This document shows, piece after piece, positions 1 to 64,000 of a stretch of DNA of 64,000 bases. How positions within the stretch are numbered: the stretch's first letter is position 1; every line of letters begins with the position of its first letter. Both the position numbers and the translations under genes were made by a program. The notes beneath the pieces were generated by a model that made no database searches, was not told the DNA's origin, and worked only from the letters and a program-made list of their open reading frames with translations. This DNA is from an uncultured Boseongicola sp. (lineage in GTDB: Bacteria > Actinomycetota > Acidimicrobiia > Spongiisociales > ZC4RG35): positions 5,842 to 69,841 of the forward strand of contig CAXMMT010000050.1 in the NCBI GenBank assembly GCA_964194555.1. The letters are read 5' to 3'.

Positions 1-1
1 C

Positions 2-322
2 GGTCTCGTTGTCTCGATGCAGGACGAGAAGAGCCAGCTACAGAACAAGGAAAAGGCCTGGCGCGTTTTGCGAGCCCGGCTGCTTCAAGCCAGCCAGGAG
101 AAAGCGCAGGCCGAGTTGGCAGGGGAGCGCCGCACTCAAGTTGGTACCGGTGGTCGATCGGAGAAGATACGGACCTACAACTACAAGGGCAATCGGGTCA
201 CTGACCACCGCATCGGGTTGACCATTCGCCGCCTCGACCAGATACTCGAAGGAGCCCTTGACGGCTTTGTTGATGCGCTTGCCGCGGACGAACAGGCTCA
301 GCTTCTCACCAGGGGCGAGTGA
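2..322 (+). CDS. prfA: peptide chain release factor 1, C-terminal part (5' end lies outside the window)
   Basis: The frame is open from the window edge. The C-terminus is RF1-type ([27 protein letters not shown]). prmC follows, as in the conserved prfA-prmC pair. Confidence 0.85.
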
Positions 323-343
323 TCGGCTGTGGCCTGATCCTTT

Positions 344-745
344 CTAGGCGTCTTCGGTGCCCAATCCGGCTGCGAGTGAGTAGATGATCAGGATACCCAG
401 TGTGATGATCAGCAATGACCAGAATGGTGTGCCGTGCAGGAAGAACATGTGGCCGACAACTATCAATGATGCCCAGGCAATCCCTACCAGACGGGCCCAG
501 GTCCTCCCGTTCAGGATTCCCACCGAAGCTGCAATCTGCACAATGCCGAACACCAGGAGAAGCCAACCCCACGCGGTCGCGTCCACAAACAGGAGACCTT
601 CGTTCGTCAGCACGAGAAACTCGCTATTGAATAGCAAAAGAAGTCCGTAGATCAGGTTCATGGTTCCCATGATCCCGGCGAGGATTCCTCCGAATACGGC
701 AAGACCCGGATGCGAATATCCTGTGAACACGTCTGAATCTGTCAT
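344..745 (-). CDS. integral membrane protein of unknown function (about 4 TM helices)
   Basis: Strongly hydrophobic 133-151 aa ORF with no catalytic motif recognised. ATG 745 is preferred over ATG 799 as the start. Confidence 0.5.
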   Translation of the reverse strand: MTDSDVFTGYSHPGLAVFGGILAGIMGTMNLIYGLLLLFNSEFLVLTNEGLLFVDATAWGWLLLVFGIVQIAASVGILNGRTWARLVGIAWASLIVVGHMFFLHGTPFWSLLIITLGILIIYSLAAGLGTEDA

Positions 746-833
746 TGCTCTCCCAGATAGTTGGTCCAGAAATCTACCAGCCAATACCGTTTCAGGCATT
801 TAACGCCACCGAATGCGTCAGAAGGTGTAAGAC

Positions 834-1568
834 TTGGTAACGATGGACTCCATCCCGGAGCATGAACTCAGTCGCCTAGAGGCTCTGGCTAGGACCGATC
901 AGCCGTTGGAGATGCTCATCGAGCGAAGGAAGAACGGAGAGCCTCTTCAATACATCGAGGGAACCGCGGCTTTCGGGCCCCTCGAACTGCGGGTGGATGA
1001 CCGCGTGTTGATTCCCAGGCCGGAGACGGAGGGACTATTCGAGATCGCTTCTCGAATGGTACGCCACCCCGAGGTGATTCTGGATCTCTGCACCGGTTCC
1101 GGCGCCCTGGCCCTTGCCCTCAAGAACGAGTTTCCTGGAACATCGGTGTTTGCCACCGATATCTCCGAGGATGCGATCGACGTCGCCCTTACCAACAGAC
1201 ATGGGACAGGTCTCGATATCTACTTGGCAGTCGGTGACCTTTTCGACCCTTTGCCGGCGTCTTTGCTTGGTGAAGTCGACCTGGTGGTGGCCAATCCGCC
1301 ATACGTTTCAGAAGTCGACTTCCTGACGCTGCCCGATGATGTGCAGCGGGAGCCGAAGGTGGCCCTCGTCAGCGGCCCAACAGGGTTGGAGGTGATTCAA
1401 CGAATCGGCGTTTCGGTTGCCGAATGGTTGCGTCCCGGCGGGGTGGTGGTTTGCGAGATAGGCGAGAGCCAGGGTGTCTCCGCCAGTATCTGCTTCACCG
1501 ATCTCCCCGCAGTGGTGCGACAGGATATTGCAGGTCGCGATCGGTACGTGGTCGCAGTCAAGCCGTGA
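834..1568 (+). CDS. prmC: release factor glutamine N5-methyltransferase
   Basis: SAM motif I (LDLCTGSGALA) and the NPPY signature (VVANPPYV). It lies immediately downstream of prfA. Confidence 0.85.
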   Translation: MVTMDSIPEHELSRLEALARTDQPLEMLIERRKNGEPLQYIEGTAAFGPLELRVDDRVLIPRPETEGLFEIASRMVRHPEVILDLCTGSGALALALKNEFPGTSVFATDISEDAIDVALTNRHGTGLDIYLAVGDLFDPLPASLLGEVDLVVANPPYVSEVDFLTLPDDVQREPKVALVSGPTGLEVIQRIGVSVAEWLRPGGVVVCEIGESQGVSASICFTDLPAVVRQDIAGRDRYVVAVKP

Positions 1569-2122
1569 TCGAGGCGGCTGTAGAGGCCATTCACTCCAGT
1601 CAGGTCGTTGGGATTCCGACCGACACCGTCTACGGGCTCGCGGCCGACCCTCAAGAGCGGGAGGCGGTGAGTCGTCTCTTCGAGATCAAGGGGAGACCGG
1701 AGCACAAGCCGGTCGGCCTGCTGATTGCATCCGTGGAACAGGCAAAGAAAATTGGCGAGATCGACGGTGTGGGCGAAGAGTTAGCCAGAGCGCACTGGCC
1801 CGGCCCGCTGACGATGGTCGTCAAACCGAAGGTGGTTCTCTATGATTGGGTGGGTGACGCCTATCTTCGGACGGTCGGTATCAGGGTCCCGGATCACCCG
1901 GTGGCTCGCGAGCTGCTCGAGCGGATCGGCCCGCTCGTGGTCACATCGGCTAACCGATCCGGCGGTAAAGAGGTGATGAGTGATATCGAGGCGCGTCGCA
2001 TCTTTGGCGAAGAGGTTGCTGTTTACGTTGAAGGCCGGTGCCCCGGGGGAGAGGCGTCAACTGTTGTCGATGTCACAGGCGAGCACGCGGTGATTCTCCG
2101 GAAGGGACCCGTTTCGATCTGA
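1565..2122 (+). CDS. tsaC: L-threonylcarbamoyladenylate synthase (YrdC/Sua5 domain only)
   Basis: YrdC-domain motifs are present ([23 protein letters not shown]). GTG 1565 overlaps the prmC stop (GTGA). The 5' part of ORF 1424..2122 is just an alternative frame of prmC. Confidence 0.8.
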
Positions 2123-2138
2123 CGGTTACGCTCGTTCC

Positions 2139-3410
2139 ATGATTTCCATGGACACAATCGAGCAGGTTGATCCGGCAATTGCCGAACTCATTCGCAAGGA
2201 CCTCGAGCGGCAGAACACCCACATTCATCTCATCGCCTCGGAGAACTTTGCGTCTCCGGCAGTCATGACGGCATCCGGCTCGGTCTTCACCAACAAATAC
2301 GCCGAGGGTTATCCGGGCCGCCGCTATTACGAGGGCTGTCAGGTGGTCGATGAAATGGAGCAATTGACCATCGACCGCGCCAGGGCGTTGTTCGGGGCCG
2401 AGTACGTCAATGTCCAGACCCACTCGGGCGCCCAGGCAAACATGGCTGTCTACTTCTCTCTGCTCGAGCCGGGTGACACTGTGCTGGGGATGCGACTCGA
2501 CCACGGCGGCCATCTGACCCATGGCTCCCATGTCAACTTTTCCGGGCTCTACTACGACTTCGTCACCTATGGCGTCGACGCCGACACCGAGATCATCGAC
2601 ATGGTCGAGGTGCGTCGGTTGGCGCGGGAGCACAAGCCGAAAATCGTGCTGGCGGGTTACTCGGCCTATTCGCGGACACTCGATTATGAGGGTTTCAGGG
2701 AGATTGCCGAGGAGGTCGGCGCGGTCTTCATGGTCGATGCCGCCCATTTCATTGGCCTGGTCGCCGGCAAATCGCACCCTTCGCCGGTGCCTTTCGCCGA
2801 TGTGGTGACCGGCACCACACACAAGGCCCTGCGTGGCCCACGCGGCGGGCTGATCCTTGGGAAGGAAGAGTTCGGTCAGGCGATCAACAAGGCGGTGTTT
2901 CCCAACGTTCAGGGTGGACCGATCGAATCCCAGGTGGCGGCCAAAGCGGTTTGTTTTCATGAGGCGCTACAACCGGCGTTTCACGACTACACATCCCAGA
3001 TCGTCGCCAACGCCCGGGCCATGGCGGAGACCGTCCAGTCCGAGGGAATCCGCGTTGTCTCCGGAGGCACCGACAATCACCTCTTTCTCATCGACCTGCG
3101 GTCTGTAGACGAGGATTTGACCGGCAAGGAGGCGGCCAAGATGCTCGACGGGGTGGGCATCACGCTCAACTTCAACACGATTCCGAACGATCCCCGGCCG
3201 CCGTTCCGGGCATCAGGTTTGCGTGTCGGCACTCCCGCCATGACGACGCAGGGCATGAAGCAAGCCCAGGCTTCTGAGGTCGCATCGCTCATCTCCAGGG
3301 CCTTGAAAGAAAGGGACGACGAGGCTGCGCTCACCGAGGTTGCCGGGAGAGTTACGGATCTGGCGGCTGAGTTCACGCCGTATCCAACCGATTTCTCCGG
3401 TCACGTTTAG
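2139..3410 (+). CDS. glyA: serine hydroxymethyltransferase
   Basis: Full-length SHMT with the PLP-lysine motif [14 protein letters not shown] and [11 protein letters not shown]. Confidence 0.95.
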
Positions 3411-3434
3411 ACCACCGCGCGTAAGATTCGTCAT

Positions 3435-4355
3435 ATGCGAATCGGCCTCATCAACCAGATCCACGGTGGGCCGGACGGTGCTCAACCGGCCCCAACCTGG
3501 GAGTCCATCTCAACTAGAGCCGTTGCCGCCGAGGCTGCCGGGTTTGACATCTTCGTGTTCGAAGATGCGCTTCTCTACCGTGGGGAAGAAGACACCGACG
3601 GCGTCTGGGAGTCGGTTTCAATCGCGGCCGCATTGGCCGCAACCACTAAGCGGATTCGGATCGGACAATCGGTGATCAACTCCCCATACCGATCGCCGGC
3701 ATTGGTTGCGAGCATCGCTACCACACTCGATGAGATCTCAGGAGGACGGTATGTGCTGGGTATCGGAGCGGGCAACACTTTCGATTCGGACTATGAGGCC
3801 TTCGGGTTCCCAACCGATAAGCGTTACTCGCGTTTTGCCGAGGCGATACAGATCATTCATGGCCTGCTGAAGATTGGCCAAATCGATTTCGAGGGCGAGT
3901 TCTACACGGTCAAGGAGGGTGAGTTGGTGCTTCGCGGCCCCAGTCCTGCCGGCCCACAAATCAACATTGCTGGAGGAGGGCCGAAGATGTTGGAACTTGT
4001 CGCCAAATACGCAGACGAATGGAACTGGTGGGGGTGGGACGAGACATTCGATGAGATTCAGATCAGGCTGGATCCGATCATCGAGGCTCTTGTGCTCGCT
4101 TGTGAAGAAGAGGGGAGAGACCCGTTGAAGTTGGTGCGCACGTTCGATCTTTACACCTTGGTACCAGAAGGCTTCAGTGCCGAGGGTTCAGGCTTGGAGC
4201 ATCCGGTTTCGGGCACCTCGAATCAGGTCGCCGAATTTCTCCTGGCGTTGGGTGAGCTGGGGTTCGCCGAAATCCGATGTGATGTCTTCCCGAGGACGAT
4301 CGAGGCGATCGAAGCGATGCAGCCGGTAGTGGAGTTGGTGAACAGCGAGGGTTGA
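3435..4355 (+). CDS. LLM-class (luciferase-like) flavin/F420-dependent oxidoreductase
   Basis: 306-aa sequence with luciferase-like monooxygenase family character. This is a family-level call only. Confidence 0.7.
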   Translation: MRIGLINQIHGGPDGAQPAPTWESISTRAVAAEAAGFDIFVFEDALLYRGEEDTDGVWESVSIAAALAATTKRIRIGQSVINSPYRSPALVASIATTLDEISGGRYVLGIGAGNTFDSDYEAFGFPTDKRYSRFAEAIQIIHGLLKIGQIDFEGEFYTVKEGELVLRGPSPAGPQINIAGGGPKMLELVAKYADEWNWWGWDETFDEIQIRLDPIIEALVLACEEEGRDPLKLVRTFDLYTLVPEGFSAEGSGLEHPVSGTSNQVAEFLLALGELGFAEIRCDVFPRTIEAIEAMQPVVELVNSEG

Positions 4356-4518
4356 TGCCCGGGTCTCTATGGCCGGCGAGATTCTGTGCATGACTTGCGA
4401 CTCAGGACACTTAGGGCTGGTCCAGATGTTCTGACCATCAATGCGTTTGTGTAGCCATCCGTGGTCTTTGAGGATGTGGTCGTGTCGGCATTTGGGCCCA
4501 CCGTTGCAACTTGACGTC

Positions 4519-5784
4519 TCACCACCGTCGTTCCAGGGGGAGCAGATGGTCGAAGTCGCAGTCTTTGGCTGGCATCTGACAACCCACAAACGAACATGTC
4601 GGCTGGGTGGTCTCGATGTATCGTGTCAGGGCACTGGTAGGTCGTCTTGCAGTTGTGACGATGTCGATGACCTGACCGTCGTTGTCGGTGACGACCGCTC
4701 GCCATTCGGCTTTCTGCTGGCTATCGGCAACCTTGCGGGCGACATCGGCGATGACCGGGCCCATGCCGGCGATATCGGCGGCATTGTCGTCGAGACCGGC
4801 GAGTGTTGTGAGATCGACCCGGATATCAACGAGGCCTCGGCCGCCCACGGTCGGGTCGGATCCGAGAACCATGTCGATGGCGATGTCAGCTCGCATCTGG
4901 TCGTGAGTCCTGTTGTCGCCATCTTTCTTGAGTGAAATCATGTAGCTGTTGACCCGGCGTCCGATTGCCTTTGCCTGATCTATGGGGATATCGAGTAGGT
5001 GGACATTGCCTGTACCGTCGACCGTCTGCTCGATCCAGAGCAGACGTTGCTCGATGGCATGCTCGTAGCGCTTCTTCGATTCTTCGGGATCAGTCTGAAT
5101 ACAGAGCTTGTGGATCCATGCCCGCAGTTGACCGGTGGTGAGTCTGGGAGCGCGGCCAGCGATCTCATCGACAATGGTGGCTGCATCTGACTCGGGTAGG
5201 TGCTCGGTTCCATCGATGATGACCCGAGCTCGCGGCCAATCAATGAGACCCTGGTCGAGCATCTCCCAGACCCGGGGGAGTCGTTCGACGAGGTCGCTGG
5301 CCTCGGACAGGCGACTTTCAGCGGCCCGGCGGGTCATGGTGAGCGCAGCCCGGATCTCGTCGGAGGCAAACTCTGCCGCCTCCTCGATTCGCTCAGCGGA
5401 CGATTCGGCGTTTCCCGGGGCCGAGTAGGAGATTTCGACGGCATCGGCCATCGATCCTGCCTGATGATGCGAAACCTGACGTTCTTGAGCGACCATGGTG
5501 CGAACCAGGTCGTGTCCGTTGAGTTTCGACCGGTCGACTCGAGTCAGGGCCATAGAGAGGAGGGGGCCCGGGGGAATGCGATCAAAACCGATGGGGAGTT
5601 GATGAATGTCGGCAACGGGGGAGTCTTGGGCGCCCGCCTCTTGGGTCAACCGGTAGACCAGATCATCAAACCCGTCGTCGAAAAGAGAGTCATATTCGTC
5701 GGTCTCCCCCGCCAAGAGTCCGACACCAGAAGCCTGAGCATCGAACATATGTTCGACTGTACCCAAGGCTCCGCCACAAGTCAA
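4519..5784 (-). pseudogene. DUF222 / HNH endonuclease family gene, frameshifted inside the HNH motif
   Basis: The DUF222-type body ends ..CDFDHLLPLERRW*. The rest of the HNH motif (PWNDGGETSSCNGGPKCRHDHILKDHGW) continues in ORF 4188..4589 in another frame. The shift maps to the G5 run at 4536..4540. The start may be ATG 5748 rather than TTG 5784. Confidence 0.7.
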
Positions 5785-5899
5785 GAGACTTCTTTCAAGC
5801 GATGGTCCAAAGAGGCGGGCAAGACGACTGTCCTCGGTCAGTCCGGCCCGCTACCCTTTGCTAGCTTCGATTTTGCCTATCCGATTGCCGTCCATAACC

Positions 5900-5919
5900 T
5901 TTGTGAAGCCGTTCACAAA
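5900..5919. promoter_or_regulatory. CRP/FNR-family binding-site-like palindrome upstream of the atp operon
   Basis: TTTGTGAAGCCGTTCACAAA has 8+8 perfectly inverted arms and contains an exact TGTGA-N6-TCACA. It ends 10 nt before the first atp-operon start (GTG 5929). Confidence 0.5.
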
Positions 5920-5928
5920 CGAGTCCCT

Positions 5929-6165
5929 GTGAAACAACCACGAACAACAAGTCAGGTCGCCGGTGCCATCAATGATGGATGGCTCGAGGGTGGTTCGTTC
6001 GTCTCTTCGATACTCGCCGGCACATTGCTGGGTCTTCTCGCCGACAATTGGCTGGGTACCGATCCATGGTTGGTCGTCATAGGGATAATCGTGGGCGCCT
6101 ACTCAGGTTTTGTCAGAGTTTGGCGGTACTCGATAAAGATGGAAGAGGACCCGCGTGAGCGTTGA
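5929..6165 (+). CDS. AtpZ/AtpI-family small membrane protein (F0F1-ATPase-associated)
   Basis: Two TM helices with a ..LLGLLADNWLGTDPWLVVIGIIVGAYSGF.. pattern typical of the small protein preceding atp operons. GTG 5929 is the first plausible in-frame start. The upstream part of ORF 5200..6165 is antisense to the HNH gene. Confidence 0.55.
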   Translation: MKQPRTTSQVAGAINDGWLEGGSFVSSILAGTLLGLLADNWLGTDPWLVVIGIIVGAYSGFVRVWRYSIKMEEDPRER

Positions 6166-6568
6166 GAACCTGACGCCGGTGGAGAGCATCCTGGCGCGTC
6201 ACACCGTTGCACGGGTTGTCTACGTGGGACCCGTCCTCGTTGGTCTCTTCGCCATCACCGGGGGCTGGACCGGGGCGTGGAGCGCTGCTCTGGGCCTGGC
6301 CGTTGTCATAGCCAACTTTCTGCTTGCTGGCGCCATTCTCTCGATTTCGGCAAGGATCAGCCTTCAGGCTTATCATGCCGCCGCCCTGATTGGCTTCATC
6401 CTGCGACTGGGCTTGTTCGCCGGGGCTGTCTATCTGATAGCGGCACTGGTGGATGTTGACCGATTGGCCTTCGGGATCTCAGCGGTGGTCGGATACCTCA
6501 CGCTGCTGATCATCGAAGCGATCGCTGTCTCCAAAGGGAAAGAAAGGGACCTGAGTTGGACCAACTGA
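6155..6568 (+). CDS. atpI: ATP synthase protein I-like membrane protein
   Basis: 137-aa protein with 4 TM helices, directly upstream of and overlapping atpB. Confidence 0.6.
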   Translation: MSVENLTPVESILARHTVARVVYVGPVLVGLFAITGGWTGAWSAALGLAVVIANFLLAGAILSISARISLQAYHAAALIGFILRLGLFAGAVYLIAALVDVDRLAFGISAVVGYLTLLIIEAIAVSKGKERDLSWTN

Positions 6569-7374
6569 TTCTGGCTAGCGAAGAGTGCGACGTAGTCAAC
6601 GAGGTCATCTGTGCCCCCGCCGACGTCAAAGAGCTGTTCGAGTTCACCGACGTGATCTTCAGCATCGGTCCTCTGGGCTTCACTCGAACCATCATCTTGT
6701 TCTTCCTGGCAGCCTTCGTCGTTGTCGGTCTTCTTTACTTCGGGCTCCGCAAACGACGGATGGTCCCATCGAAGTTCGGTGTGGTCATCGAATCACTCCT
6801 CGACTTCGTCAAGAACGGCATCGCCAAGGACATCATCGGACCGGAGGGCGCGAGGTACGTCCCCTATCTGACAGCCATCTTCCTTTTCATACTCGTCGGC
6901 AACCTCTTCGAGGTGACTCCGCTGATCAACTTCCCGATCACGTCGCGAATGGCTATCCCCGCCTTTCTGGCCATCGTCACATATGTGATCTTCGTCTTCA
7001 TCGGGTTCGGGAAGAACAAGTTTCGCTATCTGGCAGACACTGTCTGGCCAAAACACGTCCCGATCGGTCTGAGATGGCTCGTCGGGCTCATCGAGCTGGT
7101 CTCGATCTTCCTGCTCCGACCCTTCACGCTGGCCGTCCGGCTGTTTGCCAACATGGTGGCGGGTCACCTGATGCTGACCCTCCTGCTCGGGTCTGGCGTT
7201 ATCTTCCTCTCGGCGTTCCCCGAAATCGGGCTCAAGGCTCTCGTCGGAATCCCCTGGTTTGCCCTCGGGCTTGGGATTTATCTGTTCGAGATCGTGGTCT
7301 CGGTCCTGCAGGCATACATATTCACTCTGCTGTCGGCGGTTTACATCCAGTCGTCAGTCCACTTCGAGCACTAA
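6556..7374 (+). CDS. atpB: F0F1 ATP synthase subunit a
   Basis: Polytopic membrane protein with the conserved LAVRLFANMVAGH motif carrying the essential Arg. Operon context supports the call. Confidence 0.9.
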   Translation: MDQLILASEECDVVNEVICAPADVKELFEFTDVIFSIGPLGFTRTIILFFLAAFVVVGLLYFGLRKRRMVPSKFGVVIESLLDFVKNGIAKDIIGPEGARYVPYLTAIFLFILVGNLFEVTPLINFPITSRMAIPAFLAIVTYVIFVFIGFGKNKFRYLADTVWPKHVPIGLRWLVGLIELVSIFLLRPFTLAVRLFANMVAGHLMLTLLLGSGVIFLSAFPEIGLKALVGIPWFALGLGIYLFEIVVSVLQAYIFTLLSAVYIQSSVHFEH

Positions 7375-7608
<234 letters not shown>

Positions 7609-7618
7609 AGGTCAAAAG

Positions 7619-8167
7619 ATGCAGTTTCTGATCGCCACAATCCTTTATCAGGAGGAGGGGGAGTCCAGCTCCAACGTGAGTCTGGTTCTCCCCGAGACGG
7701 CTGAGCTCATCGCCGGGATCATCGCCTTTGCGATCGTCTTCTTCTTTGTCTGGAAGTGGGCTCTTCCCACCCTGAACAAGACTCTCGAAACCCGCCAGCT
7801 TGCCGTGTCCGGCGAACTGGCCGGTGCGGAGAAGGCGAAAGTCGAGGCCGAGAGTCTTCTTTCGGATTACAGGTCACAGCTTGCTGAGGCCAAGTCCGAG
7901 GGAAACAGGATTCTCGAAGATGCCCGTGTTTCTGCAGAGCAGTTGAAGGCAGACCTTCTGTCCAGGGCGGAGACCGATGCGGAAAACATCCGCAGCAAGG
8001 CTCGTGATGACGCATCTGCCGAGAAGTCTCGTGCTTTGGCCGAGGCGCGAACCCAGGTGGGCGACATCTCGGTGGACCTCGCCGGGAAGATCGTCGGCGA
8101 GGCACTGGACTCCGATGCCCACCAGGCCCTGATCGACCGCTACCTGGCCGACCTGGAGAAACTTTAA
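7619..8167 (+). CDS. atpF: F0F1 ATP synthase subunit b
   Basis: One N-terminal TM helix followed by a long charged coiled coil. Operon position supports the call. Confidence 0.85.
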   Translation: MQFLIATILYQEEGESSSNVSLVLPETAELIAGIIAFAIVFFFVWKWALPTLNKTLETRQLAVSGELAGAEKAKVEAESLLSDYRSQLAEAKSEGNRILEDARVSAEQLKADLLSRAETDAENIRSKARDDASAEKSRALAEARTQVGDISVDLAGKIVGEALDSDAHQALIDRYLADLEKL

Positions 8168-8185
8168 GTGCTGGGGGGCAACTAG

Positions 8186-8716
8186 GTGACCGACCGTATC
8201 ACCGGATACGCCAATGGCATCTTCGAGCTCGCCAGGGCCGAAGGCGAGTTGGAGCGCGTCGAAAACGAGTTGTTCATCATCGCCCAGGCACTCGATGACT
8301 CGCCCGAGCTCCGATCGACCTTGACCGACCCCCAATTGCCCATGGAGAGAAAGCAGGCGCTGGTCGAGGACCTCATTGGTGGGCGGGCGTCTTCGCTCAG
8401 TTTGGATCTCGTTCAACTGATCGTTAGTCAGGGTCGTGCATCGGAGTTATCCGACATCGCCAGAGCCGTGGTCGAAGCCGCCGCCGCTTCCCGCGACAAG
8501 GCGGTGGCAGAGGTCCGTTCCGCGGTCCCACTCGATGCAGACACAATCGAGCGCTTGGCCTCTGCCCTGGGAAGAGCAACCGGAAAGAGTGTTGAAGTCA
8601 AAGTAGTTGTCGATGAGTCGGTCATCGGAGGCATCGTTGCCCGGGTGGGCGACACCGTGATCGATGGATCGTTGGCACGCCGAGTCGACTCGCTGCGACA
8701 GGCCGTAGAGAGCTAG
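8186..8716 (+). CDS. atpH: F0F1 ATP synthase subunit delta
   Basis: OSCP/delta-like 176-aa protein with a GTG start, located between atpF and atpA. Confidence 0.85.
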   Translation: MTDRITGYANGIFELARAEGELERVENELFIIAQALDDSPELRSTLTDPQLPMERKQALVEDLIGGRASSLSLDLVQLIVSQGRASELSDIARAVVEAAAASRDKAVAEVRSAVPLDADTIERLASALGRATGKSVEVKVVVDESVIGGIVARVGDTVIDGSLARRVDSLRQAVES

Positions 8717-8756
8717 GAGACAGTTGTGAAACCATGTCACGCATCCAAGGAGATAC

Positions 8757-10298
8757 ATGTCTGATTTGACCATCACCGCCGATCAGATCACCTCGTCGAT
8801 CCGCGCCCAGATCGAAGACTGGGAGCCCGAGATCGACAAGGAGACAGTCGGCTATGTGAAGTCGATTGCCGACGGAGTCGCCCGAGTCGAGGGTCTGCCT
8901 AATGCGATGGCCTCCGAACTGTTGGAATTTCCCGGTGGTCTCATCGGAGTCGCTCTGAACATCGACGAAGATGACCTTGGCGTCGTCTTCCTCGGTGAGT
9001 ACACCCACATCGAAGAAGGCAATGCCGTCAAGCAGACGGGCAAGGTTCTCTCTGTGCCTGTTGGCGATGCTCTCCTTGGTCGTGTCATCGACCCCCTCGG
9101 AAATCCGATCGACGCCAAGGGAACCATCGAGACCACCGAGCGCCGTCTTCTCGAGACCCAGGCCCCTTCCGTCGTTGAGCGCCAGCCTGTTACGGAACCG
9201 CTTCAAACCGGAATCAAGACCATCGACTCGATGACCCCGATCGGTCGTGGCCAGCGTCAGTTGATCATTGGCGACCGTCAAACGGGCAAGACCGCTCTGC
9301 TTGTCGACACCATCATCAACCAGAAGCAGTATTGGGGCACCGACCAGGCCGTCAAGTGCATCTACGTCGCCATTGGCCAGAAGGCCTCCACGGTGGCCGA
9401 GGTTGTCCAGACACTCGAAGAGCACGGTGCAATGGAGTACACGGTCGTGGTCAACGCCGCGGCGTCAGATGCTGCGGCTTTGCAGATGTACGCGCCCTAC
9501 GCCGGATCGGCGATCGGCCAGCATTGGATGTATAAAGGCGAGCACGCCTTGATCATGTTCGACGATCTCTCCAAGCAGGCCGTTGCTTATCGAGAGATCT
9601 CCCTGCTGCTGCGCCGGCCTCCCGGTCGTGAGGCCTATCCAGGTGATGTCTTCTATCTCCATAGCCGTCTTCTAGAACGTTGCGCCAAGCTGTCCGATGA
9701 GCTCGGCGCCGGCTCGCTGACCGGTCTTCCTGTCATCGAGACCAAGGCCGATGACATTTCTGCGTACATTCCGACCAACGTCATTTCGATCACCGATGGA
9801 CAGTGCTTCCTCAAGACCGATCTGTTCTTCCAGGGGGTGCGCCCGGCCATGGACGCCGGCGAGTCTGTTTCCCGGGTCGGTGGCGCTGCTCAGATCAGTG
9901 CCATGAAGAAGATCGCCGGTCCATTGCGTCTCAACCTTGCCCAGTTCCGTGAGCTCGCGGCCTTCGCAGAGTTCGGTTCCGAGCTTGACGCGGCTTCGCT
10001 CGCCCAGCTGGAACGCGGACGTCGAGTCGTCGAAGTTCTCAAGCAGCCCCAATACGCACCGGTGCCTGTGGAGGAGCAGGTTCTGACTCTGTTCGCGGTG
10101 ACCGAGGGTCACATGGATGACATATCGGTTGGAGACATTCGTCGATTCGATACCGAGCTAAGGGAGCACTTCCGGACCCGTCATACCAATGTCCTGGCCA
10201 CCATCTCGGAGACCGGGAAGCTGCCCGAGGGTGATGACATGGTCGAAGGCATTGACGCCTTCAAAGAGATCTTCGAAGGCTCTGAAACGGCTGAATAG
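8757..10298 (+). CDS. atpA: F0F1 ATP synthase subunit alpha
   Basis: Walker A motif GDRQTGKT and full-length alpha-subunit similarity. Confidence 0.97.
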
Positions 10299-11179
10299 TG
10301 GCCAGCGCCCAGCTTCGTGACACCCGACGTCGGATCAAGAGCGTTGAGGCGACCAAGAAGATCACTCGTGCCATGGAGCTGATTGCTGCCAGTCGCATCC
10401 CCAAGGCCCAAGCCCGTGTTTATGGTTCCAAGCCTTATACGGCAAAGCTGATCGAGGTCATCGAGAATGTCGGCGCGGGAGGTGCCGGAGGCGGGCACAA
10501 GCTTCTCGAGCGTCGGGAACAAAAGAACGTTGGGCTGCTGATTGTCTCGTCCGACCGTGGATTGGCCGGGGCCTACGCATCGAGCATCATTCGTCTGGCG
10601 GAGACTCGCGTGTTCGAGTTGGAGCGAGAGGGCAAAGACGTAATCATCTACGCGATAGGCAAGAAAGCCTTGTCCTTCTTCCGCTATCGCGACTATCACA
10701 TCGAACAGGCCTACCTCGGAGTCACCGACACACCTGGATACGGGAATGCCCGCGCTGTCGGCAACCGGGTCATGGAGGATTACGCCGTCGAGCGCATCGA
10801 CGCACTCGAAGCGTTCTACACGAGGTTCCAGTCGGCCATGACACAAGTGGCGACACATCAAGAGGTGCTCCCGATCGCCCCGCCGGAGATGGCGGAAGGA
10901 GAAGGAGCGATTCAAGTCTCCTATGGGTTCGAGCCATCACCCGAGGAGATCCTCAACCGACTTCTTCCCCGGTATGTGGAAGCCATCATCTTCAACATGT
11001 TGCTCGAATCGTCGGCTTCGGAGCACAGTGCCCGACGCCGGGCGATGAAGGCTGCAACCGACAATGCGGAGGAGCTGATCAAGAATCTGACGGTCCAGGC
11101 CAACCGGGCCCGCCAGGCCGAGATCACAACAGCCATCACCGAGATTGTCGGTGGCGCCGAAGCTTTGGTGGAGTCCTGA
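10298..11179 (+). CDS. atpG: F0F1 ATP synthase subunit gamma
   Basis: Gamma-type N- and C-terminal helices (..ITRAMELIAASR.., ..ITTAITEIVGGAEAL). The GTG start overlaps the atpA stop. Confidence 0.95.
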   Translation: MASAQLRDTRRRIKSVEATKKITRAMELIAASRIPKAQARVYGSKPYTAKLIEVIENVGAGGAGGGHKLLERREQKNVGLLIVSSDRGLAGAYASSIIRLAETRVFELEREGKDVIIYAIGKKALSFFRYRDYHIEQAYLGVTDTPGYGNARAVGNRVMEDYAVERIDALEAFYTRFQSAMTQVATHQEVLPIAPPEMAEGEGAIQVSYGFEPSPEEILNRLLPRYVEAIIFNMLLESSASEHSARRRAMKAATDNAEELIKNLTVQANRARQAEITTAITEIVGGAEALVES

Positions 11180-11207
11180 TGGACCCCGCGACCAACATTC
11201 GGGCTGA

Positions 11208-12683
<1,476 letters not shown>

Positions 12684-12691
12684 GCACTCTG

Positions 12692-13045
12692 ATGGCCAAC
12701 ACTTTCCAGGTCGATGTGGTGTCGCCGGAGGCAACCATCTGGAGTGGGCGGGCAACGATCCTGATCGCCCGCACTCCCGAGGGAGAGCTCGGGATCATGG
12801 CTGATCACGAGCCGCTGATGGGTGCCTTGGGCGCGGGACCTGTCGAGATCGAAGAAGAGTCAGGTCAACGGACCACCATTGGGGTTCAGGGCGGATTCAT
12901 CCAGGTTCTCAAGAATCAGGTGACACTCATCACCGACCGCGCTCAGGTGACCAAGAGTCACGGAGACGCAAAAGAGGTTTCCCAGCGACTCGCCGACGAG
13001 GCGGAGGCTGTTGAGGAAGCCGAAGTCGAGGACGAAGACGTCTGA
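12692..13045 (+). CDS. atpC: F0F1 ATP synthase subunit epsilon
   Basis: 117-aa epsilon-like beta-sandwich with a helical tail. It is the last gene of the operon. Confidence 0.9.
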   Translation: MANTFQVDVVSPEATIWSGRATILIARTPEGELGIMADHEPLMGALGAGPVEIEEESGQRTTIGVQGGFIQVLKNQVTLITDRAQVTKSHGDAKEVSQRLADEAEAVEEAEVEDEDV

Positions 13046-13196
13046 CAAGCCCAAACGTCTCCAGGAATGGTTCTTCCAGACACTCGCCTGGATCTACCGC
13101 GCCCATCTCGGTTTCCTGATGGGGAAACGCTTCTTGATGATCGAGCAGATACCGATGGTGGCCTTCCGGATCGAGAAATCAGCGACGCATCGCTAG
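13011..13196 (+). pseudogene. possible remnant of a Ddn-like (deazaflavin-dependent nitroreductase family) gene, N-terminal ~55 aa only
   Basis: ..WIYRAHLGFLMGKRFLMIEQIPMVAFRIEKSATHR* resembles the N-terminal W.YR....G....IPV.LLTT.GRK.G..R pattern of that family. It stops where the convergent SRPBCC gene ends. Weak call. Confidence 0.25.
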
Positions 13197-13627
13197 TCGA
13201 AGCCGGCAGCGAACGAGTCGACGGTCCGTGGCAGCCCACTCCCGAGTGTCTTGGCGATTACCGGGAAGAACATTGCTGACAGCATTCCGGCGCTCTCGAC
13301 ATCGAGCGTGACCCAGATACGGGTCCCTTGCCCTTCGTCGGACAAATCCACGCGTATCGCCCCGCGAATCTCTGAATTGGCGATGTTCAGAGTGATCATC
13401 TGCTCCTCTTCGCGGGCGTGAGGGGTCGCTTCGCCGAGATACTTTATGCCGGCGACGACGGTCTCGAAGGTGAAGCCCTGGAGTCTGCCGATGTCGTCGA
13501 TCACCGGATCGATCACGCGGTCAACACCTCCAATGCCCTCCCAGGTCTCCGGTTTGTCCAATGCTTCCCAAACCTCGGTTCGTGGCGCCCGAGTAACGGC
13601 ACTGTGGCTGAAGGTCTCTTTAGGCAC
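13193..13627 (-). CDS. SRPBCC-superfamily protein (CoxG / polyketide-cyclase-like)
   Basis: 144-aa protein with an SRPBCC-like N-terminus (..SHSAVTRAPRTEVWEALDKPETWEGI..). Confidence 0.65.
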   Translation of the reverse strand: MPKETFSHSAVTRAPRTEVWEALDKPETWEGIGGVDRVIDPVIDDIGRLQGFTFETVVAGIKYLGEATPHAREEEQMITLNIANSEIRGAIRVDLSDEGQGTRIWVTLDVESAGMLSAMFFPVIAKTLGSGLPRTVDSFAAGFD

Positions 13628-13700
13628 GGCGGCAACCTAGTGGTCTGTCCCCGGTTGGCGTCGGTGGGCCGTAACCTGTCCTGCGACCCCCCTTTCAACC

Positions 13701-15299
13701 ATGCTGATCGCACGCGACCTTCGTCTTGATGTTGGCACCCGGACACTCGTCCAGGGTGCTGCTTTCAGCGTGCAGTCAGGCGACAGAATCGGGTTGGTGG
13801 GCCGAAACGGCACGGGGAAGACAACTCTGATGAGGTCCCTCATTGGGGCAATCGAGCCCACGGAAGGAACCGTCCTCCGGTCCGGCCAAGTCGGCTACCT
13901 CTCCCAAGAGGCGGCACTCCCCGAGCTGGATCACCCGGACGCCACCGCCCTGGAGCGAATATTGATGGCCCGCGAGATTGGCGCAGCGCAACGCCGGATC
14001 GAGGAGGCGAGGGCCCGCCTGGATGAGCTCGACGGCGAAGAACGGGAAAGGGGTATCGCCCGGTTCTTCAGACTTCACGATGAGTTCGAGGCAAAAGGCG
14101 GGTTCGTAGCTGAGGCCGAAGCCAAGAGGATCGCCTCGAAGATCGGCATCGGGAACGACGAGCTCCACCAACCCGTGGCAACGATGTCAGGCGGACAGCG
14201 TCGAAGGGTCGAACTGGCGAGGATCCTCTTTTCCGAGACCGACGTCCTGCTCCTCGACGAGCCGACCAACCACCTCGATCTCGATGCCAAGGCCTGGCTC
14301 ATCGAGTACTTGATGTCGTACAAGGGCGGAATGCTGGTTGTTTCGCACGATCTGCCACTTCTGGATGAGGCCATAACCGAGGTGCTCGTATTGGAGCACG
14401 GCGAGATCGAACACTACCGCGGCAACTACTCGCACTATCTGGTGGAACGAGTTGCCCGGCGGGAGCGTAAGCAGAGAGAGCGAAAGCATCAGGATGAGCA
14501 CATCGCTCGTCTCGAGGAGAACATTCGCCGTTTCAAGGGATCCACCGAGAAGATGGCCAAGGTTGCCCGGGCCATGGAGACCCGGGTGGACCGGATGAAA
14601 CGCGAGCTGGTAGAAGTGCAGACGAGCGGCAAGAAGGTCAAGGTCGCCTTTCCCCAACCGGACCCGTCAGGGAGGGTTCCCCTGGTTGCGACCGGGTTGG
14701 CAAAGGCCTTCGGCGACAACCTGGTATTCGTCGACATCGAGTTCGCTGTTGAGCGGGGCGAGCGGATGCTCCTCATCGGTCTCAACGGTGCTGGAAAAAC
14801 CACCTTGCTTCGCATCCTGGCAGGAGTGGAGACCTCGGACCTGGGTGAGGTCTCCCTAGGGCACAAAGCGACACTTGGTTACTACGCACAAGAGCACGAG
14901 CAGATCCTCGAGGGCGTGACCGTGTTCGATCACATGAGAGAAGCCGCCCGGTTGCCGGACCAGATGCTCAGAACCTTGCTCGGGACCTTCCTCTTGGCCG
15001 ACAAAGTGGATCAGAACGCGTCAACCCTGTCCGGCGGGGAGAAAACCAAGCTTGCCCTGGCGATGCTGGTCGCCTCCCGACCGAATGTGCTCTTGCTCGA
15101 CGAGCCCACAAACAACCTCGACCCACAGGCCAAAGAAGCGCTGCTCGACGCCCTGACGCTATATGAGGGGACTGTCGTTCTCGTCAGCCACGACACCGAT
15201 TTCGTCGCTCAACTGGTGCCGGACCGGGCGGTCCTGATGCCGGACGGTGAGATGCGCTTCTTCGACGAGGACCTGCTCGATCTGGTAGCCCTCGCCTAG
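13701..15299 (+). CDS. ABC-F family ATPase (two fused ABC domains, no TM domain)
   Basis: Two Walker A motifs (GRNGTGKTT, GLNGAGKTT), two ABC signatures (MSGGQRRR, LSGGEKTK), and a charged inter-domain linker. Confidence 0.9.
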   Translation: MLIARDLRLDVGTRTLVQGAAFSVQSGDRIGLVGRNGTGKTTLMRSLIGAIEPTEGTVLRSGQVGYLSQEAALPELDHPDATALERILMAREIGAAQRRIEEARARLDELDGEERERGIARFFRLHDEFEAKGGFVAEAEAKRIASKIGIGNDELHQPVATMSGGQRRRVELARILFSETDVLLLDEPTNHLDLDAKAWLIEYLMSYKGGMLVVSHDLPLLDEAITEVLVLEHGEIEHYRGNYSHYLVERVARRERKQRERKHQDEHIARLEENIRRFKGSTEKMAKVARAMETRVDRMKRELVEVQTSGKKVKVAFPQPDPSGRVPLVATGLAKAFGDNLVFVDIEFAVERGERMLLIGLNGAGKTTLLRILAGVETSDLGEVSLGHKATLGYYAQEHEQILEGVTVFDHMREAARLPDQMLRTLLGTFLLADKVDQNASTLSGGEKTKLALAMLVASRPNVLLLDEPTNNLDPQAKEALLDALTLYEGTVVLVSHDTDFVAQLVPDRAVLMPDGEMRFFDEDLLDLVALA

Positions 15300-16352
15300 T
15301 CAGAGACCGTGGTGCGCTGTCGTGTCATGGGCATCAGCGAGACCGTGGGGGTCAATGTGGATCACCGCGAGCACCGGGAAGGAATATCGGTGGTGCAGAG
15401 CGTGCTCGACGTCGAGAGCTATTGCGTGGCCGTCTCTGACCGTCAAATCGGGGTCGACGCAGACCGAAGCCGTCACCCTCAGCCTGTGTCCCTGCCATCG
15501 AACCCGAAGATCGGCAAGGTCTCGGACACCCTCGACCTCTCGAATGGTGGAGTCCACCTGGCCGACGATCTCGGGCTCGATTCCGTCGAGCATCCGGCGA
15601 GACATGCGGCGAGCCGAGCGAGCAAGAAGCCAGAGAATCCCTGCGCCGACAACAAGCCCCGCCACTGGATCTATCCATGCCGCGCCGAAAGATGCTCCGA
15701 TTGCTGCCACCACGACTGCCAAAGAGGTCAAAGCGTCCGTGCGGGCGTGTTGACCATCGGTGACGAGAGCCTCGGATCCGATCGCCCGTCCGACCCTGAT
15801 CCGATACCGAGCCACAAACTCGTTACCAAGCGCCCCGACAACGCCGGCGACTATCACCCAGGGGATGTGGTCGATGAGTCGAGGCTCGAACAGTCGGATC
15901 AGCGACTCCCGGATCACCAAGATCGCCGAGAGACCTATCGCCGCGACGATCAGCAGACCGGCGGCGTCTTCCAGCCGGTGAAATCCATAGGTGTAGCGCT
16001 TGGTTGGTCGCCGACGACCAACCGAGAATGCGATCCACAATGGAATAGCTGTCAAGGCGTCGGTGACGTTGTGCAGCGTGTCGGAGAAGAGCGCAACCGA
16101 TCCACTGAACACGACGATCACCGCTTGAAATACAGCCGTGGCTCCCAACACGAGAAGCGAGACCTTGGTAGCGCGGATACCTTCGGCGCCAGAGTCCAGG
16201 ACAAGTTGATGATCGGCTACATGATCGTGGCTCAGCAGATGCCCGAGCCCATGCTGGAGTCGGTTCTTGCGTGATTTGTCGTCAGCGGACGCCGGCTTGT
16301 CGTCGCCGTCACGGAGTGGAGTCACAGGGGTGGATGTTAGGACGGGTGGCAA
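15300..16352 (-). CDS. cation diffusion facilitator (CDF) family metal efflux transporter
   Basis: Six TM helices plus a cytoplasmic C-terminal domain. CDF motifs are present (..[14 protein letters not shown].., ..HARTDALTS..) with a His-rich N-terminus. The exact start is uncertain. Confidence 0.8.
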
Positions 16353-16365
16353 CGAGGGACTTCGT

Positions 16366-16385
16366 GCAAACGAACGTTCGTTTGC
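16366..16385. promoter_or_regulatory. 20-bp perfect palindrome, candidate operator of the paa operon (PaaR/TetR-type)
   Basis: GCAAACGAACGTTCGTTTGC is perfectly self-complementary and lies 14 nt upstream of the paaA ATG, in the 46-nt divergent region shared with the CDF gene. A TetR gene closes the operon. Confidence 0.55.
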
Positions 16386-16398
16386 CTACTATGGGGTG

Positions 16399-17328
16399 AT
16401 GTCACCCGAAGAGCGGTTTCAGGAGATTATCGACGCCGAGGACAAGATCGAGCCCCCGGATTGGATGCCAGACGCCTACCGAAACACCCTCATCCGCCAG
16501 ATCGCACAGCATGCCCACTCGGAGGTGATTGGCATGCAACCAGAGAGCAACTGGATCACCCGGGCCCCGACACTCCATCGCAAAGCGATTCTCATCGCCA
16601 AGGTCCAGGACGAGGCCGGTCACGGGCTCTACCTCTACGCCGCAGCCGAGACCCTCGGAGTCAGACGTGACGAGATGCAGGAGCTCCTTCATCGGGGCAA
16701 GCACAAGTACTCGTCGATCTTCAATTACCCGACACTCAGCTGGGCTGACATGGGGACGATCGGTTGGCTGGTCGACGGCGCCGCCATCACCAACCAGGTG
16801 ATGCTCACCCGCGGTTCCTATGGTCCCTACGCGAGAGCCATGGTGCGGATATGCAAGGAGGAGTCCTTCCATCAGCGTCAGGGATATGAGCTCTTGATCA
16901 GACTCTGTCAGGGCTCATCCAGCCAGAAAGCGATGGCCCAGGACTCCGTCAACCGCTGGTGGTGGCCGGCGCTGATGATGTTCGGGCCCCACGACAGCGA
17001 CTCGACCCACACCGAGCAGTCGATGAAGTGGAAGATCAAGAGGGTTTCCAACGATGACCTTCGTCAGCAGTTCGTCGACATGACGGTTCCCCAGGCCGAC
17101 TATCTCGGTCTGGAGATACCGGACCCCGACCTCAGCTGGAACGAGGAACGGGGTCACCACGACTTCGGTGAGATCGATTGGGAGGAGTTCTGGCGTGTCG
17201 TCAAGGGGAACGGCCCGATGAATCGTGAGCGTGTTGCCCACAAGGTCAAGGCGTGGGATGACGGAGCGTGGGTACGCGAAGCGGCGATGGCATACGCGGA
17301 CAAGAAACTGTCCAGCTCGGCGGCTTAG
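16399..17328 (+). CDS. paaA: 1,2-phenylacetyl-CoA epoxidase subunit A
   Basis: Di-iron oxygenase subunit similarity (..[10 protein letters not shown].., ..EESFHQRQG..), followed by paaBCDE. ATG 16399 is preferred over the longer ORF that overlaps the CDF gene. Confidence 0.9.
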
Positions 17329-17340
17329 GAGGATCGACTG

Positions 17341-17685
17341 ATGAGTTACGACGTTCCCGTTGCCCCGGGGGAGAAGGCGGAGATAGAAGAGACCACAGAG
17401 CTGAGTGGGGAGAGCTGGCCAATGTGGGAGGTGTTTGTAAGGGCGCGTCGCGGCATATCCCACGTCCACATCGGCAGTCTCCATGCGGCCGATGCCGAGA
17501 CGGCGCTGGAAAGTGCCCGTGATGTGTACACCCGACGCGGCGAGGGTGTGAGCGTGTGGGTCGTCCCCAGCACCGAGGTCCATGCCTTCGAGCCGGAAGC
17601 AGCGGCCGACTATGTCGAGGCCAACGAAAAGGTCTACCGCCTGGCCACGACCTATGAGATTCCTGAAGAAGTTGGACAGATGTGA
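17341..17685 (+). CDS. paaB: 1,2-phenylacetyl-CoA epoxidase subunit B
   Basis: PaaB-like protein (WPMWEVFVRARRGISHVHIGSLHA). Operon order supports the call. Confidence 0.9.
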   Translation: MSYDVPVAPGEKAEIEETTELSGESWPMWEVFVRARRGISHVHIGSLHAADAETALESARDVYTRRGEGVSVWVVPSTEVHAFEPEAAADYVEANEKVYRLATTYEIPEEVGQM

Positions 17686-18392
17686 CTATCACAGCGGTCA
17701 CTTCGCTTCTGGCTCACGCCGACGACAACATGGTGCTCGCTCAGCGACTTGGCGAGCTGATCTCCAACGCGCCGGAGTTGGAGATAGATATCGCGCTGGG
17801 TAACACGGCCCTCGACCACCTCGGTGTGGCAAGGGCGCTGTACACCCACGTCGGCAACACCGAGGGGATGGGAAGATCCGAGGACGAGCTCGCAATGTTC
17901 AGAACCGAGCGGGAATACACCAACCTTCTGCTTGTGGAGCAGCCAAACGGCGACTTCGCCCAAACCATGGTGCGTCAGCTCTTCTTCGACGCTTATCAGA
18001 TGGAACTCTGGAGAGACCTTTCGACTTCCAGCGACACGACTCTGGCCGGCATCGCCGCCAGGGCGCTCAAGGAGGCCACCTACCACATGCGATTCTCGTC
18101 AGGATGGGTCACCCGTCTTGGCGACGGTACCGAGGAGTCCCACCGTCGCGCCCAGGATGGAGTCGACGCCCTTTGGCAATACACATCGGAGATGTTTGAG
18201 GATGAGGCGGAGCAGTATCGCCCGGCCTGGACCACCACGATCGAGTCCGTCCTGATCGAGGCCTGCCTCGAGCCTGGGGCCGACCCCTATCAAAGAACGG
18301 GTGGCCGGAGTGGTTTTCACACCGAGCACCTCGGCTTTCTGCTCGCCGAGATGCAGTGGATGCAGCGGAGCTACCCGGATCTGAAATGGTGA
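17682..18392 (+). CDS. paaC: 1,2-phenylacetyl-CoA epoxidase subunit C
   Basis: PaaC-like ferritin-fold subunit. Its start overlaps the paaB stop. Confidence 0.85.
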   Translation: MTITAVTSLLAHADDNMVLAQRLGELISNAPELEIDIALGNTALDHLGVARALYTHVGNTEGMGRSEDELAMFRTEREYTNLLLVEQPNGDFAQTMVRQLFFDAYQMELWRDLSTSSDTTLAGIAARALKEATYHMRFSSGWVTRLGDGTEESHRRAQDGVDALWQYTSEMFEDEAEQYRPAWTTTIESVLIEACLEPGADPYQRTGGRSGFHTEHLGFLLAEMQWMQRSYPDLKW

Positions 18393-18853
18393 CGGCAACC
18401 ACGATCGGCATCGTCACCGCCCGGAAGGTGGCCGCGTCGGTGGTTGATCCTGAGATTCCGGTTCTGACGATTGACGATCTGGGGATTCTCAGGTCGGTCG
18501 TGGTAGACGAGGGTCGTGTGATCGTGACCATCACCCCGACCTACTCGGGTTGCCCGGCGATGGGCCAGATGGAGGACGACATCGTCACTGCATTCGAAAG
18601 GATCGGAGTTGAGGGTGTCGAGGTCGTAACCGTTCACTTTCCGGCATGGTCCACCGACTGGATCAGTGAGGATGGTCAGCGCAAGCTGAGGCAATTCGGT
18701 ATCGCACCGGCGGTCTCCGAACAAGACCTGACGTGCCCGCGGTGTGACGCCTCCAAGCCGACAATGATCGCCCGTTTCGGTTCTACTGCATGTAAGGCCC
18801 TGATGGTGTGTTCGTCCTGTGGTGAGCCCTTCGATTACTTCAAACCGTTCTGA
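18386..18853 (+). CDS. paaD: phenylacetate-CoA oxygenase subunit PaaD (PaaJ)
   Basis: DUF59-like N-terminus and a C-terminal Cys cluster (CPRC...CSSCGEPF). ATG 18386 overlaps the paaC stop. Confidence 0.85.
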   Translation: MVTATTIGIVTARKVAASVVDPEIPVLTIDDLGILRSVVVDEGRVIVTITPTYSGCPAMGQMEDDIVTAFERIGVEGVEVVTVHFPAWSTDWISEDGQRKLRQFGIAPAVSEQDLTCPRCDASKPTMIARFGSTACKALMVCSSCGEPFDYFKPF

Positions 18854-19926
18854 TGGGTGATCTCGAGTTTCATCGGTTGCGTGTCACCGAGGTGAGCCCC
18901 CTCACCGACGACTCCGTGACAGTCAGCCTCGATGTTCCCGACGAGTTATCCGAGACGTTCGCCTACCTGCCTGGACAGCACGTAACCGTGCGGGCCTTCA
19001 TCGATGGCGAGGATGTTCGCAGGTCGTATTCGATCTGTGCAAACGCCAACTCGGGAAAGTTGCGTGTTGGTGTCAAGCGGCTTTCCGGAGGAGCGTTCAG
19101 CACCTACGCGACTTCTGATCTCGAGGCCGGCAACATGCTCGACGTTATGGCTCCCGTGGGTGAGTTCACCATCGAGATCGATCCGGCCAGCCCTCGTCGG
19201 GCTGTGGCCATTGCGTCTGGCTCCGGCATCACACCTGTGATGTCGCTGATCGCGACCTCCCTGGAGAGTGAGCCACTGTCAAGCTGGACGCTGCTGTTTG
19301 GCAACCGGACAGCAAACAGCATCATGTTCCTCGAGGAATTGGAGGGGCTGAAGGACCGCTACAAGAGTCGATTCCAACTCTTCCACCTGCTCAGCAGGGA
19401 GGGTTCCGACGTGCCCCTTCTCTCCGGTCGGATTGACGAGGAGAAGATGCTGACGATTCATGATCGGCTGTTGGGTGGCGCCCCGGTAGATGGCTGGTAC
19501 CTGTGTGGTCCTTACGAGATGGTGATGATGGCGAAGGAGGCCCTCCAACACCTTGGCGTCTCCCAAGATCGCATTCATGAAGAGCTGTTCTTCGCCGGTC
19601 CTGTCGACCCCACGAAGTTGCCCCCAGAGCCACCACCCGGACAGGGGGCCATCGAACTGACGGTGATCCTCGACGGGCGGGCCGTGGACACCCGAATGTC
19701 TTCCGAGACATCAATACTCGATGCGGCGCTTCGGGTACGCCCCGAGCTGCCCTTCTCCTGCAAGGGCGGGATGTGCGCAACATGCAAGGGGAGGATCGAG
19801 GATGGCAAAGTGACGATGACCAAGAACTACGCCTTGATCGATGAAGAGGTGGAGGCCGGATATGTGCTCACCTGTCAGTCGCACCCGGTGTCTGACCGGG
19901 TTGTGGTTCGTTACGACCACCGCTAG
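18853..19926 (+). CDS. paaE: phenylacetate-CoA oxygenase reductase subunit (FAD/NAD-binding plus 2Fe-2S ferredoxin domain)
   Basis: FNR-like RSYS motif and a C-terminal plant-type ferredoxin cluster (CKGGMCATCKG...C). Confidence 0.9.
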   Translation: MGDLEFHRLRVTEVSPLTDDSVTVSLDVPDELSETFAYLPGQHVTVRAFIDGEDVRRSYSICANANSGKLRVGVKRLSGGAFSTYATSDLEAGNMLDVMAPVGEFTIEIDPASPRRAVAIASGSGITPVMSLIATSLESEPLSSWTLLFGNRTANSIMFLEELEGLKDRYKSRFQLFHLLSREGSDVPLLSGRIDEEKMLTIHDRLLGGAPVDGWYLCGPYEMVMMAKEALQHLGVSQDRIHEELFFAGPVDPTKLPPEPPPGQGAIELTVILDGRAVDTRMSSETSILDAALRVRPELPFSCKGGMCATCKGRIEDGKVTMTKNYALIDEEVEAGYVLTCQSHPVSDRVVVRYDHR

Positions 19927-20517
19927 GTGTTTGGGCTCCCAGTGATCTCGGTCCGCAATACCCGGTCGGACGTGATTCACGCGGCAGGTCGTCTGTTCGC
20001 CGAGCGCGGTTATCACGGCACCTCGATGCGGGACCTCGGCAAGGAACTCGGGTTGCTCGGCTCCTCGCTCTACTCCCATGTCGAATCCAAGCAGGATCTT
20101 CTGGTCGAGGTGGTCGAAGAGGGGGCACGGCTCTTCGAAGCGGCGGCTGAGCAAGCCAGAGCGACACCGGGGACCGCTCGCGATCGGCTGGCCGCTCTTG
20201 TGGCCGGGCATGTCAAGGTGGTTCTCGACAATGTCAATGTCGCCCGAACATTCCTCAACGAGGCTCGCATGCTCGATACCGAGCATCGTGAGCGAATAGT
20301 CGAGGCCAGGGATCATTACGAAGGGGTGTTCCGGTTGGTTTTGGCCGATGGGGCGGGTGATGGGTCGTTTCGTTCCGACATCGATCCCAAGACGAGCTCG
20401 ATCTACATACTCTCGGTGCTCAACGCACTGGAGCGCTGGTATGACCCGGCTGGGCCACTGGGCCGGGAGGAACTGATTGCCGACCTGACCACCTTCCTCA
20501 TTGCCGGGATTGGGTGA
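19927..20517 (+). CDS. TetR/AcrR family transcriptional regulator, probable paa regulator
   Basis: N-terminal TetR HTH (..AAGRLFAERGYHGTSMRDLGKELGLLGSSLYSHVESKQDLL..). It directly follows paaE. Confidence 0.8.
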   Translation: MFGLPVISVRNTRSDVIHAAGRLFAERGYHGTSMRDLGKELGLLGSSLYSHVESKQDLLVEVVEEGARLFEAAAEQARATPGTARDRLAALVAGHVKVVLDNVNVARTFLNEARMLDTEHRERIVEARDHYEGVFRLVLADGAGDGSFRSDIDPKTSSIYILSVLNALERWYDPAGPLGREELIADLTTFLIAGIG

Positions 20518-20584
20518 CGTCCACCCCCTTTCTATCCGGTGTTAGTGGACTGGTAGGGTTCAGCCACATTCGAACAGGAGACTC

Positions 20585-20851
20585 ATGGTTGGAAGACCCG
20601 GAATGAGAAGAACCGCTCGTCGCACATCACGGCGCACATCACGCCGGGTGAGTCGGCGACAATCGGGAACGCAGGAAGCTGCCGCACCGCCACCCGAGCA
20701 GGCACCGCCGCCCCCTCCTCCCGAGCCGGTCGCTCCCCTTCCCCAGGAGGAGGACAAGTACGCCAAGCTCAAGGAGGCCAAGGAGCTTCTCGACGCAGGC
20801 GTCCTCACCGAGGAAGAGTTCGCCGCCGAGAAGGCCAAGATCCTCGGCTGA
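20585..20851 (+). CDS. small SHOCT-domain protein with Arg-rich and Pro-rich N-terminal regions
   Basis: The C-terminal ..LKEAKELLDAGVLTEEEFAAEKAKILG matches the SHOCT pattern. The N-terminus contains the repeat RRTSRRTSRRVSRR. Confidence 0.55.
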   Translation: MVGRPGMRRTARRTSRRTSRRVSRRQSGTQEAAAPPPEQAPPPPPPEPVAPLPQEEDKYAKLKEAKELLDAGVLTEEEFAAEKAKILG

Positions 20852-20896
20852 CGACCGAGAGCCCGTCGCGCCCACCGCAGCGATCGAGGGTGAAGC

Positions 20897-22087
20897 ATGA
20901 AAATAGTCCTCGCCTATTCCGGTGGTCTCGACACATCGGTGATCCTCGCCTGGCTCAGGGAGGAATACGACGCAGAGGTGATCGCTTACACCGCCGATGT
21001 CGGTCAGGGCGCTGAGGTCGCCGAGGCTGCGAAGAAAGCCCTCGCCACCGGGGCCGTCGCCGGAGTTGTCGACGACCTCAAGGAGTCATTTGTCAACGAT
21101 GCCGTTTTCCCAGCGATCCGGGCAGCCGCGGTGTACGAGAACGAGTACCTTCTCGGCACCTCCCTGGCGCGTCCGATCATCAGCCAGGGACTCGTCGCAA
21201 CGGCCCGCGAATACGGGGCCGACGCCATCAGCCACGGAGCCACAGGCAAGGGGAACGATCAGGTTCGGTTTGAGCTTTCGACTGCGGCTCTTGCTCCTGA
21301 CCTGAAAACGATCGCCCCCTGGCGCGAATGGGATCTCGCCGGGCGAGGCGATCTGATGGCATACGCCGAGGCCAGGGGTATCTCGGTTCCGGTGACGAGG
21401 GAAGCGCCATACTCAATGGACGCCAATCTCTTTCATATCTCCTATGAGGGTGGTGTCCTCGAGGATCCGTGGGCCGACCCGCCGGCCGATATGTTCCGGA
21501 TGACGGTTGATCCCGTGGACGCTCCCGATGACCCTCGAGAGCTGACCATCGGATTCGAGTCCGGCACCCCGGTATCGATAGACGGGAAGAGTATGGGGCC
21601 GGTCGAGCTTCTCGCCGGTCTCAACGAGATCGGCGGCCGTCACGGCATCGGCCGTGTCGACATTGTCGAGAACCGGTTCGTGGGCATCAAGAGCCGTGGT
21701 GTTTACGAGACGCCCGGAGGAACGATTCTTCATATTGGCCGCCGGGCAGTGGAGTCGATCGCACTCGACCGTGAGGTGCTTCACCTGCGTGACGATCTGA
21801 TCACCCGTTATGCCAGGATCGTCTACAACGGGTTCTGGTTCTCGCCGGAGCGGATAGCTCTTCAGGAGACGATGGACTCGATTCAGGAGCCGGTGACAGG
21901 TGAAGCGCGTCTGGTCCTCTACAAAGGATCGGCTCGGGTCGTGGGGCGTAGGTCGCCGAACAGTCTGTACGACTCCGAAGAGGCCACCTTCGAAGCCGAT
22001 GATGTCTATCGCCAGGCAGATGCCGAAGGGTTCATCAGTCTCAATGCCCTGAGGATTCGTGGTTACGGGACGGGATCGAAGTCGTGA
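20897..22087 (+). CDS. argG: argininosuccinate synthase
   Basis: N-terminal ATP motif AYSGGLDTS and full-length similarity. Confidence 0.95.
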
Positions 22088-23433
22088 CTCTGTGGGGCGG
22101 CAGATTCGAGGGCTCGCTTTCAGAGGCGATGTGGGGATTCACCACAGACGAATCTGATCGCCGTCTTCTCCAGGTGGATATCGAAGGCTCAATCGCACAC
22201 GTCGACATGCTCGGCGCCACCGAAATCATCGAGCCCGAAGAGGCGCAGGCTCTTGCCGCCGGGCTCCGGTCGATTCTCGCCGAGGCGGAAGCCGGCCGGT
22301 TTGCGTTCCAGACAACAGACGAGGATGTTCACACCGCGGTCGAGCGCCGGTTGGGCGAGATAGTCGGTGAGATCGCCGGCAAGCTGCATACCGGACGTTC
22401 GCGAAACGATCAGGTTGCACTCGATCTCCGTCTCTATCTGACCCGGGCCGGGGATCGGCGCATACAACAGCTCCATCAACTCGCCGGCACCATCACCCGG
22501 ATAGCCGAATCCCACGCCGAAACGGTTGTTCCGTCGTACACCCATTTGCAGCAAGCCCAACCGACCACGCTGGGTCATCATCTTCTTGCGTACGCATGGA
22601 TGGCCCTGAGAGGAGGGGAGAGATTCACCGAGGCGGTAAAGAGGATCGCAGTTTCCCCTCTCGGAGCCGGAGCCTCGTCCGGATCCTCTCTTCCTCTCGA
22701 CCGTGACGCCGTTGCCAGACATCTCGGACTCGACGGTGTGATTCCCAACTCCCTCGATGCGGTGGGGTCGAGGGACTTTGTCTCCGAGTATGTGTTCTGC
22801 TGTGCCCAGTCGATGATCGAGCTGTCGAGACTCGCCGAGGAGATAGTTCTCTGGTCAACCAGGGAGTTCGGATGGGTGTCTCTCAGCGATGAGGTGAGTA
22901 CCGGCTCGTCGGCCCTGCCTCATAAGCGAAACCCTGACATCGCGGAGTTGATCCGGGGGCGCGCCGGCATCGTGGTCGGTGATATGACCGCGATCCTCTC
23001 GCTGCAAAAGGCCCTGCCACTCGCCTACAACCGTGATCTCCAGGAAGACAAGAGGATCGTCTTTCATGCCGACGACACACTGGCATCGGGATTGGGGGCC
23101 ATGGTGGAATTGCTCGGCGGACTCGAGTTTCATCCTCCCGCGCCTGGTCCAGACACAGTGAGTCTCGACATTGCCGAAACCCTGGTGCGTCGTGGAGTTC
23201 CGTTTCGCGAGGCTCACAGGCTGGTGGGAGAGTTGGTGAGTCTGCTCGAATCCCGCGGGAAGACTCTGTCAGACGCGACGCTCGACGAACTCGACGAAGT
23301 AGATCAACGGTTTGCCGAGACAGATCTCGATCATCTCGACCCGACCGACTCAGTCAGGGCGCGAGCAACATCGGGGTCGGGTAATCCTGACTCTGTGCGT
23401 GCTCAGATCGCCGAGATCCGGCGACGCATTTGA
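22084..23433 (+). CDS. argH: argininosuccinate lyase
   Basis: Fumarase/lyase signature [11 protein letters not shown]. Its start overlaps the argG stop. Confidence 0.95.
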
Positions 23434-23436
23434 GGT

Positions 23437-24465
23437 TCAGCCACCGTTAGGCGACTCTGCCTCTACGGTCCATGTTCCGTGTGACCTGATGAGACTCTCC
23501 AAGTCGCCTTCGCCACGTTGCTCCGTCTCCTCGTCGATCTGTGCGTTGAGCTCTGCGTCGTAGGTGGGACGTTCGACATTACGGAAGATACCGAGCGGCG
23601 TCGGCCCATACGGTCCGTGAGACAGACGACTCAGTGCGAAGGCGATAGCCGGATCTGGCCTCGTCTCGTCGTGAACCAGGATTGCGATGGGGTCGACCGA
23701 AGACGACTCCACGACTGTGGCGTGCCCCTCACGCATGACTACCGCCTTGGATCCGCCGTCGAAGACGATCGGCTTTCCGTGTTGTAGATCGATGCGATTG
23801 TGAACCCGCTCTTCTTTTCCGGTGACCTGGATGAACGCTTTGTCATTGAAGACGTTGCAATTCTGGTAGATCTCGATGAAGGCCGACCCCTCGTGCTCGT
23901 ATGCGGCCTTGAGCATTGCCTGAGTGTGATTGCGATCCATATCGAGCGTGCGAGCTACGAAAGTCGCTTCGGCTCCAAGCGCAAGCGACACCGGGTTGAA
24001 CGGATAGTCGATAGACCCGAATGGGGATGACTTGGTCGTCTTGCCAACTTCCGACGTGGGGGAGTACTGACCCTTGGTCAACCCGTATATCTGGTTGTTG
24101 AACAAGAGGATCTTCAGATTGACGTTTCGGCGGAGGACGTGGATCAAATGGTTGCCTCCGATGGAAAGGGCGTCGCCATCACCGGTGATCACCCACACGG
24201 ATAGGTCGGGCCGAGTCGTCGCCACGCCTGTTGCGATCGCCGGAGCTCTTCCGTGGATCGAGTGCATTCCGAAGGTCTTCATGTAGTAGGGGAACCTCGA
24301 GGCGCAACCGATACCCGAGATGAAGACGAACTCCTCTCGTGGCCGGCCCAAGGCAGCGACGAACTGTTGCACCGAAGCGAGGATCGTGTAGTCACCACAC
24401 CCGGGACACCACCGCACCTCCTGGTCCGTTTGAAAGTCAGCCCTTGTGTACGAACGGGTAGTCAT
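23437..24465 (-). CDS. korB: 2-oxoacid:ferredoxin oxidoreductase subunit beta
   Basis: TPP-binding beta subunit (..WCPGCGDY.., ..GDGDALSIGGNH..), translationally coupled to the alpha subunit. Confidence 0.9.
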   Translation of the reverse strand: MTTRSYTRADFQTDQEVRWCPGCGDYTILASVQQFVAALGRPREEFVFISGIGCASRFPYYMKTFGMHSIHGRAPAIATGVATTRPDLSVWVITGDGDALSIGGNHLIHVLRRNVNLKILLFNNQIYGLTKGQYSPTSEVGKTTKSSPFGSIDYPFNPVSLALGAEATFVARTLDMDRNHTQAMLKAAYEHEGSAFIEIYQNCNVFNDKAFIQVTGKEERVHNRIDLQHGKPIVFDGGSKAVVMREGHATVVESSSVDPIAILVHDETRPDPAIAFALSRLSHGPYGPTPLGIFRNVERPTYDAELNAQIDEETEQRGEGDLESLIRSHGTWTVEAESPNGG

Positions 24466-26333
24466 TTGACCATCTCCAGGATCTTCTCTGATATCTCTGA
24501 CACCTTGAACGGCTCAGCGGCGACCTTGTTCAGACCGACGGCATCGATGAGAAACTCGGCACGGATCATCTTCGACAACTGTCCGGTGTTGAGCTCAGGG
24601 ATGAGGATCCTGTCGTATGAGCGGAGCAAGTCGCCAAGATTGTTGGGCAGGGGGTTGAGATGTCTCAAGTGCAGACAGGCCACCTTGTGCCCTTCGAGAC
24701 GAACCCGCCGGGCGGCGGCGCGAATCGCCCCGAAGGTCGATCCCCATCCGAGGACCAGGATTTCGGCGTCCTCTTCACCATCGATCTCCAACTGGGGGAT
24801 GTCGTTGGCGATGTTGGCCACTTTCCACGCTCTGGTGTCGGTCATCAATTGGTGGTTGTTCGGGTCGTAGGAGACATCACCGGAAAGGGCATCCTTCTCC
24901 AGTCCACCCACCCGATGCTCCAGTCCGGCCGTTCCAGGAATCGCCCACGGCCGGGCGAAGGTGTCGACATTTCGCATGTAAGGGAGGAAGGTCCCATCGG
25001 GCCCATTCGGATGAGCGGCGTACTCGATGTCGATCTCGGGAATCGAGTCGAGGTCCGGCAGACGCCATGGCTCGGAGGCGTTAGCAACAGAGTTGTCGCT
25101 CAACAAGATCACCGGCGTCATGTATTTGACCGCGATCCGAGCGGCCTCGATTGCCATGAGGAAGGCTTCCGACGGGGTGGCTATGGCTATGACGGGGAGG
25201 GGGGACTCACCATGGCGACCGTAGAGTGAAAACAGGAGATCGGACTGTTCCGGTTTGGTCGGAAGTCCCGTCGAAGGACCACCGCGTTGCACATTGATGA
25301 CGATCATCGGAAGCTCGAGCATGAAGGCAAGGGAGATGCCTTCACTCTTCAAGGCGATCCCTGGGCCCGAGGAGCCTGTAACCGCGAGGCTGCCGGCAAA
25401 CGCGGCGCCGATGGCCGCGCCTACAGCGGCAATTTCGTCCTCGGCCTGGAAAGTCCTGACTCCGAAACTCTTGTGTCGAGAAAGCTCGTGGAGAATGTCG
25501 GATGCCGGGGTGATGGGGTAAGAGCCGTAGAACAGCGGGAGTCCCGATTTCCGGGAGGCTGCGATCAAACCCCAGGCAAGAGCGGTGTTGCCGTTCACGT
25601 TGGTGTAGGTGCCCGGCTCGAGGGCGGCAGGCTTCACTTCGAAGGTGTTCTTGGTGGCCTCGGTGGTGATGCCGAAGTTGTACCCGGCCTGAAATGCGGC
25701 GATGTTGGCCGCGGCCACTTCCTCCTTCTTTCCAAACTTCTTTTCGATCCAGTCGATCGTCGGTTCTGTGGGCCGATGAAAAAGCCATGCCATCAGGCCG
25801 AGGGCGAAGAGGTTCTTGGAGCGAAGGACATTGCGCCCCTTTACGCCGGTGTCCTTGACGGCCTCCTTTGTGAGGTCGTCCATCGGAACCTTGATCACCC
25901 TGTATCCCTTGAGGGAATCATCATCGAGAGGATTCGATTGGTAACCGGCCTTTGCCAGATTGCGCTCATCGAAAGCGTCACTGTTGACGATGAGTGTCCC
26001 ACCTTGACGCAGATCCTTGAGGTTGGTCATCAGGGCCGCCGGATTCATCGCAACCAGACAGTCGGGTTCATCCCCGGCTGTGAGGATGTCGAAGTCTGCG
26101 ATCTGAACCTGGAAACTGGAGACTCCCGGAAGGGTTCCGGCGGGGGCTCTTATCTCCGCGGGGAAATTCGGAAGGGTTGCCAGGTCATTCCCGAACAGAG
26201 CCGACGCGTCCGTGAACCTGTTACCTGCCAACTGCATCCCGTCGCCTGAGTCGCCGGCGAATCGGACCACGAGTTTGTCGATTTCCTCGGCCGGAGTTGG
26301 CGATGCGTCTGCTGTGGCGGTGTCGTCGGCCAC
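24462..26333 (-). CDS. korA: 2-oxoacid:ferredoxin oxidoreductase subunit alpha
   Basis: 623-aa fused gamma/alpha-type subunit, overlapping the korB start. Confidence 0.9.
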   Translation of the reverse strand: MADDTATADASPTPAEEIDKLVVRFAGDSGDGMQLAGNRFTDASALFGNDLATLPNFPAEIRAPAGTLPGVSSFQVQIADFDILTAGDEPDCLVAMNPAALMTNLKDLRQGGTLIVNSDAFDERNLAKAGYQSNPLDDDSLKGYRVIKVPMDDLTKEAVKDTGVKGRNVLRSKNLFALGLMAWLFHRPTEPTIDWIEKKFGKKEEVAAANIAAFQAGYNFGITTEATKNTFEVKPAALEPGTYTNVNGNTALAWGLIAASRKSGLPLFYGSYPITPASDILHELSRHKSFGVRTFQAEDEIAAVGAAIGAAFAGSLAVTGSSGPGIALKSEGISLAFMLELPMIVINVQRGGPSTGLPTKPEQSDLLFSLYGRHGESPLPVIAIATPSEAFLMAIEAARIAVKYMTPVILLSDNSVANASEPWRLPDLDSIPEIDIEYAAHPNGPDGTFLPYMRNVDTFARPWAIPGTAGLEHRVGGLEKDALSGDVSYDPNNHQLMTDTRAWKVANIANDIPQLEIDGEEDAEILVLGWGSTFGAIRAAARRVRLEGHKVACLHLRHLNPLPNNLGDLLRSYDRILIPELNTGQLSKMIRAEFLIDAVGLNKVAAEPFKVSEISEKILEMVK

Positions 26334-26426
26334 TCGTTCACTTCCTTATGGGTCATCTGCGCGCGATCGAGGTCTCCTGATCAGGGAGACCGGAACCGCT
26401 CATCTGAGTTTGGGTTCTATCCAAGT

Positions 26427-27806
26427 CTATCCGTCACCTGGCATACGTGGGTCAATCGGAGAAGGTTCAAACCCGACGAGCTTCTGAGTCTCCAGAACAC
26501 GCCCAAACGCGATCAGCGCCGATTCCGAGCCTCGGGACCCTATCACTTGAAGCGACGCCGGCGGTGCCCCGCTATTCAACAGTGGTAAGGCGATCGCCGG
26601 ATGCAGAGAGTGGTTGACGAGCGCTGAGAAGTAGGAAAGGACAGCCCGGTAGTGACGATCTCCGATGCCATCTTCACCGATAACTTTTTGCCTCACGGGG
26701 ACAGTGGGTGTTATCAGAAAGTCGACGGTGTTCAGCGCGTCTGAGAACCTGGTTCGAATCATCTCCTGCCACCCCCTCGCTTTGTCGGCATCCTCCTCCG
26801 TCACCAGATCGGCGTCTTCGAGACGCCGAGCAACATCCGGTCCGTAGTGCTGATGTTCCTGCCGAAACTTGCTGTGGACCATTCGAACCTCTTCGGCGAT
26901 GGAGTTCCAGAGCTGAATCGATGGTTCTGCATCGGGCATTTCAATCGAGTGAACCTCGTGTCCCCTGTCGCGCAGAGCGGTTACGGCACTCTCGAACTCT
27001 CCGGCAATGTCATCTCCAAGCGGGCTGTTCTCGGTCCATGGCTGGGGAACCCCCAGTCTCATCGGAGTCGGATCGGGCTCGGGCGTCGGGTCCGACGACA
27101 TTGCCCGATAGGCGAGGTCGAGGTTTTCGATCGAGTCTGCCAGAGGTCCGACGGTGTCGATCGAGCCGACCAAGGGAAAGACACCGTCGAGCGAGATTCG
27201 ACCGTGGGTCACCTTCAGCCCGAAGGTCCCACACAAGGCAGCGGGGACGCGGACGGAGCCGCCCGTGTCGGTGCCGATGGAGATTGGAGTGATGCCCCTG
27301 GCGACGGCCACAGCTGAGCCCCCCGACGAACCGCCGGGAGATGTGGTCTGGTCCCAGGGATTGCGGACGACACCCCAATGGGGGTTCTCCGACGAGAACC
27401 CGAATGCCCATTCGTGGAGCCCGGTCTTTCCGATGATGACCGCCCCGGCTTGTTCAAGCGAGTCCACGCATGGTGCGCTGGCCGAGGGCATCTCGTGGTA
27501 GAACGCAGAGCCGGCGGTGGTGACGCGGCCCTTCTGATCGATCAGGTCTTTGAGCCCCATCGGCACGCCGGCAAGTGGCCCGACGGCTTCGCCCCTCTTG
27601 ATGCTGGCGTCGATCGCGGAGGCCCGCTCGAGTGCCCTCTCGTCATCGATCGAAATGAACGCGTTGAGTGTGTCTTGGGTGTCGTGGGCCTTCTCGAGGG
27701 CAGTCTGAACCCGGCTGACGGCGGAAGCAGCAAACACTGCGGGGAAACTAGTCGAGCTCAGTTCTGGAAGGTCAATCCTCGATTGGACGGAACCAGCGAT
27801 ATCCAT
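26427..27806 (-). CDS. amidase (amidase-signature family)
   Basis: Amidase-signature sequence with GGSSGGSAVAVA and a Ser-cisSer-Lys context. ATG 27806 is preferred; the longer start at 27863 runs deeper into the upstream gene. Confidence 0.8.
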   Translation of the reverse strand: MDIAGSVQSRIDLPELSSTSFPAVFAASAVSRVQTALEKAHDTQDTLNAFISIDDERALERASAIDASIKRGEAVGPLAGVPMGLKDLIDQKGRVTTAGSAFYHEMPSASAPCVDSLEQAGAVIIGKTGLHEWAFGFSSENPHWGVVRNPWDQTTSPGGSSGGSAVAVARGITPISIGTDTGGSVRVPAALCGTFGLKVTHGRISLDGVFPLVGSIDTVGPLADSIENLDLAYRAMSSDPTPEPDPTPMRLGVPQPWTENSPLGDDIAGEFESAVTALRDRGHEVHSIEMPDAEPSIQLWNSIAEEVRMVHSKFRQEHQHYGPDVARRLEDADLVTEEDADKARGWQEMIRTRFSDALNTVDFLITPTVPVRQKVIGEDGIGDRHYRAVLSYFSALVNHSLHPAIALPLLNSGAPPASLQVIGSRGSESALIAFGRVLETQKLVGFEPSPIDPRMPGDG

Positions 27807-28843
27807 GATTTGCCGGGTGGGACCAGGATGATCTCGCCGTCGACATCGATGAGGGTGAACCATTCGAGTTCGGAGTCGCGGTGCCAGGTCCCTTCAATGA
27901 CGCGGCCATCGGCAAAAACGAAAGCCTTTCCGAACCCTGTTGTCCTAGAGGCGGGCAATGACGAGCCGGACACTCCGGCTGGTGGTCTCGCCGTGTATTG
28001 CTCCACATAGAGGGCCACCAGAACCGGTACTCCAACACGCTCCTCGGTTCCGTCCTCGTTGCGATAGGTCGTCTCCCGACCGTATGCCGTCTTGAGCCAG
28101 AGACCAAGATCCTCATCCCAGGTCCATGTGACCGTGTTACCGGAGAAATCGATCTCGACCGATGATGCCGGCTCGGCGTCGCCAGAGATGGGCCCGAACT
28201 CCCAGATGGGACCGGTGGGAGGCTCGTCCGGGTATCCGCGACCATCAGAGACCTCTCTGAGAAGCTCGGTGTTGACATAGAGGTTGTGTGGTGCGCTCCG
28301 GTCAGAGCTCCGGAAAGTGGCAGGTGGCCCGGTTTCTCCTACGAGTTTCACGGCTTTGGAGATGATGACGCTGGTTACCCAAGGCTGAGCCCCGGAGATG
28401 ACGAAAGTGGGCTCGTTGAACGCAGCCAGAAGAGTGGGGTCCGTCGGGCGGCCCGAACGCATTGGGCCGAGGAGGTCGGAGTCGCTCTGGTTCCATACGG
28501 CGATATAACGGGTGATCCCTTCGACCCTGAGCTCGATGATCATGTCGGCCTGGTCAATGCCTGACTGAGGGTTGGCTCGGGGGTGGTTGTCGATCTTGAC
28601 TGCGAGAACTCTGCGATCGAGAAGCACCGGATCGTCGACCGGTAGACCGTTGATCATCGATGTCTCGCGGGTGTCGCTTGTTGTCGTGGTCTGTGGAAGC
28701 GTGGAAGTCGTGGTCGTTGATGTGGTCGTCGTCGGCTCGGTTGTCGTTGAGTTGTCCGGCAACTCGGCCTCTCCTGACGCGCAGGCCGAGAGAATCAGTC
28801 CGAGCGCGACCAGACTGGCAATAGTGGTGCGCATCTGGTGCAA
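27758..28843 (-). CDS. DUF3048-family secreted lipoprotein
   Basis: Signal peptide with lipobox (LILSAC), a Thr-rich linker, then DUF3048-like ..RVLAVKIDNHPRARPQ-type sequence (VLAVKIDNHPRANPQSGI). Confidence 0.7.
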   Translation of the reverse strand: MHQMRTTIASLVALGLILSACASGEAELPDNSTTTEPTTTTSTTTTSTLPQTTTTSDTRETSMINGLPVDDPVLLDRRVLAVKIDNHPRANPQSGIDQADMIIELRVEGITRYIAVWNQSDSDLLGPMRSGRPTDPTLLAAFNEPTFVISGAQPWVTSVIISKAVKLVGETGPPATFRSSDRSAPHNLYVNTELLREVSDGRGYPDEPPTGPIWEFGPISGDAEPASSVEIDFSGNTVTWTWDEDLGLWLKTAYGRETTYRNEDGTEERVGVPVLVALYVEQYTARPPAGVSGSSLPASRTTGFGKAFVFADGRVIEGTWHRDSELEWFTLIDVDGEIILVPPGKSWISLVPSNRGLTFQN

Positions 28844-28879
28844 GTCTAGAAAGTGGGGGCGGCTACCCGGGTTCTCCGG

Positions 28880-29284
28880 TCAGTCAACGAGGGAGCTTCC
28901 CCGAACCTCCAAATGAGGGAGGGCGGTTTCGGGTTGGTCGACAGATAGGGCGAACTCGATGCCGTCGGCGTTGGCTCGGAGAACGTAGATGGCTTCGATG
29001 TTGACACCGGCATCGGCCAGCGAGCGGGTCAGTCTTGCCAGTTCACCCGGACGGTGTGGCATGTGTGCCTTGAGAACCGTGTTCTCCTCGTGTTGAAGGG
29101 CGGCCTCGTCGAGGACCCGGCGCGTTGTTGTAGCGTCGTCCACGATCAGCCGAACGGTGCCATCGCCGTCGTGGCCGTATGCGGCCAATGCATCGATGTT
29201 GACCTCAACGGCTGCGAGCGCCTCGGCGAGCGAGGCGAGTCGACCGGGTTGGTTCTCCATCTGGATGATGAACTCGGTCATCAT
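28880..29284 (-). CDS. tandem ACT-domain protein
   Basis: Two ~65-aa ACT-like repeats (..ENQPGRLASLAEALA.., ..PHRPGELARLTRSLAD..). Confidence 0.65.
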   Translation of the reverse strand: MMTEFIIQMENQPGRLASLAEALAAVEVNIDALAAYGHDGDGTVRLIVDDATTTRRVLDEAALQHEENTVLKAHMPHRPGELARLTRSLADAGVNIEAIYVLRANADGIEFALSVDQPETALPHLEVRGSSLVD

Positions 29285-29293
29285 GGTTTGAGT

Positions 29294-30244
29294 CTACGCC
29301 TTGCCAGCTGACCCATGTCGCAGAGTTGGGTCGGGAGGCTCCGTTCGCCCTCGTTTTGACAAATAGGCGTGCCAGACAATTCGGGCGGCCACTGCCCGGA
29401 TCGGTTTCCAGGACTCTGATACCAACTCCAGCTCGGCCTCGTCGGGAGTATGGGTCATCCCGAGGACTTCTCCCACCCCGACCTGCAATGCACGGTCACC
29501 TATCGGGTAGACGTCGGGGTGTGCCAACGCTGAGAGCAGATAGGCGTCAGCGGTCCAGGGACCGATGCCTCTGACGGAAAGGAGCTTGGACCTGGCGTTG
29601 TCTGCGGAGAGCGGGCCCAGGGACTCGATGTCGAGCGTCTCATCGGTCACTAGGTGGGCAAGGGCGTAGAGGTAGTCGGCCTTCTGACGGGTGATCCCGA
29701 TTGATCGCATCCCATCAACCCCGGTCCCGATGATGCTTGTGGCCGTCACCCCCACAGCCGTCACTTCGAGCCGTCGATACATGGCTGCCCCGGACTCCAG
29801 AGAGACCTGCTGCTCGAGAATGAGTAGTACCAGGCAACGGAGCCCCGGTTGACGGTGCCAGAACTCGGGCCGGCCAAACTTCTCGATGGCTTCGGCAATC
29901 GAGTTGTCCTCGTTGGACAGAAGGTCGGTCGCCTCGTCGAACGTCGCGGCGTCGAGCCGGTCCACCACAGCCAATGCTGTGCGAACGTCTATCGGGCCCA
30001 GCGCCCTGCTGTCGGCCTTTGTTGCTTCGGCATTGTCCGACATGACCCAGATGTGGTCCTGGCCTATCGGCTCCGGTGGCTCTGCCACTCTTTTGACCAT
30101 CCAGAAGTCTTCGCGCCTGGGATGAGGAAAGACGACCAGATCTCCTACCGACGGCCTCGATGCGTCTGTGGCGACGATCTCTTGGCCAGGTTCAAGGGCA
30201 GGCCGCATGGAGTCCTCGGCTACCTGGAAGCGTTTCATCGACAT
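29294..30244 (-). CDS. fusion protein: SodX-like S26 peptidase (Ni-SOD maturation protease) plus AlkA-like HhH-GPD DNA glycosylase domain
   Basis: The N-terminal ~95 aa carry S26 motifs (EDSMRPAL, MVKRV, SDNAEATKADSRALGPI). The C-terminal ~210 aa carry the HhH-GPD pattern (LLSVRGIGPWTADAYLL...YPIGDRAL). The gene is divergent from sodN. Confidence 0.75.
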   Translation of the reverse strand: MSMKRFQVAEDSMRPALEPGQEIVATDASRPSVGDLVVFPHPRREDFWMVKRVAEPPEPIGQDHIWVMSDNAEATKADSRALGPIDVRTALAVVDRLDAATFDEATDLLSNEDNSIAEAIEKFGRPEFWHRQPGLRCLVLLILEQQVSLESGAAMYRRLEVTAVGVTATSIIGTGVDGMRSIGITRQKADYLYALAHLVTDETLDIESLGPLSADNARSKLLSVRGIGPWTADAYLLSALAHPDVYPIGDRALQVGVGEVLGMTHTPDEAELELVSESWKPIRAVAARIVWHAYLSKRGRTEPPDPTLRHGSAGKA

Positions 30245-30295
30245 GTCGGATCGTGAGTATGGTCAGAGTAACGACCGAGAGAAGAAGGAGTCCCC

Positions 30296-30703
30296 ATGCG
30301 CCAAGTGACTATCGCCCATGCCCACTGTGACCTCTATTGCGGTGTCTATGACCCGGCCCAGGCCAAGATCGAAGCCCTTTCGGTCATGAAGATCGCCCAG
30401 AAATACCAGGACTCAGACGATGAGGCTTTCAGGGCCCGCGCTCTCCAACTCAAAGAAGAGCGCGCCGAGGATGTGAAGCATCATCTGATGGTGCTCTGGG
30501 CGGACTTCTTCACCGCAGAACATCGTGAGGAGTTCTCGAATCTCGATGATCTCTTCTGGCGTGCGATTCACCAGGCAGGTGAGGCCAAGAAGTCGACTGA
30601 CCCGGCCGAGGGCCAAACGCTCATCGGGCTGATCGACGAGATTGGCGACATCTTCTGGCAGACGGAGAAGGCCAAAGGGATGGGCGTCTATCCGCCCACC
30701 TAG
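30296..30703 (+). CDS. sodN: nickel superoxide dismutase precursor
   Basis: A 9-aa propeptide MRQVTIAHA is followed by the Ni-hook HCDLYCGVYDP and the four-helix body (..VKHHLMVLWADFF..IFWQTEKA). Confidence 0.9.
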   Translation: MRQVTIAHAHCDLYCGVYDPAQAKIEALSVMKIAQKYQDSDDEAFRARALQLKEERAEDVKHHLMVLWADFFTAEHREEFSNLDDLFWRAIHQAGEAKKSTDPAEGQTLIGLIDEIGDIFWQTEKAKGMGVYPPT

Positions 30704-30888
30704 TGGACTGTGCTGCTCCCAAACTTGTCTTTGACGCGATCGGCAAGCCGACCGGCCCAGGCCATGTCTTTGGACAGCAATGCCAGTCCGGCGACAATCG
30801 AGAGGATGCCAGGTCCAGGGAGGACCAGCATGAAAGTCCCCGCCACGATAAGCGTGAACCCGCCGGTGATGCGTGCAATTCGGGCCAT
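30700..30888 (-). CDS. PGPGW-domain small membrane protein
   Basis: 62-aa protein with two TM helices and a literal LPGPGIL motif. Its stop overlaps the sodN stop within CTAG. Confidence 0.5.
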   Translation of the reverse strand: MARIARITGGFTLIVAGTFMLVLPGPGILSIVAGLALLSKDMAWAGRLADRVKDKFGSSTVH

Positions 30889-30965
30889 GGTTGCAACCTA
30901 ATCGAACGCTGCGGGTTCCGTAACCGGGGATGACCCTGATTTGACCCCGAGATAAGGGCTCAGGC

Positions 30966-32600
30966 TCAGTCGAAGACGTCCGACTCCAGCTTAGTGAAGA
31001 CCGGTTTGACCTCGGCCAACGTCGTCCCACCCGCCACCGCAGGTGCGGCCCACTTTTTGACCTGCGGGTCGAGGCCGATCAATGTTCCGATTGTCTCCGA
31101 CGAAAACGGCAGATAGGGCGTCAGGGAGACGCGGATTGCTGAAATAGCCTGGATCGCGGTCCACAGGATTGTTCCGCCACGGACAGGGTCATCTTTCAAC
31201 ACCCTCCACGGTTCGGTCGCGTTCAGATAGGCGTTGACCTCGGCGGCAGCTTCCAGCGCGGTTCTCAGACCGGCCCGCAATTCCACCTTCTCGATGTGAT
31301 CAGCGACCGCATCGAGTGTGGCCGGCCCGAGGTCGAGGATGACCTGATCGACTTTGGTCAGATCACCTGGCTCCGGAACGGCTCCGTCGAAATTGTTGGC
31401 ACTCATCGAGAGCACCCGGTTGATCAGGTTGCCCCAGGTGGCCACCAGCTCCTCGTTGACCCTCCGGATGATCTCATCGTCGGATAGGTCGGTGTCGTTC
31501 TGTTCGGGAAGAACGGCGGCGATGGCGTAACGGAGAGCGTCGGGTTGGAGACGGCCGGCATAAAACCCGATCGAGTTTCCCACCCCCTTGGACTTGGAGG
31601 CTTTCTGGCCTTTGAACGTTATGTACTGGTTGGCCGGGACGTTGGTGGGCAGGTTGAGGCCGCCATGACCCATCAGCATCGCCGGCCAGATCACTGTGTG
31701 AAACGGGATGTTGTCCTTGCCCACTATGTAGTAGGACTCGGCCTCGGGGTCCTTCCACCACTTCTCCCAAGCATCCGGGTCATCGGTCATCGAGGCCCAC
31801 TCGATCGAGGCCGACAGATAGCCGATCACGGCGTCGAACCACACATAGATCTTCTTCCCGGGACCGAGGTCGTCAACCGGAACGTTGACACCCCAGTCGA
31901 TATCCCTGGTCATTGCCCTGACCGGCATGTCCTCGACCATTCCCAGCGCCCAGTTCTTGACGTGCTTTCGCCAGGTGGTTTGGGACTCGATCCACTCCCG
32001 AAGCCGGTCAGCGAAGACCGGGAGCTGCAAGAAGAAGTGCTCGGTCCTACGCAACTCGGGTATCGCTCCGGTCAGCTTTGACCGCGGGTCGATCAGATCC
32101 GTGGCGTCCAGAGTGCGACCGCAGTTTTCGCATTGGTCACCACGGGCATCCGAGTAGTCGCAGTGCGGGCATGTCCCTCCGACGTAGCGGTCGGGGAGAA
32201 AGCGCCCGGCATCAGGGTCGTAGAATTGTTCGGAGCTGTCTTTGGTCAGGTATCCGGCTTCGAGCAGTGTGAGGAAGAACTCCTGGGTCACGGAGTGGTG
32301 ATTCTCGGTCATCGTGGTGGTGAACAGGTCGAACGAGATTCCGAGCGTTTCCCAGTAACCGAGAATCTCTGGGTGGTACTTGTCCACGACCTCCCGAGGC
32401 GTGATCCCCATCTCGTCGGCCTTGACGGTGATCGGTGTGCCGTTGGCGTCGGATCCGGAGACCATCAGAACGTCGTTGCCTGCGATGCGGTGGTAGCGGG
32501 CAAAGATATCGGCCGGTAGATAGGCGCCGCCCAGATGTCCCAGATGCAGCGGGCCCGAGGCGTATGGCCAGGCAACTGCGACAAGTATTCGACGACTCAT
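30966..32600 (-). CDS. metG: methionine--tRNA ligase
   Basis: HIGH motif (HLGH), a KMSKS variant (KASKS) and a Zn knuckle (CPHC...CENCG). Confidence 0.95.
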   Translation of the reverse strand: MSRRILVAVAWPYASGPLHLGHLGGAYLPADIFARYHRIAGNDVLMVSGSDANGTPITVKADEMGITPREVVDKYHPEILGYWETLGISFDLFTTTMTENHHSVTQEFFLTLLEAGYLTKDSSEQFYDPDAGRFLPDRYVGGTCPHCDYSDARGDQCENCGRTLDATDLIDPRSKLTGAIPELRRTEHFFLQLPVFADRLREWIESQTTWRKHVKNWALGMVEDMPVRAMTRDIDWGVNVPVDDLGPGKKIYVWFDAVIGYLSASIEWASMTDDPDAWEKWWKDPEAESYYIVGKDNIPFHTVIWPAMLMGHGGLNLPTNVPANQYITFKGQKASKSKGVGNSIGFYAGRLQPDALRYAIAAVLPEQNDTDLSDDEIIRRVNEELVATWGNLINRVLSMSANNFDGAVPEPGDLTKVDQVILDLGPATLDAVADHIEKVELRAGLRTALEAAAEVNAYLNATEPWRVLKDDPVRGGTILWTAIQAISAIRVSLTPYLPFSSETIGTLIGLDPQVKKWAAPAVAGGTTLAEVKPVFTKLESDVFD

Positions 32601-32628
32601 TCAGCCAGCTTAGATTCGGGGACGTCGT

Positions 32629-33537
32629 CTATCGCGATGTGGCGATGCCAGGCTCGGGTACATGGGGGGTCGCTCGCTCAGCCAGGATGACACCGGCGAC
32701 GATCACCACCGCCCCTCCCAGGATGGCCGGTGTCAGTGTTTCGCCGAGGAAGATCACCGCAAGTGTGACCGCCACCACGGGAACGCTGTAGCCGGTGAGA
32801 GCCAGTCGAGAGGCTGGATTGAGCCCGGCGGCAATCAGGAAGGCCGTGAAAGCCAATGTGGTCCCAATGGCTCCGACACCGGCCAAAAGCCACCAGCTCG
32901 TCCCATCGATTGAGGCAACGTCGATATCCCATAGGAGTGGCACGGCAACGAACAGGACCACAGTGTTGACGGTGAATTGCGGCAAGACCAGATCATCGCT
33001 TGGTACTTCGAGGGCGAATCTTCGGCTGAAGGCACCGCCGATGCCCGCCAGGATCACACCCACTGTCACATACAGAACGCCGCGCCAGAGATTGTCGACG
33101 CCTTCCACCGTCGTGCCTCCGATGCCGACGAGGACAGCCGAACCGACCAAAGCGATCACGAGTCCGGGCAGTGACCTGACCTGAAATCGTTCACCATCGA
33201 CGACGAAGTGAGCGGCTGCGATGGTGGAGAGCGGTATCAGCGCGATGAGAAGGCCGCCAAGACTCACCGGGAGATCTTCGAGCGAGAGTGACATCAGAAG
33301 CATTGGCAAAGCCATTCCGACAATGCCCAATACGAAACCGCGCTTCCATGCCCTGACACTTCGTGTGCCGAATCGTCCTGTTATGGCGATGACAATTCCG
33401 AGCGAGACCATTGCGAACGCCATCCGAATGGGAACCAAGGTGAATGCGTCAACCCCCCGCAGAATCACTGCGCGTGTGAGGACGGCCGATGCACCCCAGC
33501 CGAGCGTGCAGCCAATGAGGGGGGTCCAGGGGTTCAT
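32629..33537 (-). CDS. DMT-superfamily (EamA-like) transporter
   Basis: 10-TM protein with duplicated EamA-like halves. Confidence 0.75.
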   Translation of the reverse strand: MNPWTPLIGCTLGWGASAVLTRAVILRGVDAFTLVPIRMAFAMVSLGIVIAITGRFGTRSVRAWKRGFVLGIVGMALPMLLMSLSLEDLPVSLGGLLIALIPLSTIAAAHFVVDGERFQVRSLPGLVIALVGSAVLVGIGGTTVEGVDNLWRGVLYVTVGVILAGIGGAFSRRFALEVPSDDLVLPQFTVNTVVLFVAVPLLWDIDVASIDGTSWWLLAGVGAIGTTLAFTAFLIAAGLNPASRLALTGYSVPVVAVTLAVIFLGETLTPAILGGAVVIVAGVILAERATPHVPEPGIATSR

Positions 33538-33635
33538 GAGGTGGGAAACCTAACCGTCCTAGCCCTCCGGCCAACCTCGCGGGTCGGGGGTCACTGGCTC
33601 AATGAACAGCATCGGAATGCCGATATCCTGTTCAT

Positions 33636-34748
33636 ATGCGCATTCGCCCCATCTCATTCCTGATGGTTCTTGCACTTGTCGTCGCCGCTTGCGGTGGTGG
33701 CGAAGCCGGCAACCCGACGTCTTCACCGGATGCGACGACTACAACGGCACCCGAGGGGACGACAACGACCGAGGCTCCGATTGAAGCCAGTTCGCCTGAC
33801 GCCCTCCCACTCAGCTATGCCCTCGAGGCCGGGGCTACGTTCGAGTACGAGGTCGGAATCGACCAGCAGATCGAGATGAGTGCCACGGGCGAGGCATCGG
33901 CCATAGGTGACGAGGAGATTCCAGGGAACGCCTCGATCAACCTGGTCGGCACGACGATCTTCACCCACTCCGTTGCCGAGGGTCCGGATCCGGACACATA
34001 TGAGATCACGATCAAAGGTGACTTCACCGATCTTCAGATAACAGGGACCATCGACGGCGAGCCCATTGATCAAGCAGAACTCCCCGATTTTGCCGAGATG
34101 GAGGCCATCGACGTTACGGTTGTGGTCGACGAACAGGGCAACATCATCACCGATGACGACATGTTTGGTGACGCCTTGGGCGGCGACCTCGGCGGTTTCG
34201 GCGACTTGGGCGCGCCCGGAATGGATCCCGGACGGTTCGTCGGCCCTCCCTTCGCCGACCGCCCGGTGACGGTTGGTGATAGCTGGTCCGAGACCATTGA
34301 AATCCCGATGTTCATGAGCGGGGAGCCCATAGTGACCCAGATCGACAACGAGGTGACCGCCTCCGAGACGATTGACGGTCACGAAGTCCTCGTGATCGAA
34401 ACCACCTCGACGACGTCGATGATCGATTTTGATCTTGCGGAGTTTCTCATCGGGTTCTTGCGGGCGTTCGTCCCGGGTGACGCCACGGACGAAGATAAGG
34501 CCGAGATCGATTCCATCACAGAGGAGCTTCGTTTCTTGCTTGTCATAGAGGAGACGGTTTCCAACATGACGACGTGGTTCGACGCCGAGGCGGGATACGC
34601 CCGTCAGGCCGAGTTCTCCATGAGCACGAGCATCGTCATGGACATCAACATGCCCGACGACGAGACGGGTGAGATGGTCACGTTCGGGATGGAGATGAGC
34701 ATCGCCCAGGATGTGACTTATCGCCTGATCGACGCCTCCAACGCGTGA
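33636..34748 (+). CDS. secreted acidic lipoprotein, function unknown
   Basis: Signal peptide with lipobox (LVVAAC) and a Thr-rich linker. The composition is very acidic, and the antisense ORF is Arg/Gly-rich junk. Confidence 0.6.
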   Translation: MRIRPISFLMVLALVVAACGGGEAGNPTSSPDATTTTAPEGTTTTEAPIEASSPDALPLSYALEAGATFEYEVGIDQQIEMSATGEASAIGDEEIPGNASINLVGTTIFTHSVAEGPDPDTYEITIKGDFTDLQITGTIDGEPIDQAELPDFAEMEAIDVTVVVDEQGNIITDDDMFGDALGGDLGGFGDLGAPGMDPGRFVGPPFADRPVTVGDSWSETIEIPMFMSGEPIVTQIDNEVTASETIDGHEVLVIETTSTTSMIDFDLAEFLIGFLRAFVPGDATDEDKAEIDSITEELRFLLVIEETVSNMTTWFDAEAGYARQAEFSMSTSIVMDINMPDDETGEMVTFGMEMSIAQDVTYRLIDASNA

Positions 34749-34769
34749 CAAGGGTCGTTTGTTGGTGAG

Positions 34770-35702
34770 ATGAGTTCCTCCGAAGTCTGGGAGCATGCCC
34801 GGGGATGGTCCGTGATGCGCCCTTTCGTCTATTACCAACGAGAGAACTTCATCCCTGAAGGTCTTATCGAGGGGCGCGACGTCATCGACTACTCCGCGGG
34901 TCTGGGGGATCTCTCGGCGTATGCCTCATCGTTAGGCCCGTTGAGCCTGATCGCCACGGTCCCAGAGGAGGGAGCGCCCTGTCCCCCACTGTTGCCGGAT
35001 TCGGTGGAATGGGTGACCGGCGTCAGCGCTGACCGGATTGGCGAACTGCTACCCGCAGAGAGCGCTGACGTGATCTTGGCGCGCATGGTCATACAGTTCC
35101 CAACGGTCGAGAGCGATGCCGTCGATGTCGACCAGATCCTGGTGCAGATGCGCGGAGTCCTGCGCACAGCCGGCTCCATGGTCATCACGACCCACAGCTT
35201 CTTCTCGTTGCCGCGATTCAACGGTGACCATTCACTTGTCGACGACTATCTGGCGGCAGTCGAGGCCGACGTCCTTCCTCTCCTCGATGCGAAAAGTGCC
35301 TTTACCCGGGGAATCGCTCGGGAAACGGCGGGTCTCGTCGAGCTCGTGCGCTACCTCGACTTGCCTCCACGGGAAGGCCCGCTCGGTCAGACGGGTTTCG
35401 GCCTGAAGATCCCGATGTTGGTCAACTCGGCCGTTGCGCAAGGCTTCACGGTCAACAGTGTTGAGGAAATCGAGCCTTTCACATACCCCACCGGCCTCCA
35501 GGAGAGCTTCGCCGACAACACCGACGCAATGATCGAGCTCGGAGATCGGGTGATGTCCATCAAGCGGCGGTACCTCACATCCGTCGAGGCAAGGGATCCC
35601 TACCAGAGACCAGCCGTCTTGGCGAGAATGATTGCTGAGATTCGGCGGCTACTACCCGTGACGACCGTGCCGATCGTTCGTCTCTGCATAACGAAGAAGT
35701 AG
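34770..35702 (+). CDS. putative class I SAM-dependent methyltransferase-like protein
   Basis: Weak motif I (VIDYSAGLGD) and a post-I/II pattern (ADVILARMVIQF). Low-confidence functional call. Confidence 0.45.
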   Translation: MSSSEVWEHARGWSVMRPFVYYQRENFIPEGLIEGRDVIDYSAGLGDLSAYASSLGPLSLIATVPEEGAPCPPLLPDSVEWVTGVSADRIGELLPAESADVILARMVIQFPTVESDAVDVDQILVQMRGVLRTAGSMVITTHSFFSLPRFNGDHSLVDDYLAAVEADVLPLLDAKSAFTRGIARETAGLVELVRYLDLPPREGPLGQTGFGLKIPMLVNSAVAQGFTVNSVEEIEPFTYPTGLQESFADNTDAMIELGDRVMSIKRRYLTSVEARDPYQRPAVLARMIAEIRRLLPVTTVPIVRLCITKK

Positions 35703-35741
35703 TCGAATCACTGCTTGGCGTCGCCGATACTCTGCGCGTTG

Positions 35742-36137
35742 ATGACATCGAGAAAACATGTATCGCTCTGGCTGATGTCAGTGTTCTACGTGGCCAACGG
35801 GGTGAACCACTTCGTCAATCCCGAGGCATACCTGCTGATAATCTCCGATTTCGTTCCCTGGGCGCTTGCGGTCGTCTACGTGTCTGGTCTTGCCGAGATC
35901 GTCCTTGGCGTCGGAGTCCTGTTCGCGTCGACACGGGTAATGGCAGCCTGGGGATTGATCGTTCTGTTGCTGGCCGTCTTTCCGGCCAATATCAACGTGG
36001 CAGTCAACAATCTCGCGTTCCTCGGTACAGAGCCCAACACGGCACTGGCCTGGCTGCGTCTTCCCGTCCAGGTTGTCCTCATTGTGTGGGCGTGGTGGTA
36101 CACGCGGTCCGACGAGGCTGGAACCGGGCCGGGGTAG
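35742..36137 (+). CDS. DoxX-like family membrane protein
   Basis: 4 TM helices with ..NGVNHFVNPEAY.. and ..AVFPANINVAVN.. as in DoxX-like proteins. The start could instead be TTG 35715. Confidence 0.55.
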   Translation: MTSRKHVSLWLMSVFYVANGVNHFVNPEAYLLIISDFVPWALAVVYVSGLAEIVLGVGVLFASTRVMAAWGLIVLLLAVFPANINVAVNNLAFLGTEPNTALAWLRLPVQVVLIVWAWWYTRSDEAGTGPG

Positions 36138-36147
36138 TTCGCATTGT

Positions 36148-36990
36148 CTACCGCCGGGGGCGACCCCGCCATGTGGTGTAGACGTGTTTCATCATCGCCA
36201 GCGAGTAGGCGGGCAGAGTGTGCAGTTCTTCTTGATCTGGCGGCACATGAGGCTCATCTCGAGGCTCGGTGTCTCCGAGATTTCGCACAAGGATATCCAC
36301 TGAGTTCGATTCCTCGTCTTCGTCTTCGGCTGGGATGTCCTCATCAAGCTCATCTATCTCCGGCTCAGAAACCGGATCGACGACAATCGGAAGCCGTATC
36401 GCAGAGGTCTTGGCCTCGACGAGCTCGCTCCGCATCTCCGATACTCTCTCTCTGAGGAAAACTGTCTCGGTTTCGGCCTTGGCCGCTCTCTCCCGGGCCT
36501 CTGCGAGCTGCTGACCCGCCTCATGGAGATTTCCCAGTTGTATCAGCATCTTGTTCCACGCGTCGAGAGGGACCAGCATCGTCCCCTCGGGGATTTCCGG
36601 CTCCGCTGTGTCTTCTTCGATGGCTTCCGGTTCTCGTGGCTCTGGCTCCCGTTCTGGCTCCCGCTCTTGTGTGTCGATGATCGGTGGGGGCGTGGGCGTC
36701 ACAAGTTTGCGTCCGAGCCTTTCCGCACGCTGCTGGATTCCTTTGAGCGACACCATCCGCAACTGACCGACGGGCGTCTCCTCCAGATAGGTGGGTACGG
36801 AGTCGCGTCGAGCCCACTTGCGAAGTGTGGAGACAGGAATTCCGGTGAGATCGGTAGCTTCGCGCAACGTGATCCAGTCGACGTCGTCGCGATCGACGTT
36901 GTCGGACCGCTGCTCATGCCGTCCCTTTGTGGCCTTTGATGAGCGAAGTGCCTCAGATTCCCAGAGAAAGGCGGTGTCGCTGTCAGCCAT
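36148..36990 (-). CDS. HTH (MerR/excisionase-like) DNA-binding protein with acidic low-complexity and coiled-coil regions
   Basis: HTH at ITLREATDLTGIPVSTLRKWARRD, then an EREPEREPEPREPE repeat and a predicted coiled coil. ATG 36990 was chosen because the longer ORF reads through repeat copy A. Confidence 0.55.
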   Translation of the reverse strand: MADSDTAFLWESEALRSSKATKGRHEQRSDNVDRDDVDWITLREATDLTGIPVSTLRKWARRDSVPTYLEETPVGQLRMVSLKGIQQRAERLGRKLVTPTPPPIIDTQEREPEREPEPREPEAIEEDTAEPEIPEGTMLVPLDAWNKMLIQLGNLHEAGQQLAEARERAAKAETETVFLRERVSEMRSELVEAKTSAIRLPIVVDPVSEPEIDELDEDIPAEDEDEESNSVDILVRNLGDTEPRDEPHVPPDQEELHTLPAYSLAMMKHVYTTWRGRPRR

Positions 36991-37015
36991 GGCCCGGATC
37001 ATACGGGTAGCTCCC

Positions 37016-37181
37016 TGGTGGTGTGTCGCCCAAATAATCACCGCATCTCTCCGGCCCTTGACGCCCCTGGCTTCATCCTCCGCCTCAACGCATCTCGCCG
37101 ATGCGCCTTCGTTGTGCGTCCTGGCCAGATGACGCCGAGGACTCGGACATATGCTGGCGCTATTTCCACGACACACCACTA
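37016..37181 (+). repeat. structured intergenic repeat, copy A (divergent copy)
   Basis: About three quarters identical to copies B and C. Terminal arms tggtggtgtgtcg / cgacacaccacta pair, and the apical hairpin is cgcatc-tcgcc-gatgcg. Confidence 0.8.
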
Positions 37182-37214
37182 GGTTGGCGGCCGAGGAGGC
37201 CCCTGCAGCATCTG

Positions 37215-37826
37215 ATGACATCTTCGAGAGCCCAAGCAATGCCGTCAGAGGAGGAGGTGCGTTCCCTCGTCGAGCGAATTGTCGATGGTGTCGTTGATCA
37301 CGAAACACAGTTCTTGCCTGAGGATTCTCTCGACCATACAGACTCCCAAGCCCCGGTCTTCGATCCCCTCGGCATCATCGCCGTTGGAGCCGACCACGGC
37401 GGCTATCCGCTCAAGGAGCGGATTTCGTTCAGACTGAAGGAAGCCGGCTGGGAGGTCGTCGACTGTGGAACCGACTCCAAGGAGGCGGTTGACTACCCGG
37501 AGTATGCCCTCGCCGTGGCCCGGAAGGTTGCTGATGGCGAATGCCGGTGGGGGATCATGATCGATGGCGCCGGCATCGGGTCTTCGATGGTTGCCAACAA
37601 AGTGGCCGGTGTTCGGGCAGCGCTTTGTTACGACGTTTCCTCGGCTCGCAACAGTCGTGAGCACAATCACGCCAACGTCCTAACGCTTGGGGCGGGTCTC
37701 ATCGGGGACGGGTTGGCGTGGCAGATCGTGGAGGAGTGGTTGTCCACTGAGTGGGCAGGGGGTCGTCATGCCCGTCGGGTTGCCATGATCGACGCGCTGG
37801 ATCAGCAATACTCCAGACCTGAATGA
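37215..37826 (+). CDS. rpiB: RpiB/LacA/LacB-family sugar-phosphate isomerase with N-terminal extension (BMC cargo candidate)
   Basis: Core motifs IAVGADHGGYPLKE.., ..MIDGAGIGSSMVANK.., ..NSREHNHANVLTLGA. A ~45-aa extension contains EEEVRSLVERIVDGVV. The start is ATG 37215 or ATG 37239. Confidence 0.85.
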   Translation: MTSSRAQAMPSEEEVRSLVERIVDGVVDHETQFLPEDSLDHTDSQAPVFDPLGIIAVGADHGGYPLKERISFRLKEAGWEVVDCGTDSKEAVDYPEYALAVARKVADGECRWGIMIDGAGIGSSMVANKVAGVRAALCYDVSSARNSREHNHANVLTLGAGLIGDGLAWQIVEEWLSTEWAGGRHARRVAMIDALDQQYSRPE

Positions 37827-37838
37827 AGAAGTCGTGTC

Positions 37839-38672
37839 ATGAATCGTGAGGCTCTGGTCGAAGCCATCACCCGAGAGGTCCTCTCGGCGCTCTCCACTCG
37901 ATTCGATATGGCCGAGACGGGAGACAAGGTTCGGGAGGTCGTCGCCAATGGCGCCGACCGGGTCGCCTTCCACGGTGAGGCGGCGGATGTCCCGCTCGAT
38001 GTGGCGCAGTACATCGATCACACCCTCCTCGCGGCTGACGCAACGGCTGAAGACATCGACGTTCTCTGTTCCGAAGCCGAGCAGTACGGGTTCGCCTCGG
38101 TCTGCATCAATCCCACATGGGTGAAACGGGCCGCCAAGAACTTGCGAGGAACCAGGGTGCCCGTGTGCACGGTCATCGGTTTTCCACTTGGCGCCACCAC
38201 CACCGAAATCAAGGCCACCGAGGCAAGAAAGGCTCTCCGCGACGGCGCCCGTGAGATCGATATGGTCATAAACATCGGAGCCCTCAAGTCGGGTGACCAC
38301 GAACTGGTATACAACGACATCGCCAAGGTTGTGGACGCGTCTCGCGAGACGGGGGCGATTTGCAAGGTGATCCTGGAGACAGCCCTCCTCACAGATGAGG
38401 AAAAAGTGATTGCTTCGGCGCTGGCGAAGAGAGCAAAGGCGGACTTCGTGAAAACCTCAACCGGGTTCGGGCCCGGCGGAGCAACGGTCTATGACGTAGC
38501 CCTGATGCGCGAGACCGTGGGACCCGACATGGGCATCAAGGCGTCCGGTGGTGTTAGAACTGCCGATGACGCCGAAGACATGATCGCGGCCGGCGCCACC
38601 AGGATCGGTGCTTCCGCGGGTGTGCAAATTGTTGGCGGATCAGATGGAGGAGATAGTGGCGAAAGGTATTGA
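37839..38672 (+). CDS. deoC: deoxyribose-phosphate aldolase with ~55-aa N-terminal extension (BMC cargo candidate)
   Basis: DeoC core (IDHTLL..., IDMVINIG, Schiff-base Lys in [17 protein letters not shown]). The N-terminal [16 protein letters not shown] helix is absent from ordinary DeoC. Confidence 0.9.
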
Positions 38673-39285
38673 GCTCAGGTCCTACGCGTTTCTGGACAGC
38701 TTGCAGCCGCAATATGCGGCGTTTCTGGGAACCGTTGCCCAAGGATTTCTTCCTCTGGCAGGGGATGCCTCGCTCTGGGTCGAGGTGGCACCCGGAATCG
38801 AGATCAATCGTCTGACCGACGTTGCCCTCAAGTCCACAGGCGTCAAACCGGGTCTTCAGATCATCGAGCGGTATTTCGGCGTGCTCGAAGTCCACTCTCC
38901 GGATCAGGCCGAGGTGCGAGCCGCAGGTGAGGCCATACTCGAAGGCATCGAGCACTCAGAGGATGACCGTATGAAGCCTCGCATTCTCAGCTCGCAAATC
39001 ATCCGGCGGATCGATGATCATCACGCCCAGCTCATCAACAGGACGAGACACGGAGAGATGATCATCCCGGGTCAGACTCTCTATGTCCTCGAGTGTGAAC
39101 CGGCGGCCTACGCATCATTGGCTGCCAACGAAGCTGAGAAGGCTGCCGAGATAAACGTGCTCGAGGTGCGAAGCTTCGGGTCGATGGGTCGCATCTACCT
39201 CGGTGGCGAGGAGCAAGACATCGATGTGGGATGGCAAGCGGCTGTGGCCGCGTTGGAAGGTCTGACGGGAAGAGAATCTGAATAA
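38644..39285 (+). CDS. BMC-T shell protein, permuted tandem BMC domains (CsoS1D / Haliangium T2-T3-like, double-stacking type)
   Basis: ..[58 protein letters not shown] closely resembles characterised permuted BMC-T proteins. The start is ATG 38644 or GTG 38656, overlapping the deoC end. Confidence 0.85.
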
Positions 39286-39324
39286 TCAAAGTTCCGATTG
39301 AGAACGAAGGAAAGGAGGAGCTTC

Positions 39325-39627
39325 ATGGCTGAAGCTCTGGGAATGATCGAGGCGCGCAGCTACCCGGCGATGGTGGAGGCGGCCGATGCCATGGTCAAGG
39401 CGGCCAAGGTCGAGTTGGTGAGCATGGAAAAGACAGGCGGGGGCTACATAACTGCCCTTGTCCGTGGTGATGTTGCGGCGGTGAAGGCCGCGGTCGACGC
39501 GGGTGTTCGCGGTGCCGAGAAGGTCGGCGAAGTGACCGCTACCCATGTCATTGCCCGTCCGCATGTCAACGTGGATCTCGTGTTGCCTCTGGGCCGTCAG
39601 GATCAGGCGCAGGACGATCTCGGCTGA
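39325..39627 (+). CDS. BMC-H hexameric shell protein (PduA/EutM-like, PF00936 type)
   Basis: [30 protein letters not shown]...[17 protein letters not shown]...HVIARPH. A strong RBS (aaaggaggag) precedes ATG 39325. Confidence 0.92.
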
Positions 39628-39652
39628 CCAACTCGAGAAACAGGAGAGACCC

Positions 39653-39961
39653 ATGCATCTAGGCAGGGTCGCTGGAACCCTTGTAGCCAGCCGTAAGGAA
39701 GCCCTTTTGTCGGGGATGAAGTTCCTTGTTGTGAGACAGGTCAACGAGGCAAACCAGGAGACAGGGACATATGTGGTGGCTGCCGACGCTGTCGGTGCCG
39801 GGTTGGGCGAAGTGGTCTTATACGCCTCAGGCAGTTCGGCGCGTCAGACGGAGATGACCAAGGATCGTCCATGCGACGCCGTGATCATGGCGATCGTGGA
39901 CACCTGGGACATCGGTGGCGAAGTCAGGTACCACAAGGGTGAGGAGGAAGCCGCTGGATAG
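39653..39961 (+). CDS. BMC-P pentameric vertex protein (EutN/CcmL family), paralogue 1
   Basis: [15 protein letters not shown]...[24 protein letters not shown]...[12 protein letters not shown] aggagag. Confidence 0.9.
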
Positions 39962-41423
39962 GTCGAAGCTCAGCGACAGCGAAGTCCGCTCGATAATCGA
40001 TCGTGTGAAGAACCGGGTTGCCGCGGCCGAGTTCGCCGACCGGCCCGGTCCGACGCTACGCGCCAGTGATCAGCTTGCGATTTCGGAGGTTGAACTCGGC
40101 GACGGAATCCACCTCACCATCGACGAGGCTGTGCGATCTGCCCGCCGGGCTTTCGAGGCTTACCGCGATATGGGCCTCGAAGCAAGGAAGACCATTGTCG
40201 AAGCCATGCGCGCAGCCATGCTCAAGGAGGGAGAGCGTCTTGCCTACATGGCGGTGGAGGAGACCGGGATCGGTCGGGCCGAAGACAAAGTCGTGAAGAA
40301 CAGGCTGGTGACAACCAAAACCCCGGGTCCAGAGGACCTCGAGCCTCATGTCGTCACCGGCGATGCCGGAATGGTCGTGACTGAGTACGCGCCATACGGC
40401 GTGATCGGCTCGATTACTCCCACCACGAATCCCACGTCGACCATCATCAACAACTCGATCGCAATGGTGTCCGCGGGCAACGCCGTGGTCTTCAACGTCC
40501 ACCCGAACGCAAGTCTTGTCTCAGTCGAAAACGTAAAACTGCTGAATCGGGCGATCGTTGCGGCCGGGGGACCGGCCGATTTGATCACCGCAACCCCACA
40601 GCCGACTCTCGAATCAGCGCGTGAGGTCATGCATCACCCTGACATCCGGGTTCTCCTTGTCACAGGAGGGCCGGGGGTGGTCAAGGAAGCGCTGAAGACC
40701 ACCAAGAAAGTGATCGCCGCCGGTCCGGGCAATCCGCCCTCGGTCGTGGATCAAACGGCTGACGTGGAGGCCGCGGGACGTAACGTCGTTCGTGGTGCCT
40801 CGTTCGACAACAACGTCATCTGCACCGATGAGAAGACGACCATCGTGGTGGACTCTGTTGCCGATCGACTGGTTCAGTCGATGGTTGCCAACGGGGCCTA
40901 CCGGCTCAAAGAGCACGAACTGAAGCGGCTGGAGCGGGTCATCTTCAAGGAGATGGGGCCACCCAACAAACCAGGAGTGATCAACCAGGCACTCATCGGG
41001 AAGAGCGCGGCCGCGATTCTGTCCGAGATCGGTATCACGGTCGACGATGATGTTCGACTGGTGGTGGCCGAGGTGCGGAGTGAGCACAATCTGGTTTGGA
41101 CCGAGCAGATGATGCCGGTGATGCCCGTTGTCAGGGTGCAAAACGTCGACGACGCCATCGATCTGGCAGTGCGCTCAGAGCATGGCTTTCGTCACACGGC
41201 GTCGATTCACAGCACCAATATCGACACCATCACCCGGATGGCACGAGCCATGAACTGCAGCATGTTCGTGGCCAACGGCCCCAACTTCAGCGGTCTGGGA
41301 GAGGGCGGCGAGGGGTTCACGTCTTTCTCCATTGCCAGTCCGACCGGGGAAGGACTGACCCGACCTCGTCACTTCTCTCGGGCCCGAAGGATCAGCGTCG
41401 TGGGAGCGCTCCGCATTGTCTGA
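39915..41423 (+). CDS. CoA-acylating aldehyde dehydrogenase (PduP/EutE-like) with N-terminal encapsulation-peptide-like helix
   Basis: ALDH fold with catalytic Cys in [11 protein letters not shown]. The N-terminal [16 protein letters not shown] helix is followed by a linker. The start is uncertain (GTG 39915 or GTG 39939) and overlaps the BMC-P1 end. Confidence 0.9.
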
Positions 41424-42006
41424 TCCGGCCATCGCCCTGCTCGAGTTCGACTCGATCAGCGCCGGAATCGTGTCCGGCGATGCCATGGTCAAGTCCTCCC
41501 CTCTGGGATCTATCTATGCGGGGACGGTCCATCCAGGGAAGTATCTGGTCCTGGTCAGCGGTGACACCGCAAGTGTCGAGATCGCTCTGTCAACAGGGAC
41601 CGATATCGGTCAGGGTCATATCACCGACTCGGTGTTTCTCCCCGACATACATCCGGACGTGACATCCGCGATTGTTGACGGAGCCAAACGGGCAACCCTC
41701 GGTGAGGGCGCATTGGGGATCGTGGAGACTTCCTCAGTTTCCGCTGTTATCGACGCTGCCGACGCCGGCGTCAAGGCGGCCCATGTGGTCTTGGGGGCGG
41801 TCCGCCTCGCCGACGGTCTGGGTGGCAAGGGATATGTCTTCTTCTCCGGGACGGTTGCCGATGTGGATGCTGCGGTTGAAGCGGCGGTGAGCCGTGTTGA
41901 ACCCCATGGTTTTCTGATTCGCTCCGATGTGATCGCCCAGTTGCATGAGGAGATGGCCGAGAACCTCCGAAGTCAGCTTCGATTTTTGAAGCGAGTCGGG
42001 AGCTGA
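41416..42006 (+). CDS. BMC-T shell protein, tandem BMC domains (PduT-like)
   Basis: Two BMC domains (IALLEFDSISAGIVSGDAMVK..., ALGIVETSSVSAVIDAADAGVKAA...). It aligns by eye to PduT. TTG start overlaps the AldDH stop. Confidence 0.85.
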   Translation: MSDPAIALLEFDSISAGIVSGDAMVKSSPLGSIYAGTVHPGKYLVLVSGDTASVEIALSTGTDIGQGHITDSVFLPDIHPDVTSAIVDGAKRATLGEGALGIVETSSVSAVIDAADAGVKAAHVVLGAVRLADGLGGKGYVFFSGTVADVDAAVEAAVSRVEPHGFLIRSDVIAQLHEEMAENLRSQLRFLKRVGS

Positions 42007-42007
42007 C

Positions 42008-42286
42008 ATGCAGTTGGCTCGCGTCCTCGGAAGTGTCGTTGCGACCGAGAAAGTGGAAGGTCTCGAAGGCGTCCGCTTCCTGGTCATACAACCCTTGGAT
42101 AAGACCCTGGAACCGTCCGGTGGAACGGTCGTGGCCGCCGACGCTGTCGAAATGGCCGGGCCGGGGGAGTTGGTCTATTTCGTCAGCTCACGAGAGGCGG
42201 CCGAGGCGTTGCCGGAGCGGTTCGTCCCCGTGGATCACGCCATTGTCGGGATTGTCGACGATGTGCACCTCGGAGCAGACGCGTGA
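42008..42286 (+). CDS. BMC-P pentameric vertex protein (EutN/CcmL family), paralogue 2
   Basis: MQLARVLGSVVATEK...VAADAVEMAGPGELVYFVSSREA...AIVGIVDDV. Confidence 0.9.
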   Translation: MQLARVLGSVVATEKVEGLEGVRFLVIQPLDKTLEPSGGTVVAADAVEMAGPGELVYFVSSREAAEALPERFVPVDHAIVGIVDDVHLGADA

Positions 42287-42570
42287 AGGTGGGCCGGGTT
42301 GTCGGAACTGTTGTGTCCACCGTCAACATCCCGCTCCTCGATGGTCATCGATTGCTGGTCTGCGACATTCAAGACGTCTCTGGCGAGGCATCCGGCTACA
42401 CGATCGCCATCGACGTGGTCGATGCCGGGGTGGGTGAGACAGTGCTCATCCTGGACGAGGGCACTTCTGCACGCCAGATCCTTGGCCTCGATTGGGGGGC
42501 GATCCGTGCCGTGGTCGTTGGTGTTGTCGACGAGTTGATGGTTGACGGCGAGCTTCGCGAAGTGAGCTAA
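42283..42570 (+). CDS. BMC-P pentameric vertex protein (EutN/CcmL family), paralogue 3
   Basis: MKVGRVVGTVVSTV...AIDVVDAGVGETVLILDEGTSARQ...AVVVGVVDEL. Its start overlaps the stop of paralogue 2. Confidence 0.9.
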   Translation: MKVGRVVGTVVSTVNIPLLDGHRLLVCDIQDVSGEASGYTIAIDVVDAGVGETVLILDEGTSARQILGLDWGAIRAVVVGVVDELMVDGELREVS

Positions 42571-42581
42571 TGCTCGTGGCA

Positions 42582-43130
42582 CTAGTCCTTGGGTGGGGTG
42601 TCCCAGTCTTGGACGTCGCTCCCTTTCTCGCGGGCCAGGATGTCGAGGGCGGCGACGGCGCCCGCCCCCGCGGAGATGATGGCCTGACTCCGCGACGGTC
42701 TGACCGAGCGGCCGACCACGTAGGCCTTGTCGATTGACGACCGGTTGTCACGGTCTACGTCGATGGCACCGGTCTTGTCCACATCGACGCCAAGGGACAG
42801 GGCCAACTCCGGGTTCTTGCCCTCGGTGAGGATCAGATAGTCGGCGACGTGCTCTCCGCTGTCGGTCTTCACGTTGAAATCTTCTCCCGCGGCGACCGAA
42901 CGCACCTCTTCATCGAGGAGAGACGCCCCTACCGCCAAAACCTGGCCTCGTGCCACCTGCTGGAACTCGGTCCCTGCGATCTCCGGCAGTCCCAGGTAGT
43001 TGTAGAGATGTGCATAGTTCATGGCCGTCTTGTCGGTTCCGAACACGATCACGTCCTGGTAGTTCTTCGCCAGGAACAGCGCGGCAGACAGCCCGCCCGG
43101 TCCATCTCCAACGATGATCACTCTCGCCAA
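42582..43130 (-). CDS. short FAD-binding oxidoreductase (thioredoxin-reductase-like FAD domain without the NADPH domain)
   Basis: N-terminal GxGxxG motif (VIIVGDGPGGLSAALFLA) and a C-terminal TrxR-like segment (..AYVVGRS...QAIISAGAGAVAALDI). At only 182 aa it has no CxxC and no second dinucleotide fold. Confidence 0.7.
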   Translation of the reverse strand: MARVIIVGDGPGGLSAALFLAKNYQDVIVFGTDKTAMNYAHLYNYLGLPEIAGTEFQQVARGQVLAVGASLLDEEVRSVAAGEDFNVKTDSGEHVADYLILTEGKNPELALSLGVDVDKTGAIDVDRDNRSSIDKAYVVGRSVRPSRSQAIISAGAGAVAALDILAREKGSDVQDWDTPPKD

Positions 43131-43180
43131 AAGGGTCCTCCTCTGGATGTTCTGTTGTCAACACTCACGAGCCTGTTGGT

Positions 43181-44086
43181 ATGCCGGCGGCATCCAGCCA
43201 GGATGGGTGTGTGGAGACCAGGTCTGTTCCGATCAAGGGTCCTCTCGATCTCAGGGGAACTCTGCAGCCGCTGCATGGGAGGTTCGCCGACGATGGTTGG
43301 TGGCTGTCTGCCCGGACTCCGGAAGGGTCTGGATCGCTGCGGATCAGACGGACACGTCAGGAGATGATCGGGGAGGCCTGGGGAGAAGGTTCCGGTTGGC
43401 TGCTGGACAGACTCGGGGCGATCTCTGGGCTCGACGATGATCCATCCGGGTTTGAGACCGACGACCCGGTTGTCTCTGATCTCCACCGTCGTCATTCAGG
43501 TGAGAGGTTCGGACGGACCGATCTGGTATTTGATTCGCTCGTTGTCGCAATCTGTGGCCAGAAAGTGACAGGTGGCGAGGCCGCAGCAGCTATGCGTGGC
43601 TTGCACCGGAAGTTCTCCGAGTCTGCACCCGGCCCCAATGAGCGATTGAGACTGCCCCCCGACCCGGAGCGGATGGCCGAGGCGCCCTATTGGGTGTACC
43701 ACGAGCTCCATCTGGAGAAACGCCGTGCCGACGTCCTGAGGCAAGTGGCTGCCAACCACGAGAAGATCGAAGCTCTGCCCGGGGTTGATCCCGTGGATGC
43801 CGCCAGGTTGCTCGAATCCTTCGACGGCGTTGGGGAGTGGAGCGTGGCCAAGACCCTCGAAGTGTCTCATGGTGACTCCGACCAGGTGGCGGTCGGGGAC
43901 TTCCACTTCAAGCACATCGTCGTGTATCACTTGACCGGTCGGGATCGGGGCACAGACGATGAGATGTTGGAGCTTCTGGAGCCGTTTCGGCCAAATCGAG
44001 GGCGTGTGATCAGACTCCTTCATCATCTCGGTCACGAGCCCAAATTCGGCCCACGGATGAGCCGCCGTGACATCACCGGGATGTAG
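43181..44086 (+). CDS. DNA-3-methyladenine glycosylase II family (AlkA-like, HhH-GPD) protein
   Basis: HhH-GPD pattern ..LESFDGVGEWSVAKTLEVSHGDSDQVAVGDFHF.. with an N-terminal AlkA-like domain. Confidence 0.75.
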   Translation: MPAASSQDGCVETRSVPIKGPLDLRGTLQPLHGRFADDGWWLSARTPEGSGSLRIRRTRQEMIGEAWGEGSGWLLDRLGAISGLDDDPSGFETDDPVVSDLHRRHSGERFGRTDLVFDSLVVAICGQKVTGGEAAAAMRGLHRKFSESAPGPNERLRLPPDPERMAEAPYWVYHELHLEKRRADVLRQVAANHEKIEALPGVDPVDAARLLESFDGVGEWSVAKTLEVSHGDSDQVAVGDFHFKHIVVYHLTGRDRGTDDEMLELLEPFRPNRGRVIRLLHHLGHEPKFGPRMSRRDITGM

Positions 44087-44453
44087 ATGTCTCCTCGACC
44101 TCCTCCATCCCTGGCGCCGCGATGAGCGAGAGAAGCATCAGCATCGAGAGCGGGAGCACAACCAGTGTCACTGAGTGCGGCAGCACTGAGCCGACGATCA
44201 TCAGCGCAACAGCGATGGCACGCCAACCCCGGGTACGAAACCGGGCAGGGCCGTCGAAGCTGAGCAGGAACAGTGCCCCACCTGCGAAAGAGAGGACACC
44301 GAAAGCGATAACCGATGCGAGGGTTCACTCAGGGTCGTAGGTCCTCTCCTCGACGATGGCAAGGAATGTGTTGTTGCCAATGATCCACAGCCCGAGCAGC
44401 GTTATCAGCAGCCCGACGAACCGGGCGAAAGTCCGACCCATCCACCGGAACAT
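44073..44453 (-). pseudogene. 3-TM small membrane protein ORF interrupted by one in-frame TGA (44325..44327)
   Basis: Hand translation gives MFRWMGRTFARFVGLLITLLGLWIIGNNTFLAIVEERTYDPE*TLASVIAFGVLSFAGGALFLLSF...LVVLPLSMLMLLSLIAAPGMEEVEETSTSR*. The hydrophobic periodicity continues across the stop, and no start codon follows it for 42 codons. Confidence 0.3.
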
Positions 44454-44462
44454 CTTGTGAGC

Positions 44463-45380
44463 CTATCTTTCCAGCCACACGACGATCAGGTCGCCAACCC
44501 AGTCCGGGTCCCTCATGTTGTTGTGAAGGGCACCCTCGACTTCTTCCAACAACGACTCCGATCCAGAGTCGGCGAGTGCCAGGTGAAAGTCGGTGGCGAA
44601 CCGGCTGTCGACGATCCCATCGCTACCGCCGTACATGATCAGACTGACGAGAAGGGTGTTTTCATCGGTGAGTCCTTGTGGGTTGCCGGCGAGCCAGACA
44701 TCGGGCTCGGCGCTGGGCCCGGCACCGAAGAACGGCAGCATGATGATGCCGAGACGGTTGACATCGTATGGACCGGCCAGCCCTACGAATCTGTCAGGTA
44801 GCCCTGTGCCCGGCACCGGGCAGTCCCCGGCGTATTCATTACCGGTGAGCGCCACAATCGCTGATATGTGGCCACCGGCCGAGTGCCCGATCAACGCCAC
44901 TGTCCCGTCCGAATCCGGATGAGCTGCGGCATATCTGACTGCACAGGCCACATCATCGACAGCCTGAGGGAACCCGGGGCTCTCGTTGGAGAGCTTGTAT
45001 GGGGTGTTCACCGTCAAGAACCCTTCATCGGTCAAGAAGGCCGCCAGCGAGTGCATGATCGAGACGTCTCCACCGATCCAGCCGCCACCGTGGACCAGTA
45101 CCACCGCAGGGAACGGTCCTTCTCCGTTCGGGATCTTCACGTCGGCCCCGATGTCGGGCAGTTCCGGGCGTGTTGTCGTTGTCGGTGGCAACGTGGTTGT
45201 TGTCGTGGGCGGCAGTGTTGTCGTTGTCGTCGAGGACGTGCTGGTGGTCGACTCAGAAGTGGAAGACGACACCGCTAGCTCAGTGGTTGTGACGACTTCC
45301 CCGCTCCCGGGCGAGCACGCCGCCAGGATGATGGCCGTTGCTAAGAAAGAAGCGAAGCGGCTGCCGCGTCTACGTGCCAT
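44463..45380 (-). CDS. secreted alpha/beta hydrolase (esterase/lipase-like) lipoprotein
   Basis: Lipobox (ILAAC), a Thr/Pro-rich linker, oxyanion HGGGW and the nucleophile elbow GHSAGG. Confidence 0.8.
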   Translation of the reverse strand: MARRRGSRFASFLATAIILAACSPGSGEVVTTTELAVSSSTSESTTSTSSTTTTTLPPTTTTTLPPTTTTRPELPDIGADVKIPNGEGPFPAVVLVHGGGWIGGDVSIMHSLAAFLTDEGFLTVNTPYKLSNESPGFPQAVDDVACAVRYAAAHPDSDGTVALIGHSAGGHISAIVALTGNEYAGDCPVPGTGLPDRFVGLAGPYDVNRLGIIMLPFFGAGPSAEPDVWLAGNPQGLTDENTLLVSLIMYGGSDGIVDSRFATDFHLALADSGSESLLEEVEGALHNNMRDPDWVGDLIVVWLER

Positions 45381-46018
45381 TCAACCTTTGCCTGACCTTC
45401 GCCGAGTCTACCCGCGGGTGTTTCCCCGGCTAGGGAGTCCCTGAGAGCGCCTGATTTTTTCTCGCCAACCACCAGGACCATCAGAAGCTGGGCCCTCCAC
45501 AGCATCGGATAAGTAGCTGTGATTCGCGTCTCCTGTTGCTGTGGAACGTGCTGGGCAACGAACCACCGGCTCTCCTCGTCGAGTGCAGGAGTGCCGGGGA
45601 AAAGCGATGCGGTGTGACCGTCGTCACCCAATCCGAGAAGTATGAGATCCGGCCTGCCGTTGTGGAGGAGTGCCTTGATCGTGGACTCATAGAGGGTGGC
45701 GGAGTCGTTCGGCTCGATCAGCTCACTCCATACCGGTCGATGAAATCTGGCTTCAACGTGGTCCATCAACGTTTCGGCCGCCATCCGCCCGTTACACCTT
45801 TCGTGGTCGTGTGGAACCCAACGCTCGTCCGATAGCCAGGCGTCTACGCGACTCCAATCGATGTTCTGATCACGAAGGGCCGCATAGGTGGTCCCGGGTG
45901 TCGAACCACCGGCCAACCCGAGCGTAAAGCCTTCTTTTGCATCTTGAATCTCGCTCGCGACGCGCTGCGCCGCGGCCACGGCTGTCGCCTGAGCTGTCTC
46001 GTGAACCACCAACTTCAT
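45341..46018 (-). CDS. pgl: 6-phosphogluconolactonase
   Basis: ..LGLAGGSTP.., ..SDERWVP.., ..LLGLGDDGHTASLFPG.. ATG 46018 was chosen because the longer ORF enters repeat copy B. Confidence 0.85.
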   Translation of the reverse strand: MKLVVHETAQATAVAAAQRVASEIQDAKEGFTLGLAGGSTPGTTYAALRDQNIDWSRVDAWLSDERWVPHDHERCNGRMAAETLMDHVEARFHRPVWSELIEPNDSATLYESTIKALLHNGRPDLILLGLGDDGHTASLFPGTPALDEESRWFVAQHVPQQQETRITATYPMLWRAQLLMVLVVGEKKSGALRDSLAGETPAGRLGEGQAKVEWHVDAAAASLLS

Positions 46019-46049
46019 CGCACGGACGGTACCTGCCTGCTCTAATGCT

Positions 46050-46208
46050 CTGTCGCCCAAATAGCTACGCGGTCTCACCGGCCCTCGACGCCCCCGGCGG
46101 CGTCCTCCGCCTTGACGCAGCTAAGGCCGCGCCTTCGTTGTGCGTCCTTGCCAGATGACGCCGATGACTCGGTGACACCGCGGCATCAATTGAGCGACAG
46201 ACCACTAG
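46050..46208 (+). repeat. structured intergenic repeat, copy B
   Basis: Differs from copy C at only 4 positions over ~155 nt. The 5' terminal arm is replaced, and the 3' end ...gcgacagaccactag is intact. Confidence 0.85.
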
Positions 46209-46217
46209 ATTTGAGTC

Positions 46218-46880
46218 ATGGCCGACTCAGTCACCATCACCTGGACCGGTGGAGAGGTGTCCGGGCGTCTCACCGGTGACGGACCCAACGGGATACTTCT
46301 CGCGCATGGAGCAGGGGTAGACCAGGACCATCCGTTCATGGTCCTGCTCCGCGATGGCCTTGCGGGCGAAGCCCACACCGTGATGACCTTCAACTACCCC
46401 TACGCCGAGCGCGGATCGAGAAGCCCCGATCGCGCCGAGAAACTGATCGCGTGTCATCGAGGGGCAGCGGAATTCCTGCGTTCCCGGGTTGAAACCCTTT
46501 TTCTTGCTGGAAGGTCGATGGGTGGACGAATCGCGACGATGCTGGTGGCCGAGGGGGGCGAGGCCGCCGGAATAGCCCTTTACGCCTACCCGCTGCATCC
46601 GTCCGGCAAGCCGGAAAAGCTCCGCATCGACCATTTGCCGAATGTCACCGTGCCGCTCCTCTTCTTCCTCGGAACCAGGGATGCGTTGTCGCGAATGGAG
46701 CTGTTCAACCAGCACATCCGTCCGCTGCCGAATGCCGAGGTCGAGGTTCTAGAAAATGCAGGTCACTCTCCGAAGGGAGGTGGTTGGACGTTTGAGTCCA
46801 CGGTCGAGCGGCTCGTCGATGGGACCTCGGAATGGATTACCCGGATCTCGTCTGGCAGTAGCAACCCGGAGAGACCATAA
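46218..46880 (+). CDS. alpha/beta hydrolase family protein (dienelactone-hydrolase/KANL3-like)
   Basis: 220-aa protein with a nucleophile elbow (GRSMGG) and an ..HGAG.. N-terminal loop. Confidence 0.7.
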   Translation: MADSVTITWTGGEVSGRLTGDGPNGILLAHGAGVDQDHPFMVLLRDGLAGEAHTVMTFNYPYAERGSRSPDRAEKLIACHRGAAEFLRSRVETLFLAGRSMGGRIATMLVAEGGEAAGIALYAYPLHPSGKPEKLRIDHLPNVTVPLLFFLGTRDALSRMELFNQHIRPLPNAEVEVLENAGHSPKGGGWTFESTVERLVDGTSEWITRISSGSSNPERP

Positions 46881-46917
46881 TTGGGTCTGCCTCTTCACTT
46901 CTCCAAGGAGTCTCTTG

Positions 46918-47607
46918 ATGTCTGAAATCAGCCTGCGCGCTTTGCCCGGCCGGTCGCCCGGCTCGCGTGAGTCTCGCCGGATTCGCCGCGAGGGTTTGGT
47001 GCCTGCCGTTGTCTACGGCAAGGGTGTTGATACTGTGCCTCTCTCTGTTGATGCTCATGCCCTCGGGGTGGCCCTTCATACCGAGGCCGGCTCGAATGCC
47101 ATCATCAGTCTCGAGATCGAGGGCGGTGACACATTGACCACGATGGCTCGGATCATCGAGCGTCACCCTTTTCGAGACGAGTATCGACACGTCGATTTCG
47201 TTACGGTCGACCTCAGCCAGAAGGTCACCGCCGAAGTGACAATCCAGTTCGAAGGCACTCCGGCAGGTGTGATCGAAGGCGGTGTGTTCAGCCCGCGGAG
47301 GACCTCTGTTCAGATCGAAGTGCTGCCTACGGAAATCCCCTCGTTCATCGAGCTCGACGTTTCCGAAGTCGAGGTAGGTGCCTCACTTCGTGTGGAGGAT
47401 CTTCCGGCACTCGAGGGCATCGTCTATCTCGAGGATCCTGATGCCGTGATCATGTCTGTGACCGTTCCCGCGGCCGAGATCGTCGTAGAGCCAGAATTCG
47501 ACGAGGAAGAAGAGTTGGCGGAGGGCGAGGAGCTTGCCGAGGGTGAGGCTGAAGAGGGCGCTGAGGCTGAGGCCGAAGACGAAGAAAAGGCCGAAGCAAC
47601 CAAGTAA
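46918..47607 (+). CDS. rplY: 50S ribosomal protein L25 / general stress protein Ctc
   Basis: ..RRIRREGLVPAVVYG.. N-terminus and an acidic C-terminal tail. RBS aaggag precedes ATG 46918. Confidence 0.9.
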   Translation: MSEISLRALPGRSPGSRESRRIRREGLVPAVVYGKGVDTVPLSVDAHALGVALHTEAGSNAIISLEIEGGDTLTTMARIIERHPFRDEYRHVDFVTVDLSQKVTAEVTIQFEGTPAGVIEGGVFSPRRTSVQIEVLPTEIPSFIELDVSEVEVGASLRVEDLPALEGIVYLEDPDAVIMSVTVPAAEIVVEPEFDEEEELAEGEELAEGEAEEGAEAEAEDEEKAEATK

Positions 47608-47611
47608 ACCG

Positions 47612-48190
47612 GTGCAGCTGGTCGTCGGACTTCGCAATCCGGGAGTCGACTACGAACGAAGTCGGCATAACGTTGGGTTCGATGCGCTGGCACGAGTCGT
47701 CGATCGAGCCGATCAGTCTTTTCGCAGTGCGCCTTCGCGTGTGCGGGGGATGGTGGCCCAATCTGGGGTCGGCGAAGACCAGGTCCTCTTTTTCGCTCCC
47801 AACACCTACATGAACGCGTCTGGCTGGCCGGTCAAGGCTGCGATGGCCTACTACAAGGTTGCGTCTGGGGATCTGCTGGTGATTCACGATGACATCGACC
47901 TGGCTTTTGGTCGTCTCCGCATTCAGGTGGCCGGAGGCAGTGGCGGCCACAACGGGATTCGATCGGTCGAGAAGTCCCTTGGTACCAAGGAGTTCTCGAG
48001 ACTCAAGATCGGGGTGGGGAGGCCCCCAGGCTCCATGGATCCCGCGGACTTCGTCTTGCGCCATTTCTCGAAGGGTGAGCGTTCCGAGGTTGGGGTGCTG
48101 GTGGAAGATGCGGCCGACGTCGTGGAGCAGTGGCTTGGCAACAGGGACCGCGCTCAAGAGAACGCGGCACACCGCGGTCGAGATGCCTGA
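47612..48190 (+). CDS. pth: peptidyl-tRNA hydrolase
   Basis: ..[20 protein letters not shown].., ..HDDIDL..G..R.., ..GGHNGIRS.. GTG 47612 comes just after the rplY stop. Confidence 0.9.
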
Positions 48191-49673
48191 GTACGTGGGC
48201 GCTCTCGATCAGGGCACTACATCCACGCGATTCATGGTGTTTGATCATGCTGGATCGGTGATCTCGCTTGATCAGAAGGAGCACAGTCAGATCTTCCCCG
48301 AACCGGGATGGGTGGAGCACGACCCGGGCGAAATCTGGCTGAACACGGTGTCGGTGATCGAGGGAGCCCTCTCCCGGGCCGGTCTCGATCCCGGCGACCT
48401 GGCGGCCGTGGGGATCACCAACCAACGAGAAACCACCGTTGTTTGGGATCGTTCCACGGGGGAGCCGGTAGCCAATGCGATCGTCTGGCAGGACACTCGA
48501 ACGGCCAGCCTCTGTAGGTCGCTCGAGGGTGACGAGGGACCTGATCGTTTCCGGGCGAGGACGGGTCTTCCTCTGGCAACCTATTTTGCCGGCCCGAAGG
48601 TTCGGTGGCTTCTCGACGAGCACGATCTGGGAGACCGGGCGGCCGGCGGTGAGCTTGCATTCGGCACCATCGACTCCTGGGTGGCGTGGAACCTGACCGG
48701 CGGTACCGAGGGTGGCCAACATGTAACCGATGTGACCAACGCGTCCAGAACCATGTTGATGGACCTGGCCACAACCACCTGGGACTCAGACCTGCTCATG
48801 GAATTTGGCGTGCCCACTCACATGCTTCCGGAGATTGTTGCCTCGGTCGGCCACATCGGATCGTGTGCCGGTCCGCTATCCGGTGTTCCGCTCACCGCGA
48901 TTCTCGGCGACCAGCAGGCGGCCCTCTTCGGGCAGGTCTGTTTCAAGCCTGGAGACGCCAAGAACACCTACGGCACGGGCAATTTCATGCTGATGAACAC
49001 CGGCACCGATCCGGTTCCGTCAGAATCCGGTCTTCTCAGCACTGTGGCGTATCGAATCGATGGTGATGAAACTGTTTATGCCCTCGAGGGCTCGGTTGCC
49101 GTCACCGGATCCCTGGTGCAATGGCTCCGGGACAATCTCGGGATCGTTGCCGAAGCATCCGAGGTCGAGGACCTGGCTCTGTCGGTCGAGGACAACGGAG
49201 ATGTCTACTTCGTTCCGGCATTTTCCGGTCTTTTTGCACCTCACTGGCGACCGGACGCCAGAGGGGTGATCACCGGCTTGACCCGTTTCGCCAACAAGGG
49301 TCACATCGCCCGCGCCGCTCTCGAGTCGACCGCCTATCAGACGAAAGACGTCTTCGATGCCATGACGGCAGATTCAGGGGTGAATCTGGGAGAACTGAGG
49401 GTTGACGGTGGCATGACGCACAATTTGCTTCTCATGCAGTTCCAGGCCGATCTGCTTGGGGTGGAGGTGGTCAGGCCCACCATCGCCGAGACGACTGCGT
49501 TGGGCGCGGCCTACGCCGCCGGTCTCGCCGTGGGGTTCTGGGCCGATTTCGATGAACTCACATCGCGGTGGGTCGAATCGGAGAGATGGGTGCCTGACAT
49601 GACCTCTGATGAACGCGCACGGATGCAGAGTCGTTGGCGCCAGGCGATCGATCGTTCGCTCGACTGGGTCTGA
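48183..49673 (+). CDS. glpK: glycerol kinase
   Basis: ..[15 protein letters not shown].. and full-length FGGY kinase similarity. ATG 48183 overlaps the pth end by 8 nt. Confidence 0.95.
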
Positions 49674-49750
49674 TGCTCTGGCCACCGCAGCGACCGTGGG
49701 CGTGCTTATGATCGGCGGGCTCAGGTGCCCCCCAACGCAAATACGATGAT

Positions 49751-49860
49751 GTTTCTGCGGACAGATGACCCCGCTCGCGGCGTCCTCGTCCTCGACGCAC
49801 CGCACCGGGTGCGTCTTCGTCCTGCGTCCTGGCGAGGCGTCGCCCCTGTCTCACCGAAAC
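49751..49860 (+). repeat. structured intergenic repeat, copy D (degenerate, core only)
   Basis: The core gcggcgtcctc..cctcgacgca[hairpin]gcgtcttcgt..tgcgtcctgg is alignable to copies A-C. It has its own closing stem gtttc/gaaac and apical hairpin gacgcac-cgcaccgg-gtgcgtc. Confidence 0.5.
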
Positions 49861-50463
49861 ATGCGACCATACTTACGTTGGAGAGCACTTAGCCGAGGAG
49901 GCGATATCTCCGTTCCGAATGCGTTGGCGCTGGCTCGGATCGCCATGGTCGTGCCGATCATGGCCTTCACGCGGGCCGACAGGATCGACAACCACTTTGT
50001 CATCGCGGCAGGGATTTTCGCGATCGCGGCGTTTACAGATTTCCTCGACGGCTACCTGGCGCGCCGCTATTCGGAGGAGAGTGTTCTCGGTGGCTTCCTC
50101 GACACCACGGCCGACAAGATCCTTGTCACCGGCACGCTCCTCGCCCTCGTTTCGGTCGGCAGGGTCTCCATCTGGCCTGCCGCCATCCTCATCTTCAGGG
50201 AGTTCGCGGTGATGGCCCTGCGGGGTGTTGTCGCCCAGCGAGGTGGACTGATCAAACCCTCGACCTGGGGAAAGATCAAGACGGTGGCCCAGTTCCTTGC
50301 CATCTTCCTTGCATTCGTCCGTCTCTCGGAACCATGGGGACCCTGGTACTTGGACCAGTGGGCGATGCTCTTCGCGGTGATCGCCACGCTCGGGTCGGCG
50401 TCGGGGTACATGGTCGCGTTCTGGCACACCGTCCGAACGGAGCCAACCGAAGTCAAGACGTGA
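49861..50463 (+). CDS. pgsA: CDP-alcohol phosphatidyltransferase (PgsA-like)
   Basis: CDP-alcohol motif D(F)LDGYLAR...G..LD..ADK (TDFLDGYLARR...FLDTTADK). The start at ATG 49861 is assumed. Confidence 0.8.
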   Translation: MRPYLRWRALSRGGDISVPNALALARIAMVVPIMAFTRADRIDNHFVIAAGIFAIAAFTDFLDGYLARRYSEESVLGGFLDTTADKILVTGTLLALVSVGRVSIWPAAILIFREFAVMALRGVVAQRGGLIKPSTWGKIKTVAQFLAIFLAFVRLSEPWGPWYLDQWAMLFAVIATLGSASGYMVAFWHTVRTEPTEVKT

Positions 50464-51440
50464 GGGTCGCCATCACTGGTGGCTCAGGTGTGGTGGGCGC
50501 GGCGGTTACCAGCCATCTCGTCGAGTCAGGATTCGAAGTCAGGGCTCTTGCCCGCTCGACACGATCCGGGTCCAAGGTCGCCTCTCTCGGAGCAACGCCC
50601 GTCCCTGGCGATGTCCTCGACTACGAGAGCGTTCGCTCGCTGGTCGATGGTTGCGAGTGGGTGTTTCACGTCGCCGGAGTGAACGAGATGTGCACCAGGG
50701 ATCCGAGCCATATGTGGCGGGTCAACGTCGAAGGAACCCGGCTGGTGATGAATGCCTGCCGGGAAGCAGGAGTTTCGAGACTGATCCACACTTCGTCGGT
50801 TGTGACTATCGGGGAGCGGAGAGGGGAGAGGGCCGCAGAGTCGACCACCCACCGCGGGTTCTACCTGTCGGAGTACGAGCGAACCAAGACCGAAGCTGAA
50901 CGACTTCTCTTCTCGGAGGCGCGCGGCCTGGACGTCGTGGCGGTCAATCCGTCATCGGTTCAGGGCCCTGGCCGGGCGACGGGAACGGGTCGGATCATCC
51001 TCGATGCCGCCAAGGGGAAGTTGCCCTTTCTGATCGACACCACCATCTCTCTCGTCGATATTGACGACTGCGCCCGCGGTCACCTTCTGGCGGCCCGCCG
51101 CGGAGCGTCCGGAGAGCGATATTTGCTCAGCGGTGCGACTCTGACGATGCGGGAGGCTGTCGCTCTGCTGTCGGAAGTGACAGATGACGAGGTGTCTCCT
51201 CGTTTTCTTCCGACCGGCGTCGTGCACGCCATATCCGTGGTCGCGGAGATCGCCTTCGGGGTGATCCGGCGCCGCCCACCAATCTGCCGGGAGGCGGTTC
51301 GGGTCATCGACCACGGTCATCACTGCGACGGGAGTCGTGCAACAACCGAACTCGGTCTCCACTACACCCCGGTAGGGGAGACGATCCGGCGCACGATCGA
51401 GTGGTTCGCGGATGAGGGACTCCTTCAACTGAGCAATTAG
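50460..51440 (+). CDS. NAD-dependent epimerase/dehydratase family (extended SDR) protein
   Basis: N-terminal Rossmann motif ITGGSGVVG and a YxxxK motif (YERTK). GTG 50460 overlaps the pgsA stop. Confidence 0.8.
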   Translation: MRVAITGGSGVVGAAVTSHLVESGFEVRALARSTRSGSKVASLGATPVPGDVLDYESVRSLVDGCEWVFHVAGVNEMCTRDPSHMWRVNVEGTRLVMNACREAGVSRLIHTSSVVTIGERRGERAAESTTHRGFYLSEYERTKTEAERLLFSEARGLDVVAVNPSSVQGPGRATGTGRIILDAAKGKLPFLIDTTISLVDIDDCARGHLLAARRGASGERYLLSGATLTMREAVALLSEVTDDEVSPRFLPTGVVHAISVVAEIAFGVIRRRPPICREAVRVIDHGHHCDGSRATTELGLHYTPVGETIRRTIEWFADEGLLQLSN

Positions 51441-51474
51441 TCTCCCCGAGCCAAGGTCTCGCAGAAGGAGAGTT

Positions 51475-53403
51475 GTGCCCCATTTTCACCCTGATGGCAA
51501 TGAGCCGTCGTCATTCACCAAGGCTTTCCAAGCGATTCAGCGGGAGACCTTGCCCTTTGATGACGAGCGGGATTTCGAGGAACAGCACCGAGGATTCATA
51601 GCCAAGCCGGATTACACCCAAATCATGTCTGATGCCGGCAACGTTGCCTGGGACATGGAGCGGTACGACTTTCTGCTGGAGGGCGAGGACTTCGACAGCA
51701 TTCACCCCTCTTTGCAGCGCCAGGCCATCCTCAACATGAATTACGGCCTCTATGAGGTGATGCCCGGGATCTGGCAGGTCCGTGGTTTTGATCTCTCCAA
51801 CGTGACCTTCATCGAAGGTGAGACGGGGTGGGTTGTCTTCGACACCGCCACTGCCGTGGAGACCGCTCGCGCCGCCCTGGCATTCATCAACTCCCAACTG
51901 GGGGAGCGGCCCGTCACCGCAGTTGTCCACTCCCACTCCCATGCCGACCATTTCGGTGGTGTGCGAGGCGTTGTAGACGAGACCGACGTGCGTTCGGGGA
52001 GGGTCCCCATCATCGTCCCCGATGGCTTCATGGAGCACGCAGTCGCTGAGAACGTCTACGCCGGCAACGCGATGAATCGCCGTCTGTTCTTTCAGTATGG
52101 AGTCCTGACTCCAGCCAACCCATACGGTCACGTCGACCAGGCAATTGGCAAGAACGTGGCCGCCGGAACGATGAGCCTCATCCCTCCCACAGTGGTCGTG
52201 ACCGAGGACATCGAAGAACATGTCGTCGATGGTGTCCGCATGGTGTTTCACAACACGCCGGGGACCGAGGCTCCGGCCGAGATGAACACCTATTTCCCCG
52301 ATCTCAAGGCGTTCTGGGCGGCGGAGAACGTGACCGCCACGATCCACAACATCTATACGCTCCGCGGTGCCTTGGTCCGCGACGCTCTACGCTGGTCAAA
52401 GAAGATCGGGGAGGCGTTGTATCTCTTTGGCCAGGAGGCGGAAGTCATGTTTGCCTCACACAACTGGCCGCGGTGGGGTAACGCACGGATCCAGGAGGTG
52501 TTGCGCGCTCAGCGTGATGGGTACGCCCATCTCAACAACGGTGTGCTCCATCTGGCCAACCAGGGTGTGACCGTCAACGAGATCCACAACATCTACCAGC
52601 CGCCACTCTCCCTTCGTAAGCAGTGGGTCGCCAGGAGCTATCACGGGTCCGTCGAGCACAACAGTCGGGCGGTTGTCAATCGATATCTCGGATATTGGGA
52701 CGGAAACCCGACGACTCTGATACCACTCTCCCCGCACGCCTCGGCTCCGCTCTACGTCGAGATGATGGGCGGAGCAGAGCCCATCCTTGCCAAAGGAAAA
52801 GAGCTTTACGACGCGGGTCGTTATCGCGATGCGCAGGAGATCGTCAACAAACTCGTCTACGCCGAGCCGGAGAGCACTCAGGCAAAGGACCTTCTGGCCG
52901 CGATCTTTGAACAAATCGGGTATCAGCAGGAGAGCCCCAGCGTCAGAAATAGCTTCCTCAGCGCCGCCTTCGAATTGCGATCGGGGATCCCCAAGGGAGT
53001 GTCACCATCGACCGGCCCCGATGTTCTTCGTGCGCTGACAACGGAGATGTTCTTTGACTATCTGGCGATTCGCTTGGACAGCTCTCAAGTCGAGGATGTT
53101 GAGTTCGTGGCCAACGTCAGCCATCCCGACACCGGCGAGAAACTCGTCCTGGAGCTTTCCAACGGCACTCTGACCACTCAGATCGGGTTTGCAGCGTCCG
53201 AGCCAACATTCACATTGACGATTGACCGGGCGGACTTCGAAAGTGTGATCGTGGGGGCCTCGACCCTCAGCGAGCTGGTCGCAGGGGGGAGGGGCTCTGT
53301 TGATGGAGACGCCAGCGGGCTGCATGCCCTTTTCGGCGCCCTCATCGACTTGGACCTTCTTTTTGAGATGATGCCGGTAACTCTTGTGACGGGGCAAGAG
53401 TGA
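51475..53403 (+). CDS. alkyl/aryl-sulfatase (MBL-fold, SdsA1/Bds1-like)
   Basis: Metallo-beta-lactamase motif HSHSHADHFGG, an alkyl-sulfatase dimerisation region and an SCP2-like C-terminus. Confidence 0.85.
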   Translation: MPHFHPDGNEPSSFTKAFQAIQRETLPFDDERDFEEQHRGFIAKPDYTQIMSDAGNVAWDMERYDFLLEGEDFDSIHPSLQRQAILNMNYGLYEVMPGIWQVRGFDLSNVTFIEGETGWVVFDTATAVETARAALAFINSQLGERPVTAVVHSHSHADHFGGVRGVVDETDVRSGRVPIIVPDGFMEHAVAENVYAGNAMNRRLFFQYGVLTPANPYGHVDQAIGKNVAAGTMSLIPPTVVVTEDIEEHVVDGVRMVFHNTPGTEAPAEMNTYFPDLKAFWAAENVTATIHNIYTLRGALVRDALRWSKKIGEALYLFGQEAEVMFASHNWPRWGNARIQEVLRAQRDGYAHLNNGVLHLANQGVTVNEIHNIYQPPLSLRKQWVARSYHGSVEHNSRAVVNRYLGYWDGNPTTLIPLSPHASAPLYVEMMGGAEPILAKGKELYDAGRYRDAQEIVNKLVYAEPESTQAKDLLAAIFEQIGYQQESPSVRNSFLSAAFELRSGIPKGVSPSTGPDVLRALTTEMFFDYLAIRLDSSQVEDVEFVANVSHPDTGEKLVLELSNGTLTTQIGFAASEPTFTLTIDRADFESVIVGASTLSELVAGGRGSVDGDASGLHALFGALIDLDLLFEMMPVTLVTGQE

Positions 53404-54263
53404 TGACTGAGACACTGGCGACGATCGCCAATCTGGCGATTCTGACTTTCGTCCTTGCCTCGATGGTGTCGATGGGGCTCTCCCTCACGACGACCCAGGT
53501 GATCGAGCCTCTCAAGAACCCGGGGTTGATCGCACAGGCCCTGCTAGCGAACTTCGTTCTGGCGCCACTTGCAGCCTGGGGAATCGCAGAGTTGGTAGGG
53601 CTGAGCGATTCGACTGCGTTGGGACTGATCCTCATCGGAAGCGCCGCAGGCGCCCCTTTTCTCCCCAAGCTTGCTCAGATGGCGAAGGGAGACGTCGCTT
53701 ACTCGGTCGGTCTGATGACTCTCCTCATGGTGGTGACTGTCGCATTCATCCCTCTGGTCCTGGGTACCCTGATCGATTCTGTCGAGGTGAGTGCCTGGGA
53801 GATAGCAAAGCCGCTGCTCCTCGGGATGCTGTTGCCGCTCGGTCTGGCCCTGTTGGTGCGAGCCAGATATGACGATGCCAAGAACGTGGCGCCGGCCCTC
53901 AACCAGATCTCAACGATGGCTCTGGCGCTGGGCGGGGTCATCGCCCTTGTGCTCGTTCTTCCGACGATGATCGACTCCTTCGGGACCGGGGCGTATATCG
54001 CCTTGATCCTCTTTCTGGTCGCCACCCTGGCTGCGGGGTATCTCCTTGGTGGGAAAGAGCGTGCCACCAGGGTCGTTTCGGGACTGGGTACGGCTCAGCG
54101 AAACCTCTCGGCTGCCCTTCTCATCGCCAGCACGAGTTTCGCCGGCGACGGAGAGGTTTTCGTCATGGTCATGTTGGCGTCTGTGGTGATGCTGGTGGTT
54201 CTGTTACCGCTAGCCGCCGAGCTTGGCCGCCGGGCATCTGGAGAACAGGTCGAACGTTTGTAG
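53400..54263 (+). CDS. bile acid:sodium symporter (BASS) family transporter
   Basis: 287-aa polytopic protein with BASS/ACR3-like repeats. Its start (GTG 53400 or ATG 53403) overlaps the sulfatase stop. Confidence 0.75.
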   Translation: MMTETLATIANLAILTFVLASMVSMGLSLTTTQVIEPLKNPGLIAQALLANFVLAPLAAWGIAELVGLSDSTALGLILIGSAAGAPFLPKLAQMAKGDVAYSVGLMTLLMVVTVAFIPLVLGTLIDSVEVSAWEIAKPLLLGMLLPLGLALLVRARYDDAKNVAPALNQISTMALALGGVIALVLVLPTMIDSFGTGAYIALILFLVATLAAGYLLGGKERATRVVSGLGTAQRNLSAALLIASTSFAGDGEVFVMVMLASVVMLVVLLPLAAELGRRASGEQVERL

Positions 54264-54277
54264 CATCGCCGGTCCCC

Positions 54278-57200
54278 ATGGCTGCTCCACTAGCACCTCT
54301 TCTCTCGGGCTGGCGTTCCGCGCCGCTCCCTGACCTCGACTCCGTCTGGGCGGTCGCCCCCGGGGGAAGGGCGTATGCGCTGGCCGGTCTCTTCGAGAGT
54401 CTGGGTGAGACATTGCTAGTGATCCTGCCGGGGGAGAGTGACGCCGAGGAGCTTGTCGATGACCTCAGTCTCTTCACCAGTGAAGTCGTGTTCGCCCCGG
54501 CCTGGGAGACCCTGCCCTTCGAGCACGTCTCGCCCAATACGGCGACGATGGCGATGCGCGCTCGGGCGCGTCATCAACTGGTCTCAGGTGCGCCGGTCAT
54601 CATCGTTGCCAGCGTCAGAAGCGCCATTCAGCGGATCAGCGTCTCGGATGTCACCCCCATTTCGTTGAATCCCGGTGACGAGATCGAGATGGATGGCCTC
54701 ACACGGGCACTTGGCAGAGCCGGCTATCACCGCACCGACCGTGTCGAGGCACGAGGCGAGTTTGCGGTCAGAGGCGGGATTGTCGATGTCTTCCCCGCTC
54801 AGTCCGAGCAACCAACCCGTCTCGACTTCTGGGGGAACCAGCTCGACGAGATAAGGCGATTCTCGGTCGCGACCCAGAGGTCACTGGACCTGGTGGACAG
54901 CTTCGTTGCCTACCCGGCCCGGGAGGTGAGACCCGACATCGATGTCCGGGAGCGTGCGGCCGGCTTGGTGACGACCGAGGCCTGGGCCGCCTCGACATGG
55001 GATCGCATTGCAGAGGGTCAGTTGTTCCCTGGCATCGAGTCATGGCTGCCATGGCTCGCCGATGAGCGCTGCATGTTCGACGACCTTCGGTCTTCCGGCC
55101 ACCTTGTTCTTGTCGACCCGACCCGCAGCCTCGATCGCTGCCGCGACCTGATCAAAGAAGAGGCTGAGTTGGCTGCGGCGCTGGCTCCCACCTGGGGCGA
55201 GGCGGCGCCTGAGGCGGGAGATCATCCGGCCCTCTTTCTCGATCTGGAGAACGCCATTGGGGGGAGAGCTCATCTCCGCATTCCGTCGTCGCCGACAGTA
55301 CCCGGCGACAGGGTGTTCGAGATCACCACTCTCGACGCCACCGCGGGTGACCCCGAGTCGGTGGCTGCCGGACTGAGCCGGTTGTTTCAGCGAGAGATAT
55401 CGGTCGTGGTCGCCATGGATGGTGAGACGGCCGCCGACCGTGTCGCGGGAACCCTCGCAGATCAGGGTCTGGCAATAGATCGACTCGAAGCTCTGACCAG
55501 TCTCCGATCGGCCGTCGTTTCGGTTGGCATACATAAGGGCTTTGTCGCTCCAGGCCTTGGTGTGGCGGTGCTGGGCGAGCAGGAGATAGCGGGGAGACGC
55601 CGGGCTCATCGCAGGACGGGGCGAATCGCCTCGCCGCCGCGGCAGCAGTACCAGGACCTCACCGAAGGCGATTATGTCGTTCACTTCCAGCACGGCATTG
55701 GCCGATTCGAGGGATTGGTCACCCGGACGATGGTCGGGATCGAGCGGGACTACCTGATAATCGCATACGCGAGAGGGGACAAGCTCTACGTCCCGGTGGA
55801 CCAGCTTGCCGCGGTCAAGCGATACACCGGTGGGGAGGCTCCCCGGGTTTCGCGGATGGGTGGCAAGGACTGGTCGGAGCAAAAGACCCGTGTTCGCAGG
55901 GCCGTGGCCGTGGTTGCCGCTCAGGTAGTGGAGCTTCATCGCCAGAGGGCGCTCGCCACCGGTCATGCATACGAGCCCGACACCCCCTGGCAGCACGAGT
56001 TGGAGGCGTCGTTTCCGTTCGAGGAGACTCTTGACCAGATCAAGGCGATCGGAGATGTCAAGACCGATATGGAGACCGTTACCCCTATGGACCGCCTCAT
56101 ATTTGGCGATGTCGGCTTCGGAAAGACCGAAGTGGCGATCAGGGCAACCTTCAAGGCGGTTCAGGACGGTCGCCAGGTCGCGATTCTCTGCCCGACGACA
56201 CTGCTTGCCCAGCAGCATCACCAGGTGTTCTCGGACCGTCTTGCCCCTTATCCGGTTCGGGTCGAGGTCTTGTCCAGATTTCTCACGACCAAACAACAGA
56301 GACAGGTTGTGGAGGGCCTGGCGACAGGTGAGGTCGATCTCGTCATCGGCACGCACCGGCTTCTCTCAGAAGACATTCGCTTCAAGCGTCTTGGGCTTTT
56401 GGTCATCGACGAGGAGCAGCGATTCGGGGTCAACGCCAAGGACGCCATGAAGCGGCTCAAAGTCGGAGTAGACGTGCTCACTCTGACGGCCACCCCTATT
56501 CCCCGCACTCTCGAGCTGGCGCTTACCGGGATTCGTGATGTGTCACACATCCGGACACCGCCCGAGGATCGCCATCCGATACTCACCTATGTGGGTTCCT
56601 TCGACGAGCAAGCCGTATCGGCCGCGATCCGACGAGAGTTGCTCAGAGAGGGTCAAGTCTTCTACGTCCACAATCGCGTCCAATCGATCGATCGTGCCGT
56701 TGCCCGGTTGAGGGAATTGGTCCCGGATGCCCGATACGCGATCGCCCACGGGCAGATGTCCGAGGGAAAACTCGAACAGGTGATGATCGACTTCTGGAAT
56801 GGCGAATACGACGTGCTGGTGGCGACGACCATCATCGAGTCGGGGCTCGACCTTCCCAAGGTCAACACATTGGTGGTCGAGCGGGCCGATCTTCTCGGTC
56901 TTGCCCAGTTGTATCAGTTGCGGGGACGTGTCGGCAGATCGAGTCAAAGGGCGTATGCCTATCTGTTCCATCCTCAGGATCAGTCGCTCAGCGAAGATGC
57001 GCACAGACGTCTCCAGGCGATCGGTGAGTCGACTGATCTCGGTTCCGGCTTCCAGCTTGCCCTACGGGACCTGGAGATTCGAGGGGCGGGGTCGATCCTC
57101 GGCGAAGTGCAGAGCGGGCACATAGCGGCCGTCGGATTCGATCTCTACGCAGAGCTCGTGGCCGAAGCCGTGAAAGAGATGGAAGGCAAGCCCATCGAGG

Positions 57201-57631
57201 ACACCGGCCCACCGGAGATCCGGATCGATCTTCCGGTGGATGCCCACCTCCCGGATTCGTATATAGCCGACCAGGAGCTGCGATTGGAGGCGTACCGCCG
57301 GCTCGCAGCCGCGATCACCGAAAGCGACGTGGGCGATGTCGCAGCCGAGTGGGTCGACCGATTCGGGCCACTCCCAGCCGCGGCGGTTGCATTGATCGAA
57401 CTAGCCCAACTACGGGTGGAGGCTATCCGGATCGGTGTCGGTGAGATCGTCAAGCTCCGTCATGAGATCCGAATCTCACCCGTCGACTTCAAGCCCTCCC
57501 AGGAGGTGCGACTAAAGCGTTTGCAGCCTCGCGCCGTGCTTCAGGCTCGCGATGGAGTCCTCTTCATTCCGGCGACGGAGCCGTTGGTCGAGACCCTGGT
57601 GAGGTTCATCGGCGAGATGTGGAAGACCTGA
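54278..57631 (+). CDS. mfd: transcription-repair coupling factor
   Basis: 1117-aa protein with an RNAP-interacting CarD-like domain, SF2 helicase motifs (GDVGFGKTEVA, DEEQRFG) and a TRG motif region. Confidence 0.95.
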   Translation: MAAPLAPLLSGWRSAPLPDLDSVWAVAPGGRAYALAGLFESLGETLLVILPGESDAEELVDDLSLFTSEVVFAPAWETLPFEHVSPNTATMAMRARARHQLVSGAPVIIVASVRSAIQRISVSDVTPISLNPGDEIEMDGLTRALGRAGYHRTDRVEARGEFAVRGGIVDVFPAQSEQPTRLDFWGNQLDEIRRFSVATQRSLDLVDSFVAYPAREVRPDIDVRERAAGLVTTEAWAASTWDRIAEGQLFPGIESWLPWLADERCMFDDLRSSGHLVLVDPTRSLDRCRDLIKEEAELAAALAPTWGEAAPEAGDHPALFLDLENAIGGRAHLRIPSSPTVPGDRVFEITTLDATAGDPESVAAGLSRLFQREISVVVAMDGETAADRVAGTLADQGLAIDRLEALTSLRSAVVSVGIHKGFVAPGLGVAVLGEQEIAGRRRAHRRTGRIASPPRQQYQDLTEGDYVVHFQHGIGRFEGLVTRTMVGIERDYLIIAYARGDKLYVPVDQLAAVKRYTGGEAPRVSRMGGKDWSEQKTRVRRAVAVVAAQVVELHRQRALATGHAYEPDTPWQHELEASFPFEETLDQIKAIGDVKTDMETVTPMDRLIFGDVGFGKTEVAIRATFKAVQDGRQVAILCPTTLLAQQHHQVFSDRLAPYPVRVEVLSRFLTTKQQRQVVEGLATGEVDLVIGTHRLLSEDIRFKRLGLLVIDEEQRFGVNAKDAMKRLKVGVDVLTLTATPIPRTLELALTGIRDVSHIRTPPEDRHPILTYVGSFDEQAVSAAIRRELLREGQVFYVHNRVQSIDRAVARLRELVPDARYAIAHGQMSEGKLEQVMIDFWNGEYDVLVATTIIESGLDLPKVNTLVVERADLLGLAQLYQLRGRVGRSSQRAYAYLFHPQDQSLSEDAHRRLQAIGESTDLGSGFQLALRDLEIRGAGSILGEVQSGHIAAVGFDLYAELVAEAVKEMEGKPIEDTGPPEIRIDLPVDAHLPDSYIADQELRLEAYRRLAAAITESDVGDVAAEWVDRFGPLPAAAVALIELAQLRVEAIRIGVGEIVKLRHEIRISPVDFKPSQEVRLKRLQPRAVLQARDGVLFIPATEPLVETLVRFIGEMWKT

Positions 57632-57656
57632 CCTACAGAAACTCGTCTCACGGATC

Positions 57657-57674
57657 GGGAACCCGTGTTCCCTT
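57657..57674 (+). terminator. weak hairpin after mfd
   Basis: gggaac-ccgt-gttccc followed by tt. The stem is short and the U-tract poor. Confidence 0.3.
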
Positions 57675-57689
57675 AAGAGCGTCCAATAC

Positions 57690-57856
57690 CTAGTGGTCCG
57701 TCGCCCAAATAGCTACGCGGTCTCACCGGCCCTCGACGCCCCTGGCGGCGTCCTCCGCCTCGACGCAGCTAAGGCTGCGCCTTCGTTGTGTGTCCTTGCC
57801 AGATGACGCCGATGACTCGGTGACACCGCGGCATCAATTGAGCGACAGACCACTAG
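57690..57856 (+). repeat. structured intergenic repeat, copy C (most complete copy)
   Basis: The terminal arms ctagtggtccgtcgc / gcgacagaccactag pair at 14 of 15 positions, and the inner arms gcggtctcaccg / cggtgacaccgc at 11 of 12. The apical hairpin is cgcagc-taag-gctgcg. Confidence 0.85.
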
Positions 57857-57891
57857 CATCTGCCAAACTTCCTCCTGTAAAGGATCTTCTC

Positions 57892-58824
57892 TTGAGAAAA
57901 CTCGTCCCAATTCTCCTTCTGGTCGCGCTCGTGGCCGCCGCATGTGGCGGTGGATCTTCAACCGTGGCAGCAACAGTCGACGGGACCGAAATCACAGTTG
58001 ACGATGTCGAGGCTTTGATCGATGTGGAGGGATCCATAATCCCCAAGGATCAGTTTGCCCAATTCCTCGGCTTCGAGGTCCAGTGGGAGGTCATAAACGT
58101 TGCAGCTGCCGAGCAGTTCGGCATCGGGTTCACCGAGGAAGAGGTGATCGCCGAGGCGGATCGCATCTACGAGACCGCCAACGCCGACGAAACTCGTGAG
58201 GAGTTTCTGGCAAACAGGGAGGTCACCGAAGAGTTTCTTCTAAACATTTCCCGTCAGGGTCTCCTCGATGTTGCCGTTCGGGAGTCGTTGGGCTCTGAGC
58301 TCCCACCTCCTTCCCAGGAAGCGATCGATGCCGAGATGACAACAGCCGTCGCCTCCCTGACCCAGGTGTGCGTGTCCCACATCCTGGTCGACACAGAACC
58401 CGAAGCCGAGGACGCCATGGACCGGGTCACCGGCGGCGAAGATTTTGCCGCCGTTGCCTCCGAGGTGTCCCAGGATCCGGGAAGTGCGGACAACGACGGG
58501 ATTCTGCCCTGCGGATCCGCCGGCCAGTATGTTCCGGAGTTCCGTGACGCATCCCTGGTGGCGCCCGTTGGCGAGGTTTACGAGGACCTTGTTGAAACCC
58601 AGTTCGGGTTTCATGTGATGCTCGTGACCGACCGGGTTGCCCCCGCTGCTGGTGATCTTCCCACGGAGGACGAGATCGTCGAGAACTTGGCTGCGATTGC
58701 CGTGGTTGCGGAGCTTGAGATCTGGTTTCTCGAGCAGATGACGACCGCGGATGTCACCGTTGAAGAGGAGTTCGGGATCTGGCAGACGACACCGGAACCC
58801 GGAGTGATCGCCCCCACCGAATGA
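57892..58824 (+). CDS. parvulin-type peptidyl-prolyl isomerase lipoprotein (PrsA/SurA-like)
   Basis: Lipobox (LVAAAC) and a parvulin domain (..VSHILV...QFGFHVMLV). TTG 57892 with RBS aaagga was chosen; the longer ORF starts inside repeat C. Confidence 0.75.
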   Translation: MRKLVPILLLVALVAAACGGGSSTVAATVDGTEITVDDVEALIDVEGSIIPKDQFAQFLGFEVQWEVINVAAAEQFGIGFTEEEVIAEADRIYETANADETREEFLANREVTEEFLLNISRQGLLDVAVRESLGSELPPPSQEAIDAEMTTAVASLTQVCVSHILVDTEPEAEDAMDRVTGGEDFAAVASEVSQDPGSADNDGILPCGSAGQYVPEFRDASLVAPVGEVYEDLVETQFGFHVMLVTDRVAPAAGDLPTEDEIVENLAAIAVVAELEIWFLEQMTTADVTVEEEFGIWQTTPEPGVIAPTE

Positions 58825-60233
58825 TCACGATCGTCGGTCTCGGCCCTGGCGAATTCGACCGGGTCTCGACGCCGGCGAGGTCTCTTCTTCTCGATCCTGG
58901 GAGGACGGTGGTTGTCCGAACCGAGCATCATCCTGCGGCGTGCCAGCTCGGTGACCTGAGAGATGTCGTCTTTTGCGACGACCTCTACGAGTCCGCGGGG
59001 ACCTTCGAAGACGTCTATCAGGCCATTGCGGACAGGGTGGTCGAAGCCTCGAAATCGGGGCACGTTGTATACGCCGTGCCGGGAAGCGCGATGGTGGGCG
59101 AGCTCGCGGTACGCAATCTGCTTGCGTCAAACCTCGATGTCGAAGTGATCCCCGGCGAGTCCTTTGTCGATGCCATCCTCGCCGAAGTCGGTTGTGACCC
59201 TCTGGATCGGGGTCTTCAGATCCTCAACGGCCATTGTCTGGCAGATCCGTTGGTGCTGGACAAACCGACGATCATCGGCCAACTCGATCGACCAGAGACT
59301 CTCGCGGATGTTTGCGCCTTGGTAGACCGTGTGACCGTCGAGGGGACGAAAGTGAAAGTACTGGTTGGGCTGGGCGCAACGGATGCTGTGGTTGCCGAGT
59401 TCTTGCCCGAAGACGTCGACTCATCCCTTGCCGGTCTTCGGACCTCGATCTTCGTCGACGCCGAGCCAGGTGGTCTGCTGGGAGCGGTCCGCACCATGCG
59501 TCGACTCCGCACCGAGTGCCCTTGGGACAAAGATCAGACCCATCGGAGTCTGGTAAAGAACCTGGTGGAGGAGTCCTACGAGCTGATCGACGCGATCCGG
59601 CATCTTGACGAGGACCCATCTGACCTTGTGGCCTATGCAGAGGTGGAGGACGAGCTGGGAGATGTGCTCCTTCAAGTGCTCTTCCACTCCGTCATCGCCC
59701 GGGAGAAGGGTGTCTTCGACATCGATGACGTGGCCGAGGTGATGCGTCAGAAGCTGGTGCGGCGTCATCCTCATGTGTTTGGTGACGTTCAGGTGGCATC
59801 TGCCGCCGAGGTGAAGGCCAACTGGGACCGCATCAAGAAAGAGGAGAGGGGAGAGACCGGTGAAGAGTCCGCACTCGACGGTGTTCCGGCGGGAATGCCG
59901 GGTTTGCATCGGGCAGCCAAGATCCAGAATAGGGCTGCCAAGGTCGGCTTCGACTGGGACGAGGCCACGCAGGTGATGCCAAAGATCAATGAGGAGCTTG
60001 GCGAGCTGAGCGCCGCCATGTCGGGCCACGGTGATATCGAGGCGGAGCTCGGAGATGTGCTGTTCTCGGTGGTCAACCTGGCCCGTCATCTCGACCTGGA
60101 CGCGGAAGTGGCCCTTCGCGGGGCGACCGATCGTTTTGAAGAGCGTTTTCGCCGCATGGAGGCGAAGGGAACCCTCGATGGCCTTGACCTCGACGCCCTC
60201 AACGTCAGGTGGGACCAGTCCAAGAAGGCTTGA
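58821..60233 (+). CDS. mazG: tetrapyrrole-methylase-like domain fused to MazG nucleoside triphosphate pyrophosphohydrolase (YabN-type)
   Basis: N-terminal TP-methylase-like IVGLGPG.., then two MazG repeats with EExxE/ELGD motifs (VEESYELIDA...ELGDVLLQV; NEELGELSAA...ELGDVLFSV). Confidence 0.85.
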   Translation: MITIVGLGPGEFDRVSTPARSLLLDPGRTVVVRTEHHPAACQLGDLRDVVFCDDLYESAGTFEDVYQAIADRVVEASKSGHVVYAVPGSAMVGELAVRNLLASNLDVEVIPGESFVDAILAEVGCDPLDRGLQILNGHCLADPLVLDKPTIIGQLDRPETLADVCALVDRVTVEGTKVKVLVGLGATDAVVAEFLPEDVDSSLAGLRTSIFVDAEPGGLLGAVRTMRRLRTECPWDKDQTHRSLVKNLVEESYELIDAIRHLDEDPSDLVAYAEVEDELGDVLLQVLFHSVIAREKGVFDIDDVAEVMRQKLVRRHPHVFGDVQVASAAEVKANWDRIKKEERGETGEESALDGVPAGMPGLHRAAKIQNRAAKVGFDWDEATQVMPKINEELGELSAAMSGHGDIEAELGDVLFSVVNLARHLDLDAEVALRGATDRFEERFRRMEAKGTLDGLDLDALNVRWDQSKKA

Positions 60234-60277
60234 GTAAGGGTACTCATAGGCGAGGAACAGCACGGGAGCGGTGGTAG

Positions 60278-61974
<1,697 letters not shown>

Positions 61975-61976
61975 AC

Positions 61977-62495
61977 ATGACAGACGTTGATGACCGTAAG
62001 GTCATCGAAACACAGTTGGGACGTCCCCAGCGCGCCGACTCCGAGGTCGTATCTCGATGCCATCTCGGACTCCCCGTCGTGGTGCGGGTTCCACCTCTGC
62101 TCGATGACGGGACGCCCTTTCCGACGCTCTACTGGCTGACCTGCCCTCTCGCTGTGGTCCGCATCGCCCGTCTGGAGAGTTCCGGTGGTGTGAAGCGCAT
62201 GGACACCAAGTCCGAAACCGACCCCCGGTTTGGAGCGGATCTGGAGAAAGCCCATCGCTCCTATGAGAAGGAGCGGGATGTCCAGGTTCCCCCCGGCGCT
62301 AAACCTGCGCCTTCGGGGGGAGTCGGAGGGTCATCGTCGGGGGTCAAATGCCTTCATGCCCACTACGCCCACTCCAGGGCGGGTGGCGACAACCCGGTCG
62401 GCCAGCTGGTCCAGGAGTGGATCGAGCCTCTGGACTGTGTCGAGGAGTGTGTCGTCGACGGAGAGACGAATCCGGCCTGGTCCCCTCGTTCATGA
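61977..62495 (+). CDS. DUF501 domain-containing protein
   Basis: ..FPTLYWLTCP.. and ..KCLHAHYAH.. motifs typical of DUF501. Synteny supports the call. Confidence 0.75.
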   Translation: MTDVDDRKVIETQLGRPQRADSEVVSRCHLGLPVVVRVPPLLDDGTPFPTLYWLTCPLAVVRIARLESSGGVKRMDTKSETDPRFGADLEKAHRSYEKERDVQVPPGAKPAPSGGVGGSSSGVKCLHAHYAHSRAGGDNPVGQLVQEWIEPLDCVEECVVDGETNPAWSPRS

Positions 62496-63370
62496 GGGTC
62501 GGTGTCGTCGATATCGGGACCAACTCGATGCGACTTCTCATCACCGACGGGGTGACCGAGTTGGGGCGATGGGTGGAGGTGACCGGTCTCGGGCAGGGCG
62601 TCGACACTTCGGGCAGTCTCTCCGAGGAGGCGATCGAGCGGACAATGACAGCGTTGCGCCGTTTTGGAGAGCTGATGGCGGATGCGGACCTCGAGAGAAA
62701 AATGGTGATCGCCACATCAGCCTCCCGCGATGCCGCCAACAGGGAGCCGTTCTTTGATCGCGCCGAAGAGGTTCTTGGCACAAGGCCCACGTTGATCAGC
62801 GGTCACCAAGAAGCAAGGTTCGCCTATCAGGGGGCCACCGCGAGTCAGGAACTGGCTCCTCCGGTGGTCGTTTCGGACATCGGTGGGGGAAGCTCCGAGT
62901 TCGTGACGGCTGCCGACGAGACTTCTCTCGACATCGGATCCGTACGGCTCACTGAGAGGGCCCTTCCCGACAGGCCTGCGTCATCCGACGCCTTGGACGA
63001 CGCCAGGGCTTTTGTCGAGGAGTGTTTCGGTTCGGTGGGCGTGGGAGACATCGGCACTCTCGTCGGGGTGGCCGGCACATGGACGAGTCTCGCCGCGATC
63101 GCTCAGGAGTTGCCCGCCTACGACCCGTTGCGGGTTCACGGCTATTATCTCAGCCGGCGTCTCCTGAGTGATGTGACGTCAGTGCTCTCTTCGATGACAT
63201 TGGCCGAGACGGCGGCCATACCCAGCCTCGATCCGAGGCGGGCGCCGGTGATCCTTGCGGGCGGTGTTCTGGCATGCGGGGTGATGAAGGTACTGGACGC
63301 CACACAGATTCGGATCTCGGAGCGGGACACGCTTGATGGTGTGGCCGGCCATCTACTGGCTTTACCCTGA
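62492..63370 (+). CDS. ppx: Ppx/GppA-family phosphatase
   Basis: ASKHA-fold N-terminus VVDIGTNSMRLL and ..DIGGGSSE.. ATG 62492 overlaps the DUF501 stop. Confidence 0.85.
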   Translation: MRVGVVDIGTNSMRLLITDGVTELGRWVEVTGLGQGVDTSGSLSEEAIERTMTALRRFGELMADADLERKMVIATSASRDAANREPFFDRAEEVLGTRPTLISGHQEARFAYQGATASQELAPPVVVSDIGGGSSEFVTAADETSLDIGSVRLTERALPDRPASSDALDDARAFVEECFGSVGVGDIGTLVGVAGTWTSLAAIAQELPAYDPLRVHGYYLSRRLLSDVTSVLSSMTLAETAAIPSLDPRRAPVILAGGVLACGVMKVLDATQIRISERDTLDGVAGHLLALP

Positions 63371-63389
63371 TAGAGATCCTCATGGCATC

Positions 63390-63476
63390 GCCCGGGTGGC
63401 GGAACGGTAGACGCGAGGGGCTTAAACCCCCTTGAGCCGAATACGGCTCGTGTGGGTTCGAAACCCACCCCGGGCA
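63390..63476 (+). tRNA. tRNA-Leu (anticodon UAA), class II with long variable arm, CCA not encoded
   Basis: Hand-folded cloverleaf: acceptor GCCCGGG/CCCGGGC, anticodon stem AGGGG/CCCCU with loop CUUAAAC, variable stem GAGCCG/CGGCUC, and T arm GUGGG-UUCGAAA-CCCAC. Confidence 0.9.
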
Positions 63477-63480
63477 CTGG

Positions 63481-63507
63481 AAAACCCGCAGACCTGCTGC
63501 GGGTTTT
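63481..63507. terminator. bidirectional intrinsic terminator
   Basis: aaaacccgcag-acctg-ctgcgggtttt is an 11-bp stem flanked by an A-run and a T-run. It lies between the tRNA and the convergent gene. Confidence 0.7.
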
Positions 63508-63680
63508 CTGGCAGAGGGTCGCGGGACCCGGGCCGGTGGGTGGGGGAGGGGAGAGGAACCGAACCCGGGCCCCACGAAGACGCGGAATAAGACCTTCCTC
63601 TCTACGACAAAGGGATATTCTCGACCTCTGGTTCAACCCCGTGGCGGAGTGTACTCCTGTTGTCCTGCTCTCCAATTCCT

Positions 63681-64000
63681 CTAGACAGGTACCGGCTCGT
63701 CGTCCTCCTGGGCCGCAGCCATCTCCTCGAATGACATGTCCGGGATCTTCCGTGCCACAAAGAGCGCCCCGATCACGATGGCAGCTGCAACCAGCAGACC
63801 CATGCGCAAAGCGGTCAGCTGTCCATCCTCGTAGCCATCGACGATGGCGGCGGCCTCGGAGGGGTCCAGCGAGGTCTCCGCCAGGGCAGCCGTGAGGTCG
63901 TCGCTGCTGACGAATTGGATTGACCCGTTCAAGGCGACACCGATCTCGGCGCTGATCTCGTCGGAGATTCTCGGATCGTTGGATATCTGGTTGACGAACA
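63681..64000 (-). CDS. C-terminal fragment of a membrane protein (5' part outside the window)
   Basis: The frame is open to the window edge. It contains one C-terminal TM helix (LRMGLLVAAAIVIGALFVA) and an acidic tail. The family was not determined. Confidence 0.4.
   Translation of the reverse strand, partial: FVNQISNDPRISDEISAEIGVALNGSIQFVSSDDLTAALAETSLDPSEAAAIVDGYEDGQLTALRMGLLVAAAIVIGALFVARKIPDMSFEEMAAAQEDDEPVPV

Follow-up and report, generated by a model that had tools for sequence, protein, structure and literature searches.

A probable SPU3-type bacterial microcompartment locus of Acidimicrobiia, most likely serving the degradation of deoxyribose-5-phosphate

Introduction

Bacterial microcompartments (BMCs) of the sugar-phosphate-utilisation (SPU) class are known from a catalogue of over 280 loci, spread across 26 phyla and divided into seven subtypes (Sutter et al. 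2021, Nat Commun 12:3809). Subtype SPU3, as described in Supplementary Data 2 of that work, combines an aldehyde dehydrogenase (AldDH), a deoxyribose-phosphate aldolase (DERA; pf01791) and an RpiB family protein (pf02502), with RpiB preceding DERA and with encapsulation peptides at the N-termini of AldDH and DERA. Its shell genes comprise one BMC-H, three BMC-P, a CcmP-like BMC-Tdp and a BMC-Ts without PduS partner or pore cysteine, and Actinobacteria are among its listed hosts. The locus described here shares all of these features. It differs in that RpiB and DERA are separate, whereas they are fused in 12–20 SPU3 loci, and in having a conserved divergent MerR/HTH_17-like gene, of which there is no mention in the consulted part of the SPU3 description.

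The sole SPU system with biochemistry is the SPU6 locus of Chloroflexi bacterium GWB2_54_36, which comes from a MAG (Dwyer, Sutter and Kerfeld 2024, Commun Biol 7:1562). The SPU6 DERA cleaves deoxyribose-5-phosphate in vitro. The SPU RpiB-like protein showed negligible ribose-5-phosphate isomerase activity and bound DERA, the kinetics of which were unchanged by the complex; a Cys-to-Asp replacement was reported to be present in all SPU RPIs, and an alternative substrate for the protein was left open (Dwyer 2024). The initial annotation had stated that the substrate, physiological role and regulation of this class were not established experimentally; this is partly outdated by the SPU6 in vitro work but still holds for the role in the cell and for regulation, and likewise for the assembly of shells in vivo. 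The present locus has in common with SPU6 the order RpiB then DERA, a three-enzyme core including AldDH, the N-terminal extension of DERA, an RpiB N-terminal peptide and linker with Cys66 replaced by Asp, the BMC-P triplet, a single BMC-H, a Tdp and the lack of a phosphotransacylase (PTAC). By contrast, the SPU6 AldDH bears its peptide at the C-terminus and falls on a different AldDH branch, the Tdp of SPU6 is of the 'blue' clade rather than CcmP-like, and the SPU6 locus has no Ts.

Two other kinds of BMC are close in shell or chemistry. The shell of Haliangium ochraceum (HO; PDB 5V74) has a similar inventory, with a single BMC-H, a triplet of BMC-P and both Ts and Tdp, and a kinship between HO and SPU was also pointed out by Sutter et al. 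(2021). However, HO has two Tdp paralogues and three BMC-T in all, and neither DERA nor RpiB is encoded at its main locus. In PDU and EUT metabolosomes, as would be the case here, an aldehyde is made and then oxidised to acyl-CoA within the shell, and the present AldDH resembles PduP of R. palustris. These systems differ from the present locus in their signature enzyme, and in the latter there is no PTAC or alcohol dehydrogenase for internal recycling and no PduT Fe-S cysteine, while a Tdp is present.

Results and discussion

Layout of the operon and its surroundings

Nine plus-strand ORFs were confirmed between positions 37215 and 42570 of the window, by which we mean the whole 64-kb stretch of DNA, from an Acidimicrobiia bacterium, that was analysed. 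They encode, in order, the RpiB-like protein, DERA, BMC-Tdp, BMC-H, a first BMC-P, AldDH, BMC-Ts and two further BMC-P. Start positions were refined from relatives and from genes called independently on a closely related JGI contig, giving 37215 (or 37239) for RpiB, 38656 (GTG) for Tdp, 39325 for BMC-H, 39653 for the first BMC-P and 39915 for AldDH. Adjacent genes are separated by gaps of 12, 39, 25 and 1 nt or overlap by 17 (or 29), 47, 8 and 4 nt, and terminator-like sites were no commoner than chance (6 found versus 5.0 expected). A convergent neighbour (42582–43130, minus strand) lies 11 nt beyond the last gene. Thus, the original description of nine co-directional, packed or overlapping genes was confirmed, each with strong family matches. 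All six shell ORFs match shell families (PF00936 and PF03319, with Tdp recognised by NF053796), which bears out the inventory of one H, two T and three P that had been read from the sequence.

Pfam searches were extended to flanking ORFs of at least about 150 aa across the window. Among these scanned ORFs there was no PTAC, alcohol dehydrogenase, PduS, triose-phosphate isomerase, deo gene or class II aldolase. The locus had been called complete, a term that needs qualifying: PTAC, alcohol dehydrogenase and PduS are missing, and therefore no cofactor recycling is encoded at the locus. Neighbouring genes in the window include those for F-type ATP synthase, Ni superoxide dismutase (Ni-SOD) and phenylacetate oxygenase.

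Shell proteins

BMC-Tdp (38656..39285, plus strand) is a tandem permuted protein of the double-stacking trimer type, and is presumed to form a large gated pore. With the CcmP model NF053796 it reaches 339.6 bits, just below the curated cut-off of 340. Its closest solved structures are CcmP (4ht5, 284 bits), HO T3 and T2 (245 and 240 bits) and CsoS1D (190 bits), so that it is CcmP-like, as described for SPU3, and the gating Glu-Arg pair (E74/R75) is kept in all 74 covering relatives. The start at 38656 is supported by a conserved V/M position and by a relative in which the gene was called with 209 aa. A beta-carboxysome, the home of CcmP, was rejected as an identity for the locus: the host belongs to Acidimicrobiia, and no RuBisCO, CcmM/CcmN or carbonic anhydrase was found among the scanned window ORFs, which indicates that the Tdp is a CcmP-like metabolosome shell protein and not a carboxysome component.

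The main hexameric shell protein, BMC-H (39325..39627, plus strand; PF00936, 97 bits), is present as a single copy and is preceded by a strong ribosome-binding site, AAGGAGGAG. Its best solved match is HO-5815 of Haliangium (137 bits), and its KAAK, TGGGY and ARPH motifs are kept in all covering relatives; together, the single copy, the conserved KAAK and ARPH motifs and the HO match fit SPU3. Three genes encode pentameric vertex proteins of the BMC-P type, all on the plus strand and all matching PF03319: paralogue 1 (39653..39961, 98 bits), paralogue 2 (42008..42286, 88 bits) and paralogue 3 (42283..42570, 68 bits), the last gene of the operon. Paralogue 1 is best matched by the Haliangium BMC-P in 5v74 (110 bits). 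Paralogues 1 and 2 are 38% identical and paralogue 3 is 34–37% identical to either, and on these mutual identities of 34–38% they would fit the three different major clades from which the BMC-P triplet of SPU loci is drawn.

BMC-Ts (41416..42006, plus strand; two PF00936 domains, 112 bits) is a PduT-like tandem-domain trimer protein without the Fe-S pore cysteine. When aligned with PduT (3pac, 120 bits), TICPGK corresponds to TVHPGK, and Cys38 of PduT is replaced by His39. It is closer to PduT than to HO T1 (78 bits), in which respect the locus again departs from Haliangium. The pore position is occupied by His in 75 and by Gln in 4 of 79 relatives, and, as in SPU3, the missing cysteine goes together with the absence of a PduS-like gene among the scanned window ORFs. 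The conserved pore histidine is an addition of the present work, as are the divergent candidate regulator and the MITE-like insertion described below. As for the proposed likeness to the Haliangium model shell, it is upheld by HO proteins being the best solved matches for BMC-H and the first BMC-P, and HO T2/T3 a close second to CcmP for Tdp. An HO-type BMC as such was nevertheless rejected, since the operon begins with genes for RpiB and DERA and contains a single Tdp gene.

DERA and aldehyde dehydrogenase

The SPU signature enzyme, DERA (37839..38672, plus strand), scores 288 bits on TIGR00126 against a cut-off of 117, and is matched by solved DERAs at up to 276 bits. No covering relative lacks the catalytic residues D141, K176 and K205 (70–72 of 73 rows, the remainder being gaps). 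The catalytic domain begins at aa 55, and is preceded by a conserved extension of ~54 aa containing an amphipathic helix. A shell-linked pfam01791 DERA with intact Asp/Lys/Lys and an extension absent from housekeeping DERA is one hallmark of SPU loci. Another, a CoA-acylating AldDH with an encapsulation peptide, is encoded at 39915..41423 (plus strand). This PduP/EutE-type enzyme scores 615 bits on NF011927 (cut-off 403). Among solved structures it is closest to R. palustris PduP (5jfl, 433 bits), the alignment of which includes the catalytic Cys, and C303 is invariant in 81/81 sequences. Its N-terminal amphipathic peptide is conserved among relatives. With the RpiB-like protein described below, all three enzymes therefore bear at the N-terminus a conserved amphipathic extension like those of encapsulation peptides, and variable linkers follow the conserved peptides.

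The RpiB-like protein

The first gene (37215..37826, plus strand; PF02502, 180 bits) had been annotated as an isomerase. Its membership of the RpiB family was confirmed, but alignment with E. coli RpiB (1nn4) pairs ICGTG with IDGAG, so that catalytic Cys66 is replaced by Asp and Thr68 by Ala (motif DGAG), and the plain term isomerase needs qualifying. The protein begins with an encapsulation peptide, EEEVRSLVERIVDGVV, that has the highest helical hydrophobic moment of the whole protein and is followed by a Pro/Ala-rich linker; among relatives the linker varies and the peptide is kept. A pfam02502 protein with N-terminal peptide and linker and with Cys66 changed to Asp is a further SPU hallmark. 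In 18 relatives canonical rpiB genes adjoin, and these retain CGSG and have no N-terminal extension.

Moreover, the protein cannot isomerise deoxyribose-5-phosphate because this substrate has no 2-OH. Most likely it serves to organise the enzyme core, as a peptide-bearing protein that binds DERA, and possibly it also has an unrecognised sugar-phosphate activity. The latter is hinted at by the strict conservation of the other active-site residues, which is more than a pure scaffold needs: the equivalents of D9/H10, H99/N100 and R133/R137 are invariant in 68/68 relatives, as are D117 and A119, the two replacements.

An alternative account takes this hint further, retaining the same organelle but making the RpiB-like protein a working enzyme of changed specificity with Asp as catalytic base, which would add a step or open another entry for substrate. 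[quoted passage not shown] The invariance of all substrate and active-site positions, replacements included, and a dN/dS of ~0.1 are in keeping with it, as is the range of the RpiB family, which spans C4 to C6 sugar phosphate enzymes (NCBIfam). Among SPU loci, triose-phosphate isomerase is encoded chiefly by those of SPU1 and SPU4, and 11 of 29 SPU4 loci have no RpiB-like gene; the alternative substrate left open by Dwyer 2024 would also leave room for such an activity. Against this, the SPU6 homologue was negligibly active on ribose-5-phosphate and left DERA kinetics unchanged, no positive activity is reported for any Asp-variant RpiB, and the conservation of the site could equally reflect binding of a regulatory ligand or the interface with DERA. 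We regard this account as unlikely, though as the most probable of the alternatives to the main interpretation.

Class assignment and proposed pathway

The enzyme set and shell features fit the description of Sutter et al. (2021), and the assignment to the SPU class made in the initial annotation is upheld, with AldDH, DERA and RpiB being the only enzymes of the system, as judged from the scanned ORFs of the 64-kb window. With a probability of about 0.72, we interpret the locus as an SPU3-type BMC of Acidimicrobiia, that is, a catabolic metabolosome that most likely degrades deoxyribose-5-phosphate from DNA by the mechanism proposed below, the SPU3 label being taken from the published written description rather than from the HMMs or colour clades of its authors. 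The novelty that had been claimed was overstated: SPU loci are already catalogued, and SPU3 already includes Actinobacteria. The locus is a member of a known and widespread type, a solid annotation rather than a discovery, and it agrees with what was published for SPU3 feature for feature, down to the host phylum.

[quoted passage not shown] The shell would keep in the volatile and toxic acetaldehyde, which the CoA-acylating dehydrogenase would convert to acetyl-CoA with NAD+, while glyceraldehyde-3-phosphate would leave for central metabolism. This is the chemistry implied earlier from the enzyme set, and it is supported by the SPU literature. As PTAC, alcohol dehydrogenase and PduS were found neither in the locus nor among the scanned window ORFs, acetyl-CoA/CoA and NADH/NAD+ would have to pass between organelle and cytosol. 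The large gated pore of Tdp would be the most plausible route, and exit through Tdp has been proposed for SPU loci without PTAC (Dwyer 2024). Among the points that weigh against this interpretation are the following: the only SPU biochemistry is that of the DERA of SPU6, another subtype with an AldDH of another clade, and no deoxyribose, deoxynucleoside or phosphopentomutase genes for substrate supply occur among the scanned window ORFs.

The pathway could in principle also run in reverse. The Atribacteria model (Nobu 2016), proposed for SPU-type loci of that group, has acetyl-CoA reduced to acetaldehyde as an NADH sink and DERA and RpiB condensing aldehydes to sugar phosphates, storing carbon within the shell. 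The DERA reaction is reversible, and without PTAC and alcohol dehydrogenase the canonical catabolic core is incomplete, both of which suit this model. Yet RpiB cannot act on deoxyribose-5-phosphate, and with ribose-5-phosphate the SPU RpiB-like protein shows essentially no activity. Furthermore, the F-type ATP synthase, Ni-SOD and phenylacetate oxygenase genes in this Acidimicrobiia window suggest that the host is probably a respiring aerobe with no need of a fermentative NADH sink, and the aerobic-type neighbours (F-type ATP synthase and Ni-SOD) argue for the oxidative, catabolic direction. We consider the reverse pathway very improbable here.

Conservation, candidate regulator and promoter region

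For comparison, 80 related species-level genomes were used, in which 65 loci are complete and 15 are cut by contig ends. The nine-gene order is identical in 65 of the 80, and the other 15 are contiguous subsets ending at contig ends; the cluster is far beyond chance. All nine reading frames are intact and under purifying selection, with dN/dS of 0.02–0.15 against the related loci L003 and L005 (0.045 for DERA and 0.02 for BMC-H); against the more distant L014 the value for BMC-Ts rises to 0.18, with dS there near saturation.

Upstream of the operon and divergent from it lies a gene for a candidate transcriptional regulator of 284 aa (36148..37002, minus strand). It is predicted to consist of a MerR/HTH_17-like winged helix (~aa 41–100), a disordered Pro/Glu linker, a long conserved helix (aa 146–201) and a conserved basic C-terminus. 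The AF2 model gives pLDDT >90 for the HTH domain and the long helix. Pfam matches to HTH_17 and MerR fall below cut-off, and the top Foldseek matches are MerR-family DNA-binding domains (NmlR, CarH, BldC and SoxR) with E-values of at least 0.04. The 1316 homologues are all named hypothetical or MerR-like. The family matches are all below significance thresholds. The gene is upstream and divergent in 59 of the 65 related loci with flank, its dN/dS is ~0.19, and it is probably the local regulator of the operon. In the remaining related loci this slot is taken by a gene for a GntR/UTRA regulator or by an ECF sigma/anti-sigma pair; the GntR/UTRA gene, seen in L076 and L077, is of the same kind as the regulator of SPU6.

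Between the regulator gene and the operon is a MITE-like repeat of ~165 nt with terminal inverted repeats (37018..37182, plus strand). It is absent from the same spacer of close relatives, which measures ~45–95 bp, and the insertion is thus specific to the present genome. An element landing in the promoter spacer could mean that the locus is an inherited relic from which a functional organelle is no longer built. The nine intact frames, the conserved catalytic, pore and interface residues, the low dN/dS against close relatives and a gene order kept in 80 related species all run counter to this, and we regard a relic as extremely improbable. The repeat matched no Rfam family; its RNA fold has a z-score of −5.3, and two more copies lie in the window at ~46058–46222 and ~57698–57862.

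Architecture of the operon and its place in the SPU class

Nine ORFs lie on the forward strand between 37215 and 42570, their start codons having been refined with the help of relatives and of gene calls made independently for a closely related JGI contig. In order, they encode an RpiB/LacAB protein (start at 37215 or 37239; Pfam PF02502, 180 bits), a deoxyribose-phosphate aldolase (DERA; NCBIfam TIGR00126, 288 bits, cut-off 117), a tandem permuted BMC protein (Tdp; start 38656; CcmP model, 339.6 bits), a single-domain BMC-H (start 39325; 97 bits), the first of three EutN/CcmL pentamer proteins (P1; start 39653), a PduP/EutE-type aldehyde dehydrogenase (start 39915; NF011927, 615 bits), a PduT-like tandem BMC protein (Ts; 41416–42006) and the other two pentamer proteins (98, 88 and 68 bits for the three). 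Pfam and NCBIfam placed every ORF in the family proposed in the initial annotation, and all six shell ORFs matched BMC or EutN/CcmL models. Junctions between genes are either gaps of 1–39 nt or overlaps of 4–47 nt, terminator-like sites occur at chance level, and a convergent gene begins 11 nt past the last stop. A sigma-70 promoter scan gave no match. The gene arrangement is that of a single predicted operon.

The sugar-phosphate-utilising (SPU) class of microcompartments received its name in 2014, on the basis of eight loci, and by 2021 comprised more than 280 loci from 26 phyla in seven subtypes (Sutter 2021); SPU microcompartments are among the most widespread bacterial organelles. Comparison with the published catalogue shows a fit to subtype SPU3, whose written description (Sutter 2021) matches the operon in its enzymes (AldDh, pf01791 and pf02502 only, with N-terminal peptides), in its shell genes (one BMC-H, a BMC-P triplet and a CcmP-like Tdp) and in a Ts that lacks both PduS and a pore cysteine. 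The hosts listed for SPU3 include Actinobacteria, which fits the host of the window. Judged feature by feature against that description, the operon is predicted to be SPU3. Two other assignments were rejected: a carboxysome, since no RuBisCO, CcmM/CcmN or carbonic anhydrase was found among the window ORFs scanned, and the Haliangium ochraceum (HO) type, given the presence of DERA and RpiB and a single Tdp. The operon is a further case of a catalogued subtype that is common in its lineage; the system itself is not new, and the current picture of the SPU class is unchanged by it.

Conservation among Acidimicrobiia

When one genome per species was scanned with the aldehyde dehydrogenase, 549 relatives were confirmed. 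The best 80 of them, almost all Acidimicrobiia MAGs at 68–94% identity, were compared for gene order by tblastn with all window proteins. The order RpiB-DERA-Tdp-H-P-AldDH-Ts-P-P was complete in 65 of these best 80 loci; in the other 15, runs were ended by contig edges, and no exception to the order was seen. Pairwise dN/dS against three relatives was 0.02–0.18 for each operon gene. Given the kept order and these ratios, the cluster is a long-standing and maintained trait of the Acidimicrobiia, which are abundant in soils, sediments and sponges, and not a chance arrangement or a relic. The compact SPU3 form is accordingly conserved and vertically inherited across many members of this class.

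Shell proteins

The nearest solved match of the BMC-H is HO-5815, the Haliangium model hexamer (137 bits), and its motifs KAAK, TGGGY and ARPH are kept in all relatives covering them. Tdp, which retains the Glu-Arg gating pair, matched the structure of CcmP (284 bits) ahead of Haliangium T3 and T2 (245 and 240 bits) and CsoS1D (190 bits). Ts aligns with PduT, the Fe-S ligand Cys38 being replaced by His39; this pore position is His in 75 of 79 relatives and Gln in the remaining four, such that three His would line the pore of the trimer. The three BMC-P proteins share just 34–38% pairwise identity, and P1 has the Haliangium pentamer as its best match. At the level of sequence, the predicted shell is very similar to that of Haliangium, whose structure has been solved. 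The combination of a minimal nine-gene system with a Haliangium-like shell makes the locus a reasonable candidate for reconstitution.

Catalytic residues and the proposed pathway

Solved DERAs match the whole catalytic domain of the DERA at up to 276 bits, and the class I aldolase residues D141, K176 and K205 are kept in every relative covering them. Its conserved N-terminal extension of 54 residues, which opens with an amphipathic helix, is not present in solved DERAs. Among solved structures, the aldehyde dehydrogenase is closest to PduP of R. palustris (433 bits); the catalytic cysteine aligns between the two and is invariant across 81 sequences, and the dehydrogenase likewise carries a conserved amphipathic segment at its N-terminus. 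The N-terminal helix of the RpiB-like protein (EEEVRSLVERIVDGVV) is conserved, has the top helical hydrophobic moment within the protein and is followed by a variable Pro/Ala-rich linker, as is classical for an encapsulation peptide.

What the sequence shows is the gene content, the intact catalytic residues and the targeting-type peptides; a catabolic model is the best-supported reading of the operon. [quoted passage not shown] In work on an SPU6 locus, the DERA and RpiB-like proteins were purified and the DERA cleaved deoxyribose-5-phosphate (Dwyer, Sutter and Kerfeld 2024). This activity, with the SPU3 description, shows the initial annotation to have been right on both the class and the implied chemistry. 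Its further statement that substrate, physiological role and regulation had not been established experimentally for this class is partly outdated, as the class is known and SPU6 biochemistry was reported in 2024; it still holds for physiological role and regulation, and the same applies to assembly in vivo. For loci that have no PTAC, release of acetyl-CoA via the Tdp pore has been proposed (Dwyer 2024). The pathway could also run in reverse, as an aldehyde-condensing NADH sink of the kind proposed for Atribacteria, but the ATP synthase, Ni-SOD and oxygenase genes near the operon make this unlikely here.

An RpiB-like protein with an altered active site

In the alignment with E. coli RpiB, the catalytic-domain motif I-C66-G-T68-G is replaced by I-D-G-A-G. 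Both the Asp and the Ala are invariant (68 of 68 relatives), as are the equivalents of D9/H10, H99/N100 and R133/R137. A second, canonical rpiB, with C-G-S-G and without the extension, lies some genes downstream of the operon in 18 relatives, and the Asp variant is thus specific to the organelle-linked paralogue. The canonical gene is convergent to the operon in these 18 related loci, which include L037, L044–L047, L056, L058, L061, L063 and L064, as well as L068, L069, L071 and L073–L075. A 6-phosphogluconolactonase gene precedes it in 14 of the 18; the window keeps pgl alone (45341–46078), with three other genes intercalated.

The change of Cys66 to Asp has been noted in the RpiB-like proteins of all SPU loci, and the SPU6 protein, which forms a complex with its DERA, had negligible ribose-5-phosphate isomerase activity (Dwyer 2024). 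The more serious rival reading is that the RpiB-like protein is an active enzyme on another sugar phosphate: its pocket is wholly conserved, which exceeds what a scaffold would require. The equilibrium of DERA favours synthesis, and a hypothetical isomerisation of glyceraldehyde-3-phosphate by the RpiB-like protein would for that reason make chemical sense. If the site does have a new activity, it might be that of a triose- or tetrose-phosphate isomerase, which would remove glyceraldehyde-3-phosphate within the shell and so drive DERA cleavage. The joint proposition that the invariant Asp/Ala site denotes a new activity, not an inactive scaffold, and that the MerR/HTH_17-like coiled-coil protein encoded upstream of the operon represents a new family of BMC regulators sensing DNA breakdown products seems rather improbable; were it true, the SPU pathway as drawn would be incomplete.

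Missing functions and flanking genes

Elsewhere in the 64-kb window, a Pfam scan covering the sizeable ORFs yielded no PduL/Pta phosphotransacylase, alcohol dehydrogenase or PduS, and neither a triose-phosphate isomerase nor a class II aldolase nor any deo/nucleoside genes. The locus thus amounts to three enzymes and six shell proteins, with cofactor recycling unencoded. Flanking genes are housekeeping or belong to unrelated catabolism (ATP synthase, SHMT, paa, arg, oxoacid:ferredoxin oxidoreductase, MetRS, Ni-SOD, glycerol kinase, Mfd, enolase and similar). A convergent thioredoxin-reductase-like gene (42582–43130, reverse strand, 182 aa) was considered as an NAD-recycling partner and rejected: it is encoded on the other strand from the operon, is shorter than a full TrxR (68 bits, cut-off 343) and occurs in just 8 of the best 80 related loci, mostly the closer ones. 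This pyridine-nucleotide-disulphide oxidoreductase fragment is probably outside the BMC system. The value of the operon is that of a compact reconstitution candidate that sharpens three questions: how NAD+ and CoA are recycled without an encoded recycling enzyme, what role the Asp-variant RpiB has, and which regulator is in control.

Promoter spacer and candidate regulator

Directly upstream of the operon, and divergent from it, a gene at 36148–37002 (reverse strand) encodes a 284-aa protein whose HTH_17 and MerR Pfam matches all fall below cut-off, and which had no match in NCBIfam or in a PDB sequence search. Its AF2 model contains a winged-helix domain predicted with confidence and, separated from it by disordered linkers, a helix of 55 residues, and the nearest folds found by Foldseek were MerR-family DNA-binding domains, with weak E-values. 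The family has more than 1300 members, each unnamed or MerR-like. Among the best 80 relatives, the gene holds the same position in 59 of the 65 loci with enough flank. Elsewhere the slot upstream of the RpiB-like gene is taken by a GntR/UTRA regulator (related loci L076, 6382–7191, and L077, 5219–6001) or by an ECF sigma and anti-sigma pair (L048, 5986–7190, and L065, 5901–7114); in L051 (1160–1514) there are just short matches to such a pair. One slot thus seems to have exchanged regulators of different types, and it is mainly on this argument that we infer the 284-aa gene to be the local regulator. The SPU6 locus studied biochemically likewise has a GntR/UTRA regulator (Dwyer 2024).

The spacer between this gene and the operon is 212 bp long in the window genome, compared with about 45–95 bp in relatives. 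The extra length comes from a 165-nt element (37018–37182) with terminal inverted repeats (CTAGTGGTCTGTCGC...GCGACAGACCACTAG), which folds into a strong, long hairpin (z = -5.3) and matches no Rfam family, and so is MITE-like. Two further intergenic copies lie at about 46058–46222 and about 57698–57862. The three copies share one orientation and are alike to about 83%; the first copy, in the BMC promoter spacer, is not present in close relatives. When a riboswitch or other known RNA was sought upstream of the operon, Rfam gave a tRNA at 63390–63476 alone.

Other features of the neighbourhood

The interval 34770–36137 encodes a 310-aa protein without a family match and a 140-aa DoxX/MauE-like membrane protein. 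Both genes are missing from the otherwise syntenic JGI relative L081, in which a lipoprotein gene abuts the regulator gene, and the interval is thus a small insertion in the window's lineage. The Ni-type superoxide dismutase gene (30296–30703, forward strand) encodes an N-terminus of HCDLYCGVYD, and its orthologue in L081 matches PF09055. It adjoins a gene for a 316-aa protein (29294–30244, reverse strand) that seems to join an S26 signal-peptidase-like N-terminus (no more than a faint match) to an HhH-GPD glycosylase domain; if real, such a fusion would be unusual. Two AlkA-like HhH-GPD base-excision glycosylase genes flank the operon within 14 kb, at 43181–44086 (forward strand) and 29294–30244 (reverse strand); their presence beside a candidate DNA-sugar-consuming locus is probably a coincidence.

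Follow-up and report, generated by a model that had tools for sequence, protein, structure and literature searches.

Intergenic hairpin repeats of uncultured Acidimicrobiia: probable MITEs sharing their ends with an IS630-family insertion sequence

The stretch of 64,000 nucleotides analysed here (the window), DNA that originates from a marine-sediment metagenome, contains four copies of an intergenic repeat, designated A to D (Table 1). All four lie on the + strand at about the places where the first-pass annotation had reported co-oriented repeats. Copies A and B are located between divergent genes, copies C and D between tandem + strand genes. Upstream of copy A is an HTH gene (- strand, start ~36990-37002) and downstream is rpiB (+ strand); copy B occupies the gap of the divergent pair formed by pgl (- strand, start 46018) and an alpha/beta hydrolase gene (+ strand, start 46218). 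Copy C is preceded by the mfd stop codon at 57631 and followed by a PPIase lipoprotein gene with a start at ~57892, and copy D lies between the FGGY kinase gene and pgsA. The distance to a + strand start is 8-36 nt for all four copies, and that to the start of the - strand gene is 13-24 nt for copies A and B. Measured from GTG to CAC, the element is 161-164 nt long in the window.

Table 1. Repeat copies and related sites in the window.
Feature	Position	Strand	Element proper (GTG...CAC)	Flanking duplicates	Remarks
Copy A	37015..37182	+	37018-37179	left TA mutated to TG (37016-37017); right TA 37180-37181	separate sublineage with the same TIR type
Copy B	46042..46208	+	46045-46205	TA 46043-46044; TA 46206-46207	left terminus degenerate (CTAATGC vs CTAGTGG)
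Copy C	57690..57856	+	57693-57853 (161 nt)	TA 57691-57692; TA 57854-57855, within C-TA-G
Copy D	49722..49891	+	49725-49888 (164 nt)	left duplicate unrecognisable (CAG, 49722-49724); right TTA 49889-49891	other subfamily, ends GTGCCCCCCAACG...CGTTGGAGAGCAC
Solo terminal repeat	13637..13651	+			CTAGTGGTCTGTCCC; differs from the TIR consensus at one position; precedes the ABC-F gene
Unoccupied target	19923..19926				single CTAG, of which TAG serves the upstream gene as stop codon

An nhmmer profile made from copies A, B and C recovered these copies at E 1e-50 to 1e-56 and copy D at E 4e-9, with no further match anywhere in the window. The close likeness of B and C noted earlier holds, although they differ at seven of 167 positions (three in the left terminus and four in the interior; 96% identity) and not at four. 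Copy A, described as about three quarters identical to them, shares 73.5-75.3% of positions with B and C; its closest relative is a homologue at locus L079, with 94% identity. Copy D was correctly recognised as a member, but it had been taken to retain the core only, whereas a covariance model of the family aligns with it from end to end (49722-49891, model positions 1-167). The model scores of the window copies are 186.5 bits for C (- strand), 174.3 for B, 154 for A and 109.4 for D, and D is 88-90% identical to elements at loci L077, L057 and L039. As proposed before, no ORF is conserved: every reading frame is open in at most 57 of 103 copies. Comparison with Rfam at gathering scores gave a tRNA as the sole match across the window; copy C has no hit even at E<=10.

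The match to the terminal arm near position 13637, suspected to be a solo remnant, is a 15-mer. Neither a partner arm nor a core, the latter searched for with nhmmer, lies beside it, and TIR matches with up to three mismatches number seven against 1.8 expected in a shuffle test. This repeat probably remains from a copy that has decayed or been deleted.

The family is large and extends far beyond the window. When a single genome of each species was scanned for a degenerate 23-nt core pattern, at least 116 loci were returned in at least 59 assemblies, nearly all of them MAGs labelled Acidimicrobiia or Actinomycetota, and nhmmer confirmed a homologue in essentially all of the 116 loci. A single MAG among the matches listed carries at least 14 loci. 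In viral contigs the core pattern had no match. Sequencing depth over the element was about 100 times that of its flanks in four marine-sediment metagenomes, rising from 13-18 to about 2,280 in run X1. The covariance model was built on the F strand, which is the reverse complement of P, the + orientation; about 100 copies are matched by it end to end, with 78-186 bits on F against 30-55 on P. According to this model, the copies that nhmmer matches in the middle only, copy D included, are full-length members of other subfamilies. The outer stems of those subfamilies differ in sequence yet are self-complementary, the length (159-164 nt across subfamilies) and the end motif are unchanged, and the middle part is common to subfamilies with different termini.

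The presence of conserved ends and duplicated targets points to transposition. The 26 full-length MAG-locus homologues whose ends are shown (27 were counted) begin with a CTAGTGG-like and finish with a CCACTAG-like sequence, and their flanks are unrelated. Across subfamilies the ends follow the pattern yTA|GTG...CAC|TAg. The terminal inverted repeats, CTAGTGGTCYGTCGC and GCGACAGACCACTAG, correspond to helix 1 of the model, which is paired in 92.7% over 103 copies. In most subfamilies TA is duplicated within YTAR. Since CTAG is palindromic, it does not by itself distinguish a duplication from the end of the repeat; TTAG, TTAA and ATAG targets also occur, and they count for duplication because they fit it without any extra mutation. 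In the subfamily of copy D the flanks are 3-nt repeats within C-TWA-G, TAA..TAA at L077, L097 and L053 and TTA..TTA at L057 and L104. These repeats are direct and not inverted, so they are target duplications, for which there is no other explanation.

Four pairs of filled and empty sites were identified, and the empty sites keep one duplicate. A contig in run X4 omits 163 nt of copy C (57690-57852) with the 4-nt overlap CTAG, and a contig of run X1 represents the empty allele of copy B, position 46041 being joined to 46205 (163 nt skipped, overlap CTA). A strain in run X4 has the empty site of copy D, GATCGGC+AAGCT+TTAGCC, with a single TTA and a net difference of 167 nt, equal to 164+3. The fourth pair has the opposite polarity: MAG contig L113 is syntenic with window positions 16570-24523 (~8 kb, ~85% identity) and bears a 168-nt copy of the element exactly at the unoccupied CTAG of the window. 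The copies are polymorphic for presence or absence, multicopy, non-coding and shorter than about 300 bp, and they possess terminal inverted repeats and target duplications, as do MITEs.

An autonomous element with the same termini and a transposase was found in metagenome contigs. A second scan, in which the terminal repeat (CTAGTGGTCTGTCGCNNNAWT) was the only query against metagenome contigs, returned 120 loci; 59 of the TIR hits are in core-bearing elements and 67 are not. Six TIR pairs stand 1152-1158 bp apart (L134 146-1303, L212 68-1223, L220 2560-3716, L219 4149-5303, L120 and L144), and all six of these insertion sequences have CTAG at either flank. Each of the four ~1156-bp elements whose ORFs are listed contains one long ORF, of 370 aa in L134, L212 and L220 and of 341 aa in L219. 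The L134 product matches the NCBIfam model of IS630 family transposases (NF033545) with 238.6 bits (cutoff 100, E 1e-70), and the three 370-aa products match Pfam DDE_3 at 75-83 bits (cutoff 28.6) as well as HTH_29/32/23. The 370-aa ORFs finish with ...SAT(D/V)H and run through the right TIR, their TAG stop codon being made by the flanking TA and a G. A DDE transposase above the cutoff and TA duplication with a preference for CTAG assign this insertion sequence to the IS630 family, for which insertion at TA, preferably in CTAG, with duplication of TA is described (Tenzen and Ohtsubo, 1991, as cited in PMC2170065).

Positions 1-26 of the MITE agree with the left end of the insertion sequence at 92% and its last 23 nt with the right end at 96%, so that the transposase gene reads in the P orientation. 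Apart from the outermost 15-26 nt, no likeness of the MITE middle to the interior of the insertion sequence was detected, and an apparent match by eye to its C-terminal coding region was not significant. Shorter derivatives with the same ends are also present: TIR pairs 953 bp apart in L180 and L234, others 616-923 bp apart, and mini hairpins of 39-82 bp consisting of two ends only, one of which also occurs in L019. The 953-bp element of L180 carries a TIGR03086-type passenger gene in the place of a transposase. The partner insertion sequence comes from unbinned metagenome contigs; searches for inverted-repeat pairs revealed no full-length copy in the window or in the 757 kb of MAG DNA around the 116 loci. 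No transposase for the TWA-duplicating subfamily of copy D was found in this analysis. The 3-nt duplication of this subfamily, TAA or TTA, departs from the 2-nt TA duplication of IS630, and to our knowledge IS630/Tc1-mariner elements do not make 3-nt duplications.

Taken with the filled and empty sites, the shared ends make it very probable that the four repeats are non-autonomous MITEs, presumably moved in trans by an IS630-family element. Each copy consists of two IS630-family ends of ~15-26 nt, in the order of the insertion sequence, and a non-coding middle of ~110 nt, the whole forming one long imperfect palindrome. A transposase supplied in trans, presumably the 370-aa DDE enzyme of the ~1156-bp insertion sequence, would bind the terminal inverted repeats, excise the element and insert it at a TA within C/T-TA-G/A, duplicating the TA. 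Copy D belongs to a sister subfamily, in which the duplicated target is TAA or TTA in a C-TWA-G context. That the 370-aa transposase moves these very copies is suggested by the sequence of the ends, by the reasoning applied to RUP and IS630-Spn1 (PMC2229807); it would presumably occur in the same genomes. The earlier claim of novelty, made dependent on the absence of a match to an IS-derived family, falls with the IS630 termini. In the literature no description of this family was found, nor any paper linking Acidimicrobiia with MITEs; its kind is an ordinary one.

The closest described cases are RUP/IS630-Spn1 and the Correia elements. RUP of Streptococcus pneumoniae is likewise a small non-coding intergenic repeat, inserted at TA, with TIRs that match an IS630-family insertion sequence, and its mobilisation in trans was inferred from the same kind of evidence (PMC2229807). 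It differs in being 107 bp long and A+T-rich, with 9 bp of contiguous TIR pairing, and in being present in one species; the Acidimicrobiia element is 161-164 nt long with 57-73% G+C and was found in 59 or more species-level MAG assemblies. Unlike RUP, the latter keeps a full-length hairpin by compensatory changes and has many subfamilies with different stems, one of them making 3-nt duplications. The terminus of the Correia elements (CREE/NEMIS) of Neisseria likewise starts with TAGTGG. These elements are similar also in their size of 104-157 bp, TIRs, TA duplication, strain polymorphism, closeness to gene starts and transcripts in the form of long stem-loops (PMC3184786, PMC2229807). For Correia elements no cognate transposase has been identified and processing by RNase III is reported; they contain promoters and an IHF site, whereas no sigma-70-like promoters were found in copies B and C.

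The partner resembles IS630 of Shigella sonnei and ISY100 in its length of ~1.16 kb, its one transposase gene and the combination of DDE_3 with an N-terminal HTH; its flanking TA within CTAG corresponds to the preference reported for IS630 (cited in PMC2170065). In contrast to these elements, its ORF extends across the right TIR to a TAG stop created with the duplication, and the window contains the non-autonomous derivative only. The TWA duplications of the copy D subfamily, unlike those of IS630, are typical of IS5 (IS1031 group) or PIF/Harbinger (PMC2516522). The ERIC/IRU and YPAL repeats of enterobacteria are also intergenic imperfect palindromes (~127-168 bp) with filled and empty sites, and their folding as RNA is a subject of discussion (PMC2229807). 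They have no sequence relation to the Acidimicrobiia element and neither has a demonstrated IS partner; ERIC has 7-bp TIRs, and YPAL has no terminal TA and makes duplications of variable length.

The genomic context of the copies was determined with a codon log-odds gene caller written for this analysis and validated on the window only, where it recovers the Pfam-supported genes pgl, hydrolase, rpiB, FGGY kinase, pgsA, mfd and PPIase. None of 123 copies falls inside a called gene; 51 lie between tandem, 21 between divergent and 16 between convergent genes, and 35 at a contig edge. Many copies extend 2-3 nt into the upstream stop codon, and a TAG stop is often abutted. Except in stop codons and spacers, CTAG and TA probably occur seldom in these G+C-rich genomes, which would explain the overlap. 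The first-pass annotation had placed each 3' end 0-60 nt upstream of a + strand start codon, and this is true of all four copies; the distance follows from the shortness of the intergenic regions. The choice of targets between genes, sharing the TAG stop of the upstream gene, accounts for the closeness of every window copy to a start codon. A bias of orientation relative to genes does exist, P being sense to the neighbouring gene in 57 tandem and edge copies and antisense in 28 (binomial p 0.002). The bias is not absolute, at about 2:1, and 16 of the 51 tandem copies are in the opposite orientation.

Copy C folds into a long imperfect hairpin on the + strand, as had been described (-82.9 kcal/mol, z -6.7), and folds much better on the - strand (-107.2 kcal/mol, z -9.9). 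The segment reported as conserved and unpaired pairs with GACGCCCCTGGC on the - strand. In an alignment of 103 copies, which is fitted to the covariance model and leans towards the structure, pairing reaches 92.6% of the cells (71.7% in the shuffled control), both sides have changed in 40 of 50 pairs, and the covariation score is 0.54 against <=0.10 with partners slid by 1-3 columns. An independent MAFFT alignment of 29 copies has compensatory changes in 30 of the 50 pairs. The F strand is the more stable one in 104 of 105 copies (mean -96.7 vs -74.1 kcal/mol), and in 103 of 105 when DNA energy parameters are used. On F there are 591 G·U against 63 A·C cells, a ratio of about 9:1.

Innermost, most copies show GGAC opposite GGAC on F (G·A/A·G bordered by G-C pairs), and one of the flanking pairs alternates between G-C (65) and C-G (35). 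Half of this inner motif was set by the first search pattern, which inflates the apparent conservation of the core: among 49 copies ascertained by the TIR pattern, 22 have the exact core pattern and about 14 a different innermost sequence. The idea that four AGGACG repeats form a universal protein-binding array is weakened accordingly, since half of the motif was fixed by the pattern and 14 of 49 copies differ innermost. What still holds in general is the hairpin with its length and mid-stem sequences, together with the strand asymmetry. A mutational strand bias is considered an unlikely source of the G·U excess: with the 2:1 orientation, non-template or leading-strand deamination would put the G·U pairs on the other strand, and the C-richness of the + strand (37% C vs 28% G) also counts against it. 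The + strand carries, in addition, a T-rich run after the apical hairpin, which is absent from the other strand, and CCUCC-like anti-Shine-Dalgarno runs. Searches restricted to transcriptomic or RNA-Seq libraries returned no run with the element. Six further runs are of unspecified kind; four of these, with contigs of 33-62 kb, look like DNA and carry no strand information.

Three other readings of these elements deserve consideration, beginning with the proposal that led to the analysis, a novel cis-acting RNA upstream of genes. A 5' leader or riboswitch-like RNA on the + strand would account for the co-orientation of the window copies close to + strand starts and for their anti-Shine-Dalgarno runs. 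It can hardly be correct, since the downstream genes are functionally unrelated, as noted earlier for the window and borne out across 88 contexts, so that the constant position and orientation before related genes expected of a riboswitch is not seen. Moreover, copies lie between convergent genes or reversed between tandem ones and are present or absent between near-identical strains; the + strand folds worse, matches no Rfam family and keeps no unpaired region resembling a ligand pocket, the supposed one being paired on the other strand. With these mixed contexts, the target duplications and the IS630 termini, the interpretation as a leader or sRNA upstream of genes is abandoned. Transposition as a single-stranded hairpin, by a RAYT as for REPINs, which are described as hairpin-forming mobile doublets (PMC3116915), or by an IS200/IS605 Y1 enzyme acting on a palindrome-associated element, is a very improbable alternative. 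It agrees with the strand-specific folding obtained also with DNA parameters, the extension of one hairpin over the entire element and the tetranucleotide conserved at both ends. The termini are, however, true inverted repeats identical to the ends of a DDE (IS630) element, and TA or TWA is duplicated on insertion, whereas we know of no Y1 transposase (IS200/IS605) that makes duplications. The individual arms are not short palindromes, copies within one contig are of mixed orientation (L009, L116 and L107), no Y1 or RAYT gene was noticed among the genes met incidentally, and the combination of palindromic units, a GTAG/CGTC-type head and no duplication that marks REP and REPIN sequences was not observed. 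Integron attC sites were considered because their ends are conserved, their paired middle varies and they recombine as single strands; this idea was discarded, as R'/R'' core sites are lacking, the neighbours are housekeeping genes instead of cassettes, and targets are duplicated.

More difficult to weigh is the possibility that the element is, or has become, a functional host RNA, such as an sRNA, a stabiliser of mRNA ends, an RNase III site or an orientation-dependent terminator or attenuator. This reading is compatible with a MITE, mobility then explaining the spread only. We regard it as unlikely, though not negligibly so. The strong conservation of the hairpin, the near-uniform superiority of one strand with its excess of G·U over A·C, the middle shared by subfamilies with unlike termini, the 2:1 orientation bias and the T-rich run behind the apical hairpin on the + strand would all suit a host RNA, and transcripts of other bacterial MITEs make long stem-loops, the Correia RNA having been proposed as a target of RNase III (PMC2229807). 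Against this, the better-folding strand is antisense to the neighbouring genes in two thirds of cases, so the asymmetry is unlikely to stem from selection on host mRNAs, and it appears with DNA parameters too. The flanking genes are unrelated; close strains differ in the insertions they carry, a pattern expected if these are neutral or slightly deleterious; a second innermost version exists among the TIR-ascertained copies, and the conservation of the core is inflated by the first scan. For the MITE reading, the best guess is that the palindrome is kept by selection on the element itself, and that the host may more often remove copies in which the strand that folds better is transcribed or lies exposed on the lagging-strand template; such removal would result in the 2:1 bias of orientation.

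Ends alone suffice for a cut-and-paste MITE, which does not account for covariation over 160 nt, constant length and a 9:1 excess of G·U; these features, like the degenerate left duplicates of copies A and D, weigh against the MITE reading. The ~110-nt middle might be a module selected as single-stranded RNA or ssDNA, antisense to the orientation of the insertion sequence; the constant length, the paired structure, the purine-rich internal loops and the sharing across subfamilies and duplication lengths speak for such a module, which we nevertheless hold to be improbable. If it exists, it rides on several transposase systems or serves an unfamiliar step of IS630-type transposition.

Overall, the analysis supplies a name and a model for a repeat that is very abundant in uncultured Acidimicrobiia of marine sediment and soil and that could be taken for a regulatory RNA. 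The element breaks short-read assemblies, Logan contigs ending at its borders with ~100-fold jumps of depth, and its filled and empty sites are ready markers of strain-level variation. Together with its partner it represents an IS630-type system of Actinomycetota with a full series of derivatives: the insertion sequence, passenger-gene cassettes, 160-nt MITEs and mini hairpins of 40-80 nt. The strand-specific fold may be the sole part that holds something new. If it reflects no RNA or ssDNA step, the element is a routine MITE; if it does reflect such a step, it would bear on the high copy number reached by cut-and-paste MITEs.

The element copy at L113:3412-3579 sits in a CTAG that is left empty in the window (19923-19926), and the MAG contig that carries it is syntenic with the window at about 85% identity across 8 kb. 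In the window, the TAG of this empty site terminates the gene that precedes it. Elsewhere in the window, a solo terminal repeat, CTAGTGGTCTGTCCC, with one mismatch, lies 5' of the ABC-F gene (13637-13651), lacking both a partner arm and the core.

In copy C, the apical hairpin CGCAGC-TAAG-GCTGCG followed by CCTTCGTTGT (57764-57789, + strand) was scored as terminator-like by the scan, on the + strand only; copy B received no such score in the same scan. Upstream of copy A, the ORF at 36148-36990 (-) begins with an HTH-like sequence (ITLREATDLTGIPVSTLRKWARRD) and has no Pfam match. Its codon-position G+C pattern shifts 5' of 36520, which suggests a frameshift or the presence of two genes. The alpha/beta hydrolase gene 44463-45380 (-) contains GTTGTCGTTGTCG-type short direct repeats at 45165-45250.

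Some element copies carry internal insertions (table), that of L083 being about 90 nt long. A 12-nt insertion, GACCGGAGGCGG, is common to three element copies, each from a different sample. At L099:6681-6740, and at L093:227-240 and 395-408, the right terminus is duplicated in tandem along with some 30 nt of flanking sequence.

Several loci belong to bins labelled Lutisporaceae, Gammaproteobacteria, Planctomycetota or Acidobacteriota (L014, L030/L071/L099, L081, L031, L047, and L062/L082). L014 contains no element, and the core pattern was matched there by chance. All the others contain real element copies and therefore represent either mis-binned contigs or transfer.

Besides the hairpin copies, the same terminal repeats bound derivatives of other sizes. 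The 953-bp elements encode a metal-binding protein of 200 aa and no transposase, and are of the mobile insertion cassette type. In the mini hairpins, which measure 39-82 bp, the two terminal repeats are separated by a few bases and CTAG stands on the flanks; these hairpins represent either the family's smallest derivatives or products of internal deletion.

Variants, derivatives and transposase ORFs of the element family (L, loci of MAG or metagenome contigs)
Feature	Locus	Remark
Copies with internal insertions	L083:5819-6076; L030:2541-2720; L142, L189	
953-bp element	L180:117-1069	Same terminal repeats at both ends; TIGR03086 / MDMPI_N passenger gene
953-bp element	L234:2972-3924	Same terminal repeats at both ends; TIGR03086 / MDMPI_N passenger gene
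Mini hairpins	L019:6572-6604; L131:665-703; also L130, L173, L178, L216, L163, L214	
Transposase ORF	L134:191-1303; L212:111-1223; L220:2560-3672	IS630 family

In all three partner insertion sequences listed, the ORF of the transposase extends across the right terminal repeat (...SATDH) and ends at a TAG made of the duplicated TA and the flanking G; thus, the target supplies the stop codon of the transposase.
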